DNA from: Escherichia phage dhaeg | Length of the DNA stretch: 64,000 nucleotides | Sequence record: MN850609.1 | Direction: 5' to 3' (one strand) | Shown here: one piece after another, positions 1 through 64,000 of the stretch | Layout of the letters: each line of letters begins with the position of its first letter | Numbering within the stretch: position 1 is the first letter of the stretch | The notes under the pieces: model-generated | Database searches by the model: none | Seen by the model: only the letters and a program-made list of their open reading frames with translations | What the model was told of the DNA's origin: nothing | Program-made: the position numbers and the translations under genes

Positions 1-43
1 TCATAATCGCTGGATGGTGGTTCGATTCCACCCAGGGCCACCA
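1..43 (+). tRNA. 3' portion of a tRNA (anticodon loop reads U-CAU-AA; Ile2/Met-like), truncated by window edge
   Basis: T-arm GGTGGTTCGATTCCACC, acceptor 3' strand + CCA at 41-43; anticodon CAT at 3-5. Confidence 0.5.
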
Positions 44-47
44 ATTT

Positions 48-122
48 GGATGTGTAGCTCAGTGGTAGAGCAGTTGACTGTTAATCAATTGGTCCATGGT
101 TCGAATCCATGCATGTCCGCCA
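48..122 (+). tRNA. tRNA-Asn (anticodon GTT)
   Basis: Cloverleaf by hand: acceptor GGATGTG/CATGTCC, D-arm GCTC..GAGC, anticodon stem GTTGA/TCAAT loop CTGTTAA, T-loop TTCGAAT, CCA end. Confidence 0.65.
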
Positions 123-126
123 AATA

Positions 127-202
127 CGAGGCATAGCTCAGAAGGAAGAGCAAGGACCTTCTAAGTCCTGGGTCGTAGGTTCGATCCCTACTGTCTCGAC
201 CA
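127..202 (+). tRNA. tRNA-Arg (anticodon TCT)
   Basis: Cloverleaf: acceptor CGAGGCA/TGTCTCG, anticodon stem AGGAC/GTCCT loop CTTCTAA, T-arm GTAGG-TTCGATC-CCTAC, CCA; T4 encodes tRNA-Arg(UCU). Confidence 0.8.
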
Positions 203-371
203 AACAAGAAACCGGGTCGCTACCGGTAAGTCGTCGGACTGAAGTTCCCTGAATAAGACCCGACTTTAAGGCGTACATGAGTTCCTCTTAAAGTCCCTTA
301 TCTCACAGCTGAAACGGCGCACCGAACACTTGCCTAGCAGGTGGAACCCCGACAAGGTTACCCTAGGTTAA
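203..371 (+). ncRNA. Candidate small stable RNA co-transcribed downstream of the tRNAs
   Basis: No ORF, GC-richer than surroundings, lies between tRNA-Arg and an intrinsic terminator; T4 encodes stable RNAs of unknown function next to its tRNA cluster. Confidence 0.3.
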
Positions 372-400
372 AGGCCCTTCCGAAAGGTTGGGCCTTTTTT
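372..400 (+). terminator. Rho-independent terminator
   Basis: AGGCCC...GGGCCT hairpin followed by TTTTTT. Confidence 0.65.
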
Positions 401-401
401 G

Positions 402-409
402 TATAAATA
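402..409 (+). promoter_or_regulatory. T4-type late promoter box TATAAATA
   Basis: Exact TATAAATA about 29 nt upstream of the Ip-like gene start. Confidence 0.5.
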
Positions 410-437
410 GATAAGTTAATTAACACAGGAAACAATA

Positions 438-1061
438 ATGAAAACTTACAATGAATTTTTGAACGAAAGCGTTCTGACTGAAGCCAGCGTGCGCATGACT
501 AAAGATATGTGGCAAGCTGCTTATGATAAAATTTCCGGGACTAAAACCACTACCGAGTTCTTTAAAAACGTTTATGATATGTATGGTTTTGATACTAGTA
601 ACCAGAAAGAATATTACAAAGCTTCCAAAGCTTTTAAAGATATCGTAGCCGGTGGCGCTACTAAACCTGCTAAACCAGCTAAAGCTCCTGTTGCTAAACC
701 TGCAGCCCCAACCAAAGTTGCACCACCTAAACCTGCGGCAGCACCTAAAGCAGAGCCTGTAAAAGAAGCTCCTAAACCTAAAATCAAGTTCGACACCAGC
801 ACTATTGTTAAAAAATATAACCAACTGGCTTCTTTGGTTTCTGAAATAGAATCCGAAACTAAACACCTTGTTCGTGAATTCAATGTTCTTCGTAACGGTC
901 AACACATTAACAACCTGGACACACCAGACCTTTATCGTCTCTATCTGACGGTTGAAGGCCTTAAGTACACCCAGCCTATGCGCGAAGAAATTGACAACAA
1001 ACTTCGTCAAGCACGCCGACTGGCCGGTGACGCAGCTCAGTTCGAAAAGACTCGTAAATAA
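438..1061 (+). CDS. Internal head protein (IpIII-like) with capsid-targeting N-terminus and Lys/Ala/Pro-rich basic region
   Basis: N-term MKTYNEFLNE resembles T4 internal-protein CTS (MKTYQEF..E cleavage context); KPAKPAKAPVAKP repeats; late promoter upstream; SD AGGAAAC. Confidence 0.55.
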   Translation: MKTYNEFLNESVLTEASVRMTKDMWQAAYDKISGTKTTTEFFKNVYDMYGFDTSNQKEYYKASKAFKDIVAGGATKPAKPAKAPVAKPAAPTKVAPPKPAAAPKAEPVKEAPKPKIKFDTSTIVKKYNQLASLVSEIESETKHLVREFNVLRNGQHINNLDTPDLYRLYLTVEGLKYTQPMREEIDNKLRQARRLAGDAAQFEKTRK

Positions 1062-1063
1062 TG

Positions 1064-1086
1064 AAAGGAGACTTCGGTCTCCTTTT
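1064..1086 (+). terminator. Rho-independent terminator (UUCG tetraloop)
   Basis: GGAGAC-TTCG-GTCTCC followed by TTTT. Confidence 0.6.
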
Positions 1087-1120
1087 AGGGGGTTTAAACT
1101 AAAAATAATTTCACAAAGTT

Positions 1121-1164
1121 GTTTACACCTCCTTTAAACGTGATACTATAGACCTATCAAAACA
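1121..1164 (+). promoter_or_regulatory. Early promoter cassette (PeSL-like): -35 GTTTAC, N17, extended -10 TGaTACTAT, conserved AGACCTATCAA box
   Basis: GTTTAC 1121-1126, TACTAT 1144-1149; element repeated about 20 times in window. Confidence 0.6.
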
Positions 1165-1184
1165 ACAGAGTGAAGGAGAGTAAA

Positions 1185-1448
1185 ATGGATAATTATGGTG
1201 AATTGTTTAATTTCTTTATGAAATGCGTTCCTGAAGAATTTGGTGCTACTGTTAACGATATTAAGGTTATAGGTGATGACCATCCCATATTTGAAACCTA
1301 CGCAGTAATGGGTAATGACGATGGACAGTGGTATACCGTAAAGGTTGTGGTTAATATGTTTGCTGCCGAAGGGTACGTCAAATTGTCTACCAAAGTTTAT
1401 CACGATAACGATTTTGATGCGGAAGATTATTTCAATAATATGAAATAA
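1185..1448 (+). CDS. Hypothetical small protein
   Basis: ATG with SD GAAGGAGAG; track ORF 1170 starts at GTG inside the SD. Confidence 0.6.
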   Translation: MDNYGELFNFFMKCVPEEFGATVNDIKVIGDDHPIFETYAVMGNDDGQWYTVKVVVNMFAAEGYVKLSTKVYHDNDFDAEDYFNNMK

Positions 1449-1505
1449 TTGTTTACACGGGCTCATGATTGAGATATTATGAGCCCGTAATTTGAGGAGA
1501 GCATA

Positions 1506-1904
1506 ATGAATATCGAAGATAAAGAAATGCAAGAGTTGTATAATTCATTAACGCCTGAACAACAAAAAGCTGCCAAAGAATTAGAGAAAGCTCTTACTTT
1601 CAGCTTGGCAAAAACTGATTGGGCCGCCATGTATGAAGAAAAAAGGAGATCGGAAATTGAAGCTGTCGAGAGAAATGAATGGATTGTAGAAACCAAGATT
1701 TCTGATGGTGGTTGCTCTGTTGAGGTGTCAGCTGTGGTTAAAGGTACTCATGGTGAAAAATCACTAGGTTGGCATAATGAGGCAAACAAATATATTGTTC
1801 TCTCAACGTCAAAAACTTATGGTCAAAGGGTTCCTGTATCCAAAGCTATTATTAAGCAAGCTCAATGGGAAGCCAATGAAATTTGCCTAGCAAAAATGAA
1901 ATAA
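1506..1904 (+). CDS. Hypothetical protein
   Basis: ORF with SD GAGGAGAGCATAATG. Confidence 0.65.
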
Positions 1905-1906
1905 AA

Positions 1907-1937
1907 TGTTTACAACCCTCAGAGGACAGGGTATAAT
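1907..1937 (+). promoter_or_regulatory. Early promoter (GTTTAC -35, TATAAT -10 embedded in inverted repeat GAGGACA/TGTCCTC)
   Basis: GTTTAC 1907-1912, TATAAT 1932-1937 flanked by a 7-bp inverted repeat. Confidence 0.5.
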
Positions 1938-1980
1938 GTCCTCATGGATTACAAAATATCAACCGACTGAAGGAAATACT

Positions 1981-2574
1981 ATGAACACTTTAAAGAAAAT
2001 CGTTGAATTCATCCGTTCTAAACTGGGTACCGCAATGACTCAGAACCTGTCAATCGAAGACCAGTATACTAAAGCTGCTTCTACCCTGATTGATAAAATT
2101 ACTGAACTCCAGACTGCTCATGTTAAGTCTGTGAATGAAGAAAAACGTATTCGCGAGTTAGCGAATGAAAAAGACCAACTCGCCGCTTCAAAAGAGCGTG
2201 AAATTCGTAAACTGATTAAAGAAGGCGCCGATGTCCAGGTGCATGCTAAACTTGGCCTCCTTTATCGTCGTACAGCTAATCAACTTCGTAAGAAAGCAGA
2301 CGATTATATCGAAATGCGTAATGAAATTAAACTGAAGGTCAAGGAACTTGATGACTCTCGTCAAGAACTGGCTGTTAAGCTCGAGTACATCCGTGAAACT
2401 CGTAATATGGCTGCCCTTGGTATTGCTACTGCCGATGATGTGGTTGAAATCGCTGCACTGACTAAGATTGATATTGAAGATACCCTGCTGCGTGTAGAAA
2501 CGTTTAAAGGCCCACAAGTTGGAATGGATACGACTTCAGCCGATATCGAAGACTACATTAATTCACTTAAGTAA
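1981..2574 (+). CDS. Hypothetical coiled-coil protein
   Basis: ATG 1981 preceded by SD GAAGGAAAT; track start 1906 lies inside the promoter; heptad-rich, charged sequence. Confidence 0.6.
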
Positions 2575-2581
2575 TATTACC

Positions 2582-2604
2582 GGGAGACTTCGGTCTCCCT
2601 ATTT
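2582..2604 (+). terminator. Hairpin terminator (weak T-tract)
   Basis: GGGAGAC-TTCG-GTCTCCC then TATTT. Confidence 0.45.
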
Positions 2605-2622
2605 GGAGGAGAGGAGAATATT

Positions 2623-3177
2623 ATGAGTTTATATGATAACCTTATATCAAATATTGATTGGTTTAAAAATAGTGGTCTTTCCCATGAAACCAATTCAGTT
2701 CTTTATAGAATTCGCCAAGACCTAGGCTATTCAAACGATTTCTTAAGCAGAACATCTAGCCGTGGCGATACTACCAAATTACCTTTTATTTTTGCTTTAG
2801 CTGAAGACCTTTCTTTTGAAGATGCTTTGGAAATTATTGACGTAAATCTGGCTATTCAACGAGTGGAATTCGCTGGACTACGTTATTCAGTATATTCTTT
2901 AAATGAGAGCAATGATTGCGTGCTTCTTAATATGGCAGACGATGATTACCATTTAGTATGCTATGTGGCTTTAGAAAATGGTGATGTATTTGGAATGGTC
3001 GACCGCCGCCCAACTTATACTGATATTAAAAATTATGATAAAGATGAGCTTCTTGATTTGGCGGCTGAGTACACATTAGAGAGTCGTAAACGGAAACGTA
3101 AGCTTAATCGTTTTATTGCTGAATGTCGTGAATATGCTAAAGGGGTTCAAAATGCGAACGTTATATCTGCCAAGTAA
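2623..3177 (+). CDS. Hypothetical protein
   Basis: SD GGAGGAGAGGAGAATATTATG. Confidence 0.65.
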   Translation: MSLYDNLISNIDWFKNSGLSHETNSVLYRIRQDLGYSNDFLSRTSSRGDTTKLPFIFALAEDLSFEDALEIIDVNLAIQRVEFAGLRYSVYSLNESNDCVLLNMADDDYHLVCYVALENGDVFGMVDRRPTYTDIKNYDKDELLDLAAEYTLESRKRKRKLNRFIAECREYAKGVQNANVISAK

Positions 3178-3511
3178 ACCAGAAAAATTTGTATACGCAG
3201 ACAAGATTGATAAAGACCTTATGCCTCCATTTGGGGCTCTGTCCATGTGCATCGTTGGAATTATAATGATGGTTGTTTGTGGAGATATGAATATCATCAG
3301 TGTTGGAGTCGCCTGGACGCTAGTAATTACAGCTCCTTTTATTACAGTCCTGTGTATGGTATTGATAAATGTGTGGCATCAAAATCATATGAATAAAGGA
3401 TATCGTGGGCGAGTTAAAGAGTGGGAACAAAAATGTGTTTCCCTACAAGAAGAGCACAAAATTAAATGTGCCGAAGAATTTATTAAGGAGGTTCGTAATG
3501 GAACGGCCTAA
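3152..3511 (+). CDS. Hypothetical membrane protein
   Basis: ATG 3152 after SD AGGGG; two long hydrophobic segments. Confidence 0.5.
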   Translation: MRTLYLPSKPEKFVYADKIDKDLMPPFGALSMCIVGIIMMVVCGDMNIISVGVAWTLVITAPFITVLCMVLINVWHQNHMNKGYRGRVKEWEQKCVSLQEEHKIKCAEEFIKEVRNGTA

Positions 3512-3851
3512 TCTTGCATCACATGTTTATCAATTGGCTGAATATGATATTGGTGCCAATTTATTATTAGGGATTGCCACCGGTATGCTTGGCGGCTTGG
3601 TTGGTCTGGTAATGACCACGGTTATGGCTGCAATCGAGGGAGTCATGCCCATTGAGATGGGTTTCTATATGATAATCGCTCCGGCTGTCGTGGCTTATTT
3701 TATCCCTCTAGTGTATGATATTTGCCATACAAATGCTTTGAATGCTCCCATCCGTAAGAGATATGCTTTAGAGATGGCTAATTATAATGAGTATGTAAAA
3801 CAAACCAAACGTAATGACCTTGAAACCTTTATTAAGGAATGTAAATCATGA
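3498..3851 (+). CDS. Hypothetical membrane protein
   Basis: ATG 3498 after SD AAGGAGG; hydrophobic segments LLLGIATGMLGGLVGLVMTTV and YMIIAPAVVAYFIPLV. Confidence 0.55.
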   Translation: MERPNLASHVYQLAEYDIGANLLLGIATGMLGGLVGLVMTTVMAAIEGVMPIEMGFYMIIAPAVVAYFIPLVYDICHTNALNAPIRKRYALEMANYNEYVKQTKRNDLETFIKECKS

Positions 3852-4138
3852 ATAAAATTGAAATTGAAATCCCTGAATACAACGACGAGAAATCTGCAGA
3901 AAAAGCTATCTATGCTCTTCTGAATAAAGTAGATATCATCGAATCCAAATGTGAAGCTATTGCCGATAAGTACGGTATTCAATTCGGAACAGGTGATTAT
4001 GGCTCAGGACGTACATACTATCCGGTCGGTTATGAATGCTCCCAGTGGTTTAAAGATGAAATTGAAAACAATGGCGGTGAAGTTGAAAATGGCGTCGTTA
4101 CAGTTGGTGCCTGGGTCTCCTCTTCGGCAATGTGCTAA
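3848..4138 (+). CDS. Small protein, member 1 of tandem family with C-terminal W-x-SSS-x-x-C tail
   Basis: ends ...GAWVSSSAMC; SD+ATG; shares ADKY...GDY motif with member 2. Confidence 0.65.
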   Translation: MNKIEIEIPEYNDEKSAEKAIYALLNKVDIIESKCEAIADKYGIQFGTGDYGSGRTYYPVGYECSQWFKDEIENNGGEVENGVVTVGAWVSSSAMC

Positions 4139-4147
4139 GGAAAAGCT

Positions 4148-4429
4148 ATGATGAATGATAATCATAACCATCCAGAGCTTCTGGCCGCAGTAAAAGAAAT
4201 TCATGAAGCTATTCGTCGTGCCGAGGAAATTGCAGATAAATATGAGACTCATTTTAATATATACCCTGCTCGCGGTATGGGCGGTGACTATTATTCTCCT
4301 GGCGCCTTGAAAGCTGACCTTGCCCATTGGGAAGAAGATGGTCATCCTGAATGGGCTATTGTTAATACTCATGACTATACAACTGACCTCGCAACTGGCG
4401 GTTGGGTGTCCTCTTCTTCTGAATGTTAA
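4148..4429 (+). CDS. Small protein, member 2 of W-x-SSS-x-x-C family
   Basis: ends ...GGWVSSSSEC; SD TAAGGAAAAGCTATG. Confidence 0.65.
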   Translation: MMNDNHNHPELLAAVKEIHEAIRRAEEIADKYETHFNIYPARGMGGDYYSPGALKADLAHWEEDGHPEWAIVNTHDYTTDLATGGWVSSSSEC

Positions 4430-4438
4430 GGAAATATT

Positions 4439-4636
4439 ATGTCTCGTGAATTAGATTGTGCAATCCGAACTGCCGCGGCGGCAATTGAAAACGTTATTCA
4501 AATTTGTAAAGAAGAACGCGAAGAAGCTGATATCTATATTGATGGTGCTCGTGACTTAGAACGACATATAACGCTTTATAACGGTTGTATTACTATTAGT
4601 GGTACCTCTTGGGTGTCCTCTTCTTACGAATGCTAA
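4439..4636 (+). CDS. Small protein, member 3 of W-x-SSS-x-x-C family
   Basis: ends ...TSWVSSSYEC; SD TAAGGAAATATTATG. Confidence 0.65.
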   Translation: MSRELDCAIRTAAAAIENVIQICKEEREEADIYIDGARDLERHITLYNGCITISGTSWVSSSYEC

Positions 4637-4645
4637 GGTAATAAA

Positions 4646-4858
4646 ATGACTATTGATGAAATTGAAAAACAAATCCGTGAATTAGTACGTAAAGGCCAGT
4701 CCGTGGCTGATGAAACAGGTGAAGAATTTTATGTTTCTGGACGCGGTCAATACATTTCTCCAAAGAATCCAGAATATGATGATTACGAATGGGTCCGTGA
4801 TGACTACGGTATCCCAGAAGGTGAAGGTTTCTGGTTTAGCTCCTCTATGTCTTGCTAA
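4646..4858 (+). CDS. Small protein, member 4 of W-x-SSS-x-x-C family
   Basis: ends ...GFWFSSSMSC; SD TAAGGTAATAAAATG. Confidence 0.65.
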   Translation: MTIDEIEKQIRELVRKGQSVADETGEEFYVSGRGQYISPKNPEYDDYEWVRDDYGIPEGEGFWFSSSMSC

Positions 4859-4868
4859 GGAATAAAAA

Positions 4869-5093
4869 ATGTCTAATATTAATGAATTGGAAAAAGCAGC
4901 TCTTGAACTGGCTGCGCTGTATAAGAAAGTAAAAGATATGGCTTCTGCCCAGGATTTTGGTGTTGAGCTAGATGATTACGACGGTGAAGTTCGTCTTGAA
5001 GATTGGCTGAATAGCTCTTGTTATGGTGAAGAAGCTGGTCGTACCTTCGTTGCTCGCTCCGATGGTAAAATCTGGTACCCGAGCTCATGCTAA
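4869..5093 (+). CDS. Small protein, member 5 (diverged) of W-x-SSS-x-x-C family
   Basis: ends ...KIWYPSSC; SD TAAGGAATAAAAAATG. Confidence 0.6.
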   Translation: MSNINELEKAALELAALYKKVKDMASAQDFGVELDDYDGEVRLEDWLNSSCYGEEAGRTFVARSDGKIWYPSSC

Positions 5094-5314
5094 AATTAAA
5101 GAAAAGATACATTCGTAAAATAAATGGTCTTCGCGATTATGCCAAAGGTTGGCCGTTAAGTATTATTATGGCTGATAGACACCCACGTTATAATACCGAG
5201 TTGACCTATTATAAAAAGTATGATTCATATTGTCGGTCTAAAGCCGGTCGTTTAGATGGTTCTTATGAAGAATACTTTGGTAAAAAACCTACTCGTATTT
5301 CGTTAGGAAAATAA
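5087..5314 (+). CDS. Hypothetical basic protein (uncertain)
   Basis: ORF only; no clear SD. Confidence 0.3.
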   Translation: MLKLKKRYIRKINGLRDYAKGWPLSIIMADRHPRYNTELTYYKKYDSYCRSKAGRLDGSYEEYFGKKPTRISLGK

Positions 5315-5344
5315 TTTAGCCACACGGATGTGGTAGGAGGACTT

Positions 5345-5674
5345 ATGCACAAAGATTCAGTATTCAAATATCTTTTGAAAACAGATAAAGAATTCTATAT
5401 GAATGGGCAAGCTTTCTTGTTCGTCCGTGGTAAACGTGAGATGTTTTATAAATGCGACCTCTCAATGCACCATCATATGTATCATACCCACGGCGAGCCT
5501 ATACTAGGGTTCTCTGGTGACGAGACTAGACACATAGCTATGTACTATGACCATTTTAAGCTCAATGATTGTGGTGACAACGCTTTGGTCTGGAACCCAT
5601 CTTGGAGACGTTGGGATACAGTAGACAGCGATAAATTATTTTTAGAATATTGCAGAAGTGATGTACAACTCTAA
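5345..5674 (+). CDS. Hypothetical protein (His-rich segment)
   Basis: ATG 5345 after SD GGAGGA. Confidence 0.55.
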   Translation: MHKDSVFKYLLKTDKEFYMNGQAFLFVRGKREMFYKCDLSMHHHMYHTHGEPILGFSGDETRHIAMYYDHFKLNDCGDNALVWNPSWRRWDTVDSDKLFLEYCRSDVQL

Positions 5675-5718
5675 AAACTTGTGTTACTATTACCTTACAC
5701 AAACATGAGGGGAACATT

Positions 5719-5958
5719 ATGTGGTATTATTCTCCACTGTCTGATAAGTCTGATGAGCCGGTACGCATTAGTCGTGCCAAGTTTAAAAAGATTTATGGCT
5801 TTGCCTATAAGAAGTCTGATTACGGTGTTCGTTTTGAAGATGCCCACTGTATCAACGACCCTTATGCAGAAGAAATCTCTAATGAGATAATTCCTATCAT
5901 TAAGAATAATTCTGATGATATGTGGGAATTGCATAACGATTACGTTGCTGAAATTTAA
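5719..5958 (+). CDS. Hypothetical small protein
   Basis: SD GAGGGGAACATTATG. Confidence 0.6.
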   Translation: MWYYSPLSDKSDEPVRISRAKFKKIYGFAYKKSDYGVRFEDAHCINDPYAEEISNEIIPIIKNNSDDMWELHNDYVAEI

Positions 5959-5979
5959 GTTTACTCTGAGGAAAATATT

Positions 5980-6147
5980 ATGTATAATGTTCTTATTGTT
6001 TTTGTTACTCACCCACAAGGTGGCGTAAGGCAGAATACTTCCCAAGTGGTCCAATTTTCTTCACTAGAGGCTGCTAATCTAGCCGCAACGCGTATTGAAG
6101 CAAAAAAATCTGAACTGGGTAAATATGAAGTAACTCGTCTTTATTAA
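5980..6147 (+). CDS. Hypothetical small protein (55 aa), below ORF-track cutoff
   Basis: SD GAGGAAAATATTATG identical to neighbouring genes; fills gap before 6161. Confidence 0.45.
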   Translation: MYNVLIVFVTHPQGGVRQNTSQVVQFSSLEAANLAATRIEAKKSELGKYEVTRLY

Positions 6148-6160
6148 TGAGGAAAATATT

Positions 6161-7120
6161 ATGATGCTAGTTATTGGTTCTCGTGCACTGCACCACGCTG
6201 GTCTGATTGAAAGTAAGTATATCGAAAATTCTGATTGGGATTTTATTGCCGACCAGGGGTCATGGAATAATTTTAAAGCACAGATGTTTGGCGCCCATGT
6301 ACACGTAGACAACCCTGACGTCCAGGCTTTTAAATGCATGCACAACGGTAAAGAAACCTATTTTGAAGCTTATATCGTCCGCGCCTTGACTAACGTACGT
6401 GAAATTACCGGCGAACTCCAAGATGAGGATTTCACCTCAAGCTACCGCCTTCTGAATTATGCTAAAACACATATTAAGAAAGATCGGATGACGGGTTTCT
6501 ATTGGGCCACGCCTGATATCTGTCTGGCCATCAAAATGAGCCATCGTTATTTGAAGAACAACCCTTTCTTTTTGAAGACGATGTCCCACATCAAATACCT
6601 TCGTAATAAAGGTGTAACCTTGAATGAAGAGCTCCAAGAAATCATGCTGCAACGTCAGAAAGAAACGTTGAGCTATTCTCATCCTAAATTAGATGTAAAC
6701 AAATCATCGTTCTTTAATGATACCATCTATACATTAGACCACGACTCTATTCATGAAGCTGTGGCATTAGCCGGACGCCCAGCGTATACCTTTTATATGA
6801 AAGATGGTTCTGAAGTCATGACCTCTCGTGAGAAGTTTGAAGCTTTGCCTGAAGCTATTAAACTGGCAGGGGTTTATGAAGAAGCATGTGTACTTGCTCT
6901 AGAGCGTTCGCAGGTTCCTAATGACTTTAATATCCCAGCAGCCACAAGTTTCTATATGGCTCTTGAGAAAGTGTGCACCTCAATCACTTCAGGTTGGTTC
7001 CGTGAGTATGCCTGGGAAAACTACCAAGCTGTAGTGAATATGTATAGGACCCTAGGTGAAAGTGACTACATCAACCGGTTTAAGCGTAATCAACATTTAA
7101 TTCGTCCTTTCGAAAAATAA
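6161..7120 (+). CDS. Hypothetical protein (319 aa), accessory region
   Basis: Long ORF, SD GAGGAAAATATTATG; no motif confidently recognised. Confidence 0.7.
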   Translation: MMLVIGSRALHHAGLIESKYIENSDWDFIADQGSWNNFKAQMFGAHVHVDNPDVQAFKCMHNGKETYFEAYIVRALTNVREITGELQDEDFTSSYRLLNYAKTHIKKDRMTGFYWATPDICLAIKMSHRYLKNNPFFLKTMSHIKYLRNKGVTLNEELQEIMLQRQKETLSYSHPKLDVNKSSFFNDTIYTLDHDSIHEAVALAGRPAYTFYMKDGSEVMTSREKFEALPEAIKLAGVYEEACVLALERSQVPNDFNIPAATSFYMALEKVCTSITSGWFREYAWENYQAVVNMYRTLGESDYINRFKRNQHLIRPFEK

Positions 7121-7133
7121 TTGCATAAAACAG

Positions 7134-7172
7134 TGTACAAGGTCTATAGGTGTGATACTATAGACCTATCAA
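7134..7172 (+). promoter_or_regulatory. Early promoter cassette (variant -35 GTGTAC; TGaTACTATAGACCTATCAA)
   Basis: TACTAT 7156-7161, conserved box follows. Confidence 0.5.
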
Positions 7173-7198
7173 AACAACAGAGTGAAATGGAGAATAAA

Positions 7199-7411
7199 AT
7201 GAAACTTTCTAACCAAGCAATCAACATGTTAAACGAAGTTCGTGCAGCTGGTGCTAAATGTCTGATGGTTAACACTCGTGACGGTGACCTTCGTCAAGCA
7301 TTTGGTGAATTGAAATCTGCTGACCTGGTTAAATGTTCGGTTGGTATCGGTAATGCACTTCGTGTATCCTTATCCCCTAAAGGTAAAATGTACTTTTTCA
7401 ACAAAAAGTAA
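7199..7411 (+). CDS. Hypothetical small protein
   Basis: ATG 7199 after SD GGAGAA; track start overlaps promoter. Confidence 0.6.
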   Translation: MKLSNQAINMLNEVRAAGAKCLMVNTRDGDLRQAFGELKSADLVKCSVGIGNALRVSLSPKGKMYFFNKK

Positions 7412-7450
7412 TATACATTCTCGTAAGATATGTTATTATAGACCTATCAA
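7411..7450 (+). promoter_or_regulatory. Degenerate early promoter cassette (TGTTATTATAGACCTATCAA)
   Basis: -10 TATTAT 7434-7439 plus conserved AGACCTATCAA box. Confidence 0.4.
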
Positions 7451-7476
7451 AACAAATGAGTGAATTGGAGAATAAA

Positions 7477-7707
7477 ATGAAAGCCATCATGAGTGTTTTA
7501 GCCCTGAGCTTGGTTGCTTTAGCTGCAGTTCCTTTTATTGTTGATGTTGGAGACGAAACACAAGTTGAATCCTCAATCGTTGTCAGTAAAGATGGTACAT
7601 CGGTTAAGATCGGTAATAATCTCCATATGAATCCTAATGGTACTTTAGGTGTTCAGCTCGGTAACACATGTGTAAGCACAACTGGTAAAGTTAATACTTG
7701 CTTCTGA
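7477..7707 (+). CDS. Small secreted protein (signal peptide)
   Basis: ATG 7477 after SD GGAGAA; N-term MKAIMSVLALSLVALAAVP. Confidence 0.6.
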   Translation: MKAIMSVLALSLVALAAVPFIVDVGDETQVESSIVVSKDGTSVKIGNNLHMNPNGTLGVQLGNTCVSTTGKVNTCF

Positions 7708-7717
7708 GGAAAATATT

Positions 7718-8404
7718 ATGAACAGCCCAAAAACTTTTAATTCTCAAGCTCGTGCAGTAGGCGGTTTCGCTGGTAAAATTTCTAACGATAAAATCAAAAA
7801 CGAAACTATGTTCTTCAACAGCTCATTGGCTTTCGCTTTTGATAATGGTGGCCCTATTACTCGTAGCTTTATAATGAGTCTGCCGGATGATTGGAACACC
7901 GACCAGGTTGTATTTGATTCTCGGGTTCATATGCTGATGCCTGGTTGGTATCCTGCTATCCCAGGTTATCACCATGATGATGTACCACGCCCGGATATTC
8001 CGGTTGGTCAACACTTTATTACTGCAGGGCAACCTGATTATGATAACCCTCGATACCATTCTGAACATATTCTTGGTCTTGTTAACGCTGATGTGTGTCC
8101 TACTTATTTTGCAACCGGAACTGCACAATTTAGCCAGATTCCTGATGGCGAACTTATCTATCGCCAGTGGCATAAAGAAGTTCTGGAAAAAATTGAGTCT
8201 AATGAATTAACCAAGTGGGATGCTCCTGACCGTACATTGCTCCAGTTTGATTGGCAGACATGGCATACAGGTTCCCGTGCAGTAAGTAACGGATGGCGCT
8301 GGTTTGGTCGTGTGTCTCGTAATACCGACCGTGTTAAAAAGATTACAAATGAAATCCGCGTTAATGCTCAAGTATATCTGGAATTCCCTATGGAGGGCTG
8401 GTAA
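7718..8404 (+). CDS. Hypothetical protein (228 aa)
   Basis: SD GAGGAAAATATTATG. Confidence 0.7.
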   Translation: MNSPKTFNSQARAVGGFAGKISNDKIKNETMFFNSSLAFAFDNGGPITRSFIMSLPDDWNTDQVVFDSRVHMLMPGWYPAIPGYHHDDVPRPDIPVGQHFITAGQPDYDNPRYHSEHILGLVNADVCPTYFATGTAQFSQIPDGELIYRQWHKEVLEKIESNELTKWDAPDRTLLQFDWQTWHTGSRAVSNGWRWFGRVSRNTDRVKKITNEIRVNAQVYLEFPMEGW

Positions 8405-8991
8405 TGGCCCTTTATGAACCTGGTTGCATGGGTGTTGATGTAAACTTCATCCGTCGGTCTGAAAATGCCGGAATCATTATCCCAAATGGTGAGAATATGA
8501 TTATTAAAAAGTCCTGGCGAAATATTGATGATGCTGATGAAGGAATTTCAGCCAGTACAGTAGATTGGTCAGGATGTACTGCTGAAATGAAACAACTTTT
8601 AATTGAGGAATATAAAATGGGCTATATCGTAAATGGTTGGCAACCGGAACCCCATAAAGAACAGACGCCAGACCCATTGATTTGTTATAGCAAAAAATAC
8701 GGCTTCCGTACATGGAGTGATGAATACGACAAATTGGTGAGTTCTAGGTTCTATGTTTGGATGGGGATATTATTTTTCCCACTCCTAGGGTTTTTCCTGA
8801 CAACGGATAATGACCTGCCTATTACGCTATTTGCTTCAGCGATGTCTGCGGCTATCTTAGGACTTATCGCATCATTTTTATGGACTGCAGTTATTGAAGT
8901 ACCTTTTCGTATTTCTAAAGTTAAAAAGGTATATGACGATATCACTAAGAAAAATACATTAAACTCTTTTATTGAGGAATGCCGTAAATGA
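8404..8991 (+). CDS. Hypothetical protein with C-terminal transmembrane segments
   Basis: Start overlaps previous stop (TAATG); hydrophobic C-terminal half. Confidence 0.7.
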   Translation: MALYEPGCMGVDVNFIRRSENAGIIIPNGENMIIKKSWRNIDDADEGISASTVDWSGCTAEMKQLLIEEYKMGYIVNGWQPEPHKEQTPDPLICYSKKYGFRTWSDEYDKLVSSRFYVWMGILFFPLLGFFLTTDNDLPITLFASAMSAAILGLIASFLWTAVIEVPFRISKVKKVYDDITKKNTLNSFIEECRK

Positions 8992-9224
8992 GTATTGCGA
9001 TTTATATTAAATCTGAGTCATGCGATTCTTATCTGTATTCCTATGACACTGGAACATCAGAAGAGAAAATCAAAGAAGATTTAGAAAGCGACTTGGATAT
9101 GTTCCGACCTATTTCTGATTATATGGTCCAAATATCTGATAGTGAAAGTCCGTCATTAGAAAATAGACTTGAAATTTTAATGAGCGACATTTTTAACCAA
9201 TCATGGAAACGAGACGATGAGTAA
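8988..9224 (+). CDS. Small acidic protein
   Basis: ATGA overlap start; Asp/Glu/Ser-rich. Confidence 0.6.
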   Translation: MSIAIYIKSESCDSYLYSYDTGTSEEKIKEDLESDLDMFRPISDYMVQISDSESPSLENRLEILMSDIFNQSWKRDDE

Positions 9225-9666
9225 AAAAGTTAAAGAACTATCCGCCGGTATTTTGTTTATGACCGCCGATAAAGAATTGGTTATGGGTCGTGTAACAGGT
9301 TCTCGTAATCCAGAGAATATGCGTCATAAATGGGACATCCCTAAAGGTCATGTCGAACCGGGTGAAGAGCCTATTCAAGCAGCAATGCGTGAAACTGAAG
9401 AAGAGATTGGATTCACTGCATACGATCCTGCGTTCCTGAAAGACCTAGGTGAGTTCAAATATTCTAGCAATAAGAATCTACACCTGTTCTTATATACTGT
9501 GCCTGTCGAACACGAGCAGTTCAAGAATTGCAAATGTACAGCTTACCACACGTTCCCTGATGGTCGTACGATTCCTGAATTTGATGCCTTCGCCTTGATT
9601 AAACGCCCGCAATGGGAATACGTCATGGGCCCGTCGATGTTTAAGGTTTTAGATTCGCTCTTTTGA
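9217..9666 (+). CDS. nudE: Nudix hydrolase
   Basis: Nudix box GHVEPGEEPIQAAMRETEEEIGF; immediately upstream of e as in T4 (e.1/nudE). Confidence 0.8.
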   Translation: MSKKVKELSAGILFMTADKELVMGRVTGSRNPENMRHKWDIPKGHVEPGEEPIQAAMRETEEEIGFTAYDPAFLKDLGEFKYSSNKNLHLFLYTVPVEHEQFKNCKCTAYHTFPDGRTIPEFDAFALIKRPQWEYVMGPSMFKVLDSLF

Positions 9667-9674
9667 TATAAATA
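9667..9674 (+). promoter_or_regulatory. T4-type late promoter TATAAATA for lysozyme gene, inside SD-sequestering hairpin region
   Basis: Exact TATAAATA; followed by inverted repeat CCTCC-TATAATCA-GGAGG that contains the SD of e. Confidence 0.55.
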
Positions 9675-9696
9675 CCTCCTATAATCAGGAGGTATT

Positions 9697-10185
9697 ATGG
9701 ATATTTTTGATATGTTACGTCAAGACGAAGGTCTTGATTTAAATCTTTATAAAGACACCGAAGGTTATTGGACTATTGGTATAGGCCAATTGATTACTAA
9801 GAACCCATCTAAAGATGTTGCTCGCGCTGAACTTGATAAGCTTATGGGTCGAGTTTGTAATGGTCGTATTACTATGGCTGAAGCCGAACAACTCTTTAAT
9901 CGTTCAGTAGAAAATGCCCGTAGAGCTATAACGCGCAATCCTAAATTGAAACCGGTTTATGATGTGCTAGACGAAGTTCGTCGTTGCGCATTGATTAATA
10001 TGGTCTTCCAAATGGGTGAAGCTGGTGTAGCGGGATTTACCAACTCTCTGCGTATGCTCCAACAAAAACGTTGGGATGACGCCGCAGTTAACCTGGCGCA
10101 GTCTCGTTGGTACAAGCAAACCCCTAATCGTGCCAAGCGTGTTATCGCCACCTTTAAAACAGGTACTTGGGCCGCTTATAGATAA
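9697..10185 (+). CDS. e: Endolysin, T4 lysozyme (GH24)
   Basis: Near-colinear with T4 lysozyme ([13 protein letters not shown]...[13 protein letters not shown]...; catalytic E11/D20/T26 context conserved). Confidence 0.95.
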
Positions 10186-10190
10186 AAGCA

Positions 10191-10231
10191 GTTTACATCT
10201 CCGGTAGGCATGATACTATAGACCTATCAAC
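10191..10231 (+). promoter_or_regulatory. Early promoter cassette (GTTTAC-N17-TGaTACTATAGACCTATCAAC) with stem-loop arms ATCTCCGGTAG / CTACAGGAGAT
   Basis: GTTTAC 10191-10196, TACTAT 10214-10219; downstream arm includes SD of denV. Confidence 0.6.
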
Positions 10232-10245
10232 TACAGGAGATTAAA

Positions 10246-10662
10246 ATGACTCGTATCAACCTTACCTTAGTATCTGAATTGGCTGACCAACACTTAATGG
10301 CTGAATATCGTGAATTGCCACGTGTTTTCGGTGCAGTTCGAAAGCATGTTGCTAACGGTAAACGTGTTCGTGATTTTAAAATCAGCCCTACTTTTATCCT
10401 TGGTACAGGCCATGTCACATTCTTTTATGATAAGCTTGAATTTTTACGTAAGCGTCAAATCGAGCTTATAGCCGAATGTTTAAAACGTGGCTTTAATATC
10501 AAGGATACTACGGTCCAGGACATTAGTGATATTCCTCAGGAATTCCGTGGTGATTATGTTCTTCACGAAGCTTCTATCGCTATTTCACAAGCCCGTTTGG
10601 ATGAAAAAATTGCACAACGTCCTACCTGGTACAAACATTATGGTAAGGCGATTTATGCATAA
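10246..10662 (+). CDS. denV: Endonuclease V, pyrimidine-dimer DNA glycosylase
   Basis: Near-identical over full length to T4 endo V as I recall it ([35 protein letters not shown]...). Confidence 0.95.
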
Positions 10663-10800
10663 GGGAGCAACCTGGACCTCACAATTCTGTGAGGGACTCC
10701 CGCCAACCTGTAATAAGGTCGAGCCCAAGTGCGGTAATGGGTAAATGCAGAAAGGGACGAATTAATGTGCCAAGGAACGGCCCACAACTAAGAGACAACT

Positions 10801-11328
10801 ATGAAATTTTTAACCCCCATTTATCTAACCTTAATGCACGCCTTCGCTGAACGCGCCATTGAACGTTTAGACTCAGACCAATATACCTGGTATGAACCTA
10901 CTTCAAGAATGCAAGAGTTTGGTACTCTTCGACTTGACGGTGGGCGTCAAACAGGTAAAACAAGTGCCATTGCCCAGTTCGCAGCTGATTGGGTTTCCAA
11001 GGGTAATGATGTGATTGTTATGTCAAGTTCTTCGCACCGGTCACGCGAAATTTGTAATGTAATAAAAAGGGTTTCTAAGGCCCAACCACACCTTCAAGTA
11101 GAAGGTCCTGGGTTTGTTGTATATGATACCGTACGTTCATTTTTAGACGAAGATAACTTCCATAAGTATCGTGGTCTATCAGTTACTCGATTATTGATTA
11201 TTATCGAAGAGCCAATGCGCCTTCCAGCGATGGATAAGTTCTATGAAGCTTACCAGGTAATGATGAATAAATTTATGTGCCAGGGTTCTAAACCTCTGCC
11301 GCTGTTCTTTGTGATAGGAATGCAATGA
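10801..11328 (+). CDS. Hypothetical protein with Walker A-like motif
   Basis: GGRQTGKTS P-loop-like motif; ORF. Confidence 0.55.
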   Translation: MKFLTPIYLTLMHAFAERAIERLDSDQYTWYEPTSRMQEFGTLRLDGGRQTGKTSAIAQFAADWVSKGNDVIVMSSSSHRSREICNVIKRVSKAQPHLQVEGPGFVVYDTVRSFLDEDNFHKYRGLSVTRLLIIIEEPMRLPAMDKFYEAYQVMMNKFMCQGSKPLPLFFVIGMQ

Positions 11329-11621
11329 TGACTGATGAAGAGCTTTTTGAGTTCTGTTATTTCTCACGTAAGGTTCGAAGAGAGGACCTTACTACAAATT
11401 TCGAATATGCTTATTTCTATCCATTAGAATATGTATTCATGTCAGGGCCCTTTAAGGGCTCTCGTTTTAGATGTCATGCCCCAAGCATCCGATTAATGAA
11501 ACAGGTTCCTTACTTCACTCTCGAGTTCATCTCTGGGCCGTGTAAGGGTATTATTACTCGCAGTCTCTTGACGTATGACCAAGAGATTCATATGATTTCT
11601 GACTGGAAAAAATATGTCTAA
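11325..11621 (+). CDS. Hypothetical protein
   Basis: ATGATG overlap with upstream stop. Confidence 0.55.
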   Translation: MMTDEELFEFCYFSRKVRREDLTTNFEYAYFYPLEYVFMSGPFKGSRFRCHAPSIRLMKQVPYFTLEFISGPCKGIITRSLLTYDQEIHMISDWKKYV

Positions 11622-11832
11622 ATTGACAATTGAAGGCTCTGATGAAGCTCTGAAGAGATTTGTTGAATGGTTTAATGGGCCGGGTGAACAAGACTTTCTG
11701 GAAGTCTGGGACGGCGGCCAATGGAATGGTAAAGAAATTGTTTACCCAACTACTTATATCTCCGTGCAAGGTTGGACTGAAGGCCTTCGTTTGGTGGAAT
11801 ATGATATCGCAACTGGCGAGGAAGTGAAATGA
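11614..11832 (+). CDS. Hypothetical small protein
   Basis: ORF, overlapping start. Confidence 0.55.
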   Translation: MSKLTIEGSDEALKRFVEWFNGPGEQDFLEVWDGGQWNGKEIVYPTTYISVQGWTEGLRLVEYDIATGEEVK

Positions 11833-12107
11833 TTGAAGACATCAAAGGTTACAAGCCACATACCGACGATAAAATAGGTAAAGTGAATGCCATTAAAGAT
11901 GCTGAAGTTCGATTGGGCTTAATCTTTAAAGCATTAGAAGAAGAATATGTTGAAGCCTTTACATGCTCCGGTGTTGATAAAATGAGTGATGAAGAATTCG
12001 ACCTTACTCATGAACGCCTCGCCCAGATTCGTACGGCAATCGAACGCTTGAAAGAAGCATCCATGTGGGCCTGTCGTTCCGTTTTCCAACCGGAAGAGAA
12101 ATACTAA
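11829..12107 (+). CDS. Hypothetical small protein
   Basis: SD GAGGAAGTGAAATG. Confidence 0.55.
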   Translation: MIEDIKGYKPHTDDKIGKVNAIKDAEVRLGLIFKALEEEYVEAFTCSGVDKMSDEEFDLTHERLAQIRTAIERLKEASMWACRSVFQPEEKY

Positions 12108-12316
12108 TGAAAATCGAAAGTTTGCAAGAATTCCAACGTATCATCAGTGAAGCCTGTACTGGCTACCACAAATACTTGCTTGACGACCAAATGGCTTGTA
12201 TTGAAGAAGGTGAATTGCAGTACGCAGCCCAGCGCCTTGAACAGGTGAAAGAGTTTTATCCGGTGCTGGTAGAAATTTGTTCTGCTGTCGGAAAACTTAC
12301 CCCATTCCAAGAATAA
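12107..12316 (+). CDS. Hypothetical small protein
   Basis: TAATGA overlap start; SD GGAAGAGAAA. Confidence 0.5.
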   Translation: MKIESLQEFQRIISEACTGYHKYLLDDQMACIEEGELQYAAQRLEQVKEFYPVLVEICSAVGKLTPFQE

Positions 12317-12320
12317 AGCA

Positions 12321-12361
12321 GTTTACATCTCCTGTAGACGTGGTACTATAGACCTATCAAC
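12321..12361 (+). promoter_or_regulatory. Early promoter cassette with stem-loop (ATCTCCTGTAG / CTACAGGAGAT perfect 11-bp arms)
   Basis: GTTTAC 12321-12326, TACTAT 12344-12349, conserved AGACCTATCAAC. Confidence 0.6.
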
Positions 12362-12377
12362 TACAGGAGATTACAAA

Positions 12378-12836
12378 ATGTCAGAAATTAATTCAGAAGT
12401 ATTCATCCGCCGCAACAAATTACGTCGTCAGTTCGAAACCGAATTTCGTGAACTTAACGCGTCCATCAAAAAAGCCGCCATTAAGAGCGGTGTCCCAGCT
12501 TTCTTTATTAAGTACTCTAATCACTTGTTGGACCGTGCTATCCAACGTGAAATTGACGAAAAATATGTTTTCTCTTTGTTCAAGAAGCTCCATAATCATG
12601 TTAAAGAAATCCATGAATTTTTAATCCAGGAGCCTCTTCCTGACATAGAATCTGAAATTGTCCCAGGTAAAGTGTATCGTCCACTGCGTCTCGAGATTAC
12701 CGATAAAACCTTATGGTTGGGTATGACCGTAGATCGTAAACATCCTGATAAAGGATATTCATTAAAATGTCGTATGGCATTTGTTAATTCTAAACGTTTA
12801 GAAGGTAAAACCAGCACGAAAGTAATCTATCTTTAA
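12378..12836 (+). CDS. Hypothetical protein (152 aa)
   Basis: SD CTACAGGAGATTACAAAATG. Confidence 0.65.
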   Translation: MSEINSEVFIRRNKLRRQFETEFRELNASIKKAAIKSGVPAFFIKYSNHLLDRAIQREIDEKYVFSLFKKLHNHVKEIHEFLIQEPLPDIESEIVPGKVYRPLRLEITDKTLWLGMTVDRKHPDKGYSLKCRMAFVNSKRLEGKTSTKVIYL

Positions 12837-12848
12837 TAATGAGGTCTC

Positions 12849-13388
12849 ATGAAAAAAGTATTAGCCACTTTACTATTGACAGTTAGTATGTCTGCCTATA
12901 GCGTAGAGCCTACTTTCAGTAATGAACAACTCGATAATTTACATTATGCGTATGCTTTCGGTGAACAATACCAAAAGTCGGGAAAGTTCAAAGAAAACCC
13001 TAATCAAAAAGGATTAGGATATATAATGGCCGGATTATTATGGCAGGAATCATCTGCTGGAATTAATCAAGGTTTAAATAAAGATAAGCACCATGCTTAT
13101 GGCATGTTCCAAAATTACTTGCCTACGTTAAGAAGTCGTGTTCAACAGGTAGGTTGGAAGATGTCAGACAAAGAAATAATTCGCATGGTCCAAAAACGAC
13201 AGAACAGTGCCTCTTGGGCCTACATTGAGCTGTCTTATTGGATTGATGTTCACAAAGGTGACCTGAGAAAAGCGATTGCTTCTTATAATGCGGGCTGGAA
13301 TGTCAAAGCAGGCAGTAAATATGCTTCCGAAGTTCTAGAAAAGGCCAATTACCTAAAATCTAAAAAGATGTTTGAGGCGGTATATTAA
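12849..13388 (+). CDS. Secreted lytic transglycosylase (SLT-domain)-like protein
   Basis: Signal peptide MKKVLATLLLTVSMSAYS; motif WQESS...GMFQ resembles SLT catalytic E-S...G(L/M)(M/F)Q. Confidence 0.5.
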   Translation: MKKVLATLLLTVSMSAYSVEPTFSNEQLDNLHYAYAFGEQYQKSGKFKENPNQKGLGYIMAGLLWQESSAGINQGLNKDKHHAYGMFQNYLPTLRSRVQQVGWKMSDKEIIRMVQKRQNSASWAYIELSYWIDVHKGDLRKAIASYNAGWNVKAGSKYASEVLEKANYLKSKKMFEAVY

Positions 13389-13745
13389 ATGATTAAACAG
13401 ATGACTATAGCGCTTATGTTGATTGCTCCGGGAGTATTAGCATCACAGGTTGATGATACAAATAATTCAATTGTCGAGTATGCCACCCGTACAGCAAAAG
13501 ATTATTGTCATCCGAGTAATACTGAATGTGTTATTGAATTCAGTTCAAAAATAACAGCTGCTTTTAAAGATGGACAGAACGACGTCGAGCATCGCCGAAT
13601 GAAAGAGAAAACTCTTTCTAAAAGATACGAGCAACGTCTAAACGTTACTGAATGTGTTCCGTCTGATAAAAAGTACAAAGAAATGTGCGCGTCTATGGTA
13701 GACAGACTCGTTGACTCTTACAACCGAGGGCTAAACTCTAAATGA
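13389..13745 (+). CDS. Secreted Cys-containing hypothetical protein
   Basis: Signal peptide MIKQMTIALMLIAPGVLAS. Confidence 0.6.
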   Translation: MIKQMTIALMLIAPGVLASQVDDTNNSIVEYATRTAKDYCHPSNTECVIEFSSKITAAFKDGQNDVEHRRMKEKTLSKRYEQRLNVTECVPSDKKYKEMCASMVDRLVDSYNRGLNSK

Positions 13746-14221
13746 TTATTGATTATATTAAGGGCGATATCGTCGCCCTGTTTCTTCAAGGTAATATTAT
13801 TGCACACGGGTGCAACTGTTTTCATACTATGGGTTCAGGTGTGGCTGGTCAATTAGCAAAGGCCTATCCTAAAATATTAGAAATTGATAAGACCACTACT
13901 GAATATGGTTCTCGTGATAAATTGGGTGATATGTCTATTGTTTTTAAACATAAGCCTAATGGATTTGCAATGTGCTATAATTTATACACCCAATACGAAC
14001 CAGGCCCTAATCTTGATTACGGTGCTTTAGTAAACTGTATGATAGAATTAAATCTACAAGCAAATGACCTTTTGTTTAAACCAAGAATTTATATTCCTCG
14101 CATTGGTTGTGGTATTGCTGGTGGTGATTGGGACAAGGTTTCTAAATTAATCGACATGTTTACTCCTGATATTGATTTAATAGTGGTGGATTATGAAAGC
14201 ACATTACCCACATCCGTTTGA
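13742..14221 (+). CDS. Macro-domain protein (ADP-ribose binding/hydrolase-like)
   Basis: GDIV...IIAHGCNCFHTMGSGVAGQL and IGCGIAGGDWDKV resemble macro-domain motifs (NAAN...GGGVAGAI ; IGxGxxGG). Confidence 0.6.
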   Translation: MIIDYIKGDIVALFLQGNIIAHGCNCFHTMGSGVAGQLAKAYPKILEIDKTTTEYGSRDKLGDMSIVFKHKPNGFAMCYNLYTQYEPGPNLDYGALVNCMIELNLQANDLLFKPRIYIPRIGCGIAGGDWDKVSKLIDMFTPDIDLIVVDYESTLPTSV

Positions 14222-14405
14222 CCCTAAAAATAAAGCTGAAATTATTCGGCGCTGGACTGAAACTCGAGTAACCAAATGCCCTATAAAAAGTCAGCATAAC
14301 ACCGATAAATGGTATATTGGTGAATATGTTGAATATACTTTTATAGATAAAAATAAACGTAAACAGCATGTAGAAGAATATTGCTTAAAGGTACAATGGT
14401 TATGA
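14193..14405 (+). CDS. Hypothetical small protein
   Basis: ORF overlapping previous gene end by 29 nt. Confidence 0.4.
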   Translation: MKAHYPHPFDPKNKAEIIRRWTETRVTKCPIKSQHNTDKWYIGEYVEYTFIDKNKRKQHVEEYCLKVQWL

Positions 14406-14608
14406 GCCAAGCCCGAATTCTTAAAACAGCCAAATGTGAAAAATGCGAATGGCCGGTAATCGCAGCTTTATGCAACGATGAAATGAATTGCGAATATGAT
14501 TACTGGTGGTACTGTTCTAATAAAGGATGTTCTAATCATAAAGGTGAAGGTTTTCATTCTGGTTATTGCGAACATCCTAAATTTGTGCGATATGGTGAAC
14601 CTAAATGA
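14396..14608 (+). CDS. Small Cys-rich (zinc-binding?) protein
   Basis: CEKCEW...C...C...C pattern; track start 14381 is TTG, ATG at 14396. Confidence 0.5.
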   Translation: MVMSQARILKTAKCEKCEWPVIAALCNDEMNCEYDYWWYCSNKGCSNHKGEGFHSGYCEHPKFVRYGEPK

Positions 14609-14790
14609 GTTTGAGTAAAGAACAGAAAGACAAATTGTTTGAGCTTATCCATGAGCTTTTGGATGAACATGCCGAAGCAAACGCTTTTTACGATGAATAT
14701 GGCCCGATAGATGCCGACCATCAGGAAGAATTTGCTAATCGATTTGATGAGAAAGAAAACGAATTAATTGCTTATGTGAATAGTCTTTAA
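14605..14790 (+). CDS. Small acidic protein
   Basis: ATGA overlap start; Asp/Glu-rich. Confidence 0.5.
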   Translation: MSLSKEQKDKLFELIHELLDEHAEANAFYDEYGPIDADHQEEFANRFDEKENELIAYVNSL

Positions 14791-14799
14791 GAAGGTAAT

Positions 14800-15372
14800 A
14801 TGGCTCAACTTTATTTTCACTATGCGGCAATGAACTCAGGTAAGACAGCTTCATTGCTAACGGCGGCTCATAACTACAAAGAACGTGGTATGGGCGTGCT
14901 CCTTTTAAAGCCTGCGATAGACAATAGAGAATCAAGCCATACCATTTCGTCTCGTATAGGGATTAGTCAAGAGGCTAATGCAGTGACTCCGGATATGGAC
15001 CTATACGAGTTCTATCGTTGGGCTGAATCTCAAAAAGATATCCACTGTGTGTTTGTGGATGAAGCACAGTTCTTAGAACCTGCACAGATAAAACAACTGG
15101 CAAAGATAGTAGACAATTATAATGTTCCAGTTATGTGTTATGGACTAAGAACTGATTTTCAGGGTAAACTGTTTCCTGGTTCTGCCGAATTACTCGCTAC
15201 GGCAGATAAACTCGTTGAGTACAAAGGTGTGTGCCATTGTGGCCGTAAAGCTACTATGACTGCTAGGGTCCAAGATGGTATCGCAATTAAGGACGGAGCC
15301 CAAGTTTCTATAGGTGGCAACGATTCTTACGTGTCATTGTGCAGGAAGCACTGGATAGAAATAACGAGTTGA
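14800..15372 (+). CDS. tk: Thymidine kinase
   Basis: MAQLYFHYAAMNSGKTASLL P-loop, C-terminal zinc ribbon CHCG...C; matches T4 Tk. Confidence 0.9.
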   Translation: MAQLYFHYAAMNSGKTASLLTAAHNYKERGMGVLLLKPAIDNRESSHTISSRIGISQEANAVTPDMDLYEFYRWAESQKDIHCVFVDEAQFLEPAQIKQLAKIVDNYNVPVMCYGLRTDFQGKLFPGSAELLATADKLVEYKGVCHCGRKATMTARVQDGIAIKDGAQVSIGGNDSYVSLCRKHWIEITS

Positions 15373-15379
15373 GGGTACT

Positions 15380-15658
15380 ATGGACCTAAATTCAAAGATT
15401 TTAATTCTAGCGTTCGCTGTGGCCATCTCTTATATTGTTCTTTCGCCCATCATGGATGATGTGGCTTACAAAAGAGAGATAGAAGTTGTAGCAGCGACGT
15501 ATAATGCTAATAATAAAGAATGTCCTAATAAAAATGGAATGGATTTAATTAAAGCGCATTATATGCTTTCCATTACCTCGCCTATACAGAGGAATTGGGT
15601 TGAATATAATTTTAACGACGTGTTCTATTCTTATTGTCGTAAGCTTAAAAAGCTATAA
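15380..15658 (+). CDS. Hypothetical membrane protein
   Basis: N-terminal TM helix; SD GAGGGTACTATG. Confidence 0.55.
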   Translation: MDLNSKILILAFAVAISYIVLSPIMDDVAYKREIEVVAATYNANNKECPNKNGMDLIKAHYMLSITSPIQRNWVEYNFNDVFYSYCRKLKKL

Positions 15659-15661
15659 ATA
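15654..15661 (+). promoter_or_regulatory. Possible late promoter TATAAATA
   Basis: Exact octamer about 90 nt upstream of 15752. Confidence 0.3.
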
Positions 15662-15751
15662 GTAATACTAACCGTAGAGCTTTAGCTTTTGGTAATCGCT
15701 ATCGGTTAAGGCCGAAAGGCAAATTCGTATAAAATAACAAAGGACTTTTGT

Positions 15752-16045
15752 ATGGGTATTTTCCGTACAGTGGCTTGTATCCTTATGATTGGATGTTTAA
15801 GCCCGACATCTTCACTAGCAAACAAATCCGACCCTAAATTGATGGATGCCTTTGCTAGTAGTGCGATGCCAGTTTATGCGCAAATGAGTAAACCTAGTGT
15901 AAAGGCTTCCGAAGACTACTGGGCTTATGTAACTGCTTCTTGGAAAATTTCAAATTGCAATACAATAGAGTCTTGCTCGATTGAAGGTCGGGCTATCGGA
16001 GAACGATACGCTAAACTAATGAAGGTAGATGATGAAATTCAATGA
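15752..16045 (+). CDS. Putative lipoprotein/secreted protein
   Basis: Signal peptide with Cys (LMIGC). Confidence 0.6.
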   Translation: MGIFRTVACILMIGCLSPTSSLANKSDPKLMDAFASSAMPVYAQMSKPSVKASEDYWAYVTASWKISNCNTIESCSIEGRAIGERYAKLMKVDDEIQ

Positions 16046-16415
16046 TTTCGTACTTAGTCGAGGGACTGAAGTAGATTCTTATATTGGCTGGCTGTTGGTT
16101 TCTTTAGCCTATTTTAAGTCAGCCCATTTGGAAACCAAAAGCTATGCAAGACACAAAGCATATGACTTCTATTATACAGAAGTTCAAGGACCACTAGACC
16201 AGTTCAGTGAACAGTATTTAGGATTTAGTGGCAAAGAATATAAAGCATCACTACCGTCTGCTTCAGAACTGCCTAAAGACCCCATAGATTTTCTTGATGA
16301 ACTTATTAAAGCGTCTGATAAAATCTACAAAAATCTTCCTAAGGCCATCCAATCGACTTTGGACGACATCACTGGTGTCTTTTACCAGACTAAGTATTTG
16401 TTAACGTTAGAATAA
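16029..16415 (+). CDS. Hypothetical protein
   Basis: ORF, SD GAAGG. Confidence 0.6.
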   Translation: MMKFNDFVLSRGTEVDSYIGWLLVSLAYFKSAHLETKSYARHKAYDFYYTEVQGPLDQFSEQYLGFSGKEYKASLPSASELPKDPIDFLDELIKASDKIYKNLPKAIQSTLDDITGVFYQTKYLLTLE

Positions 16416-16420
16416 TCAAA

Positions 16421-16446
16421 GGTCTCACTTCGGTGGGACCTTTTTT
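16421..16446 (+). terminator. Rho-independent terminator
   Basis: GGTCTCAC-TTCG-GTGGGACC followed by TTTTTT. Confidence 0.6.
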
Positions 16447-16455
16447 CGTTTTAGT

Positions 16456-16496
16456 GTTTACATCCTCTAGGAACGTGATACTATAGACCTATCAAC
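16456..16496 (+). promoter_or_regulatory. Early promoter cassette (GTTTAC-N17-TGaTACTATAGACCTATCAAC)
   Basis: GTTTAC 16456-16461, TACTAT 16479-16484. Confidence 0.6.
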
Positions 16497-16512
16497 TAAT
16501 GAGGAGAATAAA

Positions 16513-16743
16513 ATGAAAACCATCACCAACCTGAAAGTTATCGATATCGCTAAAGCTTCTAAAGCACTTAAAGTTAAAGCTGAAGATTTTGAAAACGCTA
16601 CCTTTGCTATTATCGAACAAAACGGTAAAGTAACTGGTTTAGAAGTTTATGAAGCTACTAAGTTCCAATCACAGCCTAAAATGGTTATTGGTACTAAATC
16701 TGTAGCTATCGAAAAAGCTTTGGCATTATTCGAAAAAATTTAA
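16513..16743 (+). CDS. Hypothetical small protein
   Basis: SD CTAATGAGGAGAATAAAATG. Confidence 0.6.
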   Translation: MKTITNLKVIDIAKASKALKVKAEDFENATFAIIEQNGKVTGLEVYEATKFQSQPKMVIGTKSVAIEKALALFEKI

Positions 16744-16756
16744 TGAGGAAAATATT

Positions 16757-16939
16757 ATGTTAACTACCGAACAGATTGAGAAAATTATCAAACTCGCCCA
16801 GCACATTGAAAACGCATCCAATGACCTGGCTGTTGAATATTGTGAAGGTTATTCGTATTCCGGAATAGAGCAGTGTAAACGAGATTTGGCTAACTCTAAA
16901 GCAGCCTTGGTTGAGTATCTTAATGGGTTGAAAGCATAG
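16757..16939 (+). CDS. Hypothetical small protein
   Basis: SD TGAGGAAAATATTATG. Confidence 0.5.
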   Translation: MLTTEQIEKIIKLAQHIENASNDLAVEYCEGYSYSGIEQCKRDLANSKAALVEYLNGLKA

Positions 16940-17196
16940 TGGCCGTTGGATTTGCTAAGGACGGGGCCGAACAGCTCGAAATGGAAGCGGTCGTACAGGC
17001 CGCTATAGTACACGCCCGTAAGCAAGTAGCAGTTGAACGTGAATCGGCTAAATATTGTTTTGATTGTGATGAAGAGATTCCTGAAGCACGACGTCAAGCT
17101 ATTAAGGGTGTGATATACTGTGTAGGTTGTCAGTCAATGCATGATGAAATTTTTAAACGTGAGCCACGTAACTGTTGGCATAGGAGCATGAGATGA
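16939..17196 (+). CDS. DksA/TraR-type C4 zinc-finger protein
   Basis: CFDCDEEIPEARRQAIKGVIYCVGCQ motif; GTG start overlapping upstream stop. Confidence 0.5.
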   Translation: MAVGFAKDGAEQLEMEAVVQAAIVHARKQVAVERESAKYCFDCDEEIPEARRQAIKGVIYCVGCQSMHDEIFKREPRNCWHRSMR

Positions 17197-17287
17197 TTTA
17201 CTATCTTGAACCTTGGGCTTGGCTTACAATGCTTATTGGTCCAGTTTTAATAGGTTTATTCTTTTCACGGTTAGCGAGGAAACTGTA

Positions 17288-17497
17288 ATGTTATACGACC
17301 CGAGTGGTAATTCTGAAGATGGTGTTATTGTTTTGAAACCTGAAACATTAGCAGGTTCAGGTGATGATATGACTGTTGAAGTGGTAGAGTGGAATCTTAT
17401 TAAAGGCGGAATTGTCCTGGAACAAGATGACGAGGTCATTTATCTGGATGCAAGCCAAGTCGAAGAGCTTTATAGTATTTTAAAACATAACCGGTGA
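17288..17497 (+). CDS. Hypothetical small acidic protein
   Basis: ATG 17288 after SD GCGAGGAAA. Confidence 0.5.
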   Translation: MLYDPSGNSEDGVIVLKPETLAGSGDDMTVEVVEWNLIKGGIVLEQDDEVIYLDASQVEELYSILKHNR

Positions 17498-17500
17498 TTT

Positions 17501-17683
17501 ATGAAAACCAAAGAAAAGCACTTAAAGCTTGAAGAGCTTATCGAGGCCTATGCTGGTACAGTTGCCAGATTCGAAACAGCATTTTGTCACCATTACTCGG
17601 TTGATGATTGTACTAGGCTTTCTAAAGAAGAAGATAAAGCCCTTAAAGAATTGCTAAATTTTATTAAACAAAATGTGAAATGA
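17501..17683 (+). CDS. Hypothetical small protein
   Basis: ORF. Confidence 0.5.
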   Translation: MKTKEKHLKLEELIEAYAGTVARFETAFCHHYSVDDCTRLSKEEDKALKELLNFIKQNVK

Positions 17684-17693
17684 GGAACGGAAA

Positions 17694-18254
17694 ATGATTA
17701 TTGAAACATCTGGGCTGTTTGGTGACCTGACTGCTGAAGTAGTTGATAATGCAATTGTGCTTTCACAAGAAGACGATAAAATCGTACTGACTATCCAAGA
17801 TATCAAGCCGCTTTATGATTTAAAGGTTTTGGACAAACACGAATATCTTAATGGCAGATTTAGAGGTGTATTTGATATTAATGATGGTTTATGGGCCCAG
17901 ATTTATAACCATGACAAAGGGTTTAATTTGGAAACAGACGGAGAATGTCTGAGCATTAGCGATTCTAGTAATTTCTTTAAATGTATTTTTAAACTGTTCC
18001 AGGAAGAATGCAAGCCGGAAGTTGAATGGAAAGTCCCTGGTCAAGATGCCGTAATTCGTTCTAGTGAAACATTTGAAGGTGATGAAGAAGAAATGGATTA
18101 TGATACCGAACTAACCGTGTATCAACACCAGGGCCGTGATTTGCTATCCTTGGTCCAAAGACACGACGGTGAAAATGAAGTTGTATTTACGAAGGACGAG
18201 CTAAAAGTTTTAGTATCTTATCTGAACTCTGTTATCCCAACTATGAACTCTTAA
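17694..18254 (+). CDS. Acidic hypothetical protein (186 aa)
   Basis: SD TGAGGAACGGAAAATG; strongly acidic composition. Confidence 0.65.
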   Translation: MIIETSGLFGDLTAEVVDNAIVLSQEDDKIVLTIQDIKPLYDLKVLDKHEYLNGRFRGVFDINDGLWAQIYNHDKGFNLETDGECLSISDSSNFFKCIFKLFQEECKPEVEWKVPGQDAVIRSSETFEGDEEEMDYDTELTVYQHQGRDLLSLVQRHDGENEVVFTKDELKVLVSYLNSVIPTMNS

Positions 18255-18263
18255 GGAAATATT

Positions 18264-18716
18264 ATGATTATCAATGAAAACTCTTGGCATGTTAAATTAC
18301 ATGACCGCTTTTATGCCAGTTATTCGCGTCCGCGATCATTATGCGCATACTTCTGGAAAATGGTTTGGGTGTGCTTTATGTGTTCTGTGCTTGCAGGTAG
18401 TACTATTTTCGGCTTAACTGTTGCAGGTGCCGGTATATTGGAGCAGTTCTTTGTATTGAGTACTCCTGTTGGTTTAAGTTTAGGTTTTATTTTAGGACTG
18501 ATTATAATAGCCCTTATTCTAGCGGTAGCTTTTGGTTTGGTGTATGGTCTAATGAATTTATGGGCCCGGTACGATTTACGTAAAGAAGAAAAAGAATGGG
18601 AACGCATTAAAGCTAAACGTGAAGGAAAGGAAATTAAAGAAAATGTTTTCATTCAATATATTAAAGCTCGTAAATCTAAGATGTGTCCGGTAATCCATTT
18701 TGAGGCTAAGAAATGA
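18264..18716 (+). CDS. Membrane protein (two TM segments)
   Basis: SD TAAGGAAATATTATG; hydrophobic core, Lys/Glu-rich tail. Confidence 0.6.
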   Translation: MIINENSWHVKLHDRFYASYSRPRSLCAYFWKMVWVCFMCSVLAGSTIFGLTVAGAGILEQFFVLSTPVGLSLGFILGLIIIALILAVAFGLVYGLMNLWARYDLRKEEKEWERIKAKREGKEIKENVFIQYIKARKSKMCPVIHFEAKK

Positions 18717-19723
18717 GAACAGTTATGAAAGGCTACTTCGGTAGCCACCTTTATGGAACAAGTACTCCGGAATCTGATGTCGATTTTAAAGAAATCTTTG
18801 TTCCACATCCGCGTGATATTCTGTTAGGTACGGCAATGAACCATACCAACCTGAACACGAATAACACTGCTTCCAAAAACACTAAAGATGATGTTGACCA
18901 TGAGCTTTACAGTCTGAAATATTTCTTTAAACTAGCTGCTGAAGGCGAAACCGTTGCTCTGGATATGCTCCACACTCCGCCTGAAATGGTGGTTAAATCT
19001 GATTTACCTGATGTATGGAAATTTATCCAAGATAACCGTTCGCGTTTCTATACAACCAACATGAAAGCCTATTTAGGGTACGTCCGTAAGCAAGCTTCTA
19101 AATATGGTGTTAAGGGTTCTCGACTGGCTGCTTTACGTGGTGTACTGGCAATTGTTAACCAGATTCCTGAACAGTGGGTTGATTATCAAGAAGATGGTTC
19201 TACTAAGCAACGACGTACTAAGGTAGAAGATATTAAGCACCGGCTCCCTGAAAATGAGTTCTGTGAATGGGTATTTCATAACCACGAGAAAACAGGTCCT
19301 CAAACGTTCTATACCGTCCTCGGTCGTAAATACCAAACTACTTTGTCATTAATCGAGCTCAAGCAATCTCTGAATAAACTTGATGCCGAATATGGTGAAC
19401 GTGCTCGTAAGGCCGAAGCCAATGAAGGTATTGACTGGAAAGCTCTGAGCCACGCTTATCGTGCTGGATATCAGTTGAAGGAAATCTATCAAACAGGCGA
19501 TTTGGTTTATCCACTTAAAAATGCTTCTATTATTAAAGCAATAAAAGCAGGTGATATGCCTTTTAAAGTGGTCCAAGGGCTGCTAGAAAACATTGTTGAT
19601 GAAGTTGAAGTCCTGGCTGTACAAGCTCATAAGAACGGTATACCTGAGAAGGTGGACATGAAGTTCTGGGACAAGTTCGTCGAAGAGGTGTATCTTGACA
19701 ACCACAACTCTTATTACCGCTAA
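18713..19723 (+). CDS. Pol-beta-superfamily nucleotidyltransferase-like protein
   Basis: GS-x10-D-x-D signature (YFGSHLYGTSTPESDVDFKEIF). Confidence 0.65.
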   Translation: MRTVMKGYFGSHLYGTSTPESDVDFKEIFVPHPRDILLGTAMNHTNLNTNNTASKNTKDDVDHELYSLKYFFKLAAEGETVALDMLHTPPEMVVKSDLPDVWKFIQDNRSRFYTTNMKAYLGYVRKQASKYGVKGSRLAALRGVLAIVNQIPEQWVDYQEDGSTKQRRTKVEDIKHRLPENEFCEWVFHNHEKTGPQTFYTVLGRKYQTTLSLIELKQSLNKLDAEYGERARKAEANEGIDWKALSHAYRAGYQLKEIYQTGDLVYPLKNASIIKAIKAGDMPFKVVQGLLENIVDEVEVLAVQAHKNGIPEKVDMKFWDKFVEEVYLDNHNSYYR

Positions 19724-19919
19724 AGAAGAAATCAAGGTTTTCCTGTCATATGGAAGACCTCATAAAACCTGTCGTTGGTATCTTGAAGTAGTTTGTAGAG
19801 AAACCGGTAGACGAATCAATTTCAAGTACGTATGCAAGCCTACGTCTAAGCAGATAAGACGGTGTATTAACTGGGCTATCAATAATATCCGCTTCCATAA
19901 TTATTGGAGCGCAATTTAG
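19695..19919 (+). CDS. Possible small basic Cys-containing protein with TTG start
   Basis: Open frame without ATG; TTG preceded by GAAGAGG SD; uncertain. Confidence 0.3.
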   Translation: MTTTTLITAKEEIKVFLSYGRPHKTCRWYLEVVCRETGRRINFKYVCKPTSKQIRRCINWAINNIRFHNYWSAI

Positions 19920-19940
19920 GAACCTTCGGGTTCCTTTTTT
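19919..19940 (+). terminator. Rho-independent terminator
   Basis: GGAACC-TTCG-GGTTCC followed by TTTTTTT. Confidence 0.65.
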
Positions 19941-19960
19941 TGGGTTCAGCACAAAAAAGT

Positions 19961-20001
19961 GTTTACAACCTAGTAGAGCATGTTATTATGGACCTATCAA
20001 A
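19961..20001 (+). promoter_or_regulatory. Early promoter cassette (GTTTAC-N17-TGTTATTATGGACCTATCAA)
   Basis: GTTTAC 19961-19966, -10 TATTAT 19984-19989. Confidence 0.55.
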
Positions 20002-20026
20002 TCTACTGAGTGAAACGGAGAATATA

Positions 20027-21007
20027 ATGTTAACTATCAAAATCAACAAAGGTATCTATCGAGGTAATGAAATCTCTGGTACGTTCATGAGTTCAGGTAA
20101 AACCTGGTTCCCTAATAAAATTCATGAATCCGAAGCTCACCTCGGTGACGGCAAGGTATTTGTACAGATTGATGGTGTTGAACGTGGTGTGTGGGTGTTC
20201 AAATGTGACATCGAAATGGAAGGTGCTGAAGCTCCTGCAATGGTCACCGAATCCGCTGAAGAAATGAAACACCGCATCAACAAACGTTTTAAAGTAATGA
20301 ACATGATGACTAACGGAATCATCGATGGTAAAATTCGTTCCCTTATCATCTCTGGTGCCGCAGGTATTGGTAAAACATACTCTTTGGATAAAGCATTACA
20401 AAATGCCCATGAAAATGAAACTATCGAATATAAATCAATCAACGGAAAGATTAGTGGAATCGGTCTTTACGAGCAGCTTTGGAATAACCGCGGCCCTAAT
20501 AGTGTTCTTCTTATTGATGATGTTGATGTATTCTCTGACATGGATATCCTGAACCTTCTGAAAGCCGCATTGGATACTGGTGAAAAACGTAAGGTGTGTT
20601 GGAGCACTTCAAGTTCTTACCTCGACGATAAAAATATCGATAAAGAATTCGAATACGAAGGCACCATCGTGTTCATCACCAACGTTGATATTGACCGTGA
20701 ATTAGAGCGTGGAACTAAACTTGCTCCACACCTCCAGGCTTTAGTATCTCGTTCCGTTTATCTCGACTTGGGTGTTCACTCAAACGAAGAGATTATGGTT
20801 CGGGTTGAAGACGTTATCCTGTCCACTGATATGATGCAAAACCGAGGTCTGACCGATGCCGAGACTTATCAAGCTTTAGCATGGATGAAGGCTAATGTAT
20901 CTCGTCTTCGTAACGTATCATTACGTACAGCTCTTTATCTGGCGGACTTCATTGCCACCGATAAAAATGACTGGAGCGAAATCGCTGAAGTTACACTTCT
21001 GAAATAA
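20027..21007 (+). CDS. AAA+/P-loop ATPase-like protein
   Basis: Walker A GAAGIGKT, Walker B LLIDDVD; ATG 20027 after SD ACGGAGAA (track start lies in terminator/promoter). Confidence 0.65.
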   Translation: MLTIKINKGIYRGNEISGTFMSSGKTWFPNKIHESEAHLGDGKVFVQIDGVERGVWVFKCDIEMEGAEAPAMVTESAEEMKHRINKRFKVMNMMTNGIIDGKIRSLIISGAAGIGKTYSLDKALQNAHENETIEYKSINGKISGIGLYEQLWNNRGPNSVLLIDDVDVFSDMDILNLLKAALDTGEKRKVCWSTSSSYLDDKNIDKEFEYEGTIVFITNVDIDRELERGTKLAPHLQALVSRSVYLDLGVHSNEEIMVRVEDVILSTDMMQNRGLTDAETYQALAWMKANVSRLRNVSLRTALYLADFIATDKNDWSEIAEVTLLK

Positions 21008-21017
21008 AGGTGAAATT

Positions 21018-21359
21018 ATGTTCGAACAATTTAGTTATGACCTTATAAAAACAGAGTTGAAATACTCTAATGCCATGAAACAGTCTATTGAAGACTATGA
21101 TAATGAATTTAAACACCAATTCGCCGAGAAGGTTTACAAAACCGATTGTGAAGAAGGAGACTACAAGAGACTGGCCTTGGCCGCGAAGACCCAAGCCTTA
21201 ATAAATCTAGACCGTAAGCAGGTTAAGTTGGCAGGCGACTTCAGAGATGAACTCTGCGCCATCAGGAACGAATACCTTATTCGTATTAAACACCAACGGA
21301 AAGAGAACACCCAATCCGCATGGTTTAGTGGGCAAGCCGGTGAAAAAAGTTTTTATTAG
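21018..21359 (+). CDS. Hypothetical protein
   Basis: SD AAGGTGAAATTATG. Confidence 0.6.
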   Translation: MFEQFSYDLIKTELKYSNAMKQSIEDYDNEFKHQFAEKVYKTDCEEGDYKRLALAAKTQALINLDRKQVKLAGDFRDELCAIRNEYLIRIKHQRKENTQSAWFSGQAGEKSFY

Positions 21360-21361
21360 TT

Positions 21362-21402
21362 GTTTACATCTCCAGTAGAAATGATACTATAGACCTATCA
21401 AC
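21362..21402 (+). promoter_or_regulatory. Early promoter cassette with stem-loop (CTCCAGTAG / CTAATGGAG)
   Basis: GTTTAC 21362-21367, TACTAT 21385-21390. Confidence 0.6.
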
Positions 21403-21416
21403 TAATGGAGGTTATC

Positions 21417-21941
21417 ATGAACGCTAAAGATATTTTTTCACTGATTAATTTTAACAATGGTAATTTCAAATCTGAAAAACAAAGCAAGTTCTTTAACGAC
21501 GTTGCTTGTGGTAATGAGATTACCGTATCTGGAGGAGAGATTTACAAAAGCCGTTGGAACTGGATTGTTATCATCGATTCAGTTGGTATTGTAGAGCTCT
21601 ATAAAAACACTAACAAAAAACGTACTCTTCACTGGAGTCGTGAAACCAATCAAGCTTATCAAGCCGAGCGTAATAAACGTTTAATGCCTACTGAATCTGA
21701 CCTGGCAAACGTTAAATCAGATATCGCTTATTTTGATAACTTGATTGCCGAACAACAAGCGGTTATTGATAAGTTTGACGAAATCAAAGCTTGTAAAGAG
21801 ATTCCTGAATTTATGCGGGAATCAGTAAACGAACAGTATGCCCTCACTTCAGGTCGTATCGAGCAGTACAAATCACAACGAGCTGAACGCCAAGCTCTGC
21901 TTCAGAAATTTGAAGAGCGTTTAAAGACGGTTCTCGCATAA
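21417..21941 (+). CDS. Hypothetical protein
   Basis: ATG 21417 after SD GGAGG. Confidence 0.6.
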   Translation: MNAKDIFSLINFNNGNFKSEKQSKFFNDVACGNEITVSGGEIYKSRWNWIVIIDSVGIVELYKNTNKKRTLHWSRETNQAYQAERNKRLMPTESDLANVKSDIAYFDNLIAEQQAVIDKFDEIKACKEIPEFMRESVNEQYALTSGRIEQYKSQRAERQALLQKFEERLKTVLA

Positions 21942-22004
21942 ACGCTTTATACCAAGGATGGTATAATGGTTCTAGGTTCTTAATTACTTACTGAGGAAAT
22001 TATT

Positions 22005-22850
22005 ATGTCACAAGCAATTAATCAAATTCGTTCTGAAGTTAAAAAAGTTGTTAAATTTGGTCGTATTCCTAGTTCTAAAGAAGTGGTTGAAAAGGTCCTA
22101 TATATGATGTGGGACAAGTTCAATGTTTGTACTGTTAAAGATGACTTTATTAAAATCTTTGACAAGACTAAAGGTTCGTTTACGTTAGAAGACCGGGTCA
22201 TGAAAACTCTTCGTAAAACAGGTATGTTGTCTCGTGCTAATGCCAAAATTATTCTTAAAAATTATAACAAAGGCTACGACCTTTATGGTCGTTTAATCCC
22301 GGCGATGTCATTTGGTGAAGTTGTTCAAGACCTTCATGCCAACCAACGACGTTTACTGGCTCTTGGCGCTCGACTTGCAAAAGGTCTTGATAAACAAATG
22401 ACATTTAAGACTAACGGTTCAGGTGATTGGATTATCTTTAATATTGTTAACCACCCTGGAAATGAAAATGAGTATACCATTTCGACTTTTAGTGGTTGTC
22501 AATACGACAACTGGAAGTTCCATCTGCGCTTGGCCCTGTCTGAATTAGAACAACACGGTGTTCTTAGTTTTGGTGATGCTGAAACTGGAGTAGGTCAGCG
22601 TATTAAACTTTATAAAATTAAAGACCTGGCTGAAGAGCATTCAGAACAAGCTCCTAAAATGGAACCTGTACCAGTGCGCAGCAATGAGAAACATCAGGCC
22701 CAGATTGAGTATTTTAGCAATTTGCTTACTTGCTTGAATGTTACAATCCAACAACAAGATGATGAGATTTTCCGACTCTCTGGTCTTAATGCCAAAGCTA
22801 AGGCTGAACGCCAGAAATATATCGATATCCTAAATCTTCTTAAGGATTAA
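22005..22850 (+). CDS. Hypothetical protein (281 aa)
   Basis: SD CTGAGGAAATTATTATG. Confidence 0.7.
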   Translation: MSQAINQIRSEVKKVVKFGRIPSSKEVVEKVLYMMWDKFNVCTVKDDFIKIFDKTKGSFTLEDRVMKTLRKTGMLSRANAKIILKNYNKGYDLYGRLIPAMSFGEVVQDLHANQRRLLALGARLAKGLDKQMTFKTNGSGDWIIFNIVNHPGNENEYTISTFSGCQYDNWKFHLRLALSELEQHGVLSFGDAETGVGQRIKLYKIKDLAEEHSEQAPKMEPVPVRSNEKHQAQIEYFSNLLTCLNVTIQQQDDEIFRLSGLNAKAKAERQKYIDILNLLKD

Positions 22851-22852
22851 TT

Positions 22853-22933
22853 ATGGAATGGCTCGCTGTTCTTGGTTATGTAATCGTAGCCACGGGTGTT
22901 CTGTGGCTAATTTTCTCAAACATTATAGGTTAA
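22853..22933 (+). CDS. Possible 26-aa hydrophobic peptide
   Basis: SD AAGGA 7 nt upstream; MEWLAVLGYVIVATGVLWLIFSNIIG. Confidence 0.35.
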   Translation: MEWLAVLGYVIVATGVLWLIFSNIIG

Positions 22934-22934
22934 T

Positions 22935-23150
22935 ATGGAAATCTTAGGTTTTATTCTCCTTTACTTTGTGCTAGGATTTATGACGACCTTTATCATTCAT
23001 AAATCAGGTGATTGGAATCCGATCGAAATTGAATCAAGCTATGATGCAGTATTCATTACACTAGTATGGCCCCTACTTTGGGTTGTTTTGGTCATTATGA
23101 TGGTGTTTTGGCCTATCGCTAAATTCTATGAAAAATTATTTGGACTTTAA
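22935..23150 (+). CDS. Small membrane protein
   Basis: Two hydrophobic helices. Confidence 0.5.
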   Translation: MEILGFILLYFVLGFMTTFIIHKSGDWNPIEIESSYDAVFITLVWPLLWVVLVIMMVFWPIAKFYEKLFGL

Positions 23151-23151
23151 T

Positions 23152-24021
23152 ATGAACATTAAAACACGTAAAGAATACTCTATATACGACCATGACACAA
23201 CTCGTCGTATCGCTATTGACAGGTTAGCCGACTTTGGTCATATTTGTAATGGTAATTATACTTATGGCGTAGGTCGTAAAGGAACTTATATTTCTTCTTT
23301 GAACGATTATTGCCGTCGCCCAGCCCACCTGTTTGGTGCAACATTACGAGCTAATATCAAAGACCTCTTGGCTACTGCAGGACGTATTTCTACGGTTCCT
23401 GTTAATATCAAGAATATTAATTTTACGGCCCGTAACCTAGTCATTAATATTCTGTCTGACGGTATTCAAGTTCGTTTTCGCCCCACCTCAAAAGGTAATA
23501 AGGCCCTTCGTGAAGCATTCGAAACCTTATTCAGAGAAGCAATGACTCGTATTAAGGCCGTAGAATCATATAAAGTTACAACCGATGAATATGCTGATTG
23601 TTCCGGGCAAGCCGATGCAGTGTATATCAGAGTTAAACTAACTAGCGAATATCTTTTATCTTATGCCCCTTATCAACCCCAACAAAAGGACCCACAAATG
23701 GAACGTCGTATCTCTGCAGTATCATGTGACAGCGTAGGCCAGTATGCAGCCTATGACAAATTCAAAACCACCGCTGTGCCTAGTCCATTCAATTCCGAAC
23801 CGTATCATTGGAAAATTAAACCTGATAATTCTTTGGTTGTTACTAACCCTACGATGAAACCTATTGAGACCTATTATGCAGATAGCATTCAGGAATCAAT
23901 CCATCGTTTAAATGGTCAGATTGAAGATGAGAAAAAGAGCATTCAAGACGTTCTTAATCGCATCAAGAATATGGAAAACCAGCGTGACAAGCTTCGCGCG
24001 GCACTATTAGCTCTAAAATAA
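23152..24021 (+). CDS. Hypothetical protein
   Basis: ATG right after upstream stop (TAATATG); alternative start 23128. Confidence 0.6.
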   Translation: MNIKTRKEYSIYDHDTTRRIAIDRLADFGHICNGNYTYGVGRKGTYISSLNDYCRRPAHLFGATLRANIKDLLATAGRISTVPVNIKNINFTARNLVINILSDGIQVRFRPTSKGNKALREAFETLFREAMTRIKAVESYKVTTDEYADCSGQADAVYIRVKLTSEYLLSYAPYQPQQKDPQMERRISAVSCDSVGQYAAYDKFKTTAVPSPFNSEPYHWKIKPDNSLVVTNPTMKPIETYYADSIQESIHRLNGQIEDEKKSIQDVLNRIKNMENQRDKLRAALLALK

Positions 24022-24022
24022 T

Positions 24023-24052
24023 GTTTACATCCAAGGACGGATGGAGTATAAT
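24023..24052 (+). promoter_or_regulatory. Early promoter (GTTTAC -35, GAGTATAAT -10 within AAGGA/TCCTT inverted repeat)
   Basis: GTTTAC 24023-24028, TATAAT 24047-24052. Confidence 0.45.
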
Positions 24053-24080
24053 CCTTTTATCAACTACTGAGGAGAATATC

Positions 24081-25091
24081 ATGACCCGTACTGAATACAT
24101 CAATGCCTTTACTACGTATATCACTGACAATACCCCTCCATTAACCCCATATGAGGTGATAGTTTCCAATATCAATAAATGGGTAGACCAAATTGATGAA
24201 GATTTGTCGCTGTATTTTAAATCTGAAATAGAAAAGATTGCAGGGCGTTTGTTTATCCCTGATATCATAGATACATTTAAAGGTTCTCGACTTCTTTCGC
24301 GGCTGGTTAATAAGGATATCCTTTCAGAGTTTGGCAAAGAGAAACACCCAGGTTCCAGCCACGTTGTTAGCTACCAATGGTTTGGTGATGTTTTAAAAAG
24401 CTATATCAAAATGAAAGGTATGGATCCTAGTGGTCTATTTCCACAGCGTTGGACTAGTGAATTTAAGGCTAACTCTGCATTAATTCTCAAAGCGGCCTCT
24501 AAAACCATAGTTTCTGGTGATTCCCGTACTATTCACCCTATGGCTAATTGCATGATTAAAACAAATAGTTATAAAGGAAAAGCAATTATTTCTGTTATTT
24601 GGTCACCTAATAGGAAACCTAAAGATGACGCGGAAGTTGTAAAGTATCAAGATATTGCTTACGACACCTTGAATATTATCGAACAAGCCTTAGCTTTTAT
24701 GGATACAGTAGAGAAATATGAGACTCAAGAAGTAAAACATTTCTATGGCTGGAAAGGATACGAGGTCTTAGTAAAAGTTCGCGAAATCAAATGCCATGTT
24801 CCAAAAACTGACGCTGAAATTTACCAAGAAAAATGTGAGGAAATTGTGAACACTGATAAAGAGCCTGCTACATTAGAAGACTTGATTAACGACTTGAATA
24901 GCCCTATCATGGCTCCTACACCAATTACTAAATCCAAGTTACCGGAAATCGTTGCCTTAGAAAAAGCGTATAAAGATGCCCTTGCTATTAACAAAAAACT
25001 GACTGGCCAATATACCGCTGCCAAGAAACTTTGGGAAGAGTCTACCAATCGTTTAGACCGTCTTGAACAAGCTCTGGAGCTGTTGAAATGA
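24081..25091 (+). CDS. Hypothetical protein (336 aa)
   Basis: ATG 24081 after SD GAGGAGAATATC. Confidence 0.65.
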   Translation: MTRTEYINAFTTYITDNTPPLTPYEVIVSNINKWVDQIDEDLSLYFKSEIEKIAGRLFIPDIIDTFKGSRLLSRLVNKDILSEFGKEKHPGSSHVVSYQWFGDVLKSYIKMKGMDPSGLFPQRWTSEFKANSALILKAASKTIVSGDSRTIHPMANCMIKTNSYKGKAIISVIWSPNRKPKDDAEVVKYQDIAYDTLNIIEQALAFMDTVEKYETQEVKHFYGWKGYEVLVKVREIKCHVPKTDAEIYQEKCEEIVNTDKEPATLEDLINDLNSPIMAPTPITKSKLPEIVALEKAYKDALAINKKLTGQYTAAKKLWEESTNRLDRLEQALELLK

Positions 25092-25309
25092 AATATCAAT
25101 TAGCCGATGATATCGACCAAACTATTCCTGATTGGAATCAAATTATTAAAATTGTCGAACGTCGTGAAAAAGCTTCTAAGAACGTTCCTAACTGTCCTGA
25201 GTGCGGAACTGAACAAGTCCAGTTGACTCAATGGCGTCATAATCCGCTTCAGTATAAATGCCGTCATTGTAAACACCGATTTGAGCGAGATGAAAATGGC
25301 AAAGCGTAA
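25088..25309 (+). CDS. Small zinc-ribbon protein
   Basis: CPECG...CRHC motifs. Confidence 0.55.
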
Positions 25310-25532
25310 AGAATATGTAGAGGCCGCTGATAAGGCGGTCCGTGAACTTACTTTGGCTTATTATAAAGAGCACGGTAAATTTCCGGACAGTTATTCAGTA
25401 TTGAAATCTGCTTTAACTCGTTCGTATAATAATATACTATCTGATGTATATGATTTAAAATACGAACACCTCGAAAAATACGGAACAGAACTTGACCGTT
25501 CTGAAGCATTCAAACAAGTATTAGGAATTTAA
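25281..25532 (+). CDS. Hypothetical small protein (start uncertain, 25281/25296)
   Basis: ORF. Confidence 0.5.
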
Positions 25533-25533
25533 A

Positions 25534-25797
25534 ATGTTTAAAGTTTATGGTTACGATTCAAATATTCACCGTTGTGTTTTCTGTGATAATGCCAAACGTC
25601 TACTTGATGTTAAGAAACAACCTTACGAATTCATTAACGTGATGCCGGAAAAAGGTGTATTTGATGATAAGAAGATTGCTGAACTCTTGGCTGCTCTTGG
25701 TCGTGAATCTCAAGTAGGTTTGACCATGCCTCAGGTATTTGCTCCTGACGGAACTTCTATTGGTGGCTTTGACCAACTGCGAGCATATTTCAAATGA
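25534..25797 (+). CDS. nrdC: Thioredoxin/glutaredoxin (RNR reductant)
   Basis: CVFC redox motif in MFKVYGYDSNIHRCVFCDNAKRLL; 87 aa, matches T4 NrdC. Confidence 0.85.
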   Translation: MFKVYGYDSNIHRCVFCDNAKRLLDVKKQPYEFINVMPEKGVFDDKKIAELLAALGRESQVGLTMPQVFAPDGTSIGGFDQLRAYFK

Positions 25798-25961
25798 TTG
25801 AATTATTGTTGGGTATTTTGTATCTTATCATCGGTATTGGTTATGCTAAGACCCTAGCTAAATTAGATGATTTCGGTGCAGGTGACTTTTGTTGGTGGCT
25901 GACGTCTATGATTTGTTGGCCTTTATTTCTGGTTGGTGCTTCATTCTGGAACTTTAAATGA
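25794..25961 (+). CDS. Possible small membrane protein (55 aa)
   Basis: ATGA overlap with nrdC stop; hydrophobic. Confidence 0.4.
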   Translation: MIELLLGILYLIIGIGYAKTLAKLDDFGAGDFCWWLTSMICWPLFLVGASFWNFK

Positions 25962-26266
25962 TTGGATTAAATGAACAGACCATTTTTCTAGGTGATGGTA
26001 CTGAAGACGACCTAGAATATAAACTATACGAATATATGGTTTGGTTGGCTAAAGCAGAAGGTATTGATTTTGTTGTGGCTAACCCGTATGGCGAGAATAC
26101 TGTTGTAATCGGTGGCACTGCTTATGAAGTCCAATGGCAATACGTTGGGCTAGAATCTGAAGAATTTGAAGAAGATGAGCATGGTGATTGGCATCCGGTT
26201 GGCCCTTGGTATTGGGAAAACGGCGAGCCTGATTTTGAAGTAAGTAGTTGGTGGTGTGACCGTTAA
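25958..26266 (+). CDS. Acidic Trp-rich hypothetical protein
   Basis: ORF, ATGA overlap start. Confidence 0.55.
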   Translation: MIGLNEQTIFLGDGTEDDLEYKLYEYMVWLAKAEGIDFVVANPYGENTVVIGGTAYEVQWQYVGLESEEFEEDEHGDWHPVGPWYWENGEPDFEVSSWWCDR

Positions 26267-26382
26267 GCCATGGTATGTCGCTCGGTGGGAAACTACCGAG
26301 CCAGAGGAACCGGTTTACAACGATTCCGAAATAGAGTATAATGAACCTTCAAACAATGATTTAATCGATATGGAGTTTGGAT

Positions 26383-26556
26383 ATGAGTACCAAAATTGAA
26401 GTTGGCCGTCACAAAGGCCGTCTGATTGAGCATTCGCTTTACGAGTTGTCGGATTCGGGTTCTTTACCTGACCTAGAATCCGATTTGATTAAAGCTGCTG
26501 CTGACTATATCCATTGGCTTGAAGCTCAACTTCGCTTTGCTGATAAGGCGTTCTGA
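26383..26556 (+). CDS. Possible small protein (57 aa)
   Basis: SD GGAGTTTGG before ATG. Confidence 0.4.
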   Translation: MSTKIEVGRHKGRLIEHSLYELSDSGSLPDLESDLIKAAADYIHWLEAQLRFADKAF

Positions 26557-26632
26557 TGAAAACTTCTACTGTAATCTTGTGCTTATGGGGAATTTTTAAT
26601 TTGGGTATGCTTGTTTACTTGGTGGGTCAATT

Positions 26633-26809
26633 ATGAAAACTAAATTAGTCTATACTGAAAAGTTAAATGGTGACAAGGTCTGGAAACTTCTTATCAAAGG
26701 AAGTCCTACCGACCAGTTTATGGCCACCTGTATAGGGTTGTATACCCGTCCTACCAAAAAGATGATTCGTCAATTTAAACGGTTGCATCGCTCATTTTAT
26801 AATGTTTAA
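26633..26809 (+). CDS. Possible small basic protein (58 aa)
   Basis: ORF below track cutoff. Confidence 0.4.
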   Translation: MKTKLVYTEKLNGDKVWKLLIKGSPTDQFMATCIGLYTRPTKKMIRQFKRLHRSFYNV

Positions 26810-26815
26810 TAAATA
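26808..26815 (+). promoter_or_regulatory. Late-promoter-like box AATAAATA upstream of gene 49, followed by CCCTTA...TAAGGG hairpin
   Basis: 7/8 match to TATAAATA; inverted repeat around SD. Confidence 0.35.
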
Positions 26816-26844
26816 CCCTTATCTAATAATGGTAAGGGTTTATT

Positions 26845-27318
26845 ATGTTGCTGACTGGCAAATTATACAAAGAAGAAAAACAAAATCTTTATGATGCACA
26901 ACATGGTAAGTGTTTGATTTGTAAACGTGAATTAAACCCTGATGTTCAAAGTAACCACCTTGACCACGACCATGAATTGAATGGGCCAAAAGCCGGTAAG
27001 GTTCGTGGTTTACTATGTAATCTGTGCAATGCTGCAGAAGGACAAATGAAGCATAAGTTCAACCGTTCTGGTTTGAAAGGTCAAAACGTTGACTACCTCG
27101 AATGGTTAGAGAATTTGCTGGTCTATCTGAAAGCTGATTATACCGAAAATAATATCCATCCTAATTTCGTTCCTGATAAAACCAAAGAGTTCAGTAGATT
27201 AGGTAAGGAAGAAATGATTGCTGAAATGCTTTCACATGGAATGACTTATAATGAATCTGACACAAAGAAACAAATGGTCGATTCATTTAAAAAACAACTG
27301 AGGAAATCGCTTAAATGA
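26845..27318 (+). CDS. 49: Endonuclease VII (Holliday junction resolvase)
   Basis: Near-colinear with T4 gp49 (MLLTGKLYKEEKQ..., Zn-binding CLICKR...C..C, HDHELNGPKAGKVRGLLCNLCN). Confidence 0.9.
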   Translation: MLLTGKLYKEEKQNLYDAQHGKCLICKRELNPDVQSNHLDHDHELNGPKAGKVRGLLCNLCNAAEGQMKHKFNRSGLKGQNVDYLEWLENLLVYLKADYTENNIHPNFVPDKTKEFSRLGKEEMIAEMLSHGMTYNESDTKKQMVDSFKKQLRKSLK

Positions 27319-27439
27319 TTAATTTTTATGGCTACACATTCTATGCTTTAGCCGAATCAGTGAATGATGCTGTACGTCTTATGGGTGTTGAGTATCCTGC
27401 TCAATGGTTATTTGTTGTAACTAACATGTGGGTTCTTTA

Positions 27440-27655
27440 ATGAATAAATTTCGTAATGCAGTTTCTGATATCTTGGCCAATATTACATTTGTCTTGTTTA
27501 TTGTGTGCCTTTTAATCCTAGTCATCCCATTTGGATTGCTGTTCGTTATTATTGGTGCGCTGAGTACTGAAAAGGGTCTCGAAGAGTCTGAGTTCGAAAA
27601 ACGAATCCAGTCTGTCCATAGTGTTATTTCTAAAATGATGAAGGTGAAAGAATGA
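27440..27655 (+). CDS. Small membrane protein
   Basis: Hydrophobic helix ANITFVLFIVCLLILVIPFGLLFVIIGAL. Confidence 0.5.
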   Translation: MNKFRNAVSDILANITFVLFIVCLLILVIPFGLLFVIIGALSTEKGLEESEFEKRIQSVHSVISKMMKVKE

Positions 27656-27948
27656 AACGTTTTGAAGAATATGTAGCTACTGATTGGGGTGCCTGGGACA
27701 AGTTCGGTCAAGAATGGTATTTCCATGATTGCGACCTTAACCCGGAATTCTTTAAAGATAAGGAAGATGACCTCAAGGACATCTATGCTCTATCAGAGAT
27801 TCACGGTATTAAACCTACTGTCTACTTCTCTTTTGATGATATGGGATTCCTTATCCAGATTTACGTCCCGTATGGAACTAATGAAGACGAAGTTATCAAA
27901 ACTTGGGACTACCAAGGAGTTATTTCCTGTGGACCAAAAGTTAACTAA
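27652..27948 (+). CDS. Hypothetical acidic protein
   Basis: ATGA overlap start. Confidence 0.55.
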   Translation: MKRFEEYVATDWGAWDKFGQEWYFHDCDLNPEFFKDKEDDLKDIYALSEIHGIKPTVYFSFDDMGFLIQIYVPYGTNEDEVIKTWDYQGVISCGPKVN

Positions 27949-28246
27949 AATTGAGATTTACGGTATCCCTGAGACAGTCATGCGCTGTCCAGGGTGCATT
28001 GCAGTTCTATCGCTCCTAAATTCCCTTTCTATCCCACATACTTTCTATCCTGTGATTAACCAGACGCCGTCAGGCGCAGTATATGACAAGCCTCTTATAG
28101 TATCATTGGCCAAACGCGCCGGCTTCAAGAGCTTAGCTATACGCTATCCTGTCATCTTTGTTGATAATAAGAAAATAGAAAATATTCCTGCTTTTAAAGC
28201 ACTTTTGATTGAACTTGGTTATGACCGAGATTTAATTGAAGATTAG
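27929..28246 (+). CDS. Glutaredoxin/NrdH-like redoxin (GTG start)
   Basis: KIEIYGIP..CPGC..YPVIFVDNKKIENIPAF resembles Grx fold; GTG 27929 after SD AAGGAG; no ATG in frame. Confidence 0.45.
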   Translation: MDQKLTKIEIYGIPETVMRCPGCIAVLSLLNSLSIPHTFYPVINQTPSGAVYDKPLIVSLAKRAGFKSLAIRYPVIFVDNKKIENIPAFKALLIELGYDRDLIED

Positions 28247-28288
28247 TGTTTACTTCCTCTCCTCACGTGTTATAGTCTATCCTATCAA
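28247..28288 (+). promoter_or_regulatory. Early promoter cassette with stem-loop (CTCCTCACGTG / CACATGAGGAG)
   Basis: GTTTAC 28247-28252, -10 TATAGT 28271-28276. Confidence 0.55.
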
Positions 28289-28305
28289 CACATGAGGAGA
28301 ACATT

Positions 28306-28482
28306 ATGACTATCCAAGATAAAGAAATTAAAGTCCACCAGTATTATTCAATCAACGGCAAAGCTGTTCTAGTAACTGAAATATCTAGCCTGGACGTGTG
28401 GTATACCATAATTGACCTTAATATTAAAATGATTTGTGACCGTGGTGTATTTTGTTCGATAGCTAAGGAAATTAAATTATGA
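28306..28482 (+). CDS. Possible small protein (58 aa)
   Basis: SD GAGGAGAACATTATG. Confidence 0.45.
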   Translation: MTIQDKEIKVHQYYSINGKAVLVTEISSLDVWYTIIDLNIKMICDRGVFCSIAKEIKL

Positions 28483-28733
28483 GCCTGAAATTACATTCAA
28501 TGAAAAATGTCATCACCCTTAATCTGGATGATGAGCGCCTAATTTTTCTCACCGTCACTGATAAGAATATTGAAATTGCAAATGGTCCTAAGACTTATTG
28601 CTGCCCAGTGAAGAATTGGAAGCATGTAACCTTTTTGACCCTGGCCGACCGTCTGAAAGACCTTAAGTTGGATTTGGATATCAAAGATATCCAGTACATT
28701 AAAAATCTTATTGGATACAAACTGTTGAGGTAA
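28479..28733 (+). CDS. Hypothetical small protein
   Basis: ATGA overlap start. Confidence 0.55.
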   Translation: MSLKLHSMKNVITLNLDDERLIFLTVTDKNIEIANGPKTYCCPVKNWKHVTFLTLADRLKDLKLDLDIKDIQYIKNLIGYKLLR

Positions 28734-28735
28734 CT

Positions 28736-29029
28736 ATGGGTAAAACTATCCGTCGTAAAGAATTGCCTGTAAAAGATTTTTATTATTCCGGACGCCGTAA
28801 AGCACCATACGGCGTAAGTCAGGAAAGAGTTGAAGAAAATATCTTCCGTTCTGACAAGTGGAAACGTATGCGTGGCGTTGATTCTGAAGTTAAGAATGAA
28901 ATGAACCGCCAACTTCGTAAAGAAGTAAGAAAACTGAAAAAAGATGTTTACAGCGACGATGAACCTGATTACAATACTTCTCATCGAGTTGCAAAACGTA
29001 AATCAAACGAATGCTATCGTTACAGCTGA
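28736..29029 (+). CDS. Basic hypothetical protein
   Basis: SD TGAGGTAACTATG. Confidence 0.6.
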   Translation: MGKTIRRKELPVKDFYYSGRRKAPYGVSQERVEENIFRSDKWKRMRGVDSEVKNEMNRQLRKEVRKLKKDVYSDDEPDYNTSHRVAKRKSNECYRYS

Positions 29030-29036
29030 GGAAAAT

Positions 29037-29168
29037 ATGAATATCAAACGTATGCTTTTTAAACAAGGATTATACACTTTAAATGTTGCTCCAAAAGGCG
29101 ATACGACTAAGTGGTCAGTAAATGACTGGATTGAATTTATTGATGAAAACGGTAACTGGAAAATTTAA
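29037..29168 (+). CDS. Possible small protein (43 aa)
   Basis: SD GAGGAAAATATG. Confidence 0.35.
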   Translation: MNIKRMLFKQGLYTLNVAPKGDTTKWSVNDWIEFIDENGNWKI

Positions 29169-29369
29169 ATGAATCCTGAATCTAAATTATCACAACGAAT
29201 TGCTGAAGCCCGTCGTCAGTTCTTTGAAAATATGATAGCCCAAGGTATTGATGACGAAGTTTTTCTAAACTGGTTTTGGAATAACAAATATTCAAAATGC
29301 TCAGGAGCAATATTGATATCAGCCGCGATGATGTATGAAGGCTGGAAAGGCGCCAAAGCACAAAAATAG
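29169..29369 (+). CDS. Hypothetical small protein
   Basis: ORF. Confidence 0.5.
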   Translation: MNPESKLSQRIAEARRQFFENMIAQGIDDEVFLNWFWNNKYSKCSGAILISAAMMYEGWKGAKAQK

Positions 29370-29398
29370 TTTACAAACTCTTGGGACCAGAGTATAAT
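29369..29398 (+). promoter_or_regulatory. Early promoter (GTTTAC -35, TATAAT -10 inside GGGACCA/TGGTCCC inverted repeat)
   Basis: GTTTAC 29369-29374, TATAAT 29393-29398. Confidence 0.5.
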
Positions 29399-29437
29399 GG
29401 TCCCACGGATTATAAATTTTAAACTGAGGAAATTATT

Positions 29438-29767
29438 ATGTCACAAGCTATTAAAAACGTACTGAACTCTTTCGCTTTCGATAAAGTTAACGAACTGATG
29501 AAAACCGGCTTTGTAACTCCTCAGGTTCTTGACCAATGGGTTGCTGAACTGTTACCAATCATGCACTCTAAAGACCAAAAAATTGGTAAGAACGGTATTC
29601 GTGAAATCCTGGTTCAATATATTCTCGACGAGTTTGATGTGGCCGCCTTTGGTGTCGAATCTAAAGCTTGGCAGCCGGGTGAAATCACAGACAAAACCAT
29701 CCGTCGTATGAAGAATCAACGTAAGAAAAAATTCGTTGACCTGAAAATTGTTAAGGCTGCTAAATGA
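29438..29767 (+). CDS. Hypothetical protein
   Basis: SD CTGAGGAAATTATTATG. Confidence 0.6.
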   Translation: MSQAIKNVLNSFAFDKVNELMKTGFVTPQVLDQWVAELLPIMHSKDQKIGKNGIREILVQYILDEFDVAAFGVESKAWQPGEITDKTIRRMKNQRKKKFVDLKIVKAAK

Positions 29768-30012
29768 GTAATTTGCCTGAAGATGTATCGGTTATAATAG
29801 TCCTTAAAGCTTTAGCCGGTTTCCAACGTACCCCTATGATGAATAATAGCGAAACTATTATAAAAGCGGCTAATATGTTAAGTGGAAGTCATCGCGATTT
29901 CAGGATATTTCCTATAAGCTCTAAGACCACTTATATGAAAATGCCCGATCCTAAAATAGCTTGGGACGAAGGCATGACATTAAATGAATTTGAGGATTAT
30001 TTAAATGATTAA
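29764..30012 (+). CDS. Hypothetical small protein
   Basis: ATGA overlap start. Confidence 0.5.
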   Translation: MSNLPEDVSVIIVLKALAGFQRTPMMNNSETIIKAANMLSGSHRDFRIFPISSKTTYMKMPDPKIAWDEGMTLNEFEDYLND

Positions 30013-30271
30013 AATAAAACTCTCTAATTACGATAAAAACTTGGAAATGATTGCTATGAAAGAAGAACTCCTGAATGATGTCCGCTTTACTGGTTATGCA
30101 GTTCAATTTAATAGTGATGGGGTTCTCCAGATTGAGGGTGACCACTTTATTATTGAATATGAATTTAAACAGTACTGGCTATACGCTAAAGATGAGGTCG
30201 GCGGTATTGATTACGTTGATGAGTTTGATAATCTTGATGATGCACTAGAAGGAGCCCGATTCCTACAATGA
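30005..30271 (+). CDS. Hypothetical small protein
   Basis: ORF. Confidence 0.55.
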   Translation: MIKIKLSNYDKNLEMIAMKEELLNDVRFTGYAVQFNSDGVLQIEGDHFIIEYEFKQYWLYAKDEVGGIDYVDEFDNLDDALEGARFLQ

Positions 30272-30531
30272 CGCCTGTATCCATAACATTAGCTTATGAA
30301 GGCTTAGGATTTTTCTTAATAGATAACTATATGAATGTTGAGTTTATTTGCGGAGAGACTTCTGAAGTGTGGAAGTCTCATATTTCCAAATACAACCAAT
30401 CCGAATATTTAGTCCTTTACCAACAATTCTGCCTTTATATTCAAAGCCAAGGATTTGAAGGAGCCCCTTCCTTCGAAGAGTTCAAAAAAATTCTTGAAAC
30501 AGTATTTCAGGCTTATTGCTTACTCCGTTGA
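30268..30531 (+). CDS. Hypothetical small protein
   Basis: ORF. Confidence 0.55.
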   Translation: MTPVSITLAYEGLGFFLIDNYMNVEFICGETSEVWKSHISKYNQSEYLVLYQQFCLYIQSQGFEGAPSFEEFKKILETVFQAYCLLR

Positions 30532-30558
30532 TGCTTTAAACGGGTCTTCAAATACTAT
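30532..30558 (+). promoter_or_regulatory. Candidate MotA-dependent middle promoter (TGCTTTA box + TACTAT -10) upstream of gene 55
   Basis: TGCTTTA 30532-30538, 14-nt gap, TACTAT 30553-30558. Confidence 0.3.
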
Positions 30559-30597
30559 GATATAATAGACCTATGATTTGAGTTATCTGAGGTAACA

Positions 30598-31155
30598 ATG
30601 ACCGAAATTAAACTGACTAAAAATAACTATGTAAATAATAAGGAGCTTCTGAAAGCCATTACCCAGTGGAAAACAGAGCTCCGAGAAAATACCGATCCTA
30701 ATAAAATAGTTCGTCAGAACGATGTTATCGGCTTGGCTATTATGCTCATTGCTGAAGGCCTTTCTAAGCGTTTCAACTTCTCCGGGTATACCCAATCTTG
30801 GAAGCAAGAAATGATTGCTGATGGAATCGAAGCTTCTATTAAAGGCCTTCACAACTTCGACGAAACAAAATACGACAACCCACATGCATATATCACTATG
30901 GCTTGTTTTAATGCCTTTGTTCAGCGTATCAAGAAAGAACGTAAAGAAATGGCAAAGAAATACAGCTACTTCGTCCATAACGTTTATGACGCTAATGACG
31001 ACGACATGGTAGGTATCGCAGATGAAACTTTTATCCAGGATATTTACGACAAAATGACTCAGTATGAAACCTCTTTAGTTAAAGCGCCAGGGTCTGATAA
31101 GAGCGCCGAATCTAAAGTTGGTGAGCTGGATTTTTTATATGGAACTCAAGATTAA
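30598..31155 (+). CDS. 55: Late-transcription sigma factor gp55
   Basis: 185 aa, colinear with T4 gp55 as recalled; position upstream of 47/46. Confidence 0.8.
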
Positions 31156-31366
31156 CCTGGTAGGCCTTTTAGAAGAAGTAGATGGAGAGTATTCGGCAAT
31201 TCCTTATGTTCTTAAAATGTATCTTAAGGATATTGCCAAGCTTCCTATTGTAATAGACCCAAAACACCCTGATTCGGTAGAAATTAAAGCTGAAAAAGGA
31301 ACATTAACTTATAACTATCACGTTACCGACGAAGATTTTTATATAAAACTGAATTACAAGGATTAA
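31139..31366 (+). CDS. Hypothetical small protein
   Basis: ATG overlapping end of 55. Confidence 0.5.
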
Positions 31367-31367
31367 T

Positions 31368-31679
31368 ATGCAAAGCACCGACATTTCTCAATTGACCGAA
31401 GAGCAAATTGAAGAAGCCCAGAAGCGTTTAGAAGAGAATAATGCTAAAGAAGCCGCTTCTCAAGCTGCCAAAATTCTTAAAAAGAATGCCCGTGAAATTA
31501 AGCGTCTTAATACACATGCTCAGGGCGCTGTTCTCGAAAACAATTTCGAAGCTTACAAATATGCTATAATTAAATTACGTGGTATTTACCGTCAACCAAC
31601 TACTGACGAAATCGTTAGAGTTATGTGGGAAACTACGCGTAAACAGATTTGGGAAATTATCAATGGCGCTAGTAAATAA
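31368..31679 (+). CDS. Hypothetical coiled-coil small protein
   Basis: ORF. Confidence 0.6.
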   Translation: MQSTDISQLTEEQIEEAQKRLEENNAKEAASQAAKILKKNAREIKRLNTHAQGAVLENNFEAYKYAIIKLRGIYRQPTTDEIVRVMWETTRKQIWEIINGASK

Positions 31680-31866
31680 ACCCTTTAAACGGCTTCTTAT
31701 TGGAGCCGCCTTCAGACTTCGCTCATACGGTAATATTTGTATTAAGCAGACTGAAACCGAATATAAAATGGTTGGGCAATATTCCGATGAAATTTTTCGG
31801 ATTGAGCCTGTAGCCAAGGTTTGGGTGGATTCTCATCAACTTAAGAAATGGTGGAAACGATGGTAG
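31663..31866 (+). CDS. Possible small basic protein
   Basis: ATG 31663; overlaps previous gene by 17 nt. Confidence 0.4.
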   Translation: MALVNKPFKRLLIGAAFRLRSYGNICIKQTETEYKMVGQYSDEIFRIEPVAKVWVDSHQLKKWWKRW

Positions 31867-31956
31867 GATTTTATGAAAGCGGATGTAACGAAGACGAACA
31901 TCCGGATTTTTAAGCTTATGAATGACGAATACGAAAAAGTTTAAGAGGTCGTATGA

Positions 31957-32130
31957 ATGACGAATTCGATGGATTTTGATAAGATTAAATCTGACAAAAA
32001 TGAGATGATACTTAAATTTGAAGCTGCTCGTATTAAAGCGGAAAATGAAGGTACTATTACTTATAAGAAAATCAAGTTCAGGTCTTCTCATGAACCTCTG
32101 TATGGCGTATTAATTGGTAAAGGAGCTTAG
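31957..32130 (+). CDS. Possible small protein (57 aa)
   Basis: SD AAGAGG 8 nt upstream. Confidence 0.4.
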   Translation: MTNSMDFDKIKSDKNEMILKFEAARIKAENEGTITYKKIKFRSSHEPLYGVLIGKGA

Positions 32131-32142
32131 GCTCCTTTTTTG
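32122..32142 (+). terminator. Rho-independent terminator
   Basis: GGAGC-TTAG-GCTCC followed by TTTTTT. Confidence 0.55.
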
Positions 32143-32187
32143 CTTTCTGAATGGATGATAAAATAGATTTAATTAAGCGAGGATATT

Positions 32188-33210
32188 ATGAAAATATTAA
32201 ACACAGGTGACTGGCACCTTGGAGTTAAGAACGACGACCCTTGGGTCCAAAACATTCAATTGACCGGCATTAAAGATGCTATCAATTATTCTAAAGCAAA
32301 TGGTATTACTGTATGGATTCAATACGGTGATATTTTTGATGTCCGTAAAGCCATTACTCATAAGTGTATGGAATTTGCTAGACATATTTCAGATTTGCTT
32401 AAAGAAAACGGCATTACCATGTATACCGTTGTTGGTAACCATGATGCCCACTACAAAAATACCTTGACTCCTAATGCTGCTTCTGAAGTTCTCGGTAAAT
32501 ATGACCATATCAAGGTTATTGAAAAACCTACTACGGTTAACTTTGATGGCACCGAAATTGATTTGATTCCATGGATGTGTGAAGAAAACACGACTGATAT
32601 CATGGACCATATCAAAAATACCACAGCAGATTTCTGTGTTGGTCATTGGGAATTAAATGGTTTCTATTTCTATAAAGGAATGAAATCCCATGGTTTAGAA
32701 CCTGATTTCCTTAAAAAGTATAAGCAAGTTTGGTCTGGTCACTTCCACACTATTTCTGATGCAGCAAATGTTAAGTACATTGGTACTCCATGGACCCTGA
32801 CTGCAGGTGATGAGAACGACCCTCGTGGTTTCTGGATTTTCGATACCGAAACCCATAAAATGGATTTCATCATTAATGAAACCTGTTGGCATCGTAAGAT
32901 TCATTATCCTAATGCGACTATCGATTACAAAGATTTTACCAACATAGCAGTTCGTGTTATAGTCGATAAAATTGATGATGGCCTTACTAAGTTCGAATCA
33001 GAGCTTGAAAAGGTTGTTCACTCTTTACGTATTGTGTCTAAGGTAGATAATAGTGTTGATATCGATGATTCTGAAGAGGAAGATGAAGTTAAATCTCTCT
33101 TGGATATGATGTATGATTATATCGACGCCCTTCCTGATGGCCACACTGAAGCCGATGTTAAAGCCCTTAAGACTATGGCTGCACAACTTTATAATGAGGT
33201 TACACGATGA
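32188..33210 (+). CDS. 47: Recombination nuclease subunit gp47 (Mre11-like)
   Basis: Phosphoesterase motifs (GDWHLG, GNHD, GHWE...); 340 aa; adjacent to gp46. Confidence 0.9.
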   Translation: MKILNTGDWHLGVKNDDPWVQNIQLTGIKDAINYSKANGITVWIQYGDIFDVRKAITHKCMEFARHISDLLKENGITMYTVVGNHDAHYKNTLTPNAASEVLGKYDHIKVIEKPTTVNFDGTEIDLIPWMCEENTTDIMDHIKNTTADFCVGHWELNGFYFYKGMKSHGLEPDFLKKYKQVWSGHFHTISDAANVKYIGTPWTLTAGDENDPRGFWIFDTETHKMDFIINETCWHRKIHYPNATIDYKDFTNIAVRVIVDKIDDGLTKFESELEKVVHSLRIVSKVDNSVDIDDSEEEDEVKSLLDMMYDYIDALPDGHTEADVKALKTMAAQLYNEVTR

Positions 33211-33470
33211 CTTTAGATGAATTCAAAAAATCGGGACTTGAACTGGAACACGACTGTATAGTTATTGATGATGATGGTCAACCTAGTACAATTAAGTTCT
33301 GGTTTGAAGCCGTGAGCACTCGTGATACCGGCGAGCTTATTAAAGTTTATGTTGCTACCGATTGGGCTGTAGAATTTAGTTTTAATGTAATGGAAGATGA
33401 TACTCCAGAGGCATTAATTCATATGGCTGAATCATGCATCAAGGATGCTTATAACGATGAAGACTTTTAA
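33207..33470 (+). CDS. Hypothetical small acidic protein
   Basis: ORF between 47 and 46. Confidence 0.55.
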   Translation: MTLDEFKKSGLELEHDCIVIDDDGQPSTIKFWFEAVSTRDTGELIKVYVATDWAVEFSFNVMEDDTPEALIHMAESCIKDAYNDEDF

Positions 33471-35139
33471 GTTAAAGAAAGTAACGTATAAAAATATTAT
33501 GTCGGTAGGGCAGCAGCCTATTACAATCCAACTTGACAAGGTCCAAAAGACCTTAGTCACTGGTAAAAATGGTGCAGGGAAATCAACATTCCTTGAAGCT
33601 GTAACATTTGCTCTGTTCGGTAAGCCTTTTCGCGATGTTAAGAAAGGGCAGTTGATTAACTCAAGTAACAAGAAAGACCTTTTGGTCGAACTGTGGATGG
33701 AATATGATGGCAAAGAATACTATATCAAACGCGGGCAAAAACCCAACGTTTTTGAAATCTCTTGTGACGGTGAACGTCTTGATGAATCTGCCAGCAGTAA
33801 AGACTTCCAAGCGGAATTTGAACAGCTTATCGGAATGTCCTACGCAAGCTTTAAACAAATTGTCGTACTCGGCACAGCTGGATATACCCCTTTTATGGGC
33901 CTATCCACTCCTGCAAGAAGAAAACTCGTCGAAGACCTCTTAGAGGTTTCTGTATTAGCGGATATGGATAAGTTGAACAAATCTTTGATTCGTGAGACTA
34001 ATAGCCAAATCCAAGTAATAGACGTTAAGCAAGATTCTATTACCCAACAAATTAAAATTTATAACGACAACGAAGAACGTCAACGTAAATTATCCGGCGA
34101 GAACGCTGCCCGTCTACAATTAATGTATGATGAGCTCGTTAAAGAAGCCAGGACTGCGAAGGCGAGCATAGAATCCCTGACTGATGAATTACTCAATGTT
34201 ATCGTAGATGATGACCCTAGCAACTCCATGAGTGACCTGAGTAATAAAGGATTTGCAATCAAAAATGATATGGCAACCTTTACAAAGGTAATTAAGTTAT
34301 ACGAAACCGGTGGCCATTGTCCTACGTGTATGCAAGGGTTAGAAGAGCATGGTAATATCCTTACTAAAATTAAGGATAAAAACTTTGAGCTTCAAAAATC
34401 TTTGGATAAGATTAATGAGCAATACCAAGAACTCAAGCTCATTAAAGACCAAGTAACCGAACAACGCAATAAAGCTTTGGCTATTAAATCTCAGATAGCT
34501 ACTCATAAGCAGCAAGCCATTACTGCTGTAGAGAAAGCTAAAAAGGTTAAGGTATTAATTGACCAGGCAGCAGCTGAGTTCGTAAGTAATGCCGAAGAGA
34601 TTGCTGCGCTTCAAGCAGAGCTTGATAAAATCGTCTCTACCAAATCGTCCTTGGTAATGGAAAAATATCATCGTGGAATTCTGACAGAAATGTTGAAGGA
34701 TACTGGTATTAAAGGTTCCATTATTAAGAAATACATTCCTATCTTTAATAAGCAGATTAATTCTTATTTGAAGATTATGGAAGCGGACTACGTCTTTACC
34801 CTAGACGAAGAATTCAATGAGACGATTAAATCACGTGGACGTGAAGACTTTAGTTATGCTTCATTTTCACAGGGTGAGAAAGCACGTATTGATATCGCAC
34901 TACTTTTTACATGGCGTGATATTGCTTCTAGGGTATCAGGTGTTAATATATCCACACTGATTCTTGATGAGGTATTTGACAGTGCAACTGACGCTGAAGG
35001 CGTTAAGAGCATTGCAACCATCTTGAATAGCCTTGAGGATACGAACGTGTTCATTATCTCTCACCGAGACCATGACCCACAAGCTTATGGCCAACATCTT
35101 CAAATGAAGAAAGTTGGACGATTCACGGTGATGGAATGA
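33457..35139 (+). CDS. 46: Recombination ATPase gp46 (Rad50/SbcC-like)
   Basis: Walker A GKNGAGKST, coiled coil, CPTC zinc hook, signature/D-loop LILDEVFD; colinear with T4 gp46. Confidence 0.9.
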   Translation: MKTFKLKKVTYKNIMSVGQQPITIQLDKVQKTLVTGKNGAGKSTFLEAVTFALFGKPFRDVKKGQLINSSNKKDLLVELWMEYDGKEYYIKRGQKPNVFEISCDGERLDESASSKDFQAEFEQLIGMSYASFKQIVVLGTAGYTPFMGLSTPARRKLVEDLLEVSVLADMDKLNKSLIRETNSQIQVIDVKQDSITQQIKIYNDNEERQRKLSGENAARLQLMYDELVKEARTAKASIESLTDELLNVIVDDDPSNSMSDLSNKGFAIKNDMATFTKVIKLYETGGHCPTCMQGLEEHGNILTKIKDKNFELQKSLDKINEQYQELKLIKDQVTEQRNKALAIKSQIATHKQQAITAVEKAKKVKVLIDQAAAEFVSNAEEIAALQAELDKIVSTKSSLVMEKYHRGILTEMLKDTGIKGSIIKKYIPIFNKQINSYLKIMEADYVFTLDEEFNETIKSRGREDFSYASFSQGEKARIDIALLFTWRDIASRVSGVNISTLILDEVFDSATDAEGVKSIATILNSLEDTNVFIISHRDHDPQAYGQHLQMKKVGRFTVME

Positions 35140-35327
35140 GTGATTTTATAACAGGCCAGCATTTGTTGGCCGTTCCAGAAATAAAGAGATACGTTTTAGT
35201 TAACAACTTCTCTGGAGATGAACATCTTGTTACTGAAGAATATCTCCAAAATGCTTTTAAGTCAGAATATGATAAAATCATGTCAAATAGAAATCCAGCA
35301 TGGTTTGTCTACGAGTACTTTGATTAA
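35136..35327 (+). CDS. Hypothetical small protein
   Basis: ATGA overlap start. Confidence 0.5.
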   Translation: MSDFITGQHLLAVPEIKRYVLVNNFSGDEHLVTEEYLQNAFKSEYDKIMSNRNPAWFVYEYFD

Positions 35328-35383
35328 ATTGCTTTAAAATATTGATTTATAATACATTTACCAACCAAATGAGAGAAAATATT

Positions 35384-35803
35384 ATGTTTGCTACTTCTAA
35401 TGGCGTTACCGTTAAAGATATCCAAGTTAAAACCATCCGTACTGATTCCAACCCACATAATCAGAACCGTATTCGTAAATCATGGGTACTGAATATTGAT
35501 ACCAACTCTGCACGTCGATTGCAGTCTCTTCCACAAGAAACTAAGTTCATGCTCTACGGTATTATTGATAACGACGTATCTGATAAGTGGGTAGAAATCA
35601 TGCGTCGCCATTATAATGATTCACTGGCTGCAGGTGCTAAACTTGTTATCGACCGCGACGGTTCTGAACGTTTAGAAGATGATTATTGCGTCGACCCTGA
35701 TGAGCAGTTGCTTGAAGCCGGTGCTATTGTTGCTTCCCAGATTCCAGAGTATATTGAATCTCTGCCTGAATCCATTCGTAAACAAATGATCGTAATTGCT
35801 TAA
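35384..35803 (+). CDS. Hypothetical protein at the T4 rpbA position
   Basis: Position between 46 and 45; no motif recognised; ATG after SD GAGAGAAAATATTATG. Confidence 0.5.
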   Translation: MFATSNGVTVKDIQVKTIRTDSNPHNQNRIRKSWVLNIDTNSARRLQSLPQETKFMLYGIIDNDVSDKWVEIMRRHYNDSLAAGAKLVIDRDGSERLEDDYCVDPDEQLLEAGAIVASQIPEYIESLPESIRKQMIVIA

Positions 35804-35828
35804 TAATTTGACTTGATAAGGAAACATT

Positions 35829-36527
35829 ATGAAATTCTCTAAAGAAACCCTGAATATTCTTAAAAACTTCTCCGGTATTAACCCAGGCATTATGCTTAAA
35901 CCAGGTAACACCATTCTGACCCGATCTGTTACCGGTGCAAGTTATGGTGAAGCTACTGTAAGTGATACATTCGATATCGAAGCAGCCATCTATGATTTGA
36001 ACGGCTTCTTAAGTATTCTGTCTTTGGTATCGGAAAGTGCTGAAGTTTCAGTAAGTGAAGACCAAACCACATTAATTATTAAAGACCAACGTTCAACAAT
36101 TAAGTGGCCTATTGCTGACCCAAGCACAATCGCATTCCCAAGTAAAGCTATCCCGTTCCCTGTGGCTGAAGTTATTTTCGATTTGAAAGCCGAAGATTAT
36201 CAACAGTTGATGCGTGTGTCCTCTGGTCTGAGTATTGATACATTTGCAATCACTGTAGACGATGGTAAAATTGTTATCAACGGTTATAAACAAGTCGACG
36301 ATAAAGAATTAACTCGTCCATTGTATTCTCTGGTCGTGGCTGACCATGATGGTCCTGACTTTAAGTTCATCATTAACAAAACCAATATGAAAATGATGCC
36401 AGCCGATTATCATGTATTGCTATGGGCGCGCGGTGAAGGTCAGGATGCTCGATTTGCAGCTAAGTTTGAAGGTACACAAGCTTCTTATGTATTAGCTATG
36501 GAAGCAGGCTCAAGCCACTCGTTCTAA
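35829..36527 (+). CDS. 45: Sliding clamp gp45
   Basis: Colinear with T4 gp45 as recalled (MKFSKETLNILKNFSGINPGIMLK...). Confidence 0.9.
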   Translation: MKFSKETLNILKNFSGINPGIMLKPGNTILTRSVTGASYGEATVSDTFDIEAAIYDLNGFLSILSLVSESAEVSVSEDQTTLIIKDQRSTIKWPIADPSTIAFPSKAIPFPVAEVIFDLKAEDYQQLMRVSSGLSIDTFAITVDDGKIVINGYKQVDDKELTRPLYSLVVADHDGPDFKFIINKTNMKMMPADYHVLLWARGEGQDARFAAKFEGTQASYVLAMEAGSSHSF

Positions 36528-36588
36528 AGCATAGGGAGGAATTTCCTCCCTTGGAGTATAATGTAAAAACAAACCTGAGGAAATTAAT

Positions 36589-37548
36589 ATGCTTACAGTA
36601 AATAATAATGAATTCATGTTCGAACAGAAATATCGTCCAGGTACTTTATCTGAATGTATTCTGCCTGCTCATGATAAAGAAACTCTCCAAGCCATTGTTA
36701 ATAAGGGCCTAATCCCTAACATTATCCTAGTCTCTGCTTCACCAGGCACAGGTAAAACTACCGTGGCTAAAGCATTGTGTGCTGATACAAATTCAGACAT
36801 GTTGTTTGTTAACGGTTCCGACTGTCGTATTGATTTCGTTCGTAACGAACTTACTCGTTTTGCATCTTCTAAATCTATCGAAGGTAAACGTAAGGTAATT
36901 GTTATTGACGAATTCGACCGTGCTGGTGTAGCTGAAGCTCAACGCCACCTTCGTTCATTCTTAGAGGCCTATTCCTCAAACTGTTCTGTAATTATTACAG
37001 CAAACAATATTGATGGTATCATCGGTCCACTTCAATCTCGTTGTCGCGTAATTAAATTTGGTGAAGCCACTCCAGCTGACCAAACAGCCATGATGAAAGA
37101 AATGATTCATCGTGCTGTAGCAATTTGTAAAAACGAAAATATCGAAGTCGAAGACCTTAAAGTTATTGCTGCTTTAGTTAAACAAAACTTCCCTGACTTC
37201 CGTAAAACAGTTAACCAACTAGACCGTTATTCCTCAAGTGGTAAAATCGATGCAGGCATTTTGAGTATTGTAATGAATACCAATTCGCCTATTGATGAAG
37301 TAGTGGCTGCACTGAAAGATAAAAACTTTAAAGAACTCCGTGCATTAGCTCCTCGTCATGTCAATGATTACGCCAACTTTATTATGGCACTGGCTAACGA
37401 ACTCTATGGTAAATTGCCTGGACCGAGCATTGTTAGAATGTATGAAATCGTCGGTGAAAATAACCAATACCATGGTATTGCTGCTAACCCAGAAATTCAC
37501 CTGACTTATCTTTTTATCCAACTTGCTCTGGAGCTCCAATGGCTATAA
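36589..37548 (+). CDS. 44: Clamp loader large subunit gp44 (AAA+)
   Basis: Walker A SPGTGKTT, DEFD, SRC motif; colinear with T4 gp44. Confidence 0.9.
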   Translation: MLTVNNNEFMFEQKYRPGTLSECILPAHDKETLQAIVNKGLIPNIILVSASPGTGKTTVAKALCADTNSDMLFVNGSDCRIDFVRNELTRFASSKSIEGKRKVIVIDEFDRAGVAEAQRHLRSFLEAYSSNCSVIITANNIDGIIGPLQSRCRVIKFGEATPADQTAMMKEMIHRAVAICKNENIEVEDLKVIAALVKQNFPDFRKTVNQLDRYSSSGKIDAGILSIVMNTNSPIDEVVAALKDKNFKELRALAPRHVNDYANFIMALANELYGKLPGPSIVRMYEIVGENNQYHGIAANPEIHLTYLFIQLALELQWL

Positions 37549-38111
37549 GTCTTTTTGATGATGACGTTGAACTGAATGAACATGAAGTTGCTTGGAAACA
37601 ACGTAACGACGCTGCTATTCAAGCCTTAGCCGATTCATTTAAAGAAAAGGCTGAAAACGAATTGTTTGCCATTATGAACGATATCACATACGGTAAAAAA
37701 CAACGTAACTTAGCTCAATCAGAAAACTATAATCAATTTTGGCTAGATAATAGTTTGAGCCAACACGTAGATTGCATTATGCAAGCCGCGATGGTTAACT
37801 GTCTTAAACTTGACGACCAAAGCCACTTCAACTATCTTTTACATGCTGTTCCTAAGGGTAAGAGATTTGGTAAATGGGCTAAGGCCCATGATGATGAAGT
37901 TAGTGTAGTTTTTATTACTCGTTTATTAATGAAATACCATTCAATTAATAATGATGACGCTTATCGTTATCTCGAGACTTATAAAATTAAAGGCCATCTT
38001 CCGGCGATGCTTAAGAAGATGAAAGGGTTGGTTACGGACGAGTTCCTGAAATCCGTAACTAAAAATGTGAAAGAACAAAAAGACTTGAAAAAGAAAGCAT
38101 TGGAATGGTAA
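37539..38111 (+). CDS. 62: Clamp loader small subunit gp62
   Basis: Position after 44 with overlapping start; about 190 aa. Confidence 0.75.
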   Translation: MAISLFDDDVELNEHEVAWKQRNDAAIQALADSFKEKAENELFAIMNDITYGKKQRNLAQSENYNQFWLDNSLSQHVDCIMQAAMVNCLKLDDQSHFNYLLHAVPKGKRFGKWAKAHDDEVSVVFITRLLMKYHSINNDDAYRYLETYKIKGHLPAMLKKMKGLVTDEFLKSVTKNVKEQKDLKKKALEW

Positions 38112-38117
38112 ATTAAA

Positions 38118-38480
38118 ATGATTGAAATTACTCTGAAGCAACCTGAAGACTTCCTAAAAGTGAAAGAGACCCTGACTCGTATGGGTATCGCTAATAATAA
38201 AGAAAAGAAACTATATCAATCCTGCCACATTTTGCAAAAGCAAGGACGGTATTATATTGTCCACTTTAAAGAGATGTTGCGTATGGACGGTCGCCAGGTA
38301 GATATCGATGGTGAAGACTACCAACGCCGCGATTCTATCGCCCAGCTTCTTAAGGATTGGGGACTTATTGATATTGTAGACGATTCTGAATTGTTCGAAA
38401 TTACTAATAATTTCCGTGTCATTTCCTTTAAACAGAAAAATGACTGGGAACTATTGTCTAAGTATACCATTGGTAATTAA
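38118..38480 (+). CDS. regA: Translational repressor RegA
   Basis: Near-colinear with T4 RegA as recalled (MIEITLKQPEDFLKVKETLTRMGIANNKEK...). Confidence 0.85.
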   Translation: MIEITLKQPEDFLKVKETLTRMGIANNKEKKLYQSCHILQKQGRYYIVHFKEMLRMDGRQVDIDGEDYQRRDSIAQLLKDWGLIDIVDDSELFEITNNFRVISFKQKNDWELLSKYTIGN

Positions 38481-38481
38481 T

Positions 38482-38697
38482 ATGATTCTTGAAATTGAAA
38501 TGTGTGAACGTCTTAAAGAGGTGTACGGGCTTTCACCAACTCAAACTGTTTTTGACCTTTCCGAAGAGCTCCAAATAGAATTTCAAAAGGACCTCCATAA
38601 GTTACTACATCCAGGTCAGCAAGTCTTCCAGGCTATGATTAGAACTAAAGGCGAAGATGGCAATCCGACTATTAAACGTTTGACAATAGAAATTTAA
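38482..38697 (+). CDS. Hypothetical small protein
   Basis: TAATATG junction with regA. Confidence 0.5.
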   Translation: MILEIEMCERLKEVYGLSPTQTVFDLSEELQIEFQKDLHKLLHPGQQVFQAMIRTKGEDGNPTIKRLTIEI

Positions 38698-38700
38698 GCA

Positions 38701-38722
38701 AAGGGACTTCGGTCCCTTTTTT
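38701..38722 (+). terminator. Rho-independent terminator / structured element upstream of gene 43
   Basis: GGGAC-TTCG-GTCCC followed by TTTTTT. Confidence 0.55.
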
Positions 38723-38780
38723 GGAGTATAATGATTCATCAACAAACAAAAGACAATCACTCGTCTATAAAGGAAATGAA

Positions 38781-41492
38781 ATGCAAGAATTCTATTTGAC
38801 AGTCGAACAAATCGGTGATAATATTCTCGAACGTTACATCGATAAAAATGGTAACGAACGTAGTCGTGAAGTTCCTTACAAGCCTACAATGTTTATGCAT
38901 GCTAACCCAGAGCAAGCCGTAAAATATATTGACATCTACGGTAAGGGCTGTGTTAAGAAAGAATTCGATTCAATGCGCGATGCTTCTCAGTGGATGAAGC
39001 GCATGGACGATATGGGTCTCGAAGCCCTTGGTATGGATGACTATAAATTAGCCTATTTGTCTGATACCTATCGTAAAGAAATCAAGTATGATTCTTCTAA
39101 GATTCGTATTGCTAACTTCGACATCGAGGTAACATCTCCTGATGGATTCCCTGAACCTGCCCAGGCTAAACATCCTATCGATGCCATTACTCACTACGAC
39201 TCGATTGATGATAAATTCTATGTATTCGACCTTTTAGTTTCACCTTATGGTACGGTCGAAGAGTGGTCGATTAAAATCGCTGAGAAACTCCAAGACGAAG
39301 GTGGTGACGAAGTTCCACAGGAAATCATTGACAAAATCGTTTATCTTCCGTTTAATTCTGAAGAAGAAATGATGCTTGAGTATCTTAATTTCTGGCAACA
39401 AAAAACTCCTGTGATTTTGACTGGATGGAACGTTGAATCATTTGACGTGCCATACGTTTATAACCGTCTGAAAAATCTGTTTGGTGAGAACACTGCTAAG
39501 CGATTAAGCCCGCATCGTAAGACTCGTGTTAAAGTTATCGAGAACATGTACGGCGCTCGCGAAATTATTACACTGTTCGGTATCTCTGTTCTGGATTATA
39601 TCGACCTTTATAAAAAATTCAGCTTTACTAACCAGCCTTCTTATTCTCTGGATTACGTTTCTGAATATGAATTGAAAGTAGGTAAGTTGAAATATGATGG
39701 TCCTATCTCCAAGTTACGTGAGACGAACCACCAACGATATATTTCCTATAACATTATCGACGTATATCGTGTTGTGCAGATTGATATGAAACGCCAGTTC
39801 ATTCTTCTTAGTCTGGACATGGGTTACTATGCCAAGATGCAGATTCAGTCGGTGTTCAGTCCAATTAAGACTTGGGACGCTATTATCTTTAATAGCCTTA
39901 AAGAACAGGGTAAAGTTATTCCTCAGGCCAAATCGCATGCGGTTCAACCTTATCCAGGCGCTTTCGTTAAGGAACCTATTCCTAACGCGTACAAATATGT
40001 AATGAGTTTCGACCTTACATCTCTGTACCCGAGTATCATTCGACAAGTGAATATAAGCCCAGAGACCATCGCAGGGACATTCGCAAACGCGCCGATACAT
40101 GAATATATTGCCGGAACTGCTCCGCGTCCTAGCGACACCTACAGTTGCTCTCCTAACGGCATGATGTACTATAAAGACCGTGATGGTGTGATTCCTACAG
40201 AAATCACGAAGGTGTTCTTACAACGTAAAGAACATAAAGGTTATATGCTTGCAGCTCAACGTAATGGTGAGTTAATTAAAGAAGCATTAGAAAATCCTAA
40301 TCTGTCTGTTGATAGTCCATTGGATGTTGATTATCGTTTCGACTTCTCTGACGAAGTCAAAGCCCAGATTAAAAAATTGTCAGCCTCTTCTTTAAAAGAA
40401 ATGTTGTTCAAAGCCGAACGTACTGAAGTCGCAGGTATGACTGCTCAGATTAACCGTAAATTGCTTATCAACTCCCTTTATGGTGCACTTGGTAACGTAT
40501 GGTTCCGTTACTATGACCTCAGGAACGCAACTGCAATAACATTGTTTGGTCAAATGGCCCTCCAATGGATTGAACGTAAGGTTAACGAATATCTGAATGG
40601 TGTGTGCAAGACTGAAAACCAGAAGTTCGTGCTCTATGGTGATACCGACTCCATTTATGTTAAGGCCGATGCAATCATCAATAAAGTAGGCGAAGACAAA
40701 TTCCGTGATACCAACCACTGGGTCGACTTCTTAGATAAATTTGCACGTGAACGTATGGAACCAGCTATTGATGCAGGCTTCCGTGAGATGTGTGAATACA
40801 TGAACAATAAACAGCACTTGATGTTCATGGACCGAGAAGCTATCGCTGGTCCTCCACTTGGTTCTAAAGGTCTTGGTGGATTCTGGACAGGCAAGAAACG
40901 TTATGCACTGAACGTTTGGGACATGGAAGGTACTCGCTATGCCGAACCACACTTGAAAATCATGGGTCTCGAAACCCAGAAATCAAGTACACCTAAAGCG
41001 GTTCAGAAAGCTCTGAAAGAATGTATCCGACGTATGCTTCAAGAAGGCGAGGCCTCTTTGCAAGAATATTTCAAACAGTTTAATAAGGAATTTAACGAAC
41101 TAGACTATGTAAGCATTGCTGCAGTATCCAGTGCTAACAACATCGAGAAATATAATGAAGGCGGTTTCCCTGGTTCTAAATGTCCGTACCACATCAAAGG
41201 TTGCTTAGCTTACATGCGTGCTTCTGCCGGTGATTTGACTATGCCTCGTATCGTTGATGGTGAAAAGGTATATGTACTGCCACTTAAAGAAGGCAACCCG
41301 TTCGGTGAAGCTTGTATGGCATGGCCGTCAGGTATTGAACTTCCGATTCAGATTCGTGACCAAGTCCTCCGTTGGATGGACTACAATGTACTGTTCCAAA
41401 AGACCTTTATCAAACCTCTGACCGGTTTTACTGAGTCTGCTAAAATCGACTACGAGAAAAAAGCAACATTATTTGACATGTTTGACTTTTAA
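38781..41492 (+). CDS. 43: DNA polymerase gp43 (family B, 3'-5' exonuclease + polymerase)
   Basis: Colinear with T4 gp43 from MQEFY...; Exo motifs (FDIE, YNIIDV), pol motifs (DLTSLYPSI, YGDTDS); SD AAAGGAAATG. Confidence 0.95.
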   Translation: MQEFYLTVEQIGDNILERYIDKNGNERSREVPYKPTMFMHANPEQAVKYIDIYGKGCVKKEFDSMRDASQWMKRMDDMGLEALGMDDYKLAYLSDTYRKEIKYDSSKIRIANFDIEVTSPDGFPEPAQAKHPIDAITHYDSIDDKFYVFDLLVSPYGTVEEWSIKIAEKLQDEGGDEVPQEIIDKIVYLPFNSEEEMMLEYLNFWQQKTPVILTGWNVESFDVPYVYNRLKNLFGENTAKRLSPHRKTRVKVIENMYGAREIITLFGISVLDYIDLYKKFSFTNQPSYSLDYVSEYELKVGKLKYDGPISKLRETNHQRYISYNIIDVYRVVQIDMKRQFILLSLDMGYYAKMQIQSVFSPIKTWDAIIFNSLKEQGKVIPQAKSHAVQPYPGAFVKEPIPNAYKYVMSFDLTSLYPSIIRQVNISPETIAGTFANAPIHEYIAGTAPRPSDTYSCSPNGMMYYKDRDGVIPTEITKVFLQRKEHKGYMLAAQRNGELIKEALENPNLSVDSPLDVDYRFDFSDEVKAQIKKLSASSLKEMLFKAERTEVAGMTAQINRKLLINSLYGALGNVWFRYYDLRNATAITLFGQMALQWIERKVNEYLNGVCKTENQKFVLYGDTDSIYVKADAIINKVGEDKFRDTNHWVDFLDKFARERMEPAIDAGFREMCEYMNNKQHLMFMDREAIAGPPLGSKGLGGFWTGKKRYALNVWDMEGTRYAEPHLKIMGLETQKSSTPKAVQKALKECIRRMLQEGEASLQEYFKQFNKEFNELDYVSIAAVSSANNIEKYNEGGFPGSKCPYHIKGCLAYMRASAGDLTMPRIVDGEKVYVLPLKEGNPFGEACMAWPSGIELPIQIRDQVLRWMDYNVLFQKTFIKPLTGFTESAKIDYEKKATLFDMFDF

Positions 41493-41494
41493 GT

Positions 41495-41536
41495 GTTTAC
41501 ATACCACATGGAACGTGGTAGTATCCTTCCTATCAA
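41495..41536 (+). promoter_or_regulatory. Early promoter cassette (GTTTAC-N18-TGgTAGTATCCTTCCTATCAAC)
   Basis: GTTTAC 41495-41500, -10 TAGTAT 41519-41524. Confidence 0.5.
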
Positions 41537-41554
41537 CTACATGAGGAAATTATA

Positions 41555-41791
41555 ATGGAAGCTTTAATCGTTAGTGCTGGTGTTTTAGGATTCGGTTCTC
41601 TGGTTATTATGTTCATTGGTTACTTTTTACCATGGATTCTGGCTCTTCTGCGAGGCACTCGTAGCAATGTCGGAATCTTCTTCCTTAATCTCCTGTTAGG
41701 ATGGACGATGATTGGTTGGGTAGTGGCTTTAATCTGGGCTATCGTCGCTGAACGTAAATCAAACGCACAAATCATTATCGTTAAACAATGA
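41555..41791 (+). CDS. imm: Superinfection immunity protein (Imm family membrane protein)
   Basis: Two TM helices; motif LPWILALLRG...NLLLGWTMIGWVVALIWA typical of Imm superinfection-immunity family; position after gene 43. Confidence 0.7.
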   Translation: MEALIVSAGVLGFGSLVIMFIGYFLPWILALLRGTRSNVGIFFLNLLLGWTMIGWVVALIWAIVAERKSNAQIIIVKQ

Positions 41792-41922
41792 AGATAATTA
41801 TTTTATTTCTTATAATGGTTGCCTTTACCATTTATTGGGCAGTGGCAATTCCTCCAATGATTCCAACATTAATCATGGGATGGATTATTCTTATAGCACA
41901 AATTAAGTATAACTGTTTTAAT
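41788..41922 (+). CDS. Possible small hydrophobic peptide (44 aa)
   Basis: ATGA overlap with imm stop. Confidence 0.3.
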
Positions 41923-41932
41923 TGAGGATATT

Positions 41933-42433
41933 ATGAAAAAGTTAATTATCGCAATGAGTATGCTCCTATCAGGTTGCGCGGTCCAATACGGCGATGCAGT
42001 TTCGGCTGATGAAGTTGGTAAAGCTCGTATTGCAGCTGAACAGAAACAATTCGACGGCGAAATGAAATTCCGTGCTGGTTCTGGACTTGTGTATACCCGA
42101 GCTAATAATCAATGTGGTAATAACTGTGCAAAATATGCTCAAAGGGAAATCGAATTCCAACGTGAACAAGAGTCTAAGCGTGAAGCGGTACTAGCCAAAC
42201 ACCAGGCAGAAATGAAGCGCCAAGATGATTTGTACAAAAAGCAGAAACTGTACGCGATGTGTGTAAACCATATCAATCTACAGATTTCCGTCCACGAGGC
42301 CCGTTATTACGAAATGCTCGAAACCGAGAGCTTCGATAAGGCGCGCGATTATAAGAAACAAATCAACAAGCTTAAGACCAAAGTGCCTGCTGCAGTAGAA
42401 CAGTGCATGGAATACGGTAAAGATAAGATTTAA
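41933..42433 (+). CDS. Lipoprotein
   Basis: Lipobox LLSGC; SD GAGGATATTATG. Confidence 0.6.
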   Translation: MKKLIIAMSMLLSGCAVQYGDAVSADEVGKARIAAEQKQFDGEMKFRAGSGLVYTRANNQCGNNCAKYAQREIEFQREQESKREAVLAKHQAEMKRQDDLYKKQKLYAMCVNHINLQISVHEARYYEMLETESFDKARDYKKQINKLKTKVPAAVEQCMEYGKDKI

Positions 42434-42493
42434 GCAATAGAAATTTATTAAAAATAGTGTATAATGTATCTACATTCACTTGAGGAACAGATA

Positions 42494-44167
42494 ATGAAAA
42501 AGGTTGTTATTTTAGGCGCAGGTCTTGGCTCACGGTTGTATCCAATTACTAACGAAATCCCGAAGGTATTGGTTAACTACAAACAACATACTGTATTAAA
42601 ACATTTGTATGATTTGTATAGTAACCAATCAGATGAAATTATTCTGGTTATCCACAGCAAATTTAACGACCTCGTTAAAGGCTATATTAAATCCATTAAC
42701 ATGATTACTGGCGATAAGCCTAAATTCACTATTCGTAACGTTGATGTTGCTAATGGTTCGGCCCATGCTATCGATTGCATTGCCGAAGATATCATTGGCC
42801 ATAATGTCTTGTTTAACTGGTGTGACATCATTCCTATCGGTCATAAAGTTGAATGGGGTAACGACTACTGTTATACCTATGGAACCGACTGTCGTTTTAC
42901 ATTCGAAGAACCATATTTACGTGAAATTGGTACTGGTGGTGGCGTAGTTGGTTTGTATCAGGTGGCTAACTGGACAGGTTTCGACCGTTCTAATTATGGT
43001 GAAGACCTTGCTGATAACCTGGATTCAATGGTCTATTTGACCGAACGTAAACTAGACTTTGTAGTTGATGTCGGTGACAAATTGAAACTGGCTAAGGCCC
43101 ATGAAGAATCTGAAATCAATCGTGAATTTAATAAATTAGAATTCACTGAGAATCTGGCCATTAAAGTACCAACTAACGAATTAGGTAAAGAAATTCAATC
43201 TAAAGAAATCAATTGGTATAATTCTATTGATTCTGAATTTGTTCCTAGTATTGTGGACTTTTCTCCAGGCGAATTCATTAAAATGGAACGTATCTTTGGT
43301 CGTACCATGGCAGATGCCTACCGCTTTATGTCCAAAGAAACTAAAGTCCTCATGGTTTATAAGGTCATTAGTGCATTACGTTCATTTGGTGGAACTATCG
43401 ATAATCCGTCCGATGAACAATGGTATTCTGATGTTAAGAAAGAAGTATTGGACAAGGTCCTTATTCGTAATGCTTCTATTGCTGGATTGATTGAAGGCTT
43501 TGCTCCACAAGGCATTACCCACGTTAACGATTTCAAAGTAGGCGACCCTGAAAAACTTCTCCGCCATGCACTAGAAATTCTGTCTGAACATAAAGAACCA
43601 TACCAACTTATTCATGGCGACCCGCACTACAGTAATATTATGCTGTCGGACGAAGGTGATATTAAAATCATCGACCCACGCGGTTATTTCGGTAATAGTT
43701 CTAAAGGCCCTGCGATTTATGATGAAGCTAAGGTGCTTTATTCTATCGATGGCTATGATAAATTTAACTCAGACCCTCTATGGGGTGGATTAACTCGTAA
43801 CGGAACTCGTGTATTCGTTGATATCGAAAAGGTTATGCCTTTAGACGATATCCCTATGTGCACATTTAAGCACAAGCTCTGGATTGCCGTTATTTGGATG
43901 GCTCTGGCAGGTTACTTTAAGAATAACCCTCTGAAAGCTCTGGGTGCTTATTATAATGGTTTGTATCAACTGAGTGTGCTGCTGAAGCGGCATCCTCGTA
44001 AGCGTAAGCTTATTACGGGTGAATTTGTCGATGAAGTTCGTGACCCTATTACGGCTCAAATTATTACTCGTTGTCCTGATAAGTGGGTTTTGCTTGACCA
44101 GGAAACTGGTGTAAAATATAAACCTACAGGTTCTACTGAACTCCACAAACAATGGAAGAAAATTTAA
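42494..44167 (+). CDS. Bifunctional sugar-1-phosphate nucleotidyltransferase / APH-fold (anomeric sugar or choline-type) kinase
   Basis: N-term MKKVVILGAGLGSRLYPITNEIPKVL (GxGxR..PxT..PK NTase signature); C-term HGDPHYSNIM ... IIDPRGYFG kinase catalytic/ Mg loops; ATG after SD GAGGAA. Confidence 0.65.
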   Translation: MKKVVILGAGLGSRLYPITNEIPKVLVNYKQHTVLKHLYDLYSNQSDEIILVIHSKFNDLVKGYIKSINMITGDKPKFTIRNVDVANGSAHAIDCIAEDIIGHNVLFNWCDIIPIGHKVEWGNDYCYTYGTDCRFTFEEPYLREIGTGGGVVGLYQVANWTGFDRSNYGEDLADNLDSMVYLTERKLDFVVDVGDKLKLAKAHEESEINREFNKLEFTENLAIKVPTNELGKEIQSKEINWYNSIDSEFVPSIVDFSPGEFIKMERIFGRTMADAYRFMSKETKVLMVYKVISALRSFGGTIDNPSDEQWYSDVKKEVLDKVLIRNASIAGLIEGFAPQGITHVNDFKVGDPEKLLRHALEILSEHKEPYQLIHGDPHYSNIMLSDEGDIKIIDPRGYFGNSSKGPAIYDEAKVLYSIDGYDKFNSDPLWGGLTRNGTRVFVDIEKVMPLDDIPMCTFKHKLWIAVIWMALAGYFKNNPLKALGAYYNGLYQLSVLLKRHPRKRKLITGEFVDEVRDPITAQIITRCPDKWVLLDQETGVKYKPTGSTELHKQWKKI

Positions 44168-44550
44168 TGTCGCATCGAGTAGAAAATAAGCCACATTTAT
44201 GTTTTGATATCGATAACACAATCACGATTTGGAACCATGACCGTGATTATGAGAACTTTAAACCGGACACCGAAATGGTGTCCATGATTAATAAGCTTTA
44301 TGATGAAGGGTACGAGATTACATTGTTCACTGCCCGTGGCATGACTTCATGTGGCCCAGGTCGAATCTTGGTTGAAGTAGTTCCTGCATTGGTTAAGAAT
44401 CTTGAAAAAATTGGATTGAAATATCACAATTTGCTTACACACAAGCCGAGTTATACTTTTATCATCGATGACCGAGCAATCCGTCCTGACCACTTTAAAG
44501 AATTGGTTCGTGAAGGAACTCTTGATAGTTATAAGGCCTATCATCCATGA
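44167..44550 (+). CDS. HAD-superfamily phosphatase-like protein
   Basis: Motif I CFDIDNTIT (DxDxT); 127 aa. Confidence 0.55.
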   Translation: MSHRVENKPHLCFDIDNTITIWNHDRDYENFKPDTEMVSMINKLYDEGYEITLFTARGMTSCGPGRILVEVVPALVKNLEKIGLKYHNLLTHKPSYTFIIDDRAIRPDHFKELVREGTLDSYKAYHP

Positions 44551-45083
44551 ATCCAAAAATCATTGTTATAGACGGCCCGGATAATTCCGGGAAGTCCACT
44601 TTAATTAAAAATCTGTTATCCAATAAGAAATACCGCCTTATTGATTTTCCTAAAAAGATTAATGGCAAGTGTATTTCATTAGGAACTGATAACGATAAGG
44701 CTTTAGTTGAAACTCTGTATAAGTTTTTAGACCCTAATTTCGTTTATATCCTTGACCGTGGTTATCCAAGTAATATTGTTTACTCAGGATTCCTTCGTGG
44801 TGAAATGGACCCTTATGTAGAACTGGAAGATTGGAAAGGGTTTAAATCTGAATTTAACGTTATCGAGGTTATTTTAACTCGCAACCCATTAGACGAAGAC
44901 TTCGAAGATGACCTTATTAAATTAACCAAAGATGAGTTCAACCTAACTATCCAGCAATACGAAACATGTTTTGAAAACGTGTTTAAAATCTTAAATCATG
45001 ACGGTCATAATAATTTGCTTAATGTTGATATGGTAGAATTAAAACGTCTGAACGAATATATTGAAAATAAGGTGAATAAATGA
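44547..45083 (+). CDS. P-loop nucleotide kinase (thymidylate/dNMP kinase-like)
   Basis: IVIDGPDNSGKSTL Walker A and LDRGYPS; 178 aa. Confidence 0.55.
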   Translation: MNPKIIVIDGPDNSGKSTLIKNLLSNKKYRLIDFPKKINGKCISLGTDNDKALVETLYKFLDPNFVYILDRGYPSNIVYSGFLRGEMDPYVELEDWKGFKSEFNVIEVILTRNPLDEDFEDDLIKLTKDEFNLTIQQYETCFENVFKILNHDGHNNLLNVDMVELKRLNEYIENKVNK

Positions 45084-45778
45084 AACACATTACCGCTGTT
45101 AGTTTTGAAAACGCATTTAAACAAATGAACGAAGAAATCCTGGAAGCTCCACAGTTTGCAGTTGATTCTCGTATCGGACGCTGTTATGAAATTGGTTCTG
45201 CTTCAGTAGAAGTACTGGATGCCAGCACCTATAAATTCACCGACCCACGTATCAATCGTATCAGTTATGAATATGCCGAATCCTTTTGGAAATTTATGAT
45301 TTCTGGTGGTACTGACGCTGCCGAAGCATTTAAGGAATACCCTAATGTTGCTAAGTTCATTGATAAGCCGAAAAGTGACGTATTGCCTGCAAACTTCAAC
45401 ACTTTCTATGGACCTCGAATTGTGGCCCAGCTCCCAGCCCTACTTAAAGAGCTTAAAGAAAAGGCTAACTCGCGAAGAGTTGTGTTCCAGATTCTCCAAG
45501 AACAAGACCAAGCCCTCCTTGATTCTGACGAATCCTTAGAATACCCGTGCACCGATTCAGTAACGTATTATATTCGTGATGGTCGTTTGTATGCACATAC
45601 CCATATGCGTTCACAAAACTGCGCTGTTGTTATGCAGCTGGATTTCTATCTGCAGGGTAAACTGATGGCATTTATTGCCGAACAGTGTGGTGTCGGTTTA
45701 GGTACGTATTCCCACACCATGGTAAGTGCACACGTGTTTGAACGTGATTTTGACTACGTCCGAGGTTTCCTGAAATGA
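45080..45778 (+). CDS. Thymidylate-synthase-family pyrimidine hydroxymethylase (diverged gp42-like)
   Basis: YPCTDSVTYYIRDGRLYAHTHMRSQN vs T4 gp42 FMCTNTVQYLIRDKKINAVVNMRSND (catalytic Cys context), position of gene 42. Confidence 0.6.
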   Translation: MKHITAVSFENAFKQMNEEILEAPQFAVDSRIGRCYEIGSASVEVLDASTYKFTDPRINRISYEYAESFWKFMISGGTDAAEAFKEYPNVAKFIDKPKSDVLPANFNTFYGPRIVAQLPALLKELKEKANSRRVVFQILQEQDQALLDSDESLEYPCTDSVTYYIRDGRLYAHTHMRSQNCAVVMQLDFYLQGKLMAFIAEQCGVGLGTYSHTMVSAHVFERDFDYVRGFLK

Positions 45779-46668
45779 GTTTGTTTATCGTTCCTATTTT
45801 CAGTATGCGTAGTTACGAAACAGGTGAATATGCCGTCCTTAAGGACGGTAATTTTCAACTCCATTTAAATCGTGCTCGTCCAGGTGATTATCTGGCTTAT
45901 CCTAGAAATTCGAGCGATATCAAAGAATGCATTGAATTATTCCCAGAACTGAATTTCGTACCACTTTGGTATAAAGAAAATGCTTATGAAACCCGTAAAC
46001 ATTTCTGGTCCGAAAATGAGTTTGTAGTCGATTCACTAATCGAATACTATGATTGCTCAGGACTGGTAACCGATATCACCGGTTATGATGGTGCTCATAC
46101 TGTACAATTCAACTTTAATATCACAATGGACCCTGAAGTTCCTCGTTATTATATCGACGAGTTCATTGATATTGATGTGGCTTCAGTTGAACGTTCACTT
46201 TATACTACAGTCCTGAATCAATGCCAGAAAGACGTCCTGGTGTCACGAGGTGCATCCTCTGATAAGATTTTTGTAGACCAAAAGGTAATTAATCCTGCAG
46301 TAATTGAGCGTTACTCTGATGGTCTAGCGCCTATTAAAATTGATGGTATTTTCCATCCATTCCGTATTTCGGATAAGTGCTATCAATTCGAAAGAGTTGT
46401 AGACCAAGCTGCCGCTGAAGGTGCTCGTCTTTATATCACCGACCCGAATGATTCATTTAAGCGTGAAGACTATCGTCCTGATGTAGAGATTGTTAAATTC
46501 AAACCGAGTAAGGTTGAATATTATCAGATTCTGAAATCAAGACCACATATCATTTATCATGAGAACCCAGGTTTAGTATTCCATCCTGGTCTGGCTGAAT
46601 TCATTTATTTCGGTGCCCATATTCATTCTGAGTACGAAATGCCACGTTATGAGGACGTAGTATGCTAG
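45775..46668 (+). CDS. Unknown 297-aa protein in the beta-gt slot; candidate DNA sugar transferase
   Basis: Position only (between hydroxymethylase and uvsX where T4 has beta-gt); no similarity to T4 beta-gt seen. Confidence 0.35.
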   Translation: MSLFIVPIFSMRSYETGEYAVLKDGNFQLHLNRARPGDYLAYPRNSSDIKECIELFPELNFVPLWYKENAYETRKHFWSENEFVVDSLIEYYDCSGLVTDITGYDGAHTVQFNFNITMDPEVPRYYIDEFIDIDVASVERSLYTTVLNQCQKDVLVSRGASSDKIFVDQKVINPAVIERYSDGLAPIKIDGIFHPFRISDKCYQFERVVDQAAAEGARLYITDPNDSFKREDYRPDVEIVKFKPSKVEYYQILKSRPHIIYHENPGLVFHPGLAEFIYFGAHIHSEYEMPRYEDVVC

Positions 46669-46793
46669 GTCCTCTATTGCTTTTTATAGGTTTGTTATTA
46701 TTCTCTTTCGGAGCCCTTCTAGTATTATGCTGGCTCGAGAAACGAGAAGTTCGGAAGATAGTCGATAAGGCTATCAACCGAGGAATTAAGTAA
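46662..46793 (+). CDS. Possible small membrane peptide (43 aa)
   Basis: ATG overlapping upstream stop; hydrophobic. Confidence 0.3.
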   Translation: MLGPLLLFIGLLLFSFGALLVLCWLEKREVRKIVDKAINRGIK

Positions 46794-46818
46794 TGCTATA
46801 GCTGTGAAGTGATATAAT
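46794..46818 (+). promoter_or_regulatory. Candidate middle promoter upstream of uvsX (TGCTA box + TGaTATAAT)
   Basis: ATGCTAT 46793-46799, TATAAT 46813-46818. Confidence 0.3.
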
Positions 46819-46871
46819 TACCCTATCTTAAAAACGTGAGAAAAATATAATGGTGCCTATGGAAAAATATA

Positions 46872-48044
46872 ATGTCCGATTTAAAATCCCGTTTGATTAA
46901 AGCTTCTACTTCTAAAATGACTGCCGATCTGACCAAATCTAAATTGTTTAATGGTCGTGACGAAGTTCCTACTCGTATTCCTATGCTTAATATTGCATTG
47001 GGTGGTGCGTTGAATGCAGGCTTACAATCAGGTTTGACAATCTTTGCTGCACCGTCTAAACACTTTAAAACGTTGTTTGGATTAACTATGGTTGCGGCAT
47101 ATATGAAGAAATATCCAGACGCAATTTGCTTGTTCTATGACTCTGAGTTCGGTGCTTCAGAATCTTATTTCCGTTCAATGGGTGTTGACCTGGAACGTGT
47201 GGTTCATACGCCAATCCAGTCAGTCGAACAACTGAAGGTTGACATGACCAACCAATTAGAAGAAATTACTCGTGGCGAAAAGGTTATTATCTTTATCGAC
47301 TCCATCGGTAATACTGCTTCTAAGAAAGAAACCGAAGATGCTTTGAACGAGAAAGTTGTAGGTGATATGACTCGTGCTAAGTCTCTGAAATCTCTGTTCC
47401 GTATCGTAACACCTTATTTGACTATCAAGGATATTCCTTGCGTAGCAATTAACCATACGGCTATGGAAATTGGTGGAATGTATCCTAAAGAGATTATGGG
47501 TGGTGGTACTGGTATTCTGTACTCTGCTTCTACCGTATTCTTTATCTCTAAACGTCAGGTTAAAGATGGTACCGAGCTCACTGGTTATGACTTCACCCTT
47601 AAGGCCGAAAAATCTCGTACTGTTAAAGAGAAATCAACGTTCCCAATTACTGTGAACTTTGAAGGTGGTATCGACCCGTTTAGTGGTCTGCTCGAAATGG
47701 CTACTGATATTGGCTTTGTCGTGAAACCTAAAGCTGGTTGGTATAATCGTGCATTCCTTGACGAAACTACAGGTGAAATGGTTCAAGAAGAAAAATCATG
47801 GCGTGCTAAAGCTACCGATTGTGTCGAGTTCTGGGGACCGCTGTTTAAACATGCCCCGTTCCGTGAAGCAATCGAGAATAAGTATAAGCTTGGTGCAATT
47901 AATTCTATTAAAGAAGTCGATGATGCCGTGAACGACCTTATTAACTCTCGTGTCTCTAAGAACGTTGCAGTTAAATTGAGTGGTGACGCTCAAAGTGCTG
48001 CTGATATCGAAAACGATTTAGAAGAGATGGATTTAGATGACTGA
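46872..48044 (+). CDS. uvsX: Recombinase UvsX (RecA-like)
   Basis: Colinear with T4 UvsX as recalled (MSDLKSRLIKASTSK...IPMLNIALGG..., Walker A GPSKHFKT). Confidence 0.9.
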   Translation: MSDLKSRLIKASTSKMTADLTKSKLFNGRDEVPTRIPMLNIALGGALNAGLQSGLTIFAAPSKHFKTLFGLTMVAAYMKKYPDAICLFYDSEFGASESYFRSMGVDLERVVHTPIQSVEQLKVDMTNQLEEITRGEKVIIFIDSIGNTASKKETEDALNEKVVGDMTRAKSLKSLFRIVTPYLTIKDIPCVAINHTAMEIGGMYPKEIMGGGTGILYSASTVFFISKRQVKDGTELTGYDFTLKAEKSRTVKEKSTFPITVNFEGGIDPFSGLLEMATDIGFVVKPKAGWYNRAFLDETTGEMVQEEKSWRAKATDCVEFWGPLFKHAPFREAIENKYKLGAINSIKEVDDAVNDLINSRVSKNVAVKLSGDAQSAADIENDLEEMDLDD

Positions 48045-48366
48045 TTTATCTGATTTAGATAATTTTGTTAAAGATACTGAAGAGGGTCCTAGTGACCCTC
48101 GTTATTATGAGAAATCGTTAGATATAATCCGTAAGTCAATGGGTTCTGTTAAGCAGGAAATTATGCTTACATTACCCGATGGCACTGCTCACATCATTTA
48201 TGTGATGAATATTGTTATTGAGAAAGATGGAAAAGTGTCGGTTGATTTCGGAACTCCTTCCGAAGACCGAAAAGAAGAGCTAGCGCTTCATGTAGAAAAA
48301 TGTGTTACAATGCAAATACAAGAAGAACTGGATAAAATTAAATCTAAGAGGTGGTGGAAGTGGTAG
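48037..48366 (+). CDS. 40: gp40-like small protein (head vertex assembly chaperone position)
   Basis: Position between uvsX and 41; 109 aa. Confidence 0.5.
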   Translation: MTDLSDLDNFVKDTEEGPSDPRYYEKSLDIIRKSMGSVKQEIMLTLPDGTAHIIYVMNIVIEKDGKVSVDFGTPSEDRKEELALHVEKCVTMQIQEELDKIKSKRWWKW

Positions 48367-49790
48367 AAACTATTTTGGCTCAACTGCTAGGCAATAGTGA
48401 TTATTTCACTAAGGTCTGGCCTTATATGAATGATTCTTATTTTGACCAGGGTCCGGCAAAGACCCTTTTCAAAGAAATAAAAAAACATGTCAATGAATAT
48501 AATGCGGTGCCTTCTAAAAATGCTTTGAGTATTGCATTAGATAACAGCACCCTTTCAGAAGTTGAACACCAAGGAGCTAAAGAGCTTTTAAATTCTCTGA
48601 ATGCAGGCCCTGAAGACCAAGAATGGTTGGTTAAAGAGACAGAGAAATATGTTCAGAAGGCAGCGATGTATAATGCCACTTCAAAAATTATTGAAATTCA
48701 AACTAATGCCGACCTTCCGGTTGAGCAACAAAATAGAAAACTCCCAGGTATTGGTGCCATTCCGGATATCATGCGCGATGCATTATCGATTTGTTTCGAT
48801 TCTGAATTAGGCCATGACTGGATGGATGACTATGAAGAACGTTTTAAAAGTTATTCTGATAAAGCCCGTAAGGTTCCATTCCGTCTTAATATTCTGAATA
48901 AGATTACCAAGGGTGGCGCTGAGTTTGGTACTGAAAACGTATTGTTGGCAGGAACAAACGTAGGTAAGTCTCTTGGACTATGTTCATTGGCTGCTGATTA
49001 CCTTCAATCCGGTTATGATGTTCTTTATATCTCCATGGAGATGGCAGAGGAAGTATGTGCTAAGCGTATCGATGCCAACCTTCTGGATGTATCACTGGAT
49101 GATATTGATGATGGTCACGTCTCATGGCCTGAATATAAAGCTAAGATGGATAAGTGGCGTTCAACTGCTACTTTAGGTCGTTTAAAGATTAAACAGTACC
49201 CTACTGGTGGTGCTAATGCCGATACATTCCGTGCATTATTAAACGAATACAAGCTCAAACAAAACTTTGTCCCACAGGTCGTTATCGTCGACTACTTGGC
49301 TATCTGTGCTTCATCTCGTACGAAAGTTTTCTCTGAAAACAGTTACGGATTGATTAAGATGGTTGCCGAAGAACTACGTGGCCTTGCAGTAGAGAAGAAA
49401 TTATTGCTGTGGACTGCAGCCCAGACTACTCGTGGTGCGAATGTTGCGGCCGAAATCGATATGGCCGATATTGCTGAATCCTTTGGTATTGCACATACGG
49501 CAGACTTCATGTTAGGTGTGGTCGAGACAGAAGAGTTTGCTCAGATGGGTATGCAGATGGTTAAGCAGCTTAAATCTCGTTATGGCGATAAGAGCTACTA
49601 CAACAAATTTAAGATTGGTGTTAAGAAAGGAAACCAGCGTTGGTATGAAGTTGAAGACGATTCTAACCCAGGTCCAGTGAACACCGTTCGTGAGGCTACA
49701 GGTGAAATGAACCGCCAAGCAGAGGTCAATCGCCAGTCGCGTGTTAATAGAAGCGATTTAGACGATTTAGCAGCATCTATCAAATTTTAA
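48360..49790 (+). CDS. 41: Replicative DNA helicase gp41 (DnaB-like)
   Basis: Colinear with T4 gp41 (VETILAQL...KVWPYM..., Walker A GTNVGKS); GTG start after SD AAGAGG. Confidence 0.9.
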   Translation: MVETILAQLLGNSDYFTKVWPYMNDSYFDQGPAKTLFKEIKKHVNEYNAVPSKNALSIALDNSTLSEVEHQGAKELLNSLNAGPEDQEWLVKETEKYVQKAAMYNATSKIIEIQTNADLPVEQQNRKLPGIGAIPDIMRDALSICFDSELGHDWMDDYEERFKSYSDKARKVPFRLNILNKITKGGAEFGTENVLLAGTNVGKSLGLCSLAADYLQSGYDVLYISMEMAEEVCAKRIDANLLDVSLDDIDDGHVSWPEYKAKMDKWRSTATLGRLKIKQYPTGGANADTFRALLNEYKLKQNFVPQVVIVDYLAICASSRTKVFSENSYGLIKMVAEELRGLAVEKKLLLWTAAQTTRGANVAAEIDMADIAESFGIAHTADFMLGVVETEEFAQMGMQMVKQLKSRYGDKSYYNKFKIGVKKGNQRWYEVEDDSNPGPVNTVREATGEMNRQAEVNRQSRVNRSDLDDLAASIKF

Positions 49791-49810
49791 GGAGCTTCGG
49801 CTCCTTTTTT
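49791..49810 (+). terminator. Rho-independent terminator
   Basis: GGAGC-TTCG-GCTCC followed by TTTTTT. Confidence 0.65.
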
Positions 49811-49819
49811 GTTTTAAGG

Positions 49820-49860
49820 GTTTACTTCTCCTGTAGGCATGATACTATAGACCTATCAAC
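49820..49860 (+). promoter_or_regulatory. Early promoter cassette (GTTTAC-N17-TGaTACTATAGACCTATCAAC)
   Basis: GTTTAC 49820-49825, TACTAT 49843-49848; arms TTCTCC / GGAGAA. Confidence 0.6.
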
Positions 49861-50190
49861 TTGGAGAACAAAATGAAAACCATCGACTGTAAAGCAGAAT
49901 ATAAAGTGTATTATCATGGAAGTTGTAGTGTTGCTAATATTGGTAATATGCTTTGTCCTCCTGAGGAAACAGGAGTTCTGTCTGAAACTGGTCGTAAGAA
50001 AAACCTAAATCGTGTGTTCTTTACTGAGGACATTGGTTTGGCTAAGATTTATGCTGGACGAGCTGCTCGTTCGGTGGGAGGAGAACCTCGTCTTTATCGT
50101 GTAATTGCTCCGGTAGATGTGGTTTGTTTAAATGATACCAAAGGCGCTACGGTTTATCACGCTGAATGGGCCTTCTGTGAGGAAATCTAA
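49861..50190 (+). CDS. Hypothetical protein
   Basis: SD TTGGAGAACAAAATG. Confidence 0.6.
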   Translation: MENKMKTIDCKAEYKVYYHGSCSVANIGNMLCPPEETGVLSETGRKKNLNRVFFTEDIGLAKIYAGRAARSVGGEPRLYRVIAPVDVVCLNDTKGATVYHAEWAFCEEI

Positions 50191-50394
50191 ATGTATAAAT
50201 TAGAGAACGTAGTGTTTATTGGTTGGTTTGAAAACGGTAATATGTTTACCAAAGAAACTGCGCTGGATGTTAGTGACCAAAAAATGATTGAATGGGTTAC
50301 AGTGCAGTATGCAGAAGTGAATAATGCACTGGTGAAAGCCTTTGTTAATGACAATAAAGTTTTTGAATATGATGCCCGCATTGAGGAAATCTAA
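50191..50394 (+). CDS. Hypothetical small protein
   Basis: SD GAGGAAATCTAAATG. Confidence 0.55.
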   Translation: MYKLENVVFIGWFENGNMFTKETALDVSDQKMIEWVTVQYAEVNNALVKAFVNDNKVFEYDARIEEI

Positions 50395-50535
50395 ATGGAA
50401 GAGGTTGAATGTGTAGTATGTGGTTGTTCGGTATGTGAAGACCAGGCGGTATTTGATGCTTGGGACAACGCAACTTGTTTAGACTGCGATAGCGAATACG
50501 AAGAAATTGCTCATAAACATGAAGACGAGGAATAA
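50395..50535 (+). CDS. Possible small Cys-rich protein (46 aa)
   Basis: Same SD GAGGAAATCTAAATG as upstream gene; CVVCGCSVC...CLDC. Confidence 0.4.
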   Translation: MEEVECVVCGCSVCEDQAVFDAWDNATCLDCDSEYEEIAHKHEDEE

Positions 50536-50775
50536 ATGAATATCGTACTAATGAAGCCAACCCCTAGCTCTTTTTGGAATAAATCTTTTGGTAAGCATAA
50601 TATGTTTATCCAACGCACCGTAAGCAGCTGGGAACTAGTTCTTTCAGTCGGTCACAACGATTATGAACAAGAATATGTAGAGTTCTTCGAATTTCCTGTG
50701 AAGCCTACTAAGCGTCAGATTCGTCAGACCAAACGTAAATTCCGTAAAATTTATTTGGAAGATTCGTTAAAATAA
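50536..50775 (+). CDS. Hypothetical small basic protein
   Basis: SD GAGGAATAAATG. Confidence 0.55.
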   Translation: MNIVLMKPTPSSFWNKSFGKHNMFIQRTVSSWELVLSVGHNDYEQEYVEFFEFPVKPTKRQIRQTKRKFRKIYLEDSLK

Positions 50776-50776
50776 A

Positions 50777-50818
50777 GTTTACATCGGTCTATGGTAGTGA
50801 TACTATAGACCTATCAAC
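50777..50818 (+). promoter_or_regulatory. Early promoter cassette (GTTTAC-N18-TGaTACTATAGACCTATCAAC)
   Basis: GTTTAC 50777-50782, TACTAT 50801-50806. Confidence 0.6.
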
Positions 50819-50834
50819 TAATGAGGAGTTAAAA

Positions 50835-51128
50835 ATGAAAAAGTTATTAATCGCAGCAATCCTTACAGTAGCATCATGTGGCACGGCTCCGGTAACTGCC
50901 GGATTGGATAAAGACCTTTGTGAATGGTCTATGACTGCAGACCAAGAGTCAGTTGAACATCAGATTTACGCTGATATCATGAACATCACTAAACGCGACC
51001 GTCCTGATATGGTTAAAGAAGTATCTGACCAATTGGCTTCTAGTGGTGTTATGCAGTATAACTATGTTCTGTACTGTGATGCTAATTTCGATAACAAAAA
51101 TATTGTTAAAGAGGTGACAGGTGAATAA
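50835..51128 (+). CDS. sp: Spackle periplasmic protein
   Basis: 97 aa, signal peptide, colinear with T4 Sp as recalled (..DKDLCEWSMTADQ..VMQYNYVLYCD..). Confidence 0.75.
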   Translation: MKKLLIAAILTVASCGTAPVTAGLDKDLCEWSMTADQESVEHQIYADIMNITKRDRPDMVKEVSDQLASSGVMQYNYVLYCDANFDNKNIVKEVTGE

Positions 51129-51561
51129 GATTAACAGAAATTTAGTTATCAAAAAGCTTCGTTGTAAAAATCCAAATGCACAAGCATACAGGATGTTTTG
51201 GAGCGACGACCACCAGTACCTAGGTTATTTTCTTGTTGATAGTGATGATAGGATTATATTTGCCCATAAACTTCTTAATAGAGAATTAAACCACTGGGAA
51301 GAACTTATTGCAGTGAAGTCTAAATTATTTTCATGTAATACAATGCACCAATTGGTTTATTTTTTCTCTGATGGTATTCCTGACAAGGTTGAGTTTGAAG
51401 GGTTTGAATTTAAAGATATCCTCCGGGACAACGAATTGAATGATGCCGTTAATATGGATATCCCTAGCAAGTATATCAAAAACAGTCTGTTGAAAATTCT
51501 GGAAGCTCCGGTTTATTCAATCGACGACCAGATTTTTAATGCCTTTATGAACCGAGGTTAA
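51121..51561 (+). CDS. Hypothetical protein (GTG start)
   Basis: GTG preceded by SD AAAGAGG; first in-frame ATG is 72 nt downstream. Confidence 0.5.
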   Translation: MNKINRNLVIKKLRCKNPNAQAYRMFWSDDHQYLGYFLVDSDDRIIFAHKLLNRELNHWEELIAVKSKLFSCNTMHQLVYFFSDGIPDKVEFEGFEFKDILRDNELNDAVNMDIPSKYIKNSLLKILEAPVYSIDDQIFNAFMNRG

Positions 51562-51562
51562 T

Positions 51563-51754
51563 ATGACTGCAATGTGTACAGGCTCTAAGATTTCTGTATT
51601 CGAACTGTTCGAAGAATATGAAATCGTATCAAAAGACCAAGAAGCTATCCATATTATTGCAGGTGATGGCTTAACTTGGATTATTCCACTTTACCACGAA
51701 GATACGTATGAAGTCACTGATGCAAATGGTGATAAAGCTATTTTCGTAATATAA
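51563..51754 (+). CDS. Hypothetical small protein
   Basis: ORF. Confidence 0.5.
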   Translation: MTAMCTGSKISVFELFEEYEIVSKDQEAIHIIAGDGLTWIIPLYHEDTYEVTDANGDKAIFVI

Positions 51755-51757
51755 ATA
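51750..51757 (+). promoter_or_regulatory. Possible late promoter TATAAATA
   Basis: Exact octamer 14 nt upstream of SD of 51771 ORF. Confidence 0.3.
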
Positions 51758-51770
51758 AGGCCAGGAGCCT

Positions 51771-51932
51771 ATGAAATCTTTTAAAGAAGTTATGAACGAA
51801 GATATGGTCGCAGGCGATGCTGATGGAAATCCATCTAATATTGCCTCCGGAACTACCTCAGGCGCAGTCGTCAACAAAGGGCCTGAACAAATCCCATCTA
51901 AAAAGCGTAAAGAAAAATCCGAAAACGAATGA
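51771..51932 (+). CDS. Possible small protein (53 aa)
   Basis: SD AGGAGCCTATG. Confidence 0.4.
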   Translation: MKSFKEVMNEDMVAGDADGNPSNIASGTTSGAVVNKGPEQIPSKKRKEKSENE

Positions 51933-51970
51933 TATAATGGCTCTATTAATTTAGAGCCCAAGGAAAAATA

Positions 51971-52999
51971 ATGTCATATGTCGATAGAGAATTTGCTGTA
52001 CGTGCCTTGAATTACCAACCTAAATTCAGACAAGTAACTGGTAGTGATTTTAAATTAAACTGTCGTTGCCGTGTATGTGGTGACTCCCAAAAAGATGAAA
52101 ACAAAGCTCGATTCTGGGCCTATCCGGCCAATGACGGCTCTGTAATGCTACACTGTTTTAACTGTGATTATTCGGCAGGAATTAAGAAGTACCTATACGA
52201 ATACGAACCTGATTTATATCGGGAATATATTCTTGAGAAACATAAAGAGCAATCGTTCGGGAGACAAGCTGCACCTAAGGTGGAGATATCTGAAAAAATT
52301 AAAGCTAAGATGCCTGTAATCGAAAAGCTTAATTTCTGTGAACGATTAGATAGAATGCCGAAGGACCATCCTATTATCAAATATGTGACGTTACGTTGCA
52401 TTCCTGAAAATAAATGGAATCGTCTATGGTTTACTAAAGAATGGCCTGCATTGGTTAACTCAGTTAATCCAGGAACCTATTCTAAAGAAATGCCTGAGCC
52501 CCGTTTGGTTATTCCTATTTTCAATAAGGATAAACAAATAGAAAGTTTCCAGGGTCGAGCCTTGCGTAAAGATGCCCCACAAAAATATATTACAATAAAA
52601 GCTCATGACCAAGCTACAAAAATATATGGAATGGATACGGTTGACGAACGTCAATTGGTATGGGTTATGGAAGGGCCTATTGATTCTTTATTTGTCCCTA
52701 ATGCCATAGCAATTACTGGTGGGTCATTAGACTTATCAGTAGTTCCATGTAAAGAAACAAGAGCGTGGGTAATGGACAATGAACCCCGTCATCCTGACAC
52801 AATTAAGCGTATGCAACGCCTAGTTGATGCTGGCGAAAGGGTTCTATTCTGGGACAAGGCTCCGTGGCCTTCTAAAGATATAAATGATATGGTTATGAAA
52901 GATAAAGCTGATATAAATGATGTATTGGCATATATGAAAGCTAATATAGCCCAAGGGTTAATGGCAAAAATGAGGCTTTCAAAATATTCTAAAATTTAG
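51971..52999 (+). CDS. 61: DNA primase gp61
   Basis: 342 aa; N-terminal zinc ribbon CRCRVCGD...C..C; TOPRIM-like region; position after 41. Confidence 0.9.
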   Translation: MSYVDREFAVRALNYQPKFRQVTGSDFKLNCRCRVCGDSQKDENKARFWAYPANDGSVMLHCFNCDYSAGIKKYLYEYEPDLYREYILEKHKEQSFGRQAAPKVEISEKIKAKMPVIEKLNFCERLDRMPKDHPIIKYVTLRCIPENKWNRLWFTKEWPALVNSVNPGTYSKEMPEPRLVIPIFNKDKQIESFQGRALRKDAPQKYITIKAHDQATKIYGMDTVDERQLVWVMEGPIDSLFVPNAIAITGGSLDLSVVPCKETRAWVMDNEPRHPDTIKRMQRLVDAGERVLFWDKAPWPSKDINDMVMKDKADINDVLAYMKANIAQGLMAKMRLSKYSKI

Positions 53000-53196
53000 A
53001 CAGGAACTCCGCTAAAGAATCCAATTATGCTTAACACGTGTTCCATTGTAACCGCTGGTAAAATTACCCCTTGGCTAGCGGCTACAGGGACTACTAGAAG
53101 ATTCCAAAGGAATACGTCTAGCGCAAGAAAACCTAACATCATTTTCTTGTCTTTCTTTTCTGCCAATTTCCAGATTTGGTAAAAAATACTGCCCAT
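52996..53196 (-). CDS. Small membrane protein encoded on the opposite strand, convergent with gene 61
   Basis: Only non-overlapping minus-strand ORF; strong SD (AGGAGG 5 nt upstream of ATG on minus strand); two hydrophobic helices. Confidence 0.5.
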   Translation of the reverse strand: MGSIFYQIWKLAEKKDKKMMLGFLALDVFLWNLLVVPVAASQGVILPAVTMEHVLSIIGFFSGVPV

Positions 53197-53287
53197 GTTA
53201 TCCTCCTGTTAAATTAATATTTATTCGCTTTAGTCTAACAGTTTATAATTATCTAACTTATTAATGAATTGAAAAAGGAAAAATATA

Positions 53288-53809
53288 ATGGCTCATTTTA
53301 ATGAATGTTCTCAACTTATTGCTGGTGCTGATAAAGCTGAAGAAGCTTATTTTAATGCTCTGATTCACGAAGATAAAGACCCTCTGCAAGTTATGCTTGA
53401 TATGCAGAAATCATTACAGGTTCGTCTGGCCACTGAAAAATCGGAATTCAACACCAATCCTGATGAACTAGCTACAGCAGGTCAAGTTGTTGATTGGCTT
53501 CGCAACCAGAAAGATTATATTGATGATGAATTCCGTGAACTGCTGACTTCTCTTGGCGGTATGAGTAATGGCGAAAAAGCTGCCTCTAGTGTGTGGAAGC
53601 CTTGGAAAGCCCAACATGCTGAATTCCGTAATCGTCGTATTGACGAGTTGTCTCCTGAAGACCAGCTCGAAATCAAATTCGAGATGATTGATATTCTGCA
53701 CTTTGTTCTTAATATGTTCCAGGGTCTTGGACTGACCGCTGAAGAAATCTTTAAACTGTATTATCTGAAAAATGCCGAGAACTTTGCTCGTCAAGACCGA
53801 GGTTATTAA
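53288..53809 (+). CDS. 56: dCTPase/dUTPase gp56 (MazG-like dNTP pyrophosphatase)
   Basis: 173 aa; similarity to T4 gp56 as recalled (MAHFNEC..., C-terminal YYLKN.ENFARQDRGY). Confidence 0.75.
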   Translation: MAHFNECSQLIAGADKAEEAYFNALIHEDKDPLQVMLDMQKSLQVRLATEKSEFNTNPDELATAGQVVDWLRNQKDYIDDEFRELLTSLGGMSNGEKAASSVWKPWKAQHAEFRNRRIDELSPEDQLEIKFEMIDILHFVLNMFQGLGLTAEEIFKLYYLKNAENFARQDRGY

Positions 53810-53938
53810 TGCCTCGTTTAAATAAACGTCAACTCAAAAAGTTGAATAAGAAAAGGGCTTCGGCCGCTATTTTATTACGTAACGAAATAACTAAAGAAAT
53901 AGACAGAGAAATCATTGAAGCTTTGGCGAATTCAAAGT

Positions 53939-53946
53939 AATAAATA
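53939..53946 (+). promoter_or_regulatory. Late-promoter-like box AATAAATA upstream of soc
   Basis: 7/8 match to TATAAATA about 30 nt upstream of soc start. Confidence 0.35.
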
Positions 53947-53977
53947 CGCCTGTAATTAAACAACAAAGGAGTTAATT

Positions 53978-54211
53978 ATGGGTGGTTTCGTTAATATAAA
54001 AACCTTTACGCATCCAGCTGGTGAAGGTAAAGAAGTTAAAGGTACTGAGGTTTCGGTTCCGTTTGAAATCTATTCTAATGAGCATCGTATCGCTAATTCT
54101 CATTATCAGACTTTCCCTTCTGCAGTTGCGGCCTACTCAACCGTAGTTACTGATGCTGCTGATTGGCGAACTAAGAACGCGGCGATGTTTACGCCAACTG
54201 ATATTGTTTAA
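53978..54211 (+). CDS. soc: Small outer capsid protein Soc
   Basis: 77 aa; GFVNIKTF...HYQTFPS..AAYSTV similar to T4 Soc. Confidence 0.75.
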   Translation: MGGFVNIKTFTHPAGEGKEVKGTEVSVPFEIYSNEHRIANSHYQTFPSAVAAYSTVVTDAADWRTKNAAMFTPTDIV

Positions 54212-54217
54212 TTATAA

Positions 54218-54239
54218 GGAACCTTCGGGTTCCTTTTTT
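54218..54239 (+). terminator. Rho-independent terminator
   Basis: GGAACC-TTCG-GGTTCC followed by TTTTTT (same hairpin as 19919). Confidence 0.65.
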
Positions 54240-54250
54240 CGTTTTTAATG

Positions 54251-54292
54251 GTTTACTTTCTTATTGGACCGAGTTAAGATAGACCTATCTTA
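54251..54292 (+). promoter_or_regulatory. Early promoter cassette, degenerate (GTTTAC ... AGATAGACCTATC)
   Basis: GTTTAC 54251-54256; conserved AGACCTATC box. Confidence 0.4.
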
Positions 54293-54306
54293 TAGAGGAG
54301 AACACT

Positions 54307-54516
54307 ATGTTAAATCGTTGGATTAAACCAAATAAAACTTTGGATGAAATTATCGCTAATCACGTATTGAAAAAGTACTTCTATACTCCTTGGTATACCG
54401 AAGTTATTGTCCATTCATTTATGATGCATGAAGACGGTTCTGTCGAATTTAATGCCGAAATCCGTCACGAGACTGATGATATTGATAAAGTTGAATTTAA
54501 ACGAGGTTTCCTATGA
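54307..54516 (+). CDS. Hypothetical small protein
   Basis: SD AGAGGAGAACACTATG. Confidence 0.55.
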   Translation: MLNRWIKPNKTLDEIIANHVLKKYFYTPWYTEVIVHSFMMHEDGSVEFNAEIRHETDDIDKVEFKRGFL

Positions 54517-54830
54517 TTCGTTGGCTTAAGAATTTTTTCAAGACCAAACCTGGTGAAGGGATGGTTCCTATCTCGGGCCCAAAGGAATACGTTTACATGG
54601 GTGATGGTATGATGGAAGAAGTTATCCGTCAGCCTGAAAAAGCAGGTAATGTTGGTGTTGGTGCGTTACCACTGAATTCTAAAAAGTTAAAAGAACACCT
54701 AGAAACTCGTCGTACAAACCATATTGATACCACTCCTATTATGGTTGCGGCTGCCGTTAGTTCTTGGACCGGCGATTCGTCTTATTCTGACTCAGGAAGC
54801 TGTGACTCTTCGTCAAGCTCGTGTGATTAA
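54513..54830 (+). CDS. Hypothetical protein with Ser/Cys-rich tail
   Basis: ORF. Confidence 0.55.
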   Translation: MIRWLKNFFKTKPGEGMVPISGPKEYVYMGDGMMEEVIRQPEKAGNVGVGALPLNSKKLKEHLETRRTNHIDTTPIMVAAAVSSWTGDSSYSDSGSCDSSSSSCD

Positions 54831-55030
54831 TGAAACCTTTATCATGGCTTAAAGATTGGCTAGACCGTCCTGGTGATTATCTTGATGACGGTTGGTTAGA
54901 CCAAGCTAACGCAGAAATGAAACATGAATCTGAGGAATGGATTCTTAAAGGTATCCGTGAAGAACGCGAAAAGAAATTAGAACGCGAGGCCCTTAGGATT
55001 ATGCGTGATATCTATGGGGATAAATCATGA
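54830..55030 (+). CDS. Hypothetical small protein
   Basis: ORF. Confidence 0.5.
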
Positions 55031-55194
55031 CTATTGAAGAAGCTGAAGCACGTACTAAAGAGGCAATGGATTTGCTTCTTAAAATTGGTAGTAAAATGAT
55101 GGAAGAAAACGAGAAATACATCCAGGAAAATAAAATTCCGGATGGCCCTTTAGTAGGTAAACTAAAAAGAGGAAAACATAATGAAAGTTTATGA
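55027..55194 (+). CDS. Possible small protein (55 aa)
   Basis: ATGA overlap start. Confidence 0.35.
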
Positions 55195-55672
55195 ACTAGA
55201 ATTCCATGTGCGTGATTCATCCGGTCAAACGCGGCCTTATGATGCCACGGCTGCCCTTATCCTTGTTGACAACGGCATGAATTCTATCACCCAATTAGAA
55301 ACACGATTAAAAGATATTAAGCTGCCAGAAAATATTCTAATGAAGGCATATCATAATAAAAATGTTGATGTTGCTGAGGGGTGTCCTTTTAGCCTGGCTG
55401 AAGCATTACATATCAAGGGTTATCGTTATCCGGCGGACCCATATGCCGAAGGAACAATGGATATTTTCTATAAAGATACTGATAGAATGTCCAACGAACG
55501 TCTTAAAGGTCGTACATATTTGATTTCCACCACCGAAGACCTTACTGAAGTCGAACGACAGATTTGGAAACACTTTGATATTGGCTTACGTTTTACTATG
55601 ACTGAAGAAGCTATTCGTGATGCTAAGTTACGAGCTCGTATGTATGGTTATGGTCCTATCGGTGGTTACTAA
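55181..55672 (+). CDS. Hypothetical protein (163 aa; at the T4 mrh position)
   Basis: SD AAGAGGAAAACATAATG; position only. Confidence 0.6.
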
Positions 55673-55860
55673 TGGACTTATTTGATATGTTCGTCATTCC
55701 GGACCCTGAGCCTGAAACAACTCAGGAGCCGCCTATTGACCTTGTCAATGAACTTGATATGATTATACAGAAGCACGGCTTTAAGTTGCCTAAAGATGCC
55801 CTGGCCGACCTAGCTTCTTACTATCAAGACCCTCCACCATGGGCACCTTGGGTAAAATAA
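55672..55860 (+). CDS. Hypothetical small acidic protein
   Basis: ORF. Confidence 0.5.
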   Translation: MDLFDMFVIPDPEPETTQEPPIDLVNELDMIIQKHGFKLPKDALADLASYYQDPPPWAPWVK

Positions 55861-56093
55861 TGAATTGGCTAACAAATATACCTACATCGGCATTAGATAT
55901 AGACCGTAAACAAGCTCGTAAGGAAATCGAGCAAAAAAATATTCAGGCAAAAGCTCCTAAGATTATGACCAAGGCGCCGGAAATAAAAAGCTCTTATCAA
56001 CCAAAAAGCTCTTATACTTCATATACCCAATCCTTAACAGGCCAAGCTGCTGACATTGCAGTGTTTGGCGTCCCACTTGGTGTGTTTAAGTAG
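55860..56093 (+). CDS. Hypothetical small protein
   Basis: TAATGA junction; alternative start 55839. Confidence 0.45.
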   Translation: MNWLTNIPTSALDIDRKQARKEIEQKNIQAKAPKIMTKAPEIKSSYQPKSSYTSYTQSLTGQAADIAVFGVPLGVFK

Positions 56094-56120
56094 TTTACAC
56101 CTCCTCCCTTCATGTTATAA
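56094..56120 (+). promoter_or_regulatory. Early promoter (GTTTAC -35, TGTTATAAT -10), followed by SD-containing hairpin ATGACCTC...GAGGTCAT
   Basis: GTTTAC 56094-56099, TATAAT 56115-56120. Confidence 0.5.
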
Positions 56121-56145
56121 TGACCTCTAAATCACTGGAGGTCAT

Positions 56146-56715
56146 ATGAACATCGAACAAAAATGTCTTTATCAAGACCGAATCAATTCTAAATTTTCAA
56201 AATCTGAACAAGCGTTGTTAGAGAAATGTCTGGATGCCAAAAAAGACCCTAACTTCCATTATGACCTAGACAAACTAGTTCGTAAGCATGTTACTTCGGT
56301 CGTTCCGGTAGAGCTTTATCGTGGGATTACTCCAAGAGAACTTGAGCAACTTGAAGTTCTTTCTGTCGGATGCCAGTGGTCTCCCGGCCGTGTTACTTCT
56401 TTTAGTACACAATACTCTCAGGCTCGTCAGTTCGCAGGGGCGTGGGAATATGGAACTAAAACCATCTTAAGTCTCAGGAATGCACCGTTCATTTTCGACT
56501 ACTACAATCATGCTATCGACCTTGTTCTTGCAGGGAATGTGGACGAACTTGAAATAGATGAAACCCGGATAGACCTCTATGATATGGTCGAAACTGAATG
56601 TGAGTTCATGGTCTCTAGTCTATCACGGTTCGAGATTGTGGAAATCGAAACTATCAAAAGAGACCCATACGAAATCGAGTACAAAATAATTCATTTAAAA
56701 ATGTTAGATTTTTAG
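56146..56715 (+). CDS. ADP-ribosyltransferase (ModA/ModB-like)
   Basis: R-S-E type motifs: LYRGI, SFSTQ, E-x-E (ECEF); paralog of next gene. Confidence 0.65.
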   Translation: MNIEQKCLYQDRINSKFSKSEQALLEKCLDAKKDPNFHYDLDKLVRKHVTSVVPVELYRGITPRELEQLEVLSVGCQWSPGRVTSFSTQYSQARQFAGAWEYGTKTILSLRNAPFIFDYYNHAIDLVLAGNVDELEIDETRIDLYDMVETECEFMVSSLSRFEIVEIETIKRDPYEIEYKIIHLKMLDF

Positions 56716-56756
56716 TTTACAGGCAAGGATGCTTGTGGTACTATCTTTCTATCAAC
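56715..56756 (+). promoter_or_regulatory. Early promoter cassette (GTTTAC-N18-TGgTACTATCTTTCTATCAAC)
   Basis: GTTTAC 56715-56720, TACTAT 56739-56744. Confidence 0.5.
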
Positions 56757-56769
56757 TGAGGAGAATAAT

Positions 56770-57384
56770 ATGTTATATCCAAATCATAAATTATCAGAGT
56801 TCTATGACAATGTTAAATGTGATGATTTCCGTGAAAACATTCAGGGTGAAATAGACGGGCAGTACTCTGATTTAGAACAGAGTGTCCTCTGGCAGTGCAT
56901 GGAAAATAAACCTGATTCTATCCAAGAAACTTTGAACAAAATCATTCGTAAGAATCTAACTTCTGTAGTGCCTGACAAACTGTACCGTGGAATTTCTAAG
57001 AAAACTTTGAAATACCTCGAATCGGTAGGATGTGTTGGTGCCACAATTGAATTTGACAGAGTAATGAGCTTCTCTAAAGATTTTAAGGTGGCCCGTAACT
57101 TTGCTTCATATAATTTTTACGGAACCAAAAATATTTTCTGTATTAATGATGCACCTTTTGCATTTGATTACCAGGAAGCAATCTTTAAAATGATTTGTGG
57201 CGCTCCTCCCGAAGAGTTCAACGGGCCATATCCAGAAATAACTCGTACTTCAAACTTGCAATTAGTAAACGATGAAGATGAGATGATGTTCCCTGCGGGA
57301 ACTACGCTACGCGTAGACTCTATTGAGAGAGTTTGTGGATGGCAAGATTATACATTATGGAATCTTTCCGTTCTTTCTTACTGA
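56770..57384 (+). CDS. ADP-ribosyltransferase (ModA/ModB-like)
   Basis: LYRGIS, MSFSKD, acidic catalytic region; paralog of previous gene. Confidence 0.65.
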   Translation: MLYPNHKLSEFYDNVKCDDFRENIQGEIDGQYSDLEQSVLWQCMENKPDSIQETLNKIIRKNLTSVVPDKLYRGISKKTLKYLESVGCVGATIEFDRVMSFSKDFKVARNFASYNFYGTKNIFCINDAPFAFDYQEAIFKMICGAPPEEFNGPYPEITRTSNLQLVNDEDEMMFPAGTTLRVDSIERVCGWQDYTLWNLSVLSY

Positions 57385-57453
57385 ACCACCCGGTTTAATT
57401 GAAAGGCAAAGTCCTTGATTCATTATACCGTCGAAAATTTAAAGCAAAAAAGT

Positions 57454-57494
57454 GTTTACTTTATTAAGCAACATGATACTATAGACCTATCAAC
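57454..57494 (+). promoter_or_regulatory. Early promoter cassette (GTTTAC-N17-TGaTACTATAGACCTATCAAC)
   Basis: GTTTAC 57454-57459, TACTAT 57477-57482. Confidence 0.6.
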
Positions 57495-57522
57495 TAATCG
57501 TCCGTAAGATGAGAAAAATATC

Positions 57523-58272
57523 ATGCCTACTATTAAAACTAACGATGAATTTGAGTTAAAGGTTTACAACCGCCGCAAACACACCAAAGCTTCTGCTTGT
57601 AAACGCGGTAAGGACTTCAATCTGTCTAGTAAGTATGTTCGTAGACTTCTCGAACAAAAAGTGTGCGCTTATTCGGGCGAGTACTTTGATGAAAATTCAG
57701 TTAATGACAAGATTTCATTTGAACGTTTTAACAACGATATCGGCTATATTGAGGGTAATGTAATCCCAGTTAAAGTTAAGTATAACAGCTTACGTGCCGA
57801 TTTGTCCCTTGATGAACTGAAACGTGCTCAGACTCGTTTAGCAGTTCGTATTTCAGGTAGTTCTAAAATGCCTAATAGTTTTAAAGTTACTCCTGATAAC
57901 TATTATAAAATCCGTAAAATCGTTAAAAATATAAAAGATACCCAAAGAGGTCTTAAAAAACGTGAAAAACGTCTTAAAGACCTTATTAAATCAGGAGCTA
58001 CTGATAAGACTCCTTCTGTTATCGCAGTTAAGGCCCGTATCCACGGTTCTAACGCTTCAATCGGTACTATGGAAAAAGGTCTTAAATCTTTAATTGGTGG
58101 GCCTGATTGGCGTGTCAAGTTTAAATTGTCTGAAGCAGAAACGCGTTACGATATGTATGATAAAATTATTCAAGGTCTGGAGCGTTTAGAACACCTTTCT
58201 TTTATTGACAAATTGAAGTTGAAAAAAGGTCTTCCATTGAATGCTTCAATTTTTTCACTGATTAGAGGTTAA
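57523..58272 (+). CDS. Hypothetical basic protein (249 aa; at the T4 srd position)
   Basis: Position upstream of dda; no motif confirmed. Confidence 0.6.
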   Translation: MPTIKTNDEFELKVYNRRKHTKASACKRGKDFNLSSKYVRRLLEQKVCAYSGEYFDENSVNDKISFERFNNDIGYIEGNVIPVKVKYNSLRADLSLDELKRAQTRLAVRISGSSKMPNSFKVTPDNYYKIRKIVKNIKDTQRGLKKREKRLKDLIKSGATDKTPSVIAVKARIHGSNASIGTMEKGLKSLIGGPDWRVKFKLSEAETRYDMYDKIIQGLERLEHLSFIDKLKLKKGLPLNASIFSLIRG

Positions 58273-58276
58273 CGTG

Positions 58277-58573
58277 ATGTACTATGCATACGTATTAGTT
58301 CACAAAGACAAAGATGGGTACGAACATCCGCTAGAATATGACGGAAAGGTGACCTTATACACCACAAAAGCGGGCGCAGAATATGAACTTGCCAACTATT
58401 CATATACTACAAACCGATATTTACGCATGGGACGTATTGAAACAGTATGCACACCTAGAAAATGGTGGTTTGATAAGTGGGAAACAAAAACTGTTTTTCC
58501 GACTGAAGAACATGCACGAGAATTGAAATTAGTTTTAGACACTTTATATGTTAAGCGAGTAAAATTGGCATGA
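58277..58573 (+). CDS. Hypothetical small protein
   Basis: ATG after SD AGAGG. Confidence 0.55.
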   Translation: MYYAYVLVHKDKDGYEHPLEYDGKVTLYTTKAGAEYELANYSYTTNRYLRMGRIETVCTPRKWWFDKWETKTVFPTEEHARELKLVLDTLYVKRVKLA

Positions 58574-59901
58574 TTACATTTGAAGACTTGAACATCGGCC
58601 AGAGGACGGCCTTTAAAGAAATCATTGAAGCTATTAAACGACGTAAGGGCGAATGGATTACATTGAATGGTCCTGCCGGTACAGGTAAAACGACCCTTAC
58701 TAAATTTATTCTTGACCACTTAGTCAAGAATGGCGAACTCGGAGTTATTTTGACCGCACCCACACACGCGGCCAAGAAGGTATTGTCGAAACTCGCAGGC
58801 CAAGAAGCATCGACAATCCACCGAATCTTAAAGATTAACCCGACTACATACGAAGACCAGGATATTTTTGAACAGCGTGAAGCTCCTGACTTGAGCAAAT
58901 GTAATGTTCTTGTGGTCGACGAAGGCTCAATGATTGACGGTAAGTTGTTTAAGATTATCGAAGCATCGGTTCCACCATGGTGCACTGTACTAGGGATTGG
59001 CGACCGAGCTCAGTTACAGCCAGTAGAACCTGGAAGTGATGGTAGTCCTCAGTTGTCTCCATTCTTTACCCACCCTAAAATTAAACAGCTACACCTTACT
59101 GAAGTAATGCGTAGTAATGCTCCTATCATTGAGGTTGCTACTGAAATCCGTAATGGTGGATGGTTCCGAGATTGTATATTCGAAGGCCATGGTGTCCATG
59201 GTTTCAAATCTCAAACAGCCTTAAAAGATTTTATGATGAATTATTTTTCCATCGTAAAAGATGCCGATGCCTTGTTTGAGAACCGGATGTTTGCTTATAC
59301 GAATAAATCGGTTGAAAAGCTGAATAGCATTATTCGTAAAAAGCTTTATGAAACCGATGCGCCTTATATCAAGGGTGAAATCCTCGTGATGCAAGAGCCT
59401 TTTATGAAGGAGCTTGAATACGACGGTAAGAAATTCTCTGAAACCATTTTTAATAACGGGCAAATGGTTCGTATTTTAGATGTGAACCATACCTCATTGT
59501 TCTTGTCTGCCAAGGATGTAGGCACTCGCCAGATGATTAATTACTGGGACCTCCAGGTTGAATCTATCGATGAAGATGACGAGTACTACGTAGAACACTT
59601 GAAAGTTATTGATGAGGCTTCAGTTGAGAAGTTCCATTATTTCTTGGCTAAGGTGGCTACTGAGTACAAGGCTATGCGTGGAACCGGTAAGAAACCTAAG
59701 TGGGCTGATTTCTGGAAAGCCAAGAGAATGTTCACTAAGGTTAGAGCTCTTCCGGTGAGCACTGTTCATAAATCACAAGGCCTTACTGTCCAAAACAGTT
59801 TCATCTATACTCCGTGCATGCACATGGCTGATGCGAATTTAGCTTCACAGCTGGCTTATGTTAGTATTACCCGTGCTCGTACTGATGCCTATTATGTTTG
59901 A
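58570..59901 (+). CDS. dda: Dda 5'-3' DNA helicase (SF1B)
   Basis: Colinear with T4 Dda as recalled; Walker A GPAGTGKTT, DE..SM, ... Confidence 0.9.
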   Translation: MITFEDLNIGQRTAFKEIIEAIKRRKGEWITLNGPAGTGKTTLTKFILDHLVKNGELGVILTAPTHAAKKVLSKLAGQEASTIHRILKINPTTYEDQDIFEQREAPDLSKCNVLVVDEGSMIDGKLFKIIEASVPPWCTVLGIGDRAQLQPVEPGSDGSPQLSPFFTHPKIKQLHLTEVMRSNAPIIEVATEIRNGGWFRDCIFEGHGVHGFKSQTALKDFMMNYFSIVKDADALFENRMFAYTNKSVEKLNSIIRKKLYETDAPYIKGEILVMQEPFMKELEYDGKKFSETIFNNGQMVRILDVNHTSLFLSAKDVGTRQMINYWDLQVESIDEDDEYYVEHLKVIDEASVEKFHYFLAKVATEYKAMRGTGKKPKWADFWKAKRMFTKVRALPVSTVHKSQGLTVQNSFIYTPCMHMADANLASQLAYVSITRARTDAYYV

Positions 59902-59908
59902 GGAAAAT

Positions 59909-60148
59909 ATGATTAAAGTAACTAAAGACCAGTTTTATAAGTTGAAATTTGAGACGGAATATATTATTAAGGTCAATCAAGACAATACCAATATCCGTGG
60001 CAAGGCTCATAAGGTCTTGCATTCACTTAAAGAGATTGAAAGTGATTTTATTGCAGTGCAAAAACTGATGGACGACAATATCTCTTCGGTTTATATTGAA
60101 GACTATACGGTCGGCCAAATCCGAGACCTTATGAGGTATGTTAAATGA
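59909..60148 (+). CDS. Hypothetical small protein
   Basis: SD TGAGGAAAATATG. Confidence 0.55.
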   Translation: MIKVTKDQFYKLKFETEYIIKVNQDNTNIRGKAHKVLHSLKEIESDFIAVQKLMDDNISSVYIEDYTVGQIRDLMRYVK

Positions 60149-60819
60149 AAGATATAATTATTGACTTCGAAACCTTTGCTACTACTCAAAATGCGGCGGT
60201 TATTGACCTCGCCGTAATTGCTTATGACCCCAATCCAGAGGTAGTAGAATCTTTTGAAGAGCTTACACAACGCGGCCTTCGTATTAAATTCGATTTGGCT
60301 TCTCAACGTGATAAACGTCTGTTCTCTAAAAGCACATTGCAGTGGTGGAAAGAACAAGGACCTGAAGCACGTAAAAACCTGGCTCCGTCTGAAATTGATG
60401 TGAGTACTTCTATCGGCCTTGGTAATTTCTTGGAATACTGCCGTAAAAACGAAGTGGACCAATGGAAATCCCAGATGTGGTGCCGTGGAATGTCCTTTGA
60501 CTTTCCGATCTTAGTGGACCTTATTCGCGATGCTTATCGTTCTGAAGGTGTTCCTGAGAACGAAATCGATACAACTAAGTTGGAACCGGTTAAATTCTGG
60601 AACCAACGTGATATCCGTACAGCTATTGAAGCGTATTCACTGACACGCGGATTGAGCATGTGCCCTCTGCCTAACGGAACCTTGAATGGCTTTGTTGCTC
60701 ACGACTCTATCCATGACTGTGCTAAGGATATCTTGATGCTGAAATATGCCCAACGATATGCTTTAAACCTGGAAGATGTTCCTGAGTATCCAGACCCATT
60801 AAGTATAAAAAATCGGTAA
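60145..60819 (+). CDS. dexA: Exonuclease A (DnaQ-like 3'-5' exonuclease)
   Basis: N-term IIIDFETFA (Exo I DxE), 224 aa; position after dda as in T4. Confidence 0.85.
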   Translation: MKDIIIDFETFATTQNAAVIDLAVIAYDPNPEVVESFEELTQRGLRIKFDLASQRDKRLFSKSTLQWWKEQGPEARKNLAPSEIDVSTSIGLGNFLEYCRKNEVDQWKSQMWCRGMSFDFPILVDLIRDAYRSEGVPENEIDTTKLEPVKFWNQRDIRTAIEAYSLTRGLSMCPLPNGTLNGFVAHDSIHDCAKDILMLKYAQRYALNLEDVPEYPDPLSIKNR

Positions 60820-60823
60820 AAGT

Positions 60824-60864
60824 GTTTACTTCTCCTCATGACATGATACTATAACCCTATCAAC
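60824..60864 (+). promoter_or_regulatory. Early promoter cassette with perfect 11-bp stem arms TTCTCCTCATG / CATGAGGAGAA flanking the -10
   Basis: GTTTAC 60824-60829, TACTAT 60847-60852. Confidence 0.6.
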
Positions 60865-60878
60865 ATGAGGAGAACAAA

Positions 60879-61382
60879 ATGAAAATTTATCGAGTCGAGT
60901 CATCGTTCAGTATCTTAGATAATAGTGATGCTATCGCAATTACTCGCCAGCAATGCCGCCAATTAACACCTTATAGAGGCTCATTTGATGAATGGAGCGA
61001 AGGCTGGTTATTGGAAGTAGGTTTTGACAGGCCTAATTTTAGACACCATCATACTAATAATAAAAGCATCCCACTACCAAGTCAAGATGAATTGTTGGTT
61101 AAAAATTCTAATGCAGTAATTAAAACCAAATTCGAACATGAAGATTATAAAGGTGTAGATAACTATATCCCTGGTTGGTTTGTTAACCTCTACCATTTTG
61201 CTTTTGCCAGCGAGTATGATATGATGCGCTGGTTCACTCGTGAAGAGCGTGCGGAATTATCTTCTAAAGGATTCTACCTTGCTGTTTACGAAATCCCTGA
61301 AGATGAGGTTGTCATTGGTGACCGCCAAGTAATGTTCCGCAAATCCCATGCTGAACTCGTAGATTTTATTGAAATGAGATAA
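60879..61382 (+). CDS. Hypothetical protein
   Basis: SD CATGAGGAGAACAAAATG. Confidence 0.6.
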   Translation: MKIYRVESSFSILDNSDAIAITRQQCRQLTPYRGSFDEWSEGWLLEVGFDRPNFRHHHTNNKSIPLPSQDELLVKNSNAVIKTKFEHEDYKGVDNYIPGWFVNLYHFAFASEYDMMRWFTREERAELSSKGFYLAVYEIPEDEVVIGDRQVMFRKSHAELVDFIEMR

Positions 61383-61384
61383 TT

Positions 61385-61936
61385 ATGAAATTTAATTATA
61401 ATCCTAAATACACACCGAACCCAGCAGCCAAATTGATTGATTTTGATGTTTTAAGCACTTATGTGGCCCCTATTGAACCATTAGAAATTAAGGAAACCAC
61501 TATGACTACTCAGACTATCGAAATCGGCAAAACCTACAAACTGGTTGAACCTGAAATTAAAACTAAGGCCTTGATTTCTGGTTATAAAACTCTGACTGAT
61601 GTTTTTGGCGAAGGCGAATTTATTGTTGAAGAATTCGCCAAAAGTGACTGGTTTACTAAATCTTACGTAATCCACGGCCGCCGGTTAGATAATAATAGAA
61701 TAGAGAAAACCCTAGTCTATGAAGCTGAATTTGGGCTTTTCCGTGAAGTCAGAGTCGAACAAGACCCTACCGACCTGTTGTGTGCTGCTGTGGCTATCCG
61801 TCGTCCTTTTGATAATCCTATCTGTGGTTGGGTAACAGACCAATGGATTGAAGATGGTGTTGAACTGCTGAACGTTGTACATGCTGGTGATTTTAGCATA
61901 GTACCTCGTAGTGCAGTGGTTAATGTATTGAATTAA
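61385..61936 (+). CDS. Hypothetical protein, paralog A (C-terminal GWVTDQWIEDGVEL domain)
   Basis: Shares C-terminal motif with 62010-62576. Confidence 0.6.
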   Translation: MKFNYNPKYTPNPAAKLIDFDVLSTYVAPIEPLEIKETTMTTQTIEIGKTYKLVEPEIKTKALISGYKTLTDVFGEGEFIVEEFAKSDWFTKSYVIHGRRLDNNRIEKTLVYEAEFGLFREVRVEQDPTDLLCAAVAIRRPFDNPICGWVTDQWIEDGVELLNVVHAGDFSIVPRSAVVNVLN

Positions 61937-61938
61937 TA

Positions 61939-61967
61939 GTTTACTTTATCGAGAGCCATGTTATAAT
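61939..61967 (+). promoter_or_regulatory. Early promoter (GTTTAC-N17-TATAAT) with -10 inside inverted repeat GAGAGCCAT/ATGGCTCTC
   Basis: GTTTAC 61939-61944, TATAAT 61962-61967. Confidence 0.5.
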
Positions 61968-62009
61968 GGCTCTCATGGATTATAAACCTTTAACCAAGAG
62001 AGAAAAATT

Positions 62010-62576
62010 ATGATTACTATTTCCGATATCGGCAGTATCGTTCGTGTATCCAAAAAGTCTCGTTCAAAAGCTGCGGGCAGTTTAGTTGAAGTTGTTAGCA
62101 TCCAACTTAAAGAAGGTGTCAGTGAAGAAAATTATGAAGTAAAAGTTCGTATCATTCCTAAAAATCGCCAGACTGAAACTCAATTCGGTTATGTGCGTGC
62201 TAAATTCTTGGAATCGACTGAATTTACCGGATACATCGCTCCTGTAGTTGAAGAAGTTGAATCCCATGATGGGTATGTATGTGAAAGCAATGATATCCGT
62301 GGCGTAGTAGCTCAAGACATTGAAACTATTGACCAATCTCATGTCGGCGTTGATTTCAAATGGAAATTAGGTCGAGGAGTGTGTTTTAATACTCCTAAAC
62401 CGTTCAAATATGTTGACGAACCTTTTGGTACTTACGAAACCAGTAGCATGTCTGGTTACATCACAGACCAGTGGGTTGAAGGTGGCGTTAAGCTCTATAA
62501 CATCGTGTTCCTTGGAACCTTTAAAGTGGTTCCTGAAAGCTTTATTGTTGAATATGCTAATATTCATCGTGCATAA
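62010..62576 (+). CDS. Hypothetical protein, paralog B (C-terminal GYITDQWVEGGVKL domain)
   Basis: SD AGAGAGAAAAATTATG; shares C-terminal motif with 61385-61936. Confidence 0.6.
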   Translation: MITISDIGSIVRVSKKSRSKAAGSLVEVVSIQLKEGVSEENYEVKVRIIPKNRQTETQFGYVRAKFLESTEFTGYIAPVVEEVESHDGYVCESNDIRGVVAQDIETIDQSHVGVDFKWKLGRGVCFNTPKPFKYVDEPFGTYETSSMSGYITDQWVEGGVKLYNIVFLGTFKVVPESFIVEYANIHRA

Positions 62577-62588
62577 AGTTTAAAAACA

Positions 62589-62630
62589 GTATACAATACG
62601 GTAGGGTAGTGATACTATTACCCTATCAAC
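62589..62630 (+). promoter_or_regulatory. Early promoter cassette variant (GTATAC ... TGaTACTATTACCCTATCAAC)
   Basis: TACTAT 62613-62618; conserved CCTATCAAC. Confidence 0.5.
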
Positions 62631-62648
62631 AAATGAGAGGAAAATAAA

Positions 62649-62867
62649 ATGGCTAAAGTTACTGTGAACTCGACTCGTGAAGAATTTGAAGATGTTCTGT
62701 TCAACCCTGATTTAATCGTGGTTCAAAAGGAACATTCTGATACGTTTTCTCATTTATCGTCGGTTTATGTATACGAAAATCAAGGTGATAAAAACCCTAT
62801 ATATGCAGTGTTCCGTGAAATCACTGCTGAAGGCACCGACTTCTGGAAGGAAACTTACAATGCTTAA
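62649..62867 (+). CDS. Hypothetical small protein
   Basis: SD GAGAGGAAAATAAAATG. Confidence 0.55.
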   Translation: MAKVTVNSTREEFEDVLFNPDLIVVQKEHSDTFSHLSSVYVYENQGDKNPIYAVFREITAEGTDFWKETYNA

Positions 62868-63297
62868 TCAAGAACTCGAATTTGAAAAAGGTAAATGGTA
62901 CTATTTTAAAGATGATGCTGCAGAAGCTGAATTCCGTAAGCTGAATTCCCATAATATTAGGACTCCTAATAATTCTTCTATAGCAGATATTATTGTCAAT
63001 TCTGAAGGTTTTTGCCCTGTTAGATTAGCGGCAGGATATGTGATGAACGTAGACTTGGCTTATGGCGATAACATTGATATGGTTTTATATCCAAGCGAGC
63101 GTAAATTCTTTACGGAAATGGTTGTAGTTGACAGTGAAGACGAATGGGCCGAAGATGGTTTCTCTGAAGACGAAGACCAGTCTGAAGATGCGGCTCCATT
63201 TGAACCGAGTGATTTCCCTTTGACTAAAATCACTATCTCTAATAATTCTGAAGCCTGGACTGTTTACCAGATGCTAAAAGCTCACTTTAAGGAATAA
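62860..63297 (+). CDS. Hypothetical acidic protein
   Basis: ATG 62860 after SD GGAAGGAAA. Confidence 0.55.
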   Translation: MLNQELEFEKGKWYYFKDDAAEAEFRKLNSHNIRTPNNSSIADIIVNSEGFCPVRLAAGYVMNVDLAYGDNIDMVLYPSERKFFTEMVVVDSEDEWAEDGFSEDEDQSEDAAPFEPSDFPLTKITISNNSEAWTVYQMLKAHFKE

Positions 63298-63298
63298 T

Positions 63299-63475
63299 AT
63301 GCCACTTTATGATTACAAATGCCAATCCGAAGACTGTGCAAAAGAATACGAAAAAATCAAGAAAATCTCTGAAAGAGATAATGATATTTGTCCTGATTGC
63401 CATAGGCTGGCTGTTCGGTTAGTCTCGGCCCCTAAACATGTTAATGGCGGTTTTTACGACCTGCTGACTAAGTGA
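63299..63475 (+). CDS. Small zinc-ribbon protein (FmdB-like CxxC...CxxC)
   Basis: YKCQSEDCAKEYE...DICPDCH; 58 aa. Confidence 0.4.
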   Translation: MPLYDYKCQSEDCAKEYEKIKKISERDNDICPDCHRLAVRLVSAPKHVNGGFYDLLTK

Positions 63476-63481
63476 GAAATT

Positions 63482-63742
63482 ATGAAATACGTTAATCGTT
63501 CTATTGCAGCTCTGGTACTAGCAGTTTCGTTGGTTGGTTGTACTGATGCCGATAATGCCGCCCGTGTATTGGATGCAAATGGCTACAAACAAATCCAAAT
63601 CACAGGATACAACCTATTTGGCTGTTCTGAAGATGATTTCCAACGTACAGGCTTTATTGCTGTAGGTCCGACAGGTAAAAGGGTTGAAGGAACAGTTTGT
63701 TCTGGGTTATTCTTTAAAAAGTCGACCATCCGATTTGATTAA
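63482..63742 (+). CDS. Small lipoprotein
   Basis: Lipobox LVGC; SD AGTGAGAAATTATG. Confidence 0.55.
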   Translation: MKYVNRSIAALVLAVSLVGCTDADNAARVLDANGYKQIQITGYNLFGCSEDDFQRTGFIAVGPTGKRVEGTVCSGLFFKKSTIRFD

Positions 63743-63760
63743 GGGCTTCGGCCCTTTTAT
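63743..63760 (+). terminator. Hairpin terminator (weak T-tract)
   Basis: GGGC-TTCG-GCCC followed by TTTTAT. Confidence 0.45.
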
Positions 63761-63808
63761 GCTTTAAGTGAAATGGGATAATATTCTCCTACTACATGAG
63801 GAAATAAC

Positions 63809-64000
63809 ATGATTAAGAATGAAATTAAAGTACTGTCCGACATTGAACATATCAAAAAACGTAGTGGGATGTATATTGGCTCTAGTGCTAATGAAGCCCA
63901 TGGTCGATTCCTGTTCGGTAATTTTACACAGGTGAACTATGTTCCAGGGCTAGTTAAATTAATTGATGAAATCATTGATAACTCTGTCGATGAAGCTATT
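63809..64000 (+). CDS. 39: DNA topoisomerase II large subunit gp39, N-terminal fragment (continues beyond window)
   Basis: MIKNEIKVLSDIEHIKKRSGMYIGSS... matches T4 gp39 N-terminus (GyrB-like ATPase). Confidence 0.85.
   Translation, partial: MIKNEIKVLSDIEHIKKRSGMYIGSSANEAHGRFLFGNFTQVNYVPGLVKLIDEIIDNSVDEAI

Follow-up and report, generated by a model that had tools for sequence, protein, structure and literature searches.

The T4-like coliphage from which the 64-kb stretch of DNA analysed here (the window) derives appears to carry no T4-type alpha- or beta-glucosyltransferase gene, because a different cytosine-hypermodification pathway is encoded between imm and uvsX. It is quite probable that the phage uses an RB69-type pathway leading to arabinosyl-5-hydroxycytosine, with an empty a-gt slot and no glucosylated hydroxymethylcytosine (hmC). 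Judged by its sequence, the source is a JS98-type T4-like coliphage of the genus Dhakavirus whose nearest relative is Escherichia phage dhabil; the two align in blocks of 94-99% identity that together span some 98% of the window (96-99% identity over most of its length). The absence of glucosyltransferase genes from JS98 was stated in 2010 (PMC2993671), and the RB69 cluster was said in 2026, on the basis of comparative genomics, to extend to Dhakaviruses (PMC13326640). The empty a-gt slot and the RB69-type arabinosylation genes are thus real but already published for this phage group, and the finding adds nothing beyond the JS98 and RB69 literature.

The interval between genes 55 and 47 (31156-32187, 1032 bp) begins after the end of gene 55 at 31155 and stops before the start of gene 47 at 32188. 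Its left boundary, the late sigma factor gene 55 (30598..31155, plus strand), encodes 185 aa with 78.5% identity to T4 gp55 over 185 aa (PHROG 234, E = 3e-68). Its right boundary, gene 47 (32188..33210, plus strand), encodes a Mre11/SbcD-like nuclease subunit of 340 aa with 70.7% identity to T4 gp47 (PHROG 100, E = 1e-135). The original prediction held that the interval contains no alpha-gt gene, only four short open reading frames (75, 103, 67, and 57 aa) and a terminator, and this description proved correct. No open reading frame of a-gt size (400 aa) is found on either strand of the interval.

All four short reading frames lie on the plus strand and encode proteins of unknown function that are 43-58% identical to T4 a-gt.5, a-gt.4, a-gt.3, and a-gt.2; by this homology they can be identified as those conserved T4 genes rather than as filler. 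The a-gt.5 homologue (31139..31366, 75 aa, 50.7% identity; Pfam DUF5491, E = 1e-18), whose counterpart is annotated under that name in JS98, starts 17 nt inside gene 55. It is followed by the a-gt.4 homologue (31368..31679, 103 aa, 43% identity; DUF2654, E = 1e-24) and by the a-gt.3 homologue (31663..31866, 67 aa, 43% identity, E = 6e-14), which overlaps the end of a-gt.4 just as it does in T4. The a-gt.2 homologue (31957..32130, 57 aa, 58.5% identity; DUF5486, E = 4e-21) is the last of the four. Each matches a PHROG family (1169, 951, 1648, and 2140, with a-gt.3 matching PHROG 1648 at E = 1e-28), and three of the four have Pfam matches (E 1e-18 to 1e-24). A 122-aa frame at 31723-32091, the longest on the minus strand, and the remaining overlapping frames were rejected as unsupported and as lying opposite conserved plus-strand genes.

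The gene order in T4 is 55, a-gt.5, a-gt.4, a-gt.3, a-gt.2, mobB, a-gt, 47.1, and 47, which bears out the earlier statement that an alpha-gt gene of about 400 aa (400 aa in T4) sits between 47 and 55 in that phage. The window, dhabil, and RB69 share the order 55, a-gt.5, a-gt.4, a-gt.3, a-gt.2, and 47, so that relative to T4 the window lacks only mobB, a-gt, and 47.1. In Klebsiella phage Mineola (Jiaodavirus), by contrast, a-gt occupies the slot between a-gt.2 and 47. Nucleotide identity in the 55-47 region is 92-97% to the Dhakaviruses JS98, JS10, dhabil, and IME08 (97% to dhabil, 96% to JS98), and these four phages have the same a-gt.5 to a-gt.2 series without a-gt and the same imm-uvsX cluster. 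Small differences accompany this conserved order: 47.1 is missing in the window and dhabil but retained in the otherwise identical a-gt-free order of JS98, whereas 46.1 is missing in the window but present in both dhabil and JS98. These are small indels that have no bearing on the DNA-modification question. The comparison with T4-like genomes lacking glucosyltransferases that had been proposed as a check leads to RB69, whose empty slot is identical to that of the window and whose DNA has been shown chemically to carry arabinosylated 5-hydroxycytosine (PMC13326640). Apart from its empty a-gt slot, the 55-47 interval is the one usual in Tevenvirinae.

The site at which T4 and Jiaodavirus carry a-gt is marked in the window by a terminator-like hairpin found by a terminator scan (32119-32138, plus strand; AAAGGAGC-TTAG-GCTCCTTT, then TTTGCTTTCT). 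The hairpin has a folding energy of -12.1 kcal/mol (z = -1.6), holds the a-gt.2 stop codon in its loop, and is kept in dhabil, JS98, and RB69. The 57 nt from the a-gt.2 stop to the start of gene 47 contain this hairpin, a promoter-like site, and a ribosome-binding site. The promoter-like site (32141..32164, plus strand), detected by pattern match and kept in relatives, combines a MotA-box-like TGCTTTC with a -10 element TAAAAT and is a putative middle promoter for gene 47. Its Mot box ends in C, whereas TGCTTTA is aligned in JS98, RB69, and T4. Matches to TGCTT-N13-15-TAWAAT number 8, where 0.89 would be expected, and 7 of them are on the plus strand; sigma-70 promoters in the interval show no excess (5 versus 6.5 expected). 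The arrangement of hairpin, Mot box, and -10 element before gene 47 resembles the PeSL and PmSL modules of T4-like phages (Arbiol 2010, Comeau 2014). In T4, comparable hairpins follow both a-gt.2 and a-gt, and a hairpin and Mot-box module stands on either side of mobB and a-gt, compared with a single module in the window. Promoter/stem-loop modules have a described role at indel borders (PMC4122927), and the T4 modules that bracket the mobB and a-gt cassette would fit that role.

An empty slot would say nothing about modification if a T4-type alpha- or beta-glucosyltransferase lay elsewhere in the genome, since the window is 64 kb of a genome of about 166-170 kb and b-gt homologues occur in varied phage genera. 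Searches with tblastn, made over the window and the dhabil genome, argue against such a gene, and an alpha-gt homologue elsewhere, named in the original prediction as its refutation, did not turn up in these sequences. In the window, the best match to T4 a-gt has E = 0.027 over 36 residues (44317-44424), falls inside a HAD-phosphatase gene, and was dismissed as being at chance level; T4 b-gt (351 aa) gives a best E of 1.1. In the complete dhabil genome (165,644 bp), a-gt finds no homologue (best E 0.07) and b-gt has no match at E <= 1. For the roughly 100 kb of phage genome beyond the window, the check was made by way of the relative dhabil and of the opening 41.5 kb of the JS98 record. Full-length a-gt matches are found in 657 phage records, Tequatrovirus and Jiaodavirus members among them. 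The dhabil annotation names no glucosyl- or glycosyltransferase product anywhere in the genome, and Pfam searches of further long frames of unknown function in the window return DUF7275/DUF7277, RlaP, AAA, and DUF7235 but no glycosyltransferase. A glucosyltransferase outside the window is therefore extremely unlikely, given also that JS98-type phages are reported to lack such genes (PMC2993671) and that the substrate hmC is probably not made, as indicated by the gene at the gene 42 position.

That gene (45080..45778, plus strand) encodes a thymidylate-synthase (TS) homologue, predicted to be a 5-hydroxy-dCMP synthase, with 79.7% identity to RB69 gp48 and 24.5% to T4 gp42. It matches Pfam Thymidylat_synt (E = 4e-13) and PDB entries 9iqu and 9iqc (E = 2e-125); these structures were not accepted as the Dhakavirus enzyme itself, as the aligned sequence is RB69/HY126-like and differs from the window protein at many residues. 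When the protein is aligned with E. coli ThyA (its numbering, C146 and R166, being as expected), T4 gp42, and RB69 gp48, it shows RSQNCAVVMQLD, identical to RB69. The residues C146, L143E, D169N, and N177D (E. coli ThyA numbering) are all common to RB69 gp48. The protein therefore has the C146, N177D, and L143D/E features of T4-type dCMP hydroxymethylases but not their Asp169, which T4 gp42 keeps and which is Asn here, and it has the signature of a 5-hydroxy-dCMP synthase of the RB69 gp48/DLP3 gp80 type (D169N and N177D together with the catalytic Cys and acidity at residue 143). RB69 gp48 has been shown experimentally to make 5-hydroxy-dCMP, not hydroxymethyl-dCMP, and D169N is reported as diagnostic (PMC13326640). 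Since the TS homologue resembles this enzyme, the phage probably makes no hmC.

Plain, unglycosylated hmC in place of cytosine, with host restriction handled by other means, was the earliest alternative suggested for JS98 and RB69 and was left open by Petrov et al. in 2010 (PMC2993671). A homologue at the gene 42 position and gp56 are indeed present, as are alc and denB in dhabil, yet the far closer relationship to RB69 gp48 than to T4 gp42 and the D169N change absent from the latter speak against this reading, as do the GT-B transferase and sugar-activating fusion enzyme encoded alongside the TS homologue. It is highly unlikely. The original expectation that T4-like glucosylation of hmC does not take place in this phage is supported both by the absence of a-gt and b-gt and by the RB69-type gp48 homologue standing in place of gp42.

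The beta-gt slot had likewise been described as having non-T4 content, and it does: the genes between imm and uvsX correspond one by one to those of the RB69 cytosine-arabinosylation cluster. Orthologues of RB69 (Mosigvirus) gp48 (80%), gp46:47 (65-70%), gp51 (62%), gp52:53 (41-44%), and gp45 (38%) are found in the window between gp43/imm and uvsX, and JS98 orf38-orf44 are annotated as RB69 orf047c, 048c, 045c, 051c, 052c, and 054c-like. All cluster genes of the window are on the plus strand. The first (42494..44167) encodes a fusion of a sugar-1-phosphate nucleotidyltransferase and a sugar kinase (AfhE/RB69 gp52:53-like; PHROG 4098, E = 4e-268), with Pfam NTP_transferase at residues 13-110 and APH at residues 356-427 and with 44% identity to RB69p053 and 41% to RB69p052; it is predicted to make the NDP-sugar donor. 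Next is a HAD-type phosphatase (44167..44550; AfhF/RB69 gp51-like, 62% identity to RB69p051, PHROG 1238), which has no Pfam match but whose translation contains the DxDxT motif as DIDNT. A thymidylate-kinase-like nucleotide kinase follows (44547..45083; RB69 gp45-like, 38% identity to RB69p045, E = 3e-31, PHROG 761) with the P-loop GPDNSGKST; its gene precedes the TS gene in the window, whereas in RB69 it comes after the glycosyltransferase gene. At the T4 beta-gt position lies a GT-B glycosyltransferase of 297 aa (45775..46668) of the gp46:47 type, 70% and 65% identical to RB69 p047 and p046 and predicted to be the first DNA arabinosyltransferase; for RB69 gp46:47, too, PMC13326640 puts the transferase role forward as a hypothesis rather than as a biochemical result. 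Outside the cluster, gene 56 (53288..53806, plus strand) encodes a dCTPase with 67.6% identity to T4 gp56, which would remove dCTP so that only modified cytosine enters DNA.

The pathway is not a full copy of the characterised RB69 one, because three of its components are missing. RB69 has an arabinose-5-phosphate isomerase (gp55), gp50, and a second arabinosyltransferase (gp3); with tblastn, RB69p055 has no match at E <= 1 in the window or dhabil, and neither contains a p050 or p003 homologue. The position of the RB69 isomerase gene is taken in the window by a 166-aa lipoprotein-like gene. The rIIA.1-gene 39 slot, where RB69 carries gp3, lies just outside the window; dhabil has only two small open reading frames there, and the corresponding 590 bp or so of JS98 bear no annotation, whether of a gp3-like gene or otherwise.

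In the proposed pathway to arabinosyl-5-hydroxycytosine, gp56 would supply dCMP, which the D169N TS homologue would convert to 5-hydroxy-dCMP rather than hydroxymethyl-dCMP. Kinases would then raise this product to the triphosphate, and the phage polymerase would insert the modified base in place of cytosine. The kinase/nucleotidyltransferase fusion and the HAD phosphatase would convert arabinose-5-phosphate to NDP-arabinofuranose, from which the one compact GT-B transferase would transfer a single arabinose to the 5-hydroxyl of the base in DNA. Since the phage encodes no isomerase, the arabinose-5-phosphate presumably comes from KdsD and GutQ, the arabinose-5-phosphate isomerases of the E. 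coli host. The DNA form is probably mono-arabinosyl, since RB69's second transferase and its isomerase have no counterpart here; RB69 DNA contains mono- and di-arabinosyl 5-hydroxycytosine, whereas mono-arabinosylation alone is predicted for the window phage. The present analysis establishes the glycosyltransferase fold, the sequence signatures, and which genes are present in what order, whereas the enzyme activities are taken from the literature on the RB69, DLP3, and HY126 orthologues; from these together we infer the sugar's identity, its mono-arabinosyl state, and the dependence on host isomerases. The modified base is a prediction, as searches of the accessible literature turned up no chemical or nucleoside analysis for the DNA of any Dhakavirus.

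The logic of this pathway is shared with T4 (gp42, alpha-gt, beta-gt), in which a dCTPase, a TS-family enzyme acting on dCMP, and post-replicative GT-B glycosylation are also combined and the genes for modification sit at the corresponding genomic position (that of gene 42/b-gt). The T4 base, however, is glucosylated hydroxymethylcytosine, whereas that predicted here is 5-hydroxycytosine with an ether-linked pentose. A second likeness, drawn from published description rather than sequence, is to the minimal pentosyl-cytosine cluster of Shewanella phage Thanatos (TH1_060, TH1_062, TH1_063), a phage of distant host and lineage that likewise encodes a nucleotidyltransferase-kinase fusion of about 560 aa, a TS homologue of about 235 aa, and a glycosyltransferase-fold protein of about 300 aa, with no mention of an isomerase (PMC12838424) and with mono-glycosylation reported (PMC13326640).

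The sugar on 5-hydroxycytosine might instead be another pentose or a hexose, given the lack of an isomerase and the divergence of the donor-making enzyme. The missing p055 and p050 homologues fit this alternative, and a different sugar is conceivable because the fusion enzyme shares no more than 41-44% identity with that of RB69; hexoses occur on 5-hydroxycytosine in Rhizobium phage RL38JI (PMC13326640), and a Thanatos cluster protein has UDP-xylose pyrophosphorylase activity in vitro (PMC12838424). Weighing against it are the closer resemblance of the transferase (65-70%) and HAD phosphatase (62%) to the RB69 enzymes and the availability of KdsD and GutQ from the host. Thanatos, moreover, is mono-arabinosylated with a single ara-GT (PMC13326640) and has a similar complement of genes (a 561-aa fusion, a TS homologue, and a 300-aa glycosyltransferase-fold protein) in whose description the word isomerase is never used (PMC12838424). 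A non-arabinose sugar is accordingly unlikely. The broader proposal, that Dhakaviruses have a stripped-down, host-dependent 5-hydroxycytosine glycosylation pathway (one transferase, no isomerase) whose product could differ from that of RB69, at the least in being strictly mono-glycosylated and at the most in bearing a non-arabinose sugar, is as a whole likewise improbable; if true, 5-hydroxycytosine with such a sugar would add a novel base to those of coliphage DNA.

In practice the result bears on the annotation of the window: the gene at the gene 42 position should be labelled 5-hydroxy-dCMP synthase, in place of dCMP hydroxymethylase or thymidylate synthase, and the 297-aa "hypothetical protein" should be labelled DNA glycosyltransferase. 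Which restriction, CRISPR, and type IV defences a T4-like phage can evade depends on how its cytosine is modified, and this matters for the choice of therapeutic coliphages, a purpose for which JS98-type phages were isolated.

Genes 55 (30598-31155, plus strand, 78.5% identity to T4 gp55) and 47 (32188-33210, plus strand, 70.7% identity to T4 gp47) are separated by 1032 bp on the window's plus strand, which runs the same way as early and middle transcription in T4. Four small plus-strand ORFs are found here: homologues of a-gt.5 (31139-31366, 75 aa), a-gt.4 (31368-31679, 103 aa), a-gt.3 (31663-31866, 67 aa), and a-gt.2 (31957-32130, 57 aa). They are 43-58% identical to their T4 namesakes, in the same order; three of the four fall into Pfam families (DUF5491, DUF2654, DUF5486) and each of the four has a PHROG match (1169, 951, 1648, 2140), with E-values of 1e-18 to 1e-41. 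The T4 names are also used for these genes in the record of JS98, a phage of the genus Dhakavirus. All four are thus genuine genes kept across relatives, and the original observation of four such ORFs and a terminator was right in every detail.

The T4 order (55, a-gt.5, a-gt.4, a-gt.3, a-gt.2, mobB, a-gt, 47.1, 47) places the alpha-glucosyltransferase gene (a-gt) between 47 and 55, as had been stated; compared with it, the interval is therefore the T4 interval without mobB, a-gt, and 47.1. Jiaodavirus Mineola carries a-gt in the exactly equivalent slot, between a-gt.2 and 47, with neither mobB nor 47.1. Because a-gt.5 to a-gt.2 occur in phages of differing DNA modifications, these genes are not bound to glucosylation, their names notwithstanding. 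Gene 47.1, whose product in T4 and in JS98 is a small membrane protein, is missing from 32131-32187 and likewise from RB69 and from dhabil, the nearest relative. A 13-nt sequence, ATGAATGACGAAT, is directly repeated at 31918-31930 and 31953-31965, just ahead of the a-gt.2 start and spanning it; JS98 shares the repeat, dhabil has one copy, and the arrangement resembles a small tandem duplication of the region around this start.

The slot is bordered by a terminator-like hairpin (32119-32138, plus strand, -12.1 kcal/mol) with a T-run, and directly after this a-gt.2 hairpin lies TTTGCTTTC-N11-TAAAAT, a putative promoter with a Mot-box and -10 arrangement. Hairpin and promoter-like site are both kept in dhabil, JS98, and RB69. 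In T4 a like module follows a-gt.2 and recurs after a-gt, so that the mobB and a-gt cassette is bracketed; such stem-loop/promoter modules have been described as favoured borders of indels among T4-like phages (PMC4122927). The loose pattern TGCTT-N13-15-TAWAAT occurs eight times in the window (0.89 expected by chance), seven times on the plus strand (2076, 3764, 17758, 27227, 32141, 35330, and 55073) and once on the minus strand (57446). All eight sites are candidates for middle promoters that depend on MotA.

Over the 55-47 region, the window shares 97.2% identity with Escherichia phage dhabil and about 96% with JS98 and JS10, all Dhakavirus; about 98% of the whole window aligns with dhabil in blocks of 94-99% identity, with a few small indels between them. 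The T4 alpha- and beta-glucosyltransferase (b-gt) proteins, taken from the T4 record, were used as tblastn queries against the window and the complete 165,644-bp dhabil genome. No homologue of either was detected in the two sequences (best matches of at most 36 residues, E >= 0.027), and the noted absence of a-gt between 55 and 47 is borne out. The dhabil annotation has no product named glucosyl- or glycosyl-transferase, and the other long window ORFs without known function lack a glycosyltransferase Pfam domain. Within the phage collection, 657 records have full-length a-gt, among them members of Tequatrovirus and phages of Klebsiella/Raoultella (Mineola is one), and 126 have b-gt.

Gene 46.1, present in T4, RB69, JS98, and dhabil, is absent (33207-33470 / 33457): 46.2 is followed directly by gene 46, and compared with dhabil about 205 bp are deleted. 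T4 nrdG, the gene for the anaerobic ribonucleotide reductase activase, has no homologue in the window (about 26600-27700, from 55.8 towards gene 49); between 55.8 and endonuclease VII the dhabil annotation has one small ORF, neither nrdG nor nrdD. In the nrdC.x region, two long ORFs (18713-19723 and 19904-21007) have an RlaP-type nucleotidyltransferase domain and an AAA/STAND-like NTPase plus HTH domain; their dhabil counterparts are labelled 'thioredoxin', apparently in error.

The content of the beta-gt slot, from imm (41555-41791) to uvsX (46872-48044), had also been noted as non-T4, and it is: in place of gene 42, b-gt, and segA, which T4 carries here, the window has six different genes. 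These encode a 166-aa lipoprotein-like protein (41933-42433; LLSGC lipoprotein-type signal sequence, PHROG 1754), a 557-aa fusion in which an NTP_transferase domain at the N-terminus is joined to an APH-type kinase domain at the C-terminus, a 127-aa HAD-type phosphatase that carries a DIDNT motif, a 178-aa thymidylate-kinase-like P-loop nucleotide kinase (44547-45083), a 232-aa thymidylate-synthase (TS) homologue (45080-45778), and a 297-aa protein (45775-46668). The lipoprotein-like ORF heads the cluster, at the position of the RB69 arabinose-5-phosphate isomerase. Identities to RB69 are 44% and 41% (p053/p052), 62% (p051), 38% (p045), 79.7% (p048), and 70% and 65% (p047/p046), and the JS98 annotation already labels the cluster genes RB69 orf-like. 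With no a-gt or b-gt homologue and an RB69-type cluster in the beta-gt slot, the comparisons support the proposal that this phage would not glucosylate hmC as T4 does.

In RB69 and Acinetobacter phage DLP3, cytosine is replaced by arabinosylated 5-hydroxycytosine, the sugar being ether-linked straight to C5 with no hydroxymethyl between (Lee et al., NAR 2026, PMC13326640). RB69 gp48 converts dCMP to 5-hydroxy-dCMP, and D169N (E. coli ThyA numbering) is diagnostic of enzymes that do so; gp52:53 and gp51 are counterparts of HY126 AfhE and AfhF, which convert arabinose-5-phosphate to UDP-arabinofuranose; and gp46:47 and gp3 are the proposed first and second DNA arabinosyltransferases (PMC13326640). 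Aligned with E. coli ThyA, T4 gp42 (dCMP hydroxymethylase), and RB69 gp48, the window TS homologue has C146, L143E, N177D, and D169N. The motif RSQNCAVVMQLD is the same in this protein and RB69, and Asp169 is kept in T4 gp42, which is only 24.5% identical to the window protein. The TS homologue also matches PDB 9iqu and 9iqc (E = 2e-125).

The 297-aa protein has no sequence match in Pfam or PDB. Its 117 collected homologues, none carrying a name and 43 of them aligned, come from phages of Escherichia, Edwardsiella, Yersinia, Acinetobacter, Providencia, Pseudomonas, and Serratia (including Serratia phage 92A1). The AlphaFold2 model (mean pLDDT 95, pTM 0.90) has a fold in common with T4 a-gt, with no sequence similarity in tblastn. 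From these results, the phage encodes a DNA-glycosyltransferase candidate.

For RB69, the question of the modification received its answer in 2018, with a correction in 2025-2026. Petrov et al. had raised the possibility of another modification in these phages (PMC2993671), and Lee et al. extend the pathway by comparative genomics to Dhakaviruses among other genera (PMC13326640). The observation made on this window is right and its interpretation supported; both are already in print for this phage group. No nucleoside analysis of any Dhakavirus was found in the literature searched.

Neither the window nor dhabil has a homologue of RB69 p055 (arabinose-5-phosphate isomerase), p050, or p003 (second transferase). 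In RB69, p003 lies in the rIIA.1-39 slot; dhabil has just two small ORFs there, and JS98 about 590 bp without annotation. The gene set is therefore minimal, made up of the fusion enzyme, the phosphatase, the TS homologue, and a single transferase. While p045 follows the transferase gene and adjoins uvsX in RB69, its window counterpart is placed after the HAD phosphatase gene and before the TS gene, a local rearrangement inside the cluster. The minimal set resembles that listed for Shewanella phage Thanatos (PMC12838424), which is described as mono-arabinosylated with one ara-GT (PMC13326640). For the Dhakavirus cluster, the predicted base is mono-arabinosyl-5-hydroxycytosine. KdsD and GutQ are the arabinose-5-phosphate isomerases of the E. 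coli host, and they would supply the arabinose-5-phosphate from which this base is made.

Follow-up and report, generated by a model that had tools for sequence, protein, structure and literature searches.

The five genes between imm and uvsX in the stretch of DNA analysed here (64,000 nucleotides, referred to as the window) very probably form the Dhakavirus copy of a known pathway, in which cytosine of the virion DNA is replaced by arabinosylated 5-hydroxycytosine. The pathway itself is already published, and the cluster of the window is a compact version of it. Arabinosylated 5-hydroxycytosine, not arabinosyl-hmC, was shown in 2025–2026 for the RB69, HY126 and DLP3 clusters, and Dhakaviruses are already among the genera listed with a syntenic cluster in the 2026 paper (PMC13326640). 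The modified base shields phage DNA against restriction and CRISPR nucleases. All five module proteins have their single best homologues in the RB69 gp45–gp53 cluster. This settles a point left undecided in an earlier reading of the sequence alone (the sequence-only reading): the system is the one that had been reported as arabinosyl-hmC in T-even relatives.

Gene cluster and genomic setting

The window represents a Dhakavirus. The module locus (42494–46668) is 100% identical to that of phage dhabil, while the identity beyond the locus is 98–99.6%, showing that the window is not dhabil itself. Absences at the level of the whole genome were tested on the window together with the remainder of the dhabil genome.

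The five closely coupled genes are encoded on the plus strand: ORF1 (42494–44167, 557 aa), ORF2 (44167–44550, 127 aa), ORF3 (44547–45083, 178 aa), ORF4 (45080–45778, 232 aa) and ORF5 (45775–46668, 297 aa). Neighbouring genes share 1 or 4 bases (TAATG once, then ATGA three times), as in a translationally coupled operon. All five proteins (5/5) matched PHROGs families with E-values from 1e-40 to 1e-268, which marks the ORFs as genuine, conserved genes and not chance occurrences. The translations contain the motifs GAGLGSRLYPIT..PK, HGDPHYSN, IDPRGYFG, DIDNT and the P-loop GPDNSGKST. The analysis bears out the five-gene DNA-hypermodification module which the sequence-only reading had placed in the slot of gene 42 and beta-gt; the T4 gene order in this slot is uvsX-segA-b-gt-42-imm. 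Both flanking genes named in that reading were found, imm at 41555–41791 (Pfam Imm_superinfect, E 5e-18) and uvsX at 46872–48044 (ORF listing of the window), but two further ORFs separate imm from the module, a 36-residue homologue of RB69 gp54 (41815–41922) and a lipoprotein-like ORF of 166 residues (41933–42433).

A promoter-like site on the plus strand (TAGAAA-16 nt-TATAAT, 42438..42465) is located 29 nt upstream of the 557-aa gene and is followed by a GAGGA ribosome-binding site. It obtained the top score of the scan (10/12 matches), but the region holds no more such sites than expected from shuffled sequence, and the site is a candidate only. The gp56-type dCTPase expected in the window is present outside the cluster, as a dCTPase/dUTPase of 173 residues (53288–53809, plus strand; Pfam dUTPase_2, E 2.6e-6), the dhabil counterpart of which is annotated as dCTP pyrophosphatase. 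It is predicted to perform an accessory step, supplying dCMP and depleting dCTP.

Thymidylate synthase homologue and modified base

The 232-aa product of ORF4 belongs to the thymidylate synthase superfamily (Pfam Thymidylat_synt, E 3.6e-13), as had been recognised from sequence, but the likeness to gp42 claimed along with it is remote: identity to T4 gp42 is 24.5% (E 9e-8) as compared with 80% to RB69 gp48. The latter has been proved by experiment to be a flavin/O2-dependent 5-hydroxy-dCMP synthase (PMC13326640). The active-site signature of the ORF4 protein (C146, L143E, N177D, D169N, W80A, G173V) is the same in RB69 gp48, but not in T4 gp42 or ThyA. D169N is the diagnostic residue of 5hodCMP synthases (PMC13326640). 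[quoted passage not shown] Its matches among solved structures are 9iqu/9iqc/9ir2 (E 2e-125), which, together with 9iqw, share an accession run with 9iqz, labelled as a glycosyltransferase of phage HY126.

Originally, hmC had been proposed as the base. The ORF4 protein would then be a gp42-like dCMP hydroxymethylase, and the sugar would be attached to the hydroxymethyl group, as arabinosyl-hmC or another glycosyl-hmC. Membership in the superfamily is consistent with this, as are the dCMP-specifying N177D and an acidic substitution at L143, which are common to the protein and T4 gp42, and the first report on RB69 described arabosyl-hmC (PMC6024577). However, that structure has been corrected to ether-linked arabinosyl-5-hydroxycytosine by NMR, MS and 18O2 labelling (PMC13326640; PMC13390438), and D169N, W80A and G173V occur as in the proven hydroxylases whereas gp42 retains D169, W80 and G173. 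With the much higher identity to gp48, this makes hmC very improbable as the base and argues for 5-hydroxycytosine.

For the base, the pathway would thus begin with conversion of dCTP to dCMP by the gp56 dCTPase (53288–53809), followed by hydroxylation of dCMP at C5 by the thymidylate synthase homologue (45080–45778) with flavin and O2. The resulting 5-hydroxy-dCMP would be raised to the triphosphate by a gp1-type dNMP kinase, possibly also by the kinase encoded at 44547–45083, and by host NDP kinase, and would then be incorporated by the phage polymerase.

Predicted activation and transfer of the sugar

The 557-aa protein scores above the Pfam gathering cut-offs for both NTP_transferase (33.9 bits, cut-off 21.2) and APH (26.0 bits, cut-off 23.2), in agreement with the proposed fusion of a nucleotidyltransferase to an APH-fold kinase. 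It matches phrog_4098 (E 4e-268) and is 41–45% identical to RB69 gp53+gp52 over the full length. The N-terminal domain is a putative sugar-1-P nucleotidyltransferase, predicted to act as UDP-arabinofuranose pyrophosphorylase, and the C-terminal domain a kinase of the APH/choline-kinase fold, predicted to be an arabinose-5-P 1-kinase. The 127-aa protein, which had been recognised as a HAD phosphatase by its DIDNT motif, is 61–62% identical to RB69 gp51 and matches PDB entry 9iqw (E 3.6e-54) and the NCBIfam capsule-biosynthesis phosphatase TIGR01689 (E 5e-15). It is predicted to be an AfhF-like enzyme converting arabinose-1,5-bisphosphate to arabinose-1-P. Distant homologues include natural single-chain fusions of HAD, SIS (isomerase) and nucleotidyltransferase domains, in some cases with the kinase, which links the activities to one pathway.

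According to the summary in PMC13326640, arabinose-5-P kinase and UDP-arabinose pyrophosphorylase activities are reported for AfhE of HY126, and the route of He et al. (Nat Chem Biol 2026) leads from arabinose-5-P via the 1-kinase to arabinose-1,5-bisphosphate, via the HAD phosphatase to arabinose-1-P and finally to UDP-arabinofuranose (PMC13326640). Building of an activated non-glucose sugar by the fusion and the HAD protein, as suggested earlier, is thus upheld, the sugar being arabinose by homology; the suggested order (phosphatase, kinase, nucleotidyltransferase, starting from a free sugar) is not, as the route just described starts from arabinose-5-P and the kinase precedes the phosphatase.

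A quite different role would follow if the fusion were a LicA/LicC-type choline kinase and phosphocholine cytidylyltransferase, or if the module decorated the host capsule or LPS, unrelated to DNA. Among proteins of solved structure, LicC (1jyk, E 1e-3) indeed gives the best sequence match to the N-terminal domain, the C-terminal domain adopts the APH/choline-kinase fold, and the HAD protein matches a capsule biosynthesis phosphatase family. These similarities are weak and at the fold level, whereas the fusion is an orthologue of the AfhE/RB69 gp52:53 family, and within the gene 42/beta-gt slot its gene is translationally coupled to those of a GT-B transferase and an enzyme that modifies dCMP. 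Such a role is extremely improbable.

The sugar is less certain than the base, because the AfhE homologue is the most diverged module component and a phage isomerase is lacking. Activation of another pentose phosphate (ribose-5-P or a xylose derivative), so that 5-hydroxycytosine would carry a pentose other than D-arabinofuranose, is favoured by several observations. The arabinose-5-P isomerase gene is present in RB69, CHI14, Maestro, DLP3 and many others. The fusion is 45–46% identical to its counterparts in RB69, CHI14 and Maestro; between the RB69 and Maestro proteins, which belong to different subfamilies, the figure is 56%. It is basal to all other T4-like homologues, in a separate clade that includes two metagenomic relatives, the sequenced loci of which showed no SIS-domain (isomerase) gene. 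Substitutions are found beside the catalytic motifs (GLGSRL versus GLATRL, TNEIPK versus THHIPK, HGDPHYSN versus HGDPNFSN), and UDP-xylose pyrophosphorylase activity in vitro has been reported for a related phage enzyme (PMC12838424). On the other hand, the divergence is uniform over both domains, the catalytic residues are kept in motifs conserved throughout the family, and the HAD phosphatase (61–70%) and the transferase (64–67%) are conserved as expected of same-sugar orthologues. Phage Thanatos, too, is considered mono-arabinosylated (PMC13326640). E. coli always makes arabinose-5-P, via KdsD/GutQ, for Kdo synthesis, and the phage isomerase is thus dispensable. We therefore consider another pentose quite unlikely and retain arabinose. 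To our knowledge, the host has no UDP-arabinose, so the phage must make its own sugar donor. As it has no isomerase, D-arabinose-5-phosphate would be drawn from the host pool, phosphorylated at C1 by the C-terminal kinase domain of the fusion, relieved of the 5-phosphate by the HAD phosphatase and converted to UDP-arabinofuranose by the N-terminal domain, the last three steps being modelled on HY126 AfhE/AfhF.

The 297-aa protein has no Pfam match and, as noted before, no sequence similarity to T4 beta-gt, nor to alpha-gt. It was confidently modelled as a GT-B (GT4-like) glycosyltransferase of the RB69 gp46:47 family, the fold having been anticipated, and is 65–70% identical to RB69 gp46:47. 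It is predicted to be arabinosyltransferase 1, which adds the base-proximal arabinose, and would transfer the sugar to the 5-hydroxyl group. The P-loop protein, 38% identical to RB69 gp45, has the thymidylate-kinase fold that had been proposed for it, pointing to a nucleotide kinase.

Transfer may alternatively take place before replication, on 5-hydroxy-dCMP, with the thymidylate-kinase-fold enzyme serving as a dedicated arabinosyl-5-hydroxy-dCMP kinase. In the window, despite the permuted order, the genes for this kinase, the thymidylate synthase homologue and transferase 1 are neighbours, as they are in RB69, DLP3 and RL38J1, a hexosylating Rhizobium phage. The transferase 1 family is strongly acidic (net charge −9 to −18) compared with the T4 DNA glucosyltransferases (+6 and −5). 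Purified transferases showed no activity on 5hoC-DNA, the literature consulted contains no in vitro reconstitution of the first arabosyl transfer by gp46:47-family enzymes, and the authors cannot tell whether this transfer takes place on the mononucleotide; moreover, a gp1 homologue already phosphorylates 5hodCMP, leaving the second kinase with no known job (PMC13326640). We regard this order of events as unlikely and place transfer after incorporation of the hydroxylated base.

Comparison with known systems

In RB69 (Mosigvirus), gp45–gp55 together with gp3 yield DNA with mono- and di-arabinosyl-5-hydroxycytosine (PMC13326640). Homologues of gp45 (kinase), gp46:47 (transferase 1), gp48, gp51 (HAD) and gp52:53 (kinase/pyrophosphorylase) are encoded in the window too. 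They occupy the same position between DNA polymerase/imm and uvsX, and the hydroxylase signature is shared. The window lacks gp49, gp50 (U32-like), gp55 (arabinose-5-P isomerase) and gp3, which is the second transferase. Its cluster runs AfhE-HAD-kinase-TS-GT, as opposed to isomerase-AfhE-HAD-U32-TS-GT-kinase in RB69, and the ORFs are intact whereas 46/47 and 52/53 are split in the RB69 record. By gene content the Dhakavirus version is therefore reduced, without the isomerase, the U32-like gene and the second arabinosyltransferase. [quoted passage not shown] As a single transferase is recognisable in the genome, we predict mono-arabinosyl-5-hydroxycytosine instead of the forms with two or three arabinoses known from RB69 and DLP3, although a second transferase may escape recognition, the first one itself having no Pfam match; the searchable literature yielded no chemical analysis of Dhakavirus DNA.

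The Acinetobacter phages DLP3 and Maestro (tri-arabinosyl-5-hydroxycytosine) have the same five core genes (Maestro homologues 36–71% identical) but, unlike the window, also encode an isomerase and a further two GT4 transferases, by which the di-/tri-arabinosyl chain is built. Shewanella phage Thanatos, with a single arabinosyltransferase and mono-pentosylated cytosine (PMC12838424; PMC13326640), is regarded as mono-arabinosylated (PMC13326640), which is a further reason for our prediction. Like the window, it encodes one gp46:47-family transferase and an AfhE-family enzyme (P0137 TH1_060, 43% identity), but host and lineage are distant and its AfhE homologue belongs to the main clade, not to that of the Dhakaviruses.

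T4, with gene 42 and the alpha- and beta-glucosyltransferases producing glucosyl-hmC, uses the same slot and the same logic: a dCTPase, an enzyme of the thymidylate synthase superfamily with dCMP as substrate, a kinase, and a UDP-sugar-dependent GT-B transferase. The C5 chemistry differs, the window enzyme presumably introducing OH from O2 with flavin, that of T4 CH2OH from methylene-tetrahydrofolate.

The locus and its relatives

The five genes of the module lie on the plus strand at 42494–46668 and are bounded by imm and uvsX, where T4 has the order uvsX-segA-b-gt-42-imm. The sequence-only reading had proposed five ORFs with characteristic motifs in this interval; all of them, motifs included, are present where they had been placed, and the position between imm and uvsX was borne out. 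To this can be added a 36-residue homolog of RB69 gp54 (41815–41922) and a 166-residue ORF (41933–42433, plus strand), both located between imm and the module. The latter carries a lipoprotein-type signal (MKKLIIAMSMLLSGC), has neither a homolog in the RB69 region nor a meaningful Pfam match, and may act in superinfection exclusion, as imm does, or belong to the envelope. A gp56-type dCTPase is encoded within the window, outside the module (53288–53809).

The module encodes a 557-residue fusion protein (ORF1, 42494–44167), a 127-residue HAD protein (ORF2, 44167–44550), a 178-residue kinase (ORF3, 44547–45083), a 232-residue homolog of thymidylate synthase (TS homolog; ORF4, 45080–45778) and a 297-residue protein (ORF5, 45775–46668). 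All five match phage protein families, with E-values of 1e-40 to 1e-268. Pfam detects NTP_transferase and APH in the fusion protein and Thymidylat_synt in the TS homolog, all above the curated cut-offs. It gives only sub-threshold P-loop kinase matches for the kinase, and nothing for the HAD protein, in which the DxDxT motif has the form DIDNT. Neither Pfam nor NCBIfam gave a match to the 297-residue protein, and its GT-B fold is therefore a predicted one. Consecutive ORFs overlap by one base (TAATG) at one junction and by four bases (ATGA) at three, a pattern like that of a translationally coupled operon. Between 41400 and 47000 there are no T4 MotA boxes or late promoters, and neither promoter-like sites (20 versus 17.8 in shuffled sequence) nor terminator-like sites (2 versus 4.1) exceed expectation. 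We therefore infer the transcription unit from the gene overlaps only.

The locus is 100% identical to that of Escherichia phage dhabil (MN850621, Dhakavirus) and 93–98.6% identical to those of JS98, JS10, CLB_P2 and other Dhakaviruses; 51 records span 80% or more of the locus. The rest of the window is about 94–99.6% identical to dhabil (mostly 98–99.6%) in the BLAST map, with small indels and small gaps, for example around 3160–3484, 12107–12315 and 25797–26633. Full identity at the locus combined with slightly lower identity elsewhere points to a very close relative of dhabil, and suggests that this relative is mosaic or recombinant. Because identity outside the locus is below 100%, statements on genome-wide absence refer here to the window together with the rest of the dhabil genome.

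Public Dhakavirus records (GenBank, RefSeq) label genes of the locus as ‘phosphoheptose isomerase’, ‘capsule biosynthesis protein’ and ‘thymidylate synthase’, or as ‘dCMP hydroxymethylase’, ‘capsid and scaffold protein’ and ‘RNA polymerase binding protein’. Given the work of 2025–2026, all of these labels are misleading. The annotation should refer to a 5-hydroxy-dCMP synthase pathway rather than to dCMP hydroxymethylase, thymidylate synthase or a ‘capsule biosynthesis protein’.

Base and sugar of the predicted modification

DNA of RB69 and of the Acinetobacter phage DLP3 contains mono- and poly-arabinosylated 5-hydroxycytosine with an ether link at C5, and not arabinosyl-hydroxymethylcytosine (Lee et al., NAR 2026, PMC13326640). 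The correction of the RB69 structure has been confirmed, and mono- and di-arabinosyl-dC were found in a Mosigvirus (PMC13390438). RB69 gp48 and DLP3 gp80 convert dCMP to 5-hydroxy-dCMP (5hodCMP) in vivo, with oxygen derived from 18O2 and with flavin bound, and the replacement D169N (E. coli ThyA numbering) is diagnostic for such 5hodCMP synthases (PMC13326640). Each of the five proteins encoded by the module has its sole homolog in the RB69 region gp45–gp53.

The TS homolog is 80% identical to RB69 gp48 and matches the PDB entries 9iqu, 9iqc and 9ir2 with an E-value of 2e-125. These entries, like 9iqw, belong to the same run of accessions as 9iqz, which is labelled ‘phage HY126 glycosyltransferase’. 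Its active site was aligned with those of E. coli ThyA, T4 gp42, RB69 gp48 and the phage's own ThyA-like td. The catalytic C146 is present, together with an acidic residue at 143 (L143E), N177D for dCMP specificity and the diagnostic D169N; W80A and G173V exactly match gp48. By these residues the protein has the features of the 5hodCMP synthases of the arabinosyl-5-hydroxycytosine cluster. T4 gp42 retains D169, W80 and G173, and their replacement by N, A and V speaks against a folate-dependent dCMP hydroxymethylase of the gp42 type. Similarity to T4 gp42 amounts to 24.5% identity (E 9e-8; E 1.5e-4 against PDB 1b49). The reading of the phage DNA as hydroxymethylcytosine DNA, which had been proposed from the sequence, was thus wrong and is rejected on the active-site signature and the identity to gp48.

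The same proposal held that the phage makes its own activated sugar, different from glucose, and in this it was right, as judged by the homology of the fusion and HAD proteins to AfhE and AfhF of phage HY126. AfhE serves both as arabinose-5-phosphate kinase and as UDP-arabinose pyrophosphorylase, and the step in between falls to AfhF, a Mg-dependent phosphatase, according to a published summary of the HY126 work (He et al. 2026, summarised in PMC13326640). The order suggested earlier, with the phosphatase first, does not agree with the HY126 scheme as summarised there.

The fusion protein aligns over its full length with RB69 gp53 plus gp52 (41–45% identity). Motifs of the nucleotidyltransferase (G-x-G-L-x-x-R-L, PK) and of the kinase (HGDxxxSN, IDPRGYFG) are kept across the AfhE family, to which we assign it, with a predicted N-terminal sugar-1-phosphate nucleotidyltransferase and a predicted C-terminal APH-fold kinase. 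The HAD protein, 61–62% identical to RB69 gp51 and matching PDB 9iqw with an E-value of 3.6e-54, is by sequence a small HAD phosphatase of the AfhF type. A phosphocholine (LicA/LicC) enzyme was considered and is judged improbable. The match of the fusion protein to LicC (1jyk) is weak and local (E 1e-3, residues 3–53) and its APH-fold matches are generic, while the strong orthology is to the AfhE family. For the fusion protein, the kinase and the 297-residue protein, searching the solved structures by sequence brought no useful match.

Three distant homologs of the fusion protein (P0184, P0198 and P0214; 31–32% identity) are single polypeptides of 922–946 residues, which combine modules for a HAD phosphatase, an SIS domain like that of arabinose-5-phosphate isomerase, and a nucleotidyltransferase(-kinase). 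Such ‘Rosetta-stone’ fusions tie these activities into one sugar-activation pathway.

Within its family the fusion protein is an outlier. It is 45–46% identical to the proteins of RB69, CHI14 and Maestro, whereas those of RB69 and Maestro share 56%, and the divergence is uniform across both domains. In a neighbour-joining tree it groups with two metagenomic proteins (80% and 72% identity) at the base of the other T4-like homologs. A deep-branching kinase/pyrophosphorylase in a phage that has no isomerase of its own could mean that a pentose other than arabinose is activated, and we assign this a low probability. Arabinose, as expected from the homology to AfhE and AfhF, is the preferred sugar.

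Transferase, kinase and proposed pathway

The 297-residue protein is 65–70% identical to RB69 gp47 plus gp46, and belongs to the GT-B transferase family of RB69 gp46:47 and DLP3 gp79 (arabinosyltransferase 1). The kinase is 38% identical to RB69 gp45; it is a nucleotide kinase of the thymidylate kinase fold, and its gene is a neighbour of those for the TS homolog and the transferase. The RB69 record splits both the transferase (ORF046/047, L001:4598–5498) and the fusion enzyme (ORF052/053, L001:8095–9781), and single intact ORFs of matching length are found for both enzymes in the window, CHI14 and Maestro. These intact ORFs support the published view that the splits in RB69 are sequencing errors.

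In the proposed pathway, the TS homolog would convert dCMP to 5-hydroxy-dCMP, a step demonstrated elsewhere and transferred here by strong homology. On the same grounds, the fusion protein and the HAD phosphatase would together lead from arabinose-5-phosphate via arabinose-1,5-bisphosphate and arabinose-1-phosphate to UDP-arabinofuranose. Arabinose-5-phosphate would be provided by host KdsD/GutQ, whose supply of this compound is established E. coli metabolism. A gp1-type kinase, the gene for which is located just outside the window in dhabil, would phosphorylate 5hodCMP, and the 297-residue GT-B enzyme would transfer a single arabinose.

Whether the first transfer takes place on DNA or on the mononucleotide was left undecided for the published systems, in which purified transferases had no activity on 5hoC-DNA (PMC13326640). 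This inactivity would fit glycosylation before replication, in which the transferase would act on 5-hydroxy-dCMP and the thymidylate-kinase-fold enzyme would be the dedicated kinase for the product. So would the acidity of the transferase-1 family: in the window, RB69, CHI14 and Maestro its members have net charges of −9 to −18 and a pI of 4.6–5.5 (T4 beta-GT, +6; alpha-GT, −5), which is unexpected if the enzyme acts on DNA, as is assumed, and is a weak hint at a mononucleotide substrate. If true, it would be the first pre-replicative DNA glycosylation pathway; its probability is nevertheless low. That the cluster is a functionally distinct, stripped-down branch, in which another pentose is activated or 5-hydroxy-dCMP is glycosylated before replication, or both, we consider improbable overall. 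The arabinosyl-5-hydroxycytosine pathway remains our preferred reading.

Coliphages of the JS98/dhabil type are used in phage-therapy cocktails. The gene set would shield the cytosines of their DNA from restriction enzymes and CRISPR nucleases.

The Dhakavirus cluster compared with known systems

In the window and the rest of dhabil, tblastn gave no match with E<1 to RB69 gp55 (the arabinose-5-phosphate isomerase, DLP3 gp83) and no homolog of gp49, of the U32-like gp50 (L001:6493–7662, minus strand, in the RB69 record) or of the second arabinosyltransferase gp3. Additional GT4 transferases of the RB69 gp3 or DLP3 gp76 and gp77 type were likewise not found there by tblastn. T4 b-gt had no match with E<1 in the same sequences, and a-gt gave only chance-level matches (E 0.07–0.13). 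In dhabil the a-gt slot (gene 47 to a-gt.2) is empty, and where RB69 has gp3 (rIIA.1 to gene 39) there are just two small ORFs. A glucosyl-hydroxymethylcytosine system of the T4 type is rejected, as neither a gp42-type hydroxymethylase nor a gene for an alpha- or beta-glucosyltransferase was found in the window and the rest of dhabil.

None of the window's large unannotated ORFs looked like a hidden second transferase, although this is not a strict exclusion. One ORF of 297 residues (23128–24021) has T4 homologs. Homologs of another, of 319 residues (6161–7120, plus strand; phrog_2141), are spread over 733 phage records of unrelated families, among them T4-like, Vequintavirus-like, Aeromonas, Vibrio, Gordonia, Streptomyces and Ralstonia phages; for a protein without annotation this distribution is unusually broad.

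Carriers of an isomerase homolog include Mosigvirus, Winklervirus, Tegunavirus, Kanagawavirus and Acinetobacter phages, with no Dhakavirus among the matches listed (40 of 276 phage records). Homologs of gp3 in the phage collection are either at least 95% identical (Mosigvirus) or less than 60% identical (Acinetobacter phages, one Tegunavirus). The isomerase is an accessory feature, since the host is able to supply the substrate, and the chain-extending GT4 transferases mark poly-arabinosylation, not the system itself.

In relatives, a U32-peptidase-like gene adjoins that of the TS homolog, and in one metagenomic contig (L013:10826–11992 and L013:12224–12610) a chorismate mutase gene lies between them. 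RB69 gp50 and the L013 protein match UbiU weakly (E 1e-3). RlhA, TrhP and UbiU/V of the U32 family are O2-independent, prephenate-dependent hydroxylases, and prephenate is the product of chorismate mutase. Taken together, the UbiU match, the prephenate-dependent relatives and the neighbouring chorismate mutase gene suggest that the U32 protein of these phages may provide an anaerobic way of making 5-hydroxycytosine. The published analysis describes gp50 as a ‘sugar or heterocycle reductase’, with no mention of U32 or prephenate (PMC13326640). Having no U32 gene, the phage of the window would depend on O2 alone.

Phage Thanatos, which has one transferase, is reported to be mono-arabinosylated (PMC13326640). 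From this parallel and from the single transferase of the reduced five-gene set we predict mono-arabinosylated Dhakavirus DNA. The reduced set also leads us to predict dependence on host-derived arabinose-5-phosphate and strict dependence on O2. No chemical analysis of Dhakavirus DNA was found in the searchable literature. The five genes would be a convenient minimal set for reconstitution.

The system itself is already published. The pathway was described for RB69, HY126 and DLP3 in 2025–2026, with syntenic clusters in eleven further groups, Dhakaviruses included (PMC13326640), so that the window adds no new type of system. In 2010, JS98 and RB69 were noted to have homologs of genes 42 and 56 and yet no glucosyltransferases (PMC2993671); the published pathway explains this puzzle. 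The TS homolog, HAD protein and transferase of the window are as similar to those of RB69 and CHI14 as these are to each other. The gene order differs: it is AfhE-HAD-kinase-TS-GT in the window, whereas RB69, CHI14 and Maestro place the kinase after the transferase. Both metagenomic contigs have the order pol-AfhE-HAD-kinase-U32-TS-GT-uvsX, with no isomerase in the locus. The isomerase is missing from the window and from both metagenomic loci, and within this isomerase-less branch the Dhakavirus cluster is the most strongly reduced.

Follow-up and report, generated by a model that had tools for sequence, protein, structure and literature searches.

A reverse-oriented small gene of the dam.1 family, predicted to encode a late membrane protein, at the 3′ end of primase gene 61 in T-even phages

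T, E, RI, RIII and the spanins already explain lysis by the T-even phages, and the holin gene of T4 is unlinked to the lysozyme gene e. The exclusion proteins Imm and Sp of T4 are made early, and e, rI, 49 and soc are late-transcribed in this phage. One of these genes, soc, resembles the gene described here, as it is a small gene with its own late promoter within an early gene block. X01416 annotates the promoter P(L) 15.32 of T4. Nevertheless, soc runs in the direction of the early genes and codes for a soluble capsid decoration protein, whereas the present gene is reversed and very probably codes for a membrane protein. Both gene and family have been catalogued before: the closest genome annotates a hypothetical protein, a PHROG covers the family, and members bear the names T4 'dam.1' (T4T HM137666.1, ADJ39749.1), RB69ORF029w and RB32ORF030w. 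For RB69ORF029w a transmembrane segment at residues 21–41 and no signal peptide (SignalP) have been predicted in a published study.

The original prediction concerned a 64-kb stretch of DNA of a Dhakavirus (JS98-like) phage, which as a whole is called the window below. It proposed that a 66-aa open reading frame between genes 61 and 56 is a lone opposite-strand gene for a small membrane protein. The features of the locus are the following:

51971–52999, plus strand: gene 61, DNA primase (phrog_47, E = 3.8e-97), the convergent neighbour
52996–53196, minus strand: coding sequence of a predicted small membrane protein of 66 aa, Dam.1 / RB69ORF029w / PHROG 2024 family, b-type (JS98-like) paralogue
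52996–52999, both strands: interlocked stop codons TTAG; the TAA of the 66-aa frame is the reverse complement of 52996–52998 and the TAG of gene 61 is at 52997–52999
53202–53207, minus strand: Shine–Dalgarno sequence AGGAGG (cctcct on the plus strand), with a spacer of 5 nt to the ATG at 53196–53194
53218–53225, minus strand: late-promoter-like element AATAAATA, 21 nt before the ATG (T4 late −10 consensus TATAAATA)
53227–53249, plus strand: middle-promoter-like signals for gene 56, with a MotA-box-like GCTTTA at 53227–53232 and TATAAT at 53244–53249
53288–53809, plus strand: gene 56, dCTPase (phrog_173, E = 1e-44), the divergent neighbour on the promoter side

The translation of the frame at 52996–53196 (MGSIFYQIWKLAEKKDKKMMLGFLALDVFLWNLLVVPVAASQGVILPAVTMEHVLSIIGFFSGVPV, 66 aa) matches phrog_2024 with an E value of 6.5e-28, residues 1–64 aligning to positions 1–64 of the 65 of the profile, and according to tblastn JS98, CLB_P2 and others encode a protein with 100% identity. 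Mechanical minus-strand frames of 64–108 aa occur within nearby plus-strand genes as well, and as antisense frames of this length are common, the length of the frame is not evidence for a gene; the case has to be made from conservation and signals. The strong ribosome binding site that had been claimed is read directly in the sequence, and a GGAGG-type Shine–Dalgarno sequence at equal spacing is present in the T-even homologues examined. Also as claimed, the stop codons of the frame and of gene 61 share the TTAG, so that the two convergent genes overlap by 4 nt with zero intergenic space. The overlap is also 4 nt in T4, RB69, VR25, Kosakonia 305 and T2. Between genera, pN of the family is 0.13–0.28 versus a saturated pS of 0.76–0.83, and close pairs have dN/dS values of 0.04–0.26. 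Judged by these substitution rates, the frame is under purifying selection, and we have hardly any doubt that it is a genuine protein-coding gene.

Plus-strand reading frames with a length of 60 aa or more occupy 91% of the window, and the remaining gaps correspond to small plus-strand genes in CLB_P2, the closest annotated relative. The record of CLB_P2 holds just one other minus-strand coding sequence, a dubious one of 29 aa. Thus, the 66-aa frame is indeed the only credible minus-strand gene in the window. Outside the local region, coordinates in CLB_P2 and the window are offset by −494 to +341. The suggestion that a convergent gene at this place is unusual, on the other hand, was overstated. 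Members of the family were found by tblastn in 121, 693 and 279 phage records, three partly overlapping sets that amount to roughly a thousand; the carriers include T4, T2, T6, RB69 and JS98, and the gene is present in nearly all close T4 relatives. In all seven Tevenvirinae genera read at the locus (Tequatrovirus, Mosigvirus, Dhakavirus, Gaprivervirus, Jiaodavirus, Kanagawavirus and Gelderlandvirus) the gene lies convergent 3′ of gene 61, with conserved position and orientation, so that the proposed synteny check came out in favour of the gene. A search of viral contigs for related loci returned 11, apparently from close T-even relatives and with the same arrangement. Some T4-like genera are without the gene, and within the isolate collection the family is confined to Enterobacterales phages. 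Two metagenomic members (P0077 and P0078) used as tblastn queries retrieved little or nothing in isolate phages, and when genome contigs were scanned with a degenerate motif, three chance matches in high-GC bacteria resulted.

The T4 Dam.1 protein is similar to the window protein in size and architecture, and its gene, which lies at 17738–17938 on the plus strand of NC_000866, likewise follows gene 61, overlaps it by 4 nt at the stops and has ATAAATA and AGGAGG upstream. It is, however, of the a-type, about 27% identical to the b-type protein of the window, and its gene has dam rather than gene 56 as neighbour. A single HMM built from a- and b-types retrieves both. On the promoter side the neighbour varies by genus: T4 has dam there, Kanagawavirus a homing endonuclease or a hypothetical gene. 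By synteny, the small gene is fixed to the gene 61 3′ end.

The late-promoter-like element upstream of the gene and the signals upstream of gene 56 stand back to back. We take the latter for a candidate middle promoter of gene 56 on account of its sequence; in T4 the mot-box promoter P(M) 16.53 is annotated upstream of gene 56. For the reverse-oriented gene, a −10 element of the TATAAATA type, which in T4 late genes goes without a −35 element, is found closely upstream, and transcription is predicted to start near 53212, leaving a leader of about 16 nt. The element AATAAATA differs from the canonical TATAAATA. The T at position −13 of late promoters is poorly conserved, however, and A/T variation is common there in T4-like phages (PMC1524935). 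In addition, the identical variant AATAAATA (53939–53946) precedes soc (53978) in the window. WATAAATA is depleted in the 64 kb, with 7 sites compared to 15.8 expected, and the only one on the minus strand is that at 53218–53225. With context assigned on the window's own reading frames, every one of the seven sites stands 13–90 nt before a start codon and in the correct orientation, the other six preceding e, rI, 49, 61.1, soc and one further frame. Among T-even-type loci, 11 of 12 carry an exact ATAAATA 12–21 nt before the ATG, and this motif is kept even though the sequence on either side cannot be aligned between genera. The counterpart in front of T4 dam.1 is GATAAATA; in CGG4-1 the element is ATTAAATA, with one further mismatch. 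A published HMM-based list of late promoters in RB69 contains no site upstream of RB69ORF029w (PMC1524935). Sigma-70-type promoter matches upstream of the gene are at chance level only.

Thus, the gene is likely to be expressed late, and these upstream signals lead us to infer strongly that it is a gp55-dependent late gene placed in reverse orientation inside the early region. As it has a late-promoter element of its own, we read its transcription as separate from that of the early and middle genes around it. The independent regulation that the original prediction had raised therefore agrees with a conserved putative late promoter just upstream, separate from those of the neighbours.

We consider it very probable that the 66-aa product is a membrane protein, and the predictions suggest a small protein of the inner membrane. 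Hydropathy and charge distribution define a firm transmembrane segment at about residues 19–41, and the claim of a genuine gene for a small membrane protein is supported. Of the two hydrophobic helices that had been claimed, the one at about 19–41 is solid and the C-terminal one is weaker: the last ~24 residues are moderately hydrophobic in the family, with mean Kyte–Doolittle values of 0.5–2.1 across homologues, and the AlphaFold2 model (helices 2–11, 14–41 and 51–62, mean pLDDT 73.7) gives this part a helix of 12 residues. Family members are 57–82 aa long with a basic N-terminus of four to seven Lys/Arg. From residue 42 to the end most have no Lys/Arg and zero to two Asp/Glu; the exceptions are CGG4-1, with one Lys and three acidic residues, and Kosakonia 305, with one Arg. 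In an alignment of 21 diverse members P37 is invariant and W31 and N32 are conserved in at least 90%. The window protein has the architecture of the family, that is, a basic N-terminus, one transmembrane segment with W-N in mid-helix, and then P-x-A-x3-G-x3-P. We suggest that the basic N-terminus would lie in the cytoplasm, that the near-invariant Trp-Asn pair should promote helix–helix association, either in self-oligomerisation or with a partner transmembrane helix, that the conserved P-x-A-x3-G-x3-P-x4-(E/D) stretch would be situated at the periplasmic face, and that the protein would end in a short hydrophobic, acidic C-terminal helix.

Apart from the family itself, searches for relatives gave little. 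Pfam and NCBIfam scans of the 66-aa protein found nothing significant, and a Pfam scan of the 21 members gave sub-threshold matches only (GTA_holin_3TM, YwcE, Mlo). Profile searching of PDB sequences yielded nothing beyond chance transmembrane matches to the nicotinic acetylcholine receptor, and Foldseek with the AlphaFold2 model against BFVD returned family members and non-significant matches only. In literature searches for dam.1, ORF029w, ORF030w and unannotated small proteins of T4 nothing relevant was found. Some homologues carry the labels 'DNA packaging ATPase', 'dCTP pyrophosphatase' or 'putative head morphogenesis protein', and one UniRef entry is named 'Holin'; the former are unsupported and probably automatic, and the latter is likewise an unsupported automatic name.

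The best overall explanation, which we hold to be about a balanced call, is that a real gene, expressed late, encodes an inner-membrane protein with an accessory role in the late envelope or lysis programme. Late in infection the protein would act at the cytoplasmic membrane, for example, as a modulator of hole formation or of lysis timing. It would not be the primary holin, as T-even phages have T for this purpose. A lysis-related role in particular is possible but doubtful. A hint comes from the distant members outside the T4 group, which still match phrog_2024 with E values of 1e-9 to 6e-11 and are located in same-strand late operons or otherwise within 1.5–3.3 kb of lysozyme. The operon order is J-like tail tip, TM-coiled-coil protein, endonuclease VII, the family member, proteins of 180 aa and 105 aa, and a T4-E-like lysozyme. 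In four related loci the distance to lysozyme is 0.9–3.3 kb, these contexts being few and mutually related. In the window the gene is not beside e:

9697–10185: lysozyme gene e, about 43 kb from the 66-aa frame

The holin-like function mentioned in the original prediction was a guess. The protein is small with at least one transmembrane domain, as expected of a holin, and shares with small holins and pinholins (phage 21 S21-68, T7 gp17.5, GTA_holin_3TM PF11351, phrog_3427) a length of 60–80 aa, the membrane location, the predicted late expression and a polar residue in the transmembrane segment. In addition, the C-terminal third of 3-TM holin profiles aligns weakly with the family core. Holin profiles, however, stay below significance: in Pfam the window protein has no match and the best value in the family is E = 0.08–0.1 for PF11351 (13.6 bits against a cut-off of 24.8), and phrog_3427 is matched by one distant member only (E = 0.0023). 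Moreover, holins have a charged, hydrophilic cytoplasmic C-terminal tail, which is missing in the dam.1 family, where the basic cluster is N-terminal, and the T-even phages possess the holin T already. A bolder version, which we find rather improbable, is that dam.1 / PHROG 2024 is an overlooked membrane component of T-even lysis or its timing, for instance a small oligomerising transmembrane protein working with or against T, and that it may be the holin itself in the lysozyme loci outside the T4 group. If this were true, the component would have been missed as the T4 reference annotation omits the gene.

Superinfection exclusion, or a counter to a host defence acting at the membrane, would be another function for a small inner-membrane protein with a conserved motif facing the periplasm. 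The protein has changed more rapidly than its neighbours (T4 and the window share 27% identity here and about 61% in gp61, although a- and b-types are being compared), and close relatives have exchanged or lost the a- and b-types, a pattern frequent among accessory genes at the host interface; the restriction to Enterobacterales phages in the isolate collection points in the same direction. Like T4 Imm, Sp and RI, it is a small phage-encoded envelope protein, and they map to the same genome region. Two of the genes concerned lie in the window as follows:

50835–51128: spackle
15752–16045: rI

Nevertheless, Imm, Sp and RI have no sequence relationship to the 66-aa protein, which has almost no extramembrane domain, while RI consists of a releasable signal anchor and a periplasmic domain. 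At E ≤ 0.01 no PHROG besides 2024 is matched, and the predicted late expression does not fit the early synthesis of Imm and Sp. Furthermore, in the paralogue pairs of SP18, NC-G and VR25 one copy decays and the other is intact; that one intact copy is always retained suggests a core rather than a dispensable function. We thus regard the earlier proposal of superinfection exclusion as a guess against which the predicted timing speaks, and exclusion or anti-defence as fairly improbable.

Antisense transcription into gene 61, also brought up originally, is physically plausible, as no terminator separates the two genes: neither at their junction nor for ~1.2 kb into gene 61 is an intrinsic terminator predicted, and the junction has no unusually stable RNA fold (z-score 0.71). 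One could therefore propose that the main function lies at the RNA level, the transcript silencing the primase late or blocking read-through from 61 to 56, and that the peptide is secondary. The interlocked stops, the constant attachment to the gene 61 3′ end while the other neighbour varies, and a promoter–leader segment that is nearly identical in T4 and the window phage, though the proteins are only 27% identical, would agree with this. However, selection acts strongly on the amino acids and a strong Shine–Dalgarno sequence is kept in the T-even homologues examined; family members outside the T4 group have no opposing gene 61, and T4-like genera without the gene manage without such control. 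A main function as RNA is thus unlikely; an antisense effect could occur as a by-product.

It is still less probable that the protein is a precursor, in which a long signal peptide is cut after P-x-A-x-(A/S/T) to release a hydrophobic acidic periplasmic peptide of ~25 residues. Many members do have small residues at −3 and −1 and a Pro near −6, immediately ahead of (H/Q/N)-G, as in SPVAIA|HG of T4, VPVAAS|QG of the window and IPVAAS|NG of Kosakonia. A typical cleaved signal peptide, however, has a shorter hydrophobic segment than the ~22 residues seen here and a shorter n-region than the ~18; position −3 is Leu in RB69, and RB69ORF029w is negative in SignalP with a transmembrane segment predicted instead.

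A chance reading frame in the 61–56 intergenic spacer, as might be suspected from the mechanical antisense frames in an AT-rich genome and from the omission of the gene in the reference annotations of T4 (NC_000866), JS98, PEi20 and SP18, has next to no probability and is already refuted by selection, alignment and upstream-signal conservation, since frame, length, Shine–Dalgarno sequence and motif are preserved across genera despite saturated synonymous sites and an exhaustive profile search retrieves a coherent family that includes unrelated phages.

We therefore return to the reading as a late membrane protein gene with an accessory role. The dam.1-family gene is, by prediction, a conserved late gene of the T-even phages, and its product a membrane protein. 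NC_000866.4, which has no dam.1 feature, was the reference for quantifying the published T4 transcriptome and proteome; as the gene is absent from the T4 RefSeq annotation, analyses based on it, such as this omics study, do not see dam.1. Adding dam.1 to the annotation and re-reading the existing T4 data would give its expression timing at almost no cost. If the lysis reading is true, the well-studied lysis system of T4 would have an overlooked component.

The small membrane protein gene was found where the original prediction had placed it, on the minus strand between gene 61 and gene 56, together with the ribosome binding site and the overlap of stop codons described there:

51971..52999, plus strand: gene 61, flanking the ORF
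52996..53196, minus strand: the ORF, 66 aa translated
53202-53207, minus strand: Shine-Dalgarno sequence AGGAGG (cctcct on the plus strand), 5 nt upstream of the ATG
53288..53809, plus strand: gene 56, flanking the ORF

The TAA of the ORF and the TAG of gene 61 interlock as TTAG, giving an overlap of 4 nt. Plus-strand ORFs with 60 aa or more account for 91% of the window, and in the same stretch of the closest annotated genome all CDSs are on the plus strand except the counterpart of the ORF and a dubious 29-aa call, in agreement with the description as a lone opposite-strand gene. Antisense ORFs of 64–108 aa arise by chance inside neighbouring genes, and little can be read from the length of an ORF by itself. 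Over 1.5 kb around the ORF the window matches Escherichia phage CLB_P2 (OL770107.1; also record OZ035781.1) at 100% and phage dhabil at 99.3% identity; these two phages belong to Dhakavirus, the JS98-like group among the T4 relatives. Outside this region many substitutions and indels separate the window from OL770107.1, with coordinate offsets of -494 to +341, so that the window represents either a further Dhakavirus or a mosaic relative and CLB_P2 feature coordinates are not directly transferable to it; the annotation of OL770107.1 served as a guide only, and positions were checked on the window's own sequence. Some close relatives, including the phages vB_EcoM-E33 and vB_SalD_ABTNLS3, carry in the interval between genes 61 and 56 an insertion of ~630 bp with a homing endonuclease annotation.

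The encoded protein has no family in Pfam or NCBIfam and matches PHROG 2024, a family of unknown function (E=6.5e-28). Tblastn hits came from 121 phage records for relatives of the type in the window (b-type), from 693 for T4-type relatives and from 279 for the Klebsiella/Salmonella type, these sets partly overlapping. Comparisons between genera give saturated synonymous sites (pS 0.76–0.83) against a pN of 0.13–0.28, and close pairs have dN/dS values of 0.04–0.26. Conservation in relatives, on which the original prediction could be checked, is thus evident from the hits as well as from the purifying pattern, and the ORF is a real, conserved gene. It is already catalogued as a GenBank hypothetical protein, as PHROG 2024, as dam.1 and as ORF029w. 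The family is narrow and coherent, as 1.84 billion representative proteins, searched exhaustively with a profile, yielded just 17 clusters.

The convergent position, which had been considered unusual, is shared by seven genera of the Tevenvirinae: in Tequatro-, Mosig-, Dhaka-, Gapriver-, Jiaoda-, Kanagawa- and Gelderlandvirus the gene directly follows gene 61 in convergent orientation, and the neighbour on the opposite side differs (dam, gene 56, a homing endonuclease or hypothetical genes). No such ORF is present in Tegunavirus TG1, Serratia phage Muldoon, Acinetobacter phage Ac42, a KP15-like Klebsiella phage and Krischvirus ECD7. In these five a same-strand gene, in three cases gene 56, begins where gene 61 ends or no more than 40 nt away. 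Therefore, the gene and its promoter are specific to one clade of the Tevenvirinae.

Two types of the protein, the a-type (T4, RB69) and the b-type (JS98, window), are only 23–27% identical; they have a common motif and are both retrieved by one HMM. Gaprivervirus VR25 has a and b in tandem, both intact (locus L006, 1295..1701), in SP18 the a-type is intact and the b-type has lost its N-terminus (locus L040, 711..1020), and Dhakavirus NC-G has the order b (frameshifted) then a (intact; locus L039, 844..1293). As at least one intact copy is kept at every locus read, the pattern suggests that the two types are functionally equivalent, with selection on their common function.

Of the two hydrophobic helices originally proposed, one stands: hydropathy of the family members reveals one firm transmembrane segment at residues ~19–41, preceded by 4–7 Lys/Arg. 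The second would fall into a tail of 21–32 residues with variable hydrophobicity, 0–1 Lys/Arg, at most three acidic residues and 1–3 His. For RB69ORF029w one transmembrane segment (21–41) and no signal peptide have been predicted (Nolan et al., PMC1524935). By the positive-inside rule the N-terminus is predicted to be cytoplasmic. An AlphaFold2 model from a 13-sequence alignment (mean pLDDT 73.7) has helices at 2–11, 14–41 and 51–62 and a loop at 42–50; the tail may re-enter the membrane, lie at the interface or be released by cleavage after an AXA-like site. Across an alignment of 21 diverse members P37 never varies and conservation of W31 and N32 reaches at least 90%; the family consensus is WN-x-I-x-V-P-x-A-A-x-x-G-x-x-L-P-x-x-x-x-E. 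An Asn in the middle of a transmembrane helix is a well-known driver of helix–helix association, and we infer from it that the protein probably oligomerizes or has a transmembrane partner.

The upstream region gives a hint how the gene is regulated. On both strands of the 64 kb WATAAATA occurs seven times (15.8 expected; at least seven in 100 of 100 shuffles), and all seven sites are correctly oriented 13–90 nt upstream of a start codon:

402-409, plus strand: before a 207-aa ORF at 438
9667-9674, plus strand: before lysozyme e
15654-15661, plus strand: before rI
26808-26815, plus strand: before endonuclease VII (gene 49)
51750-51757, plus strand: before 61.1
53218-53225, minus strand: late-promoter-like element AATAAATA, 21 nt before the ATG of the ORF, the sole minus-strand site
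53939-53946, plus strand: before soc

In T4 the genes e, rI, 49 and soc have late promoters. That of soc is annotated in X01416. With the rest of the window depleted in it, the motif seems to mark late promoters of this phage very specifically. Among the first-copy loci of the seven genera, 11 of 12 have an exact ATAAATA 12–21 nt upstream of the ATG within flanks that cannot be aligned from one genus to another; in CGG4-1, the remaining locus, the element reads ATTAAATA. In T4-like phages the T at -13 is poorly conserved and A or T is common (Nolan et al. 2006, PMC1524935). The HMM list of RB69 late promoters in the same study has no site before RB69ORF029w, which counts against the assignment. 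Sigma-70-like matches upstream of the ORF are no better than chance. Taken as a motif-based prediction, it is quite likely that the gene is a gp55-dependent late gene, as the suggestion of late expression had it, with a predicted transcription start at ~53212 and a leader of ~16 nt.

Back to back with the late element and 1 nt apart from it lies a second set of signals:

53227-53232, plus strand: MotA-box-like GCTTTA, facing gene 56
53244-53249, plus strand: TATAAT, 11 nt downstream of GCTTTA, facing gene 56

This pair resembles the annotated middle promoter upstream of gene 56 in T4, and the region 53218-53249 looks like a compact divergent pair of a middle and a late promoter on opposite strands.

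Concerning function, a PDB-sequence profile search and Foldseek against BFVD returned chance hits or family members only. The single clue to function comes from distant members; those on metagenomic contigs (P0074, P0076, P0077 and P0078) all match phrog_2024 (E 1e-9 to 6e-11). In non-T4 phages the family occurs in a late module (L030 3237..5918; L035 1..5082; L036 933..4159; L037 18..6714) which encodes on one strand a lambda-J-like tail tip, an N-terminal TM/coiled-coil protein, a T4-like endonuclease VII, the PHROG 2024 member, a 180-aa and a ~105-aa gene product and a soluble T4-E-like lysozyme. In DCP80 (locus L037, PQ671644.1) two of these genes are unannotated:

L037 3853..4314: TM-coiled-coil ORF, 153 aa
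L037 4792..4965: family member, 57 aa, recognized by motif and alignment

The DCP80 record, a 141-kb E. coli phage labelled Gaprivervirus, may be a mixed assembly. At other loci the family member lies 1.5–3.3 kb from a lysozyme.

The lysozyme at these loci needs a holin, and apart from the family member and the TM-coiled-coil protein no small membrane protein is obvious near it; therefore a lysis-related role is plausible, if tentative. The module contexts are related to one another, and T-even phages already possess a complete known lysis set. A holin-like function in particular, as first proposed, is not borne out: holin profile matches are far below significance, and a charged C-terminal tail, as holins have it, is absent. 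A role in exclusion or anti-defence we regard as rather unlikely.

Least probable, and doubtful indeed, is that the gene functions primarily as antisense RNA into gene 61, as it is the protein that is under selection and other phages carry the family without gene 61, so that antisense cannot explain the retention of the ORF. The proposed antisense source itself is retained as a prediction, since neither the junction of the convergent genes nor the ~1.2 kb that follow into gene 61 has a predicted terminator, and a late transcript from the ORF promoter would run antisense into gene 61, where it may have consequences. The gene 61/ORF junction has no unusual folding. A weak terminator-like hairpin at 51758..51770 (minus strand), beside the plus-strand TATAAATA of gene 61.1, is the first candidate stop for such a transcript.

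The T4 copy shares this architecture, likewise overlaps gene 61 by 4 nt and is preceded by almost the same upstream sequence:

NC_000866.4 17738..17938 (T4 locus L004, 3239..3439), plus strand: dam.1 ORF, 66 aa, between dam and gene 61, unannotated in RefSeq

It fills a "gap" of ~310 bp between dam and gene 61 in NC_000866. At L004 3254..3273 (minus strand), on the gene 61 strand within the first dam.1 codons, there is a terminator-like hairpin with a T-run (ATGGCATTAACAAGTGCCAT TAATTTTTGT), which could end gene 61 transcripts just ahead of the dam promoter; no equivalent is predicted in the window. The gene is named dam.1 in T4T (HM137666.1), RB32ORF030w in RB51 and RB69ORF029w in RB69, and is also missing from the reference annotations of JS98 (NC_010105), PEi20 (L010 1474..1659) and SP18 (L040 711..908). 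Names of homologues in GenBank and UniRef contradict one another, and we found no supporting evidence for 'DNA packaging ATPase' (several Klebsiella phages), 'dCTP pyrophosphatase' (CGG41_026 of CGG4-1), 'Holin' (OE5505, UniRef) or 'putative head morphogenesis protein' (T2 and T6, AP018813/AP018814), the last label being given to gp61.1 as well in the T2 record. Our literature search found no paper discussing dam.1/RB69ORF029w. A published T4 transcriptome and proteome study counted the features of NC_000866.4 alone (PMC9697503), and dam.1 was therefore invisible to it.

Thus, the useful outcomes are the probable late-promoter assignment, the a/b paralogue pattern and the link to lysozyme-containing late modules of other phages, together with a reminder that this gene is missing from the reference annotation of T4.
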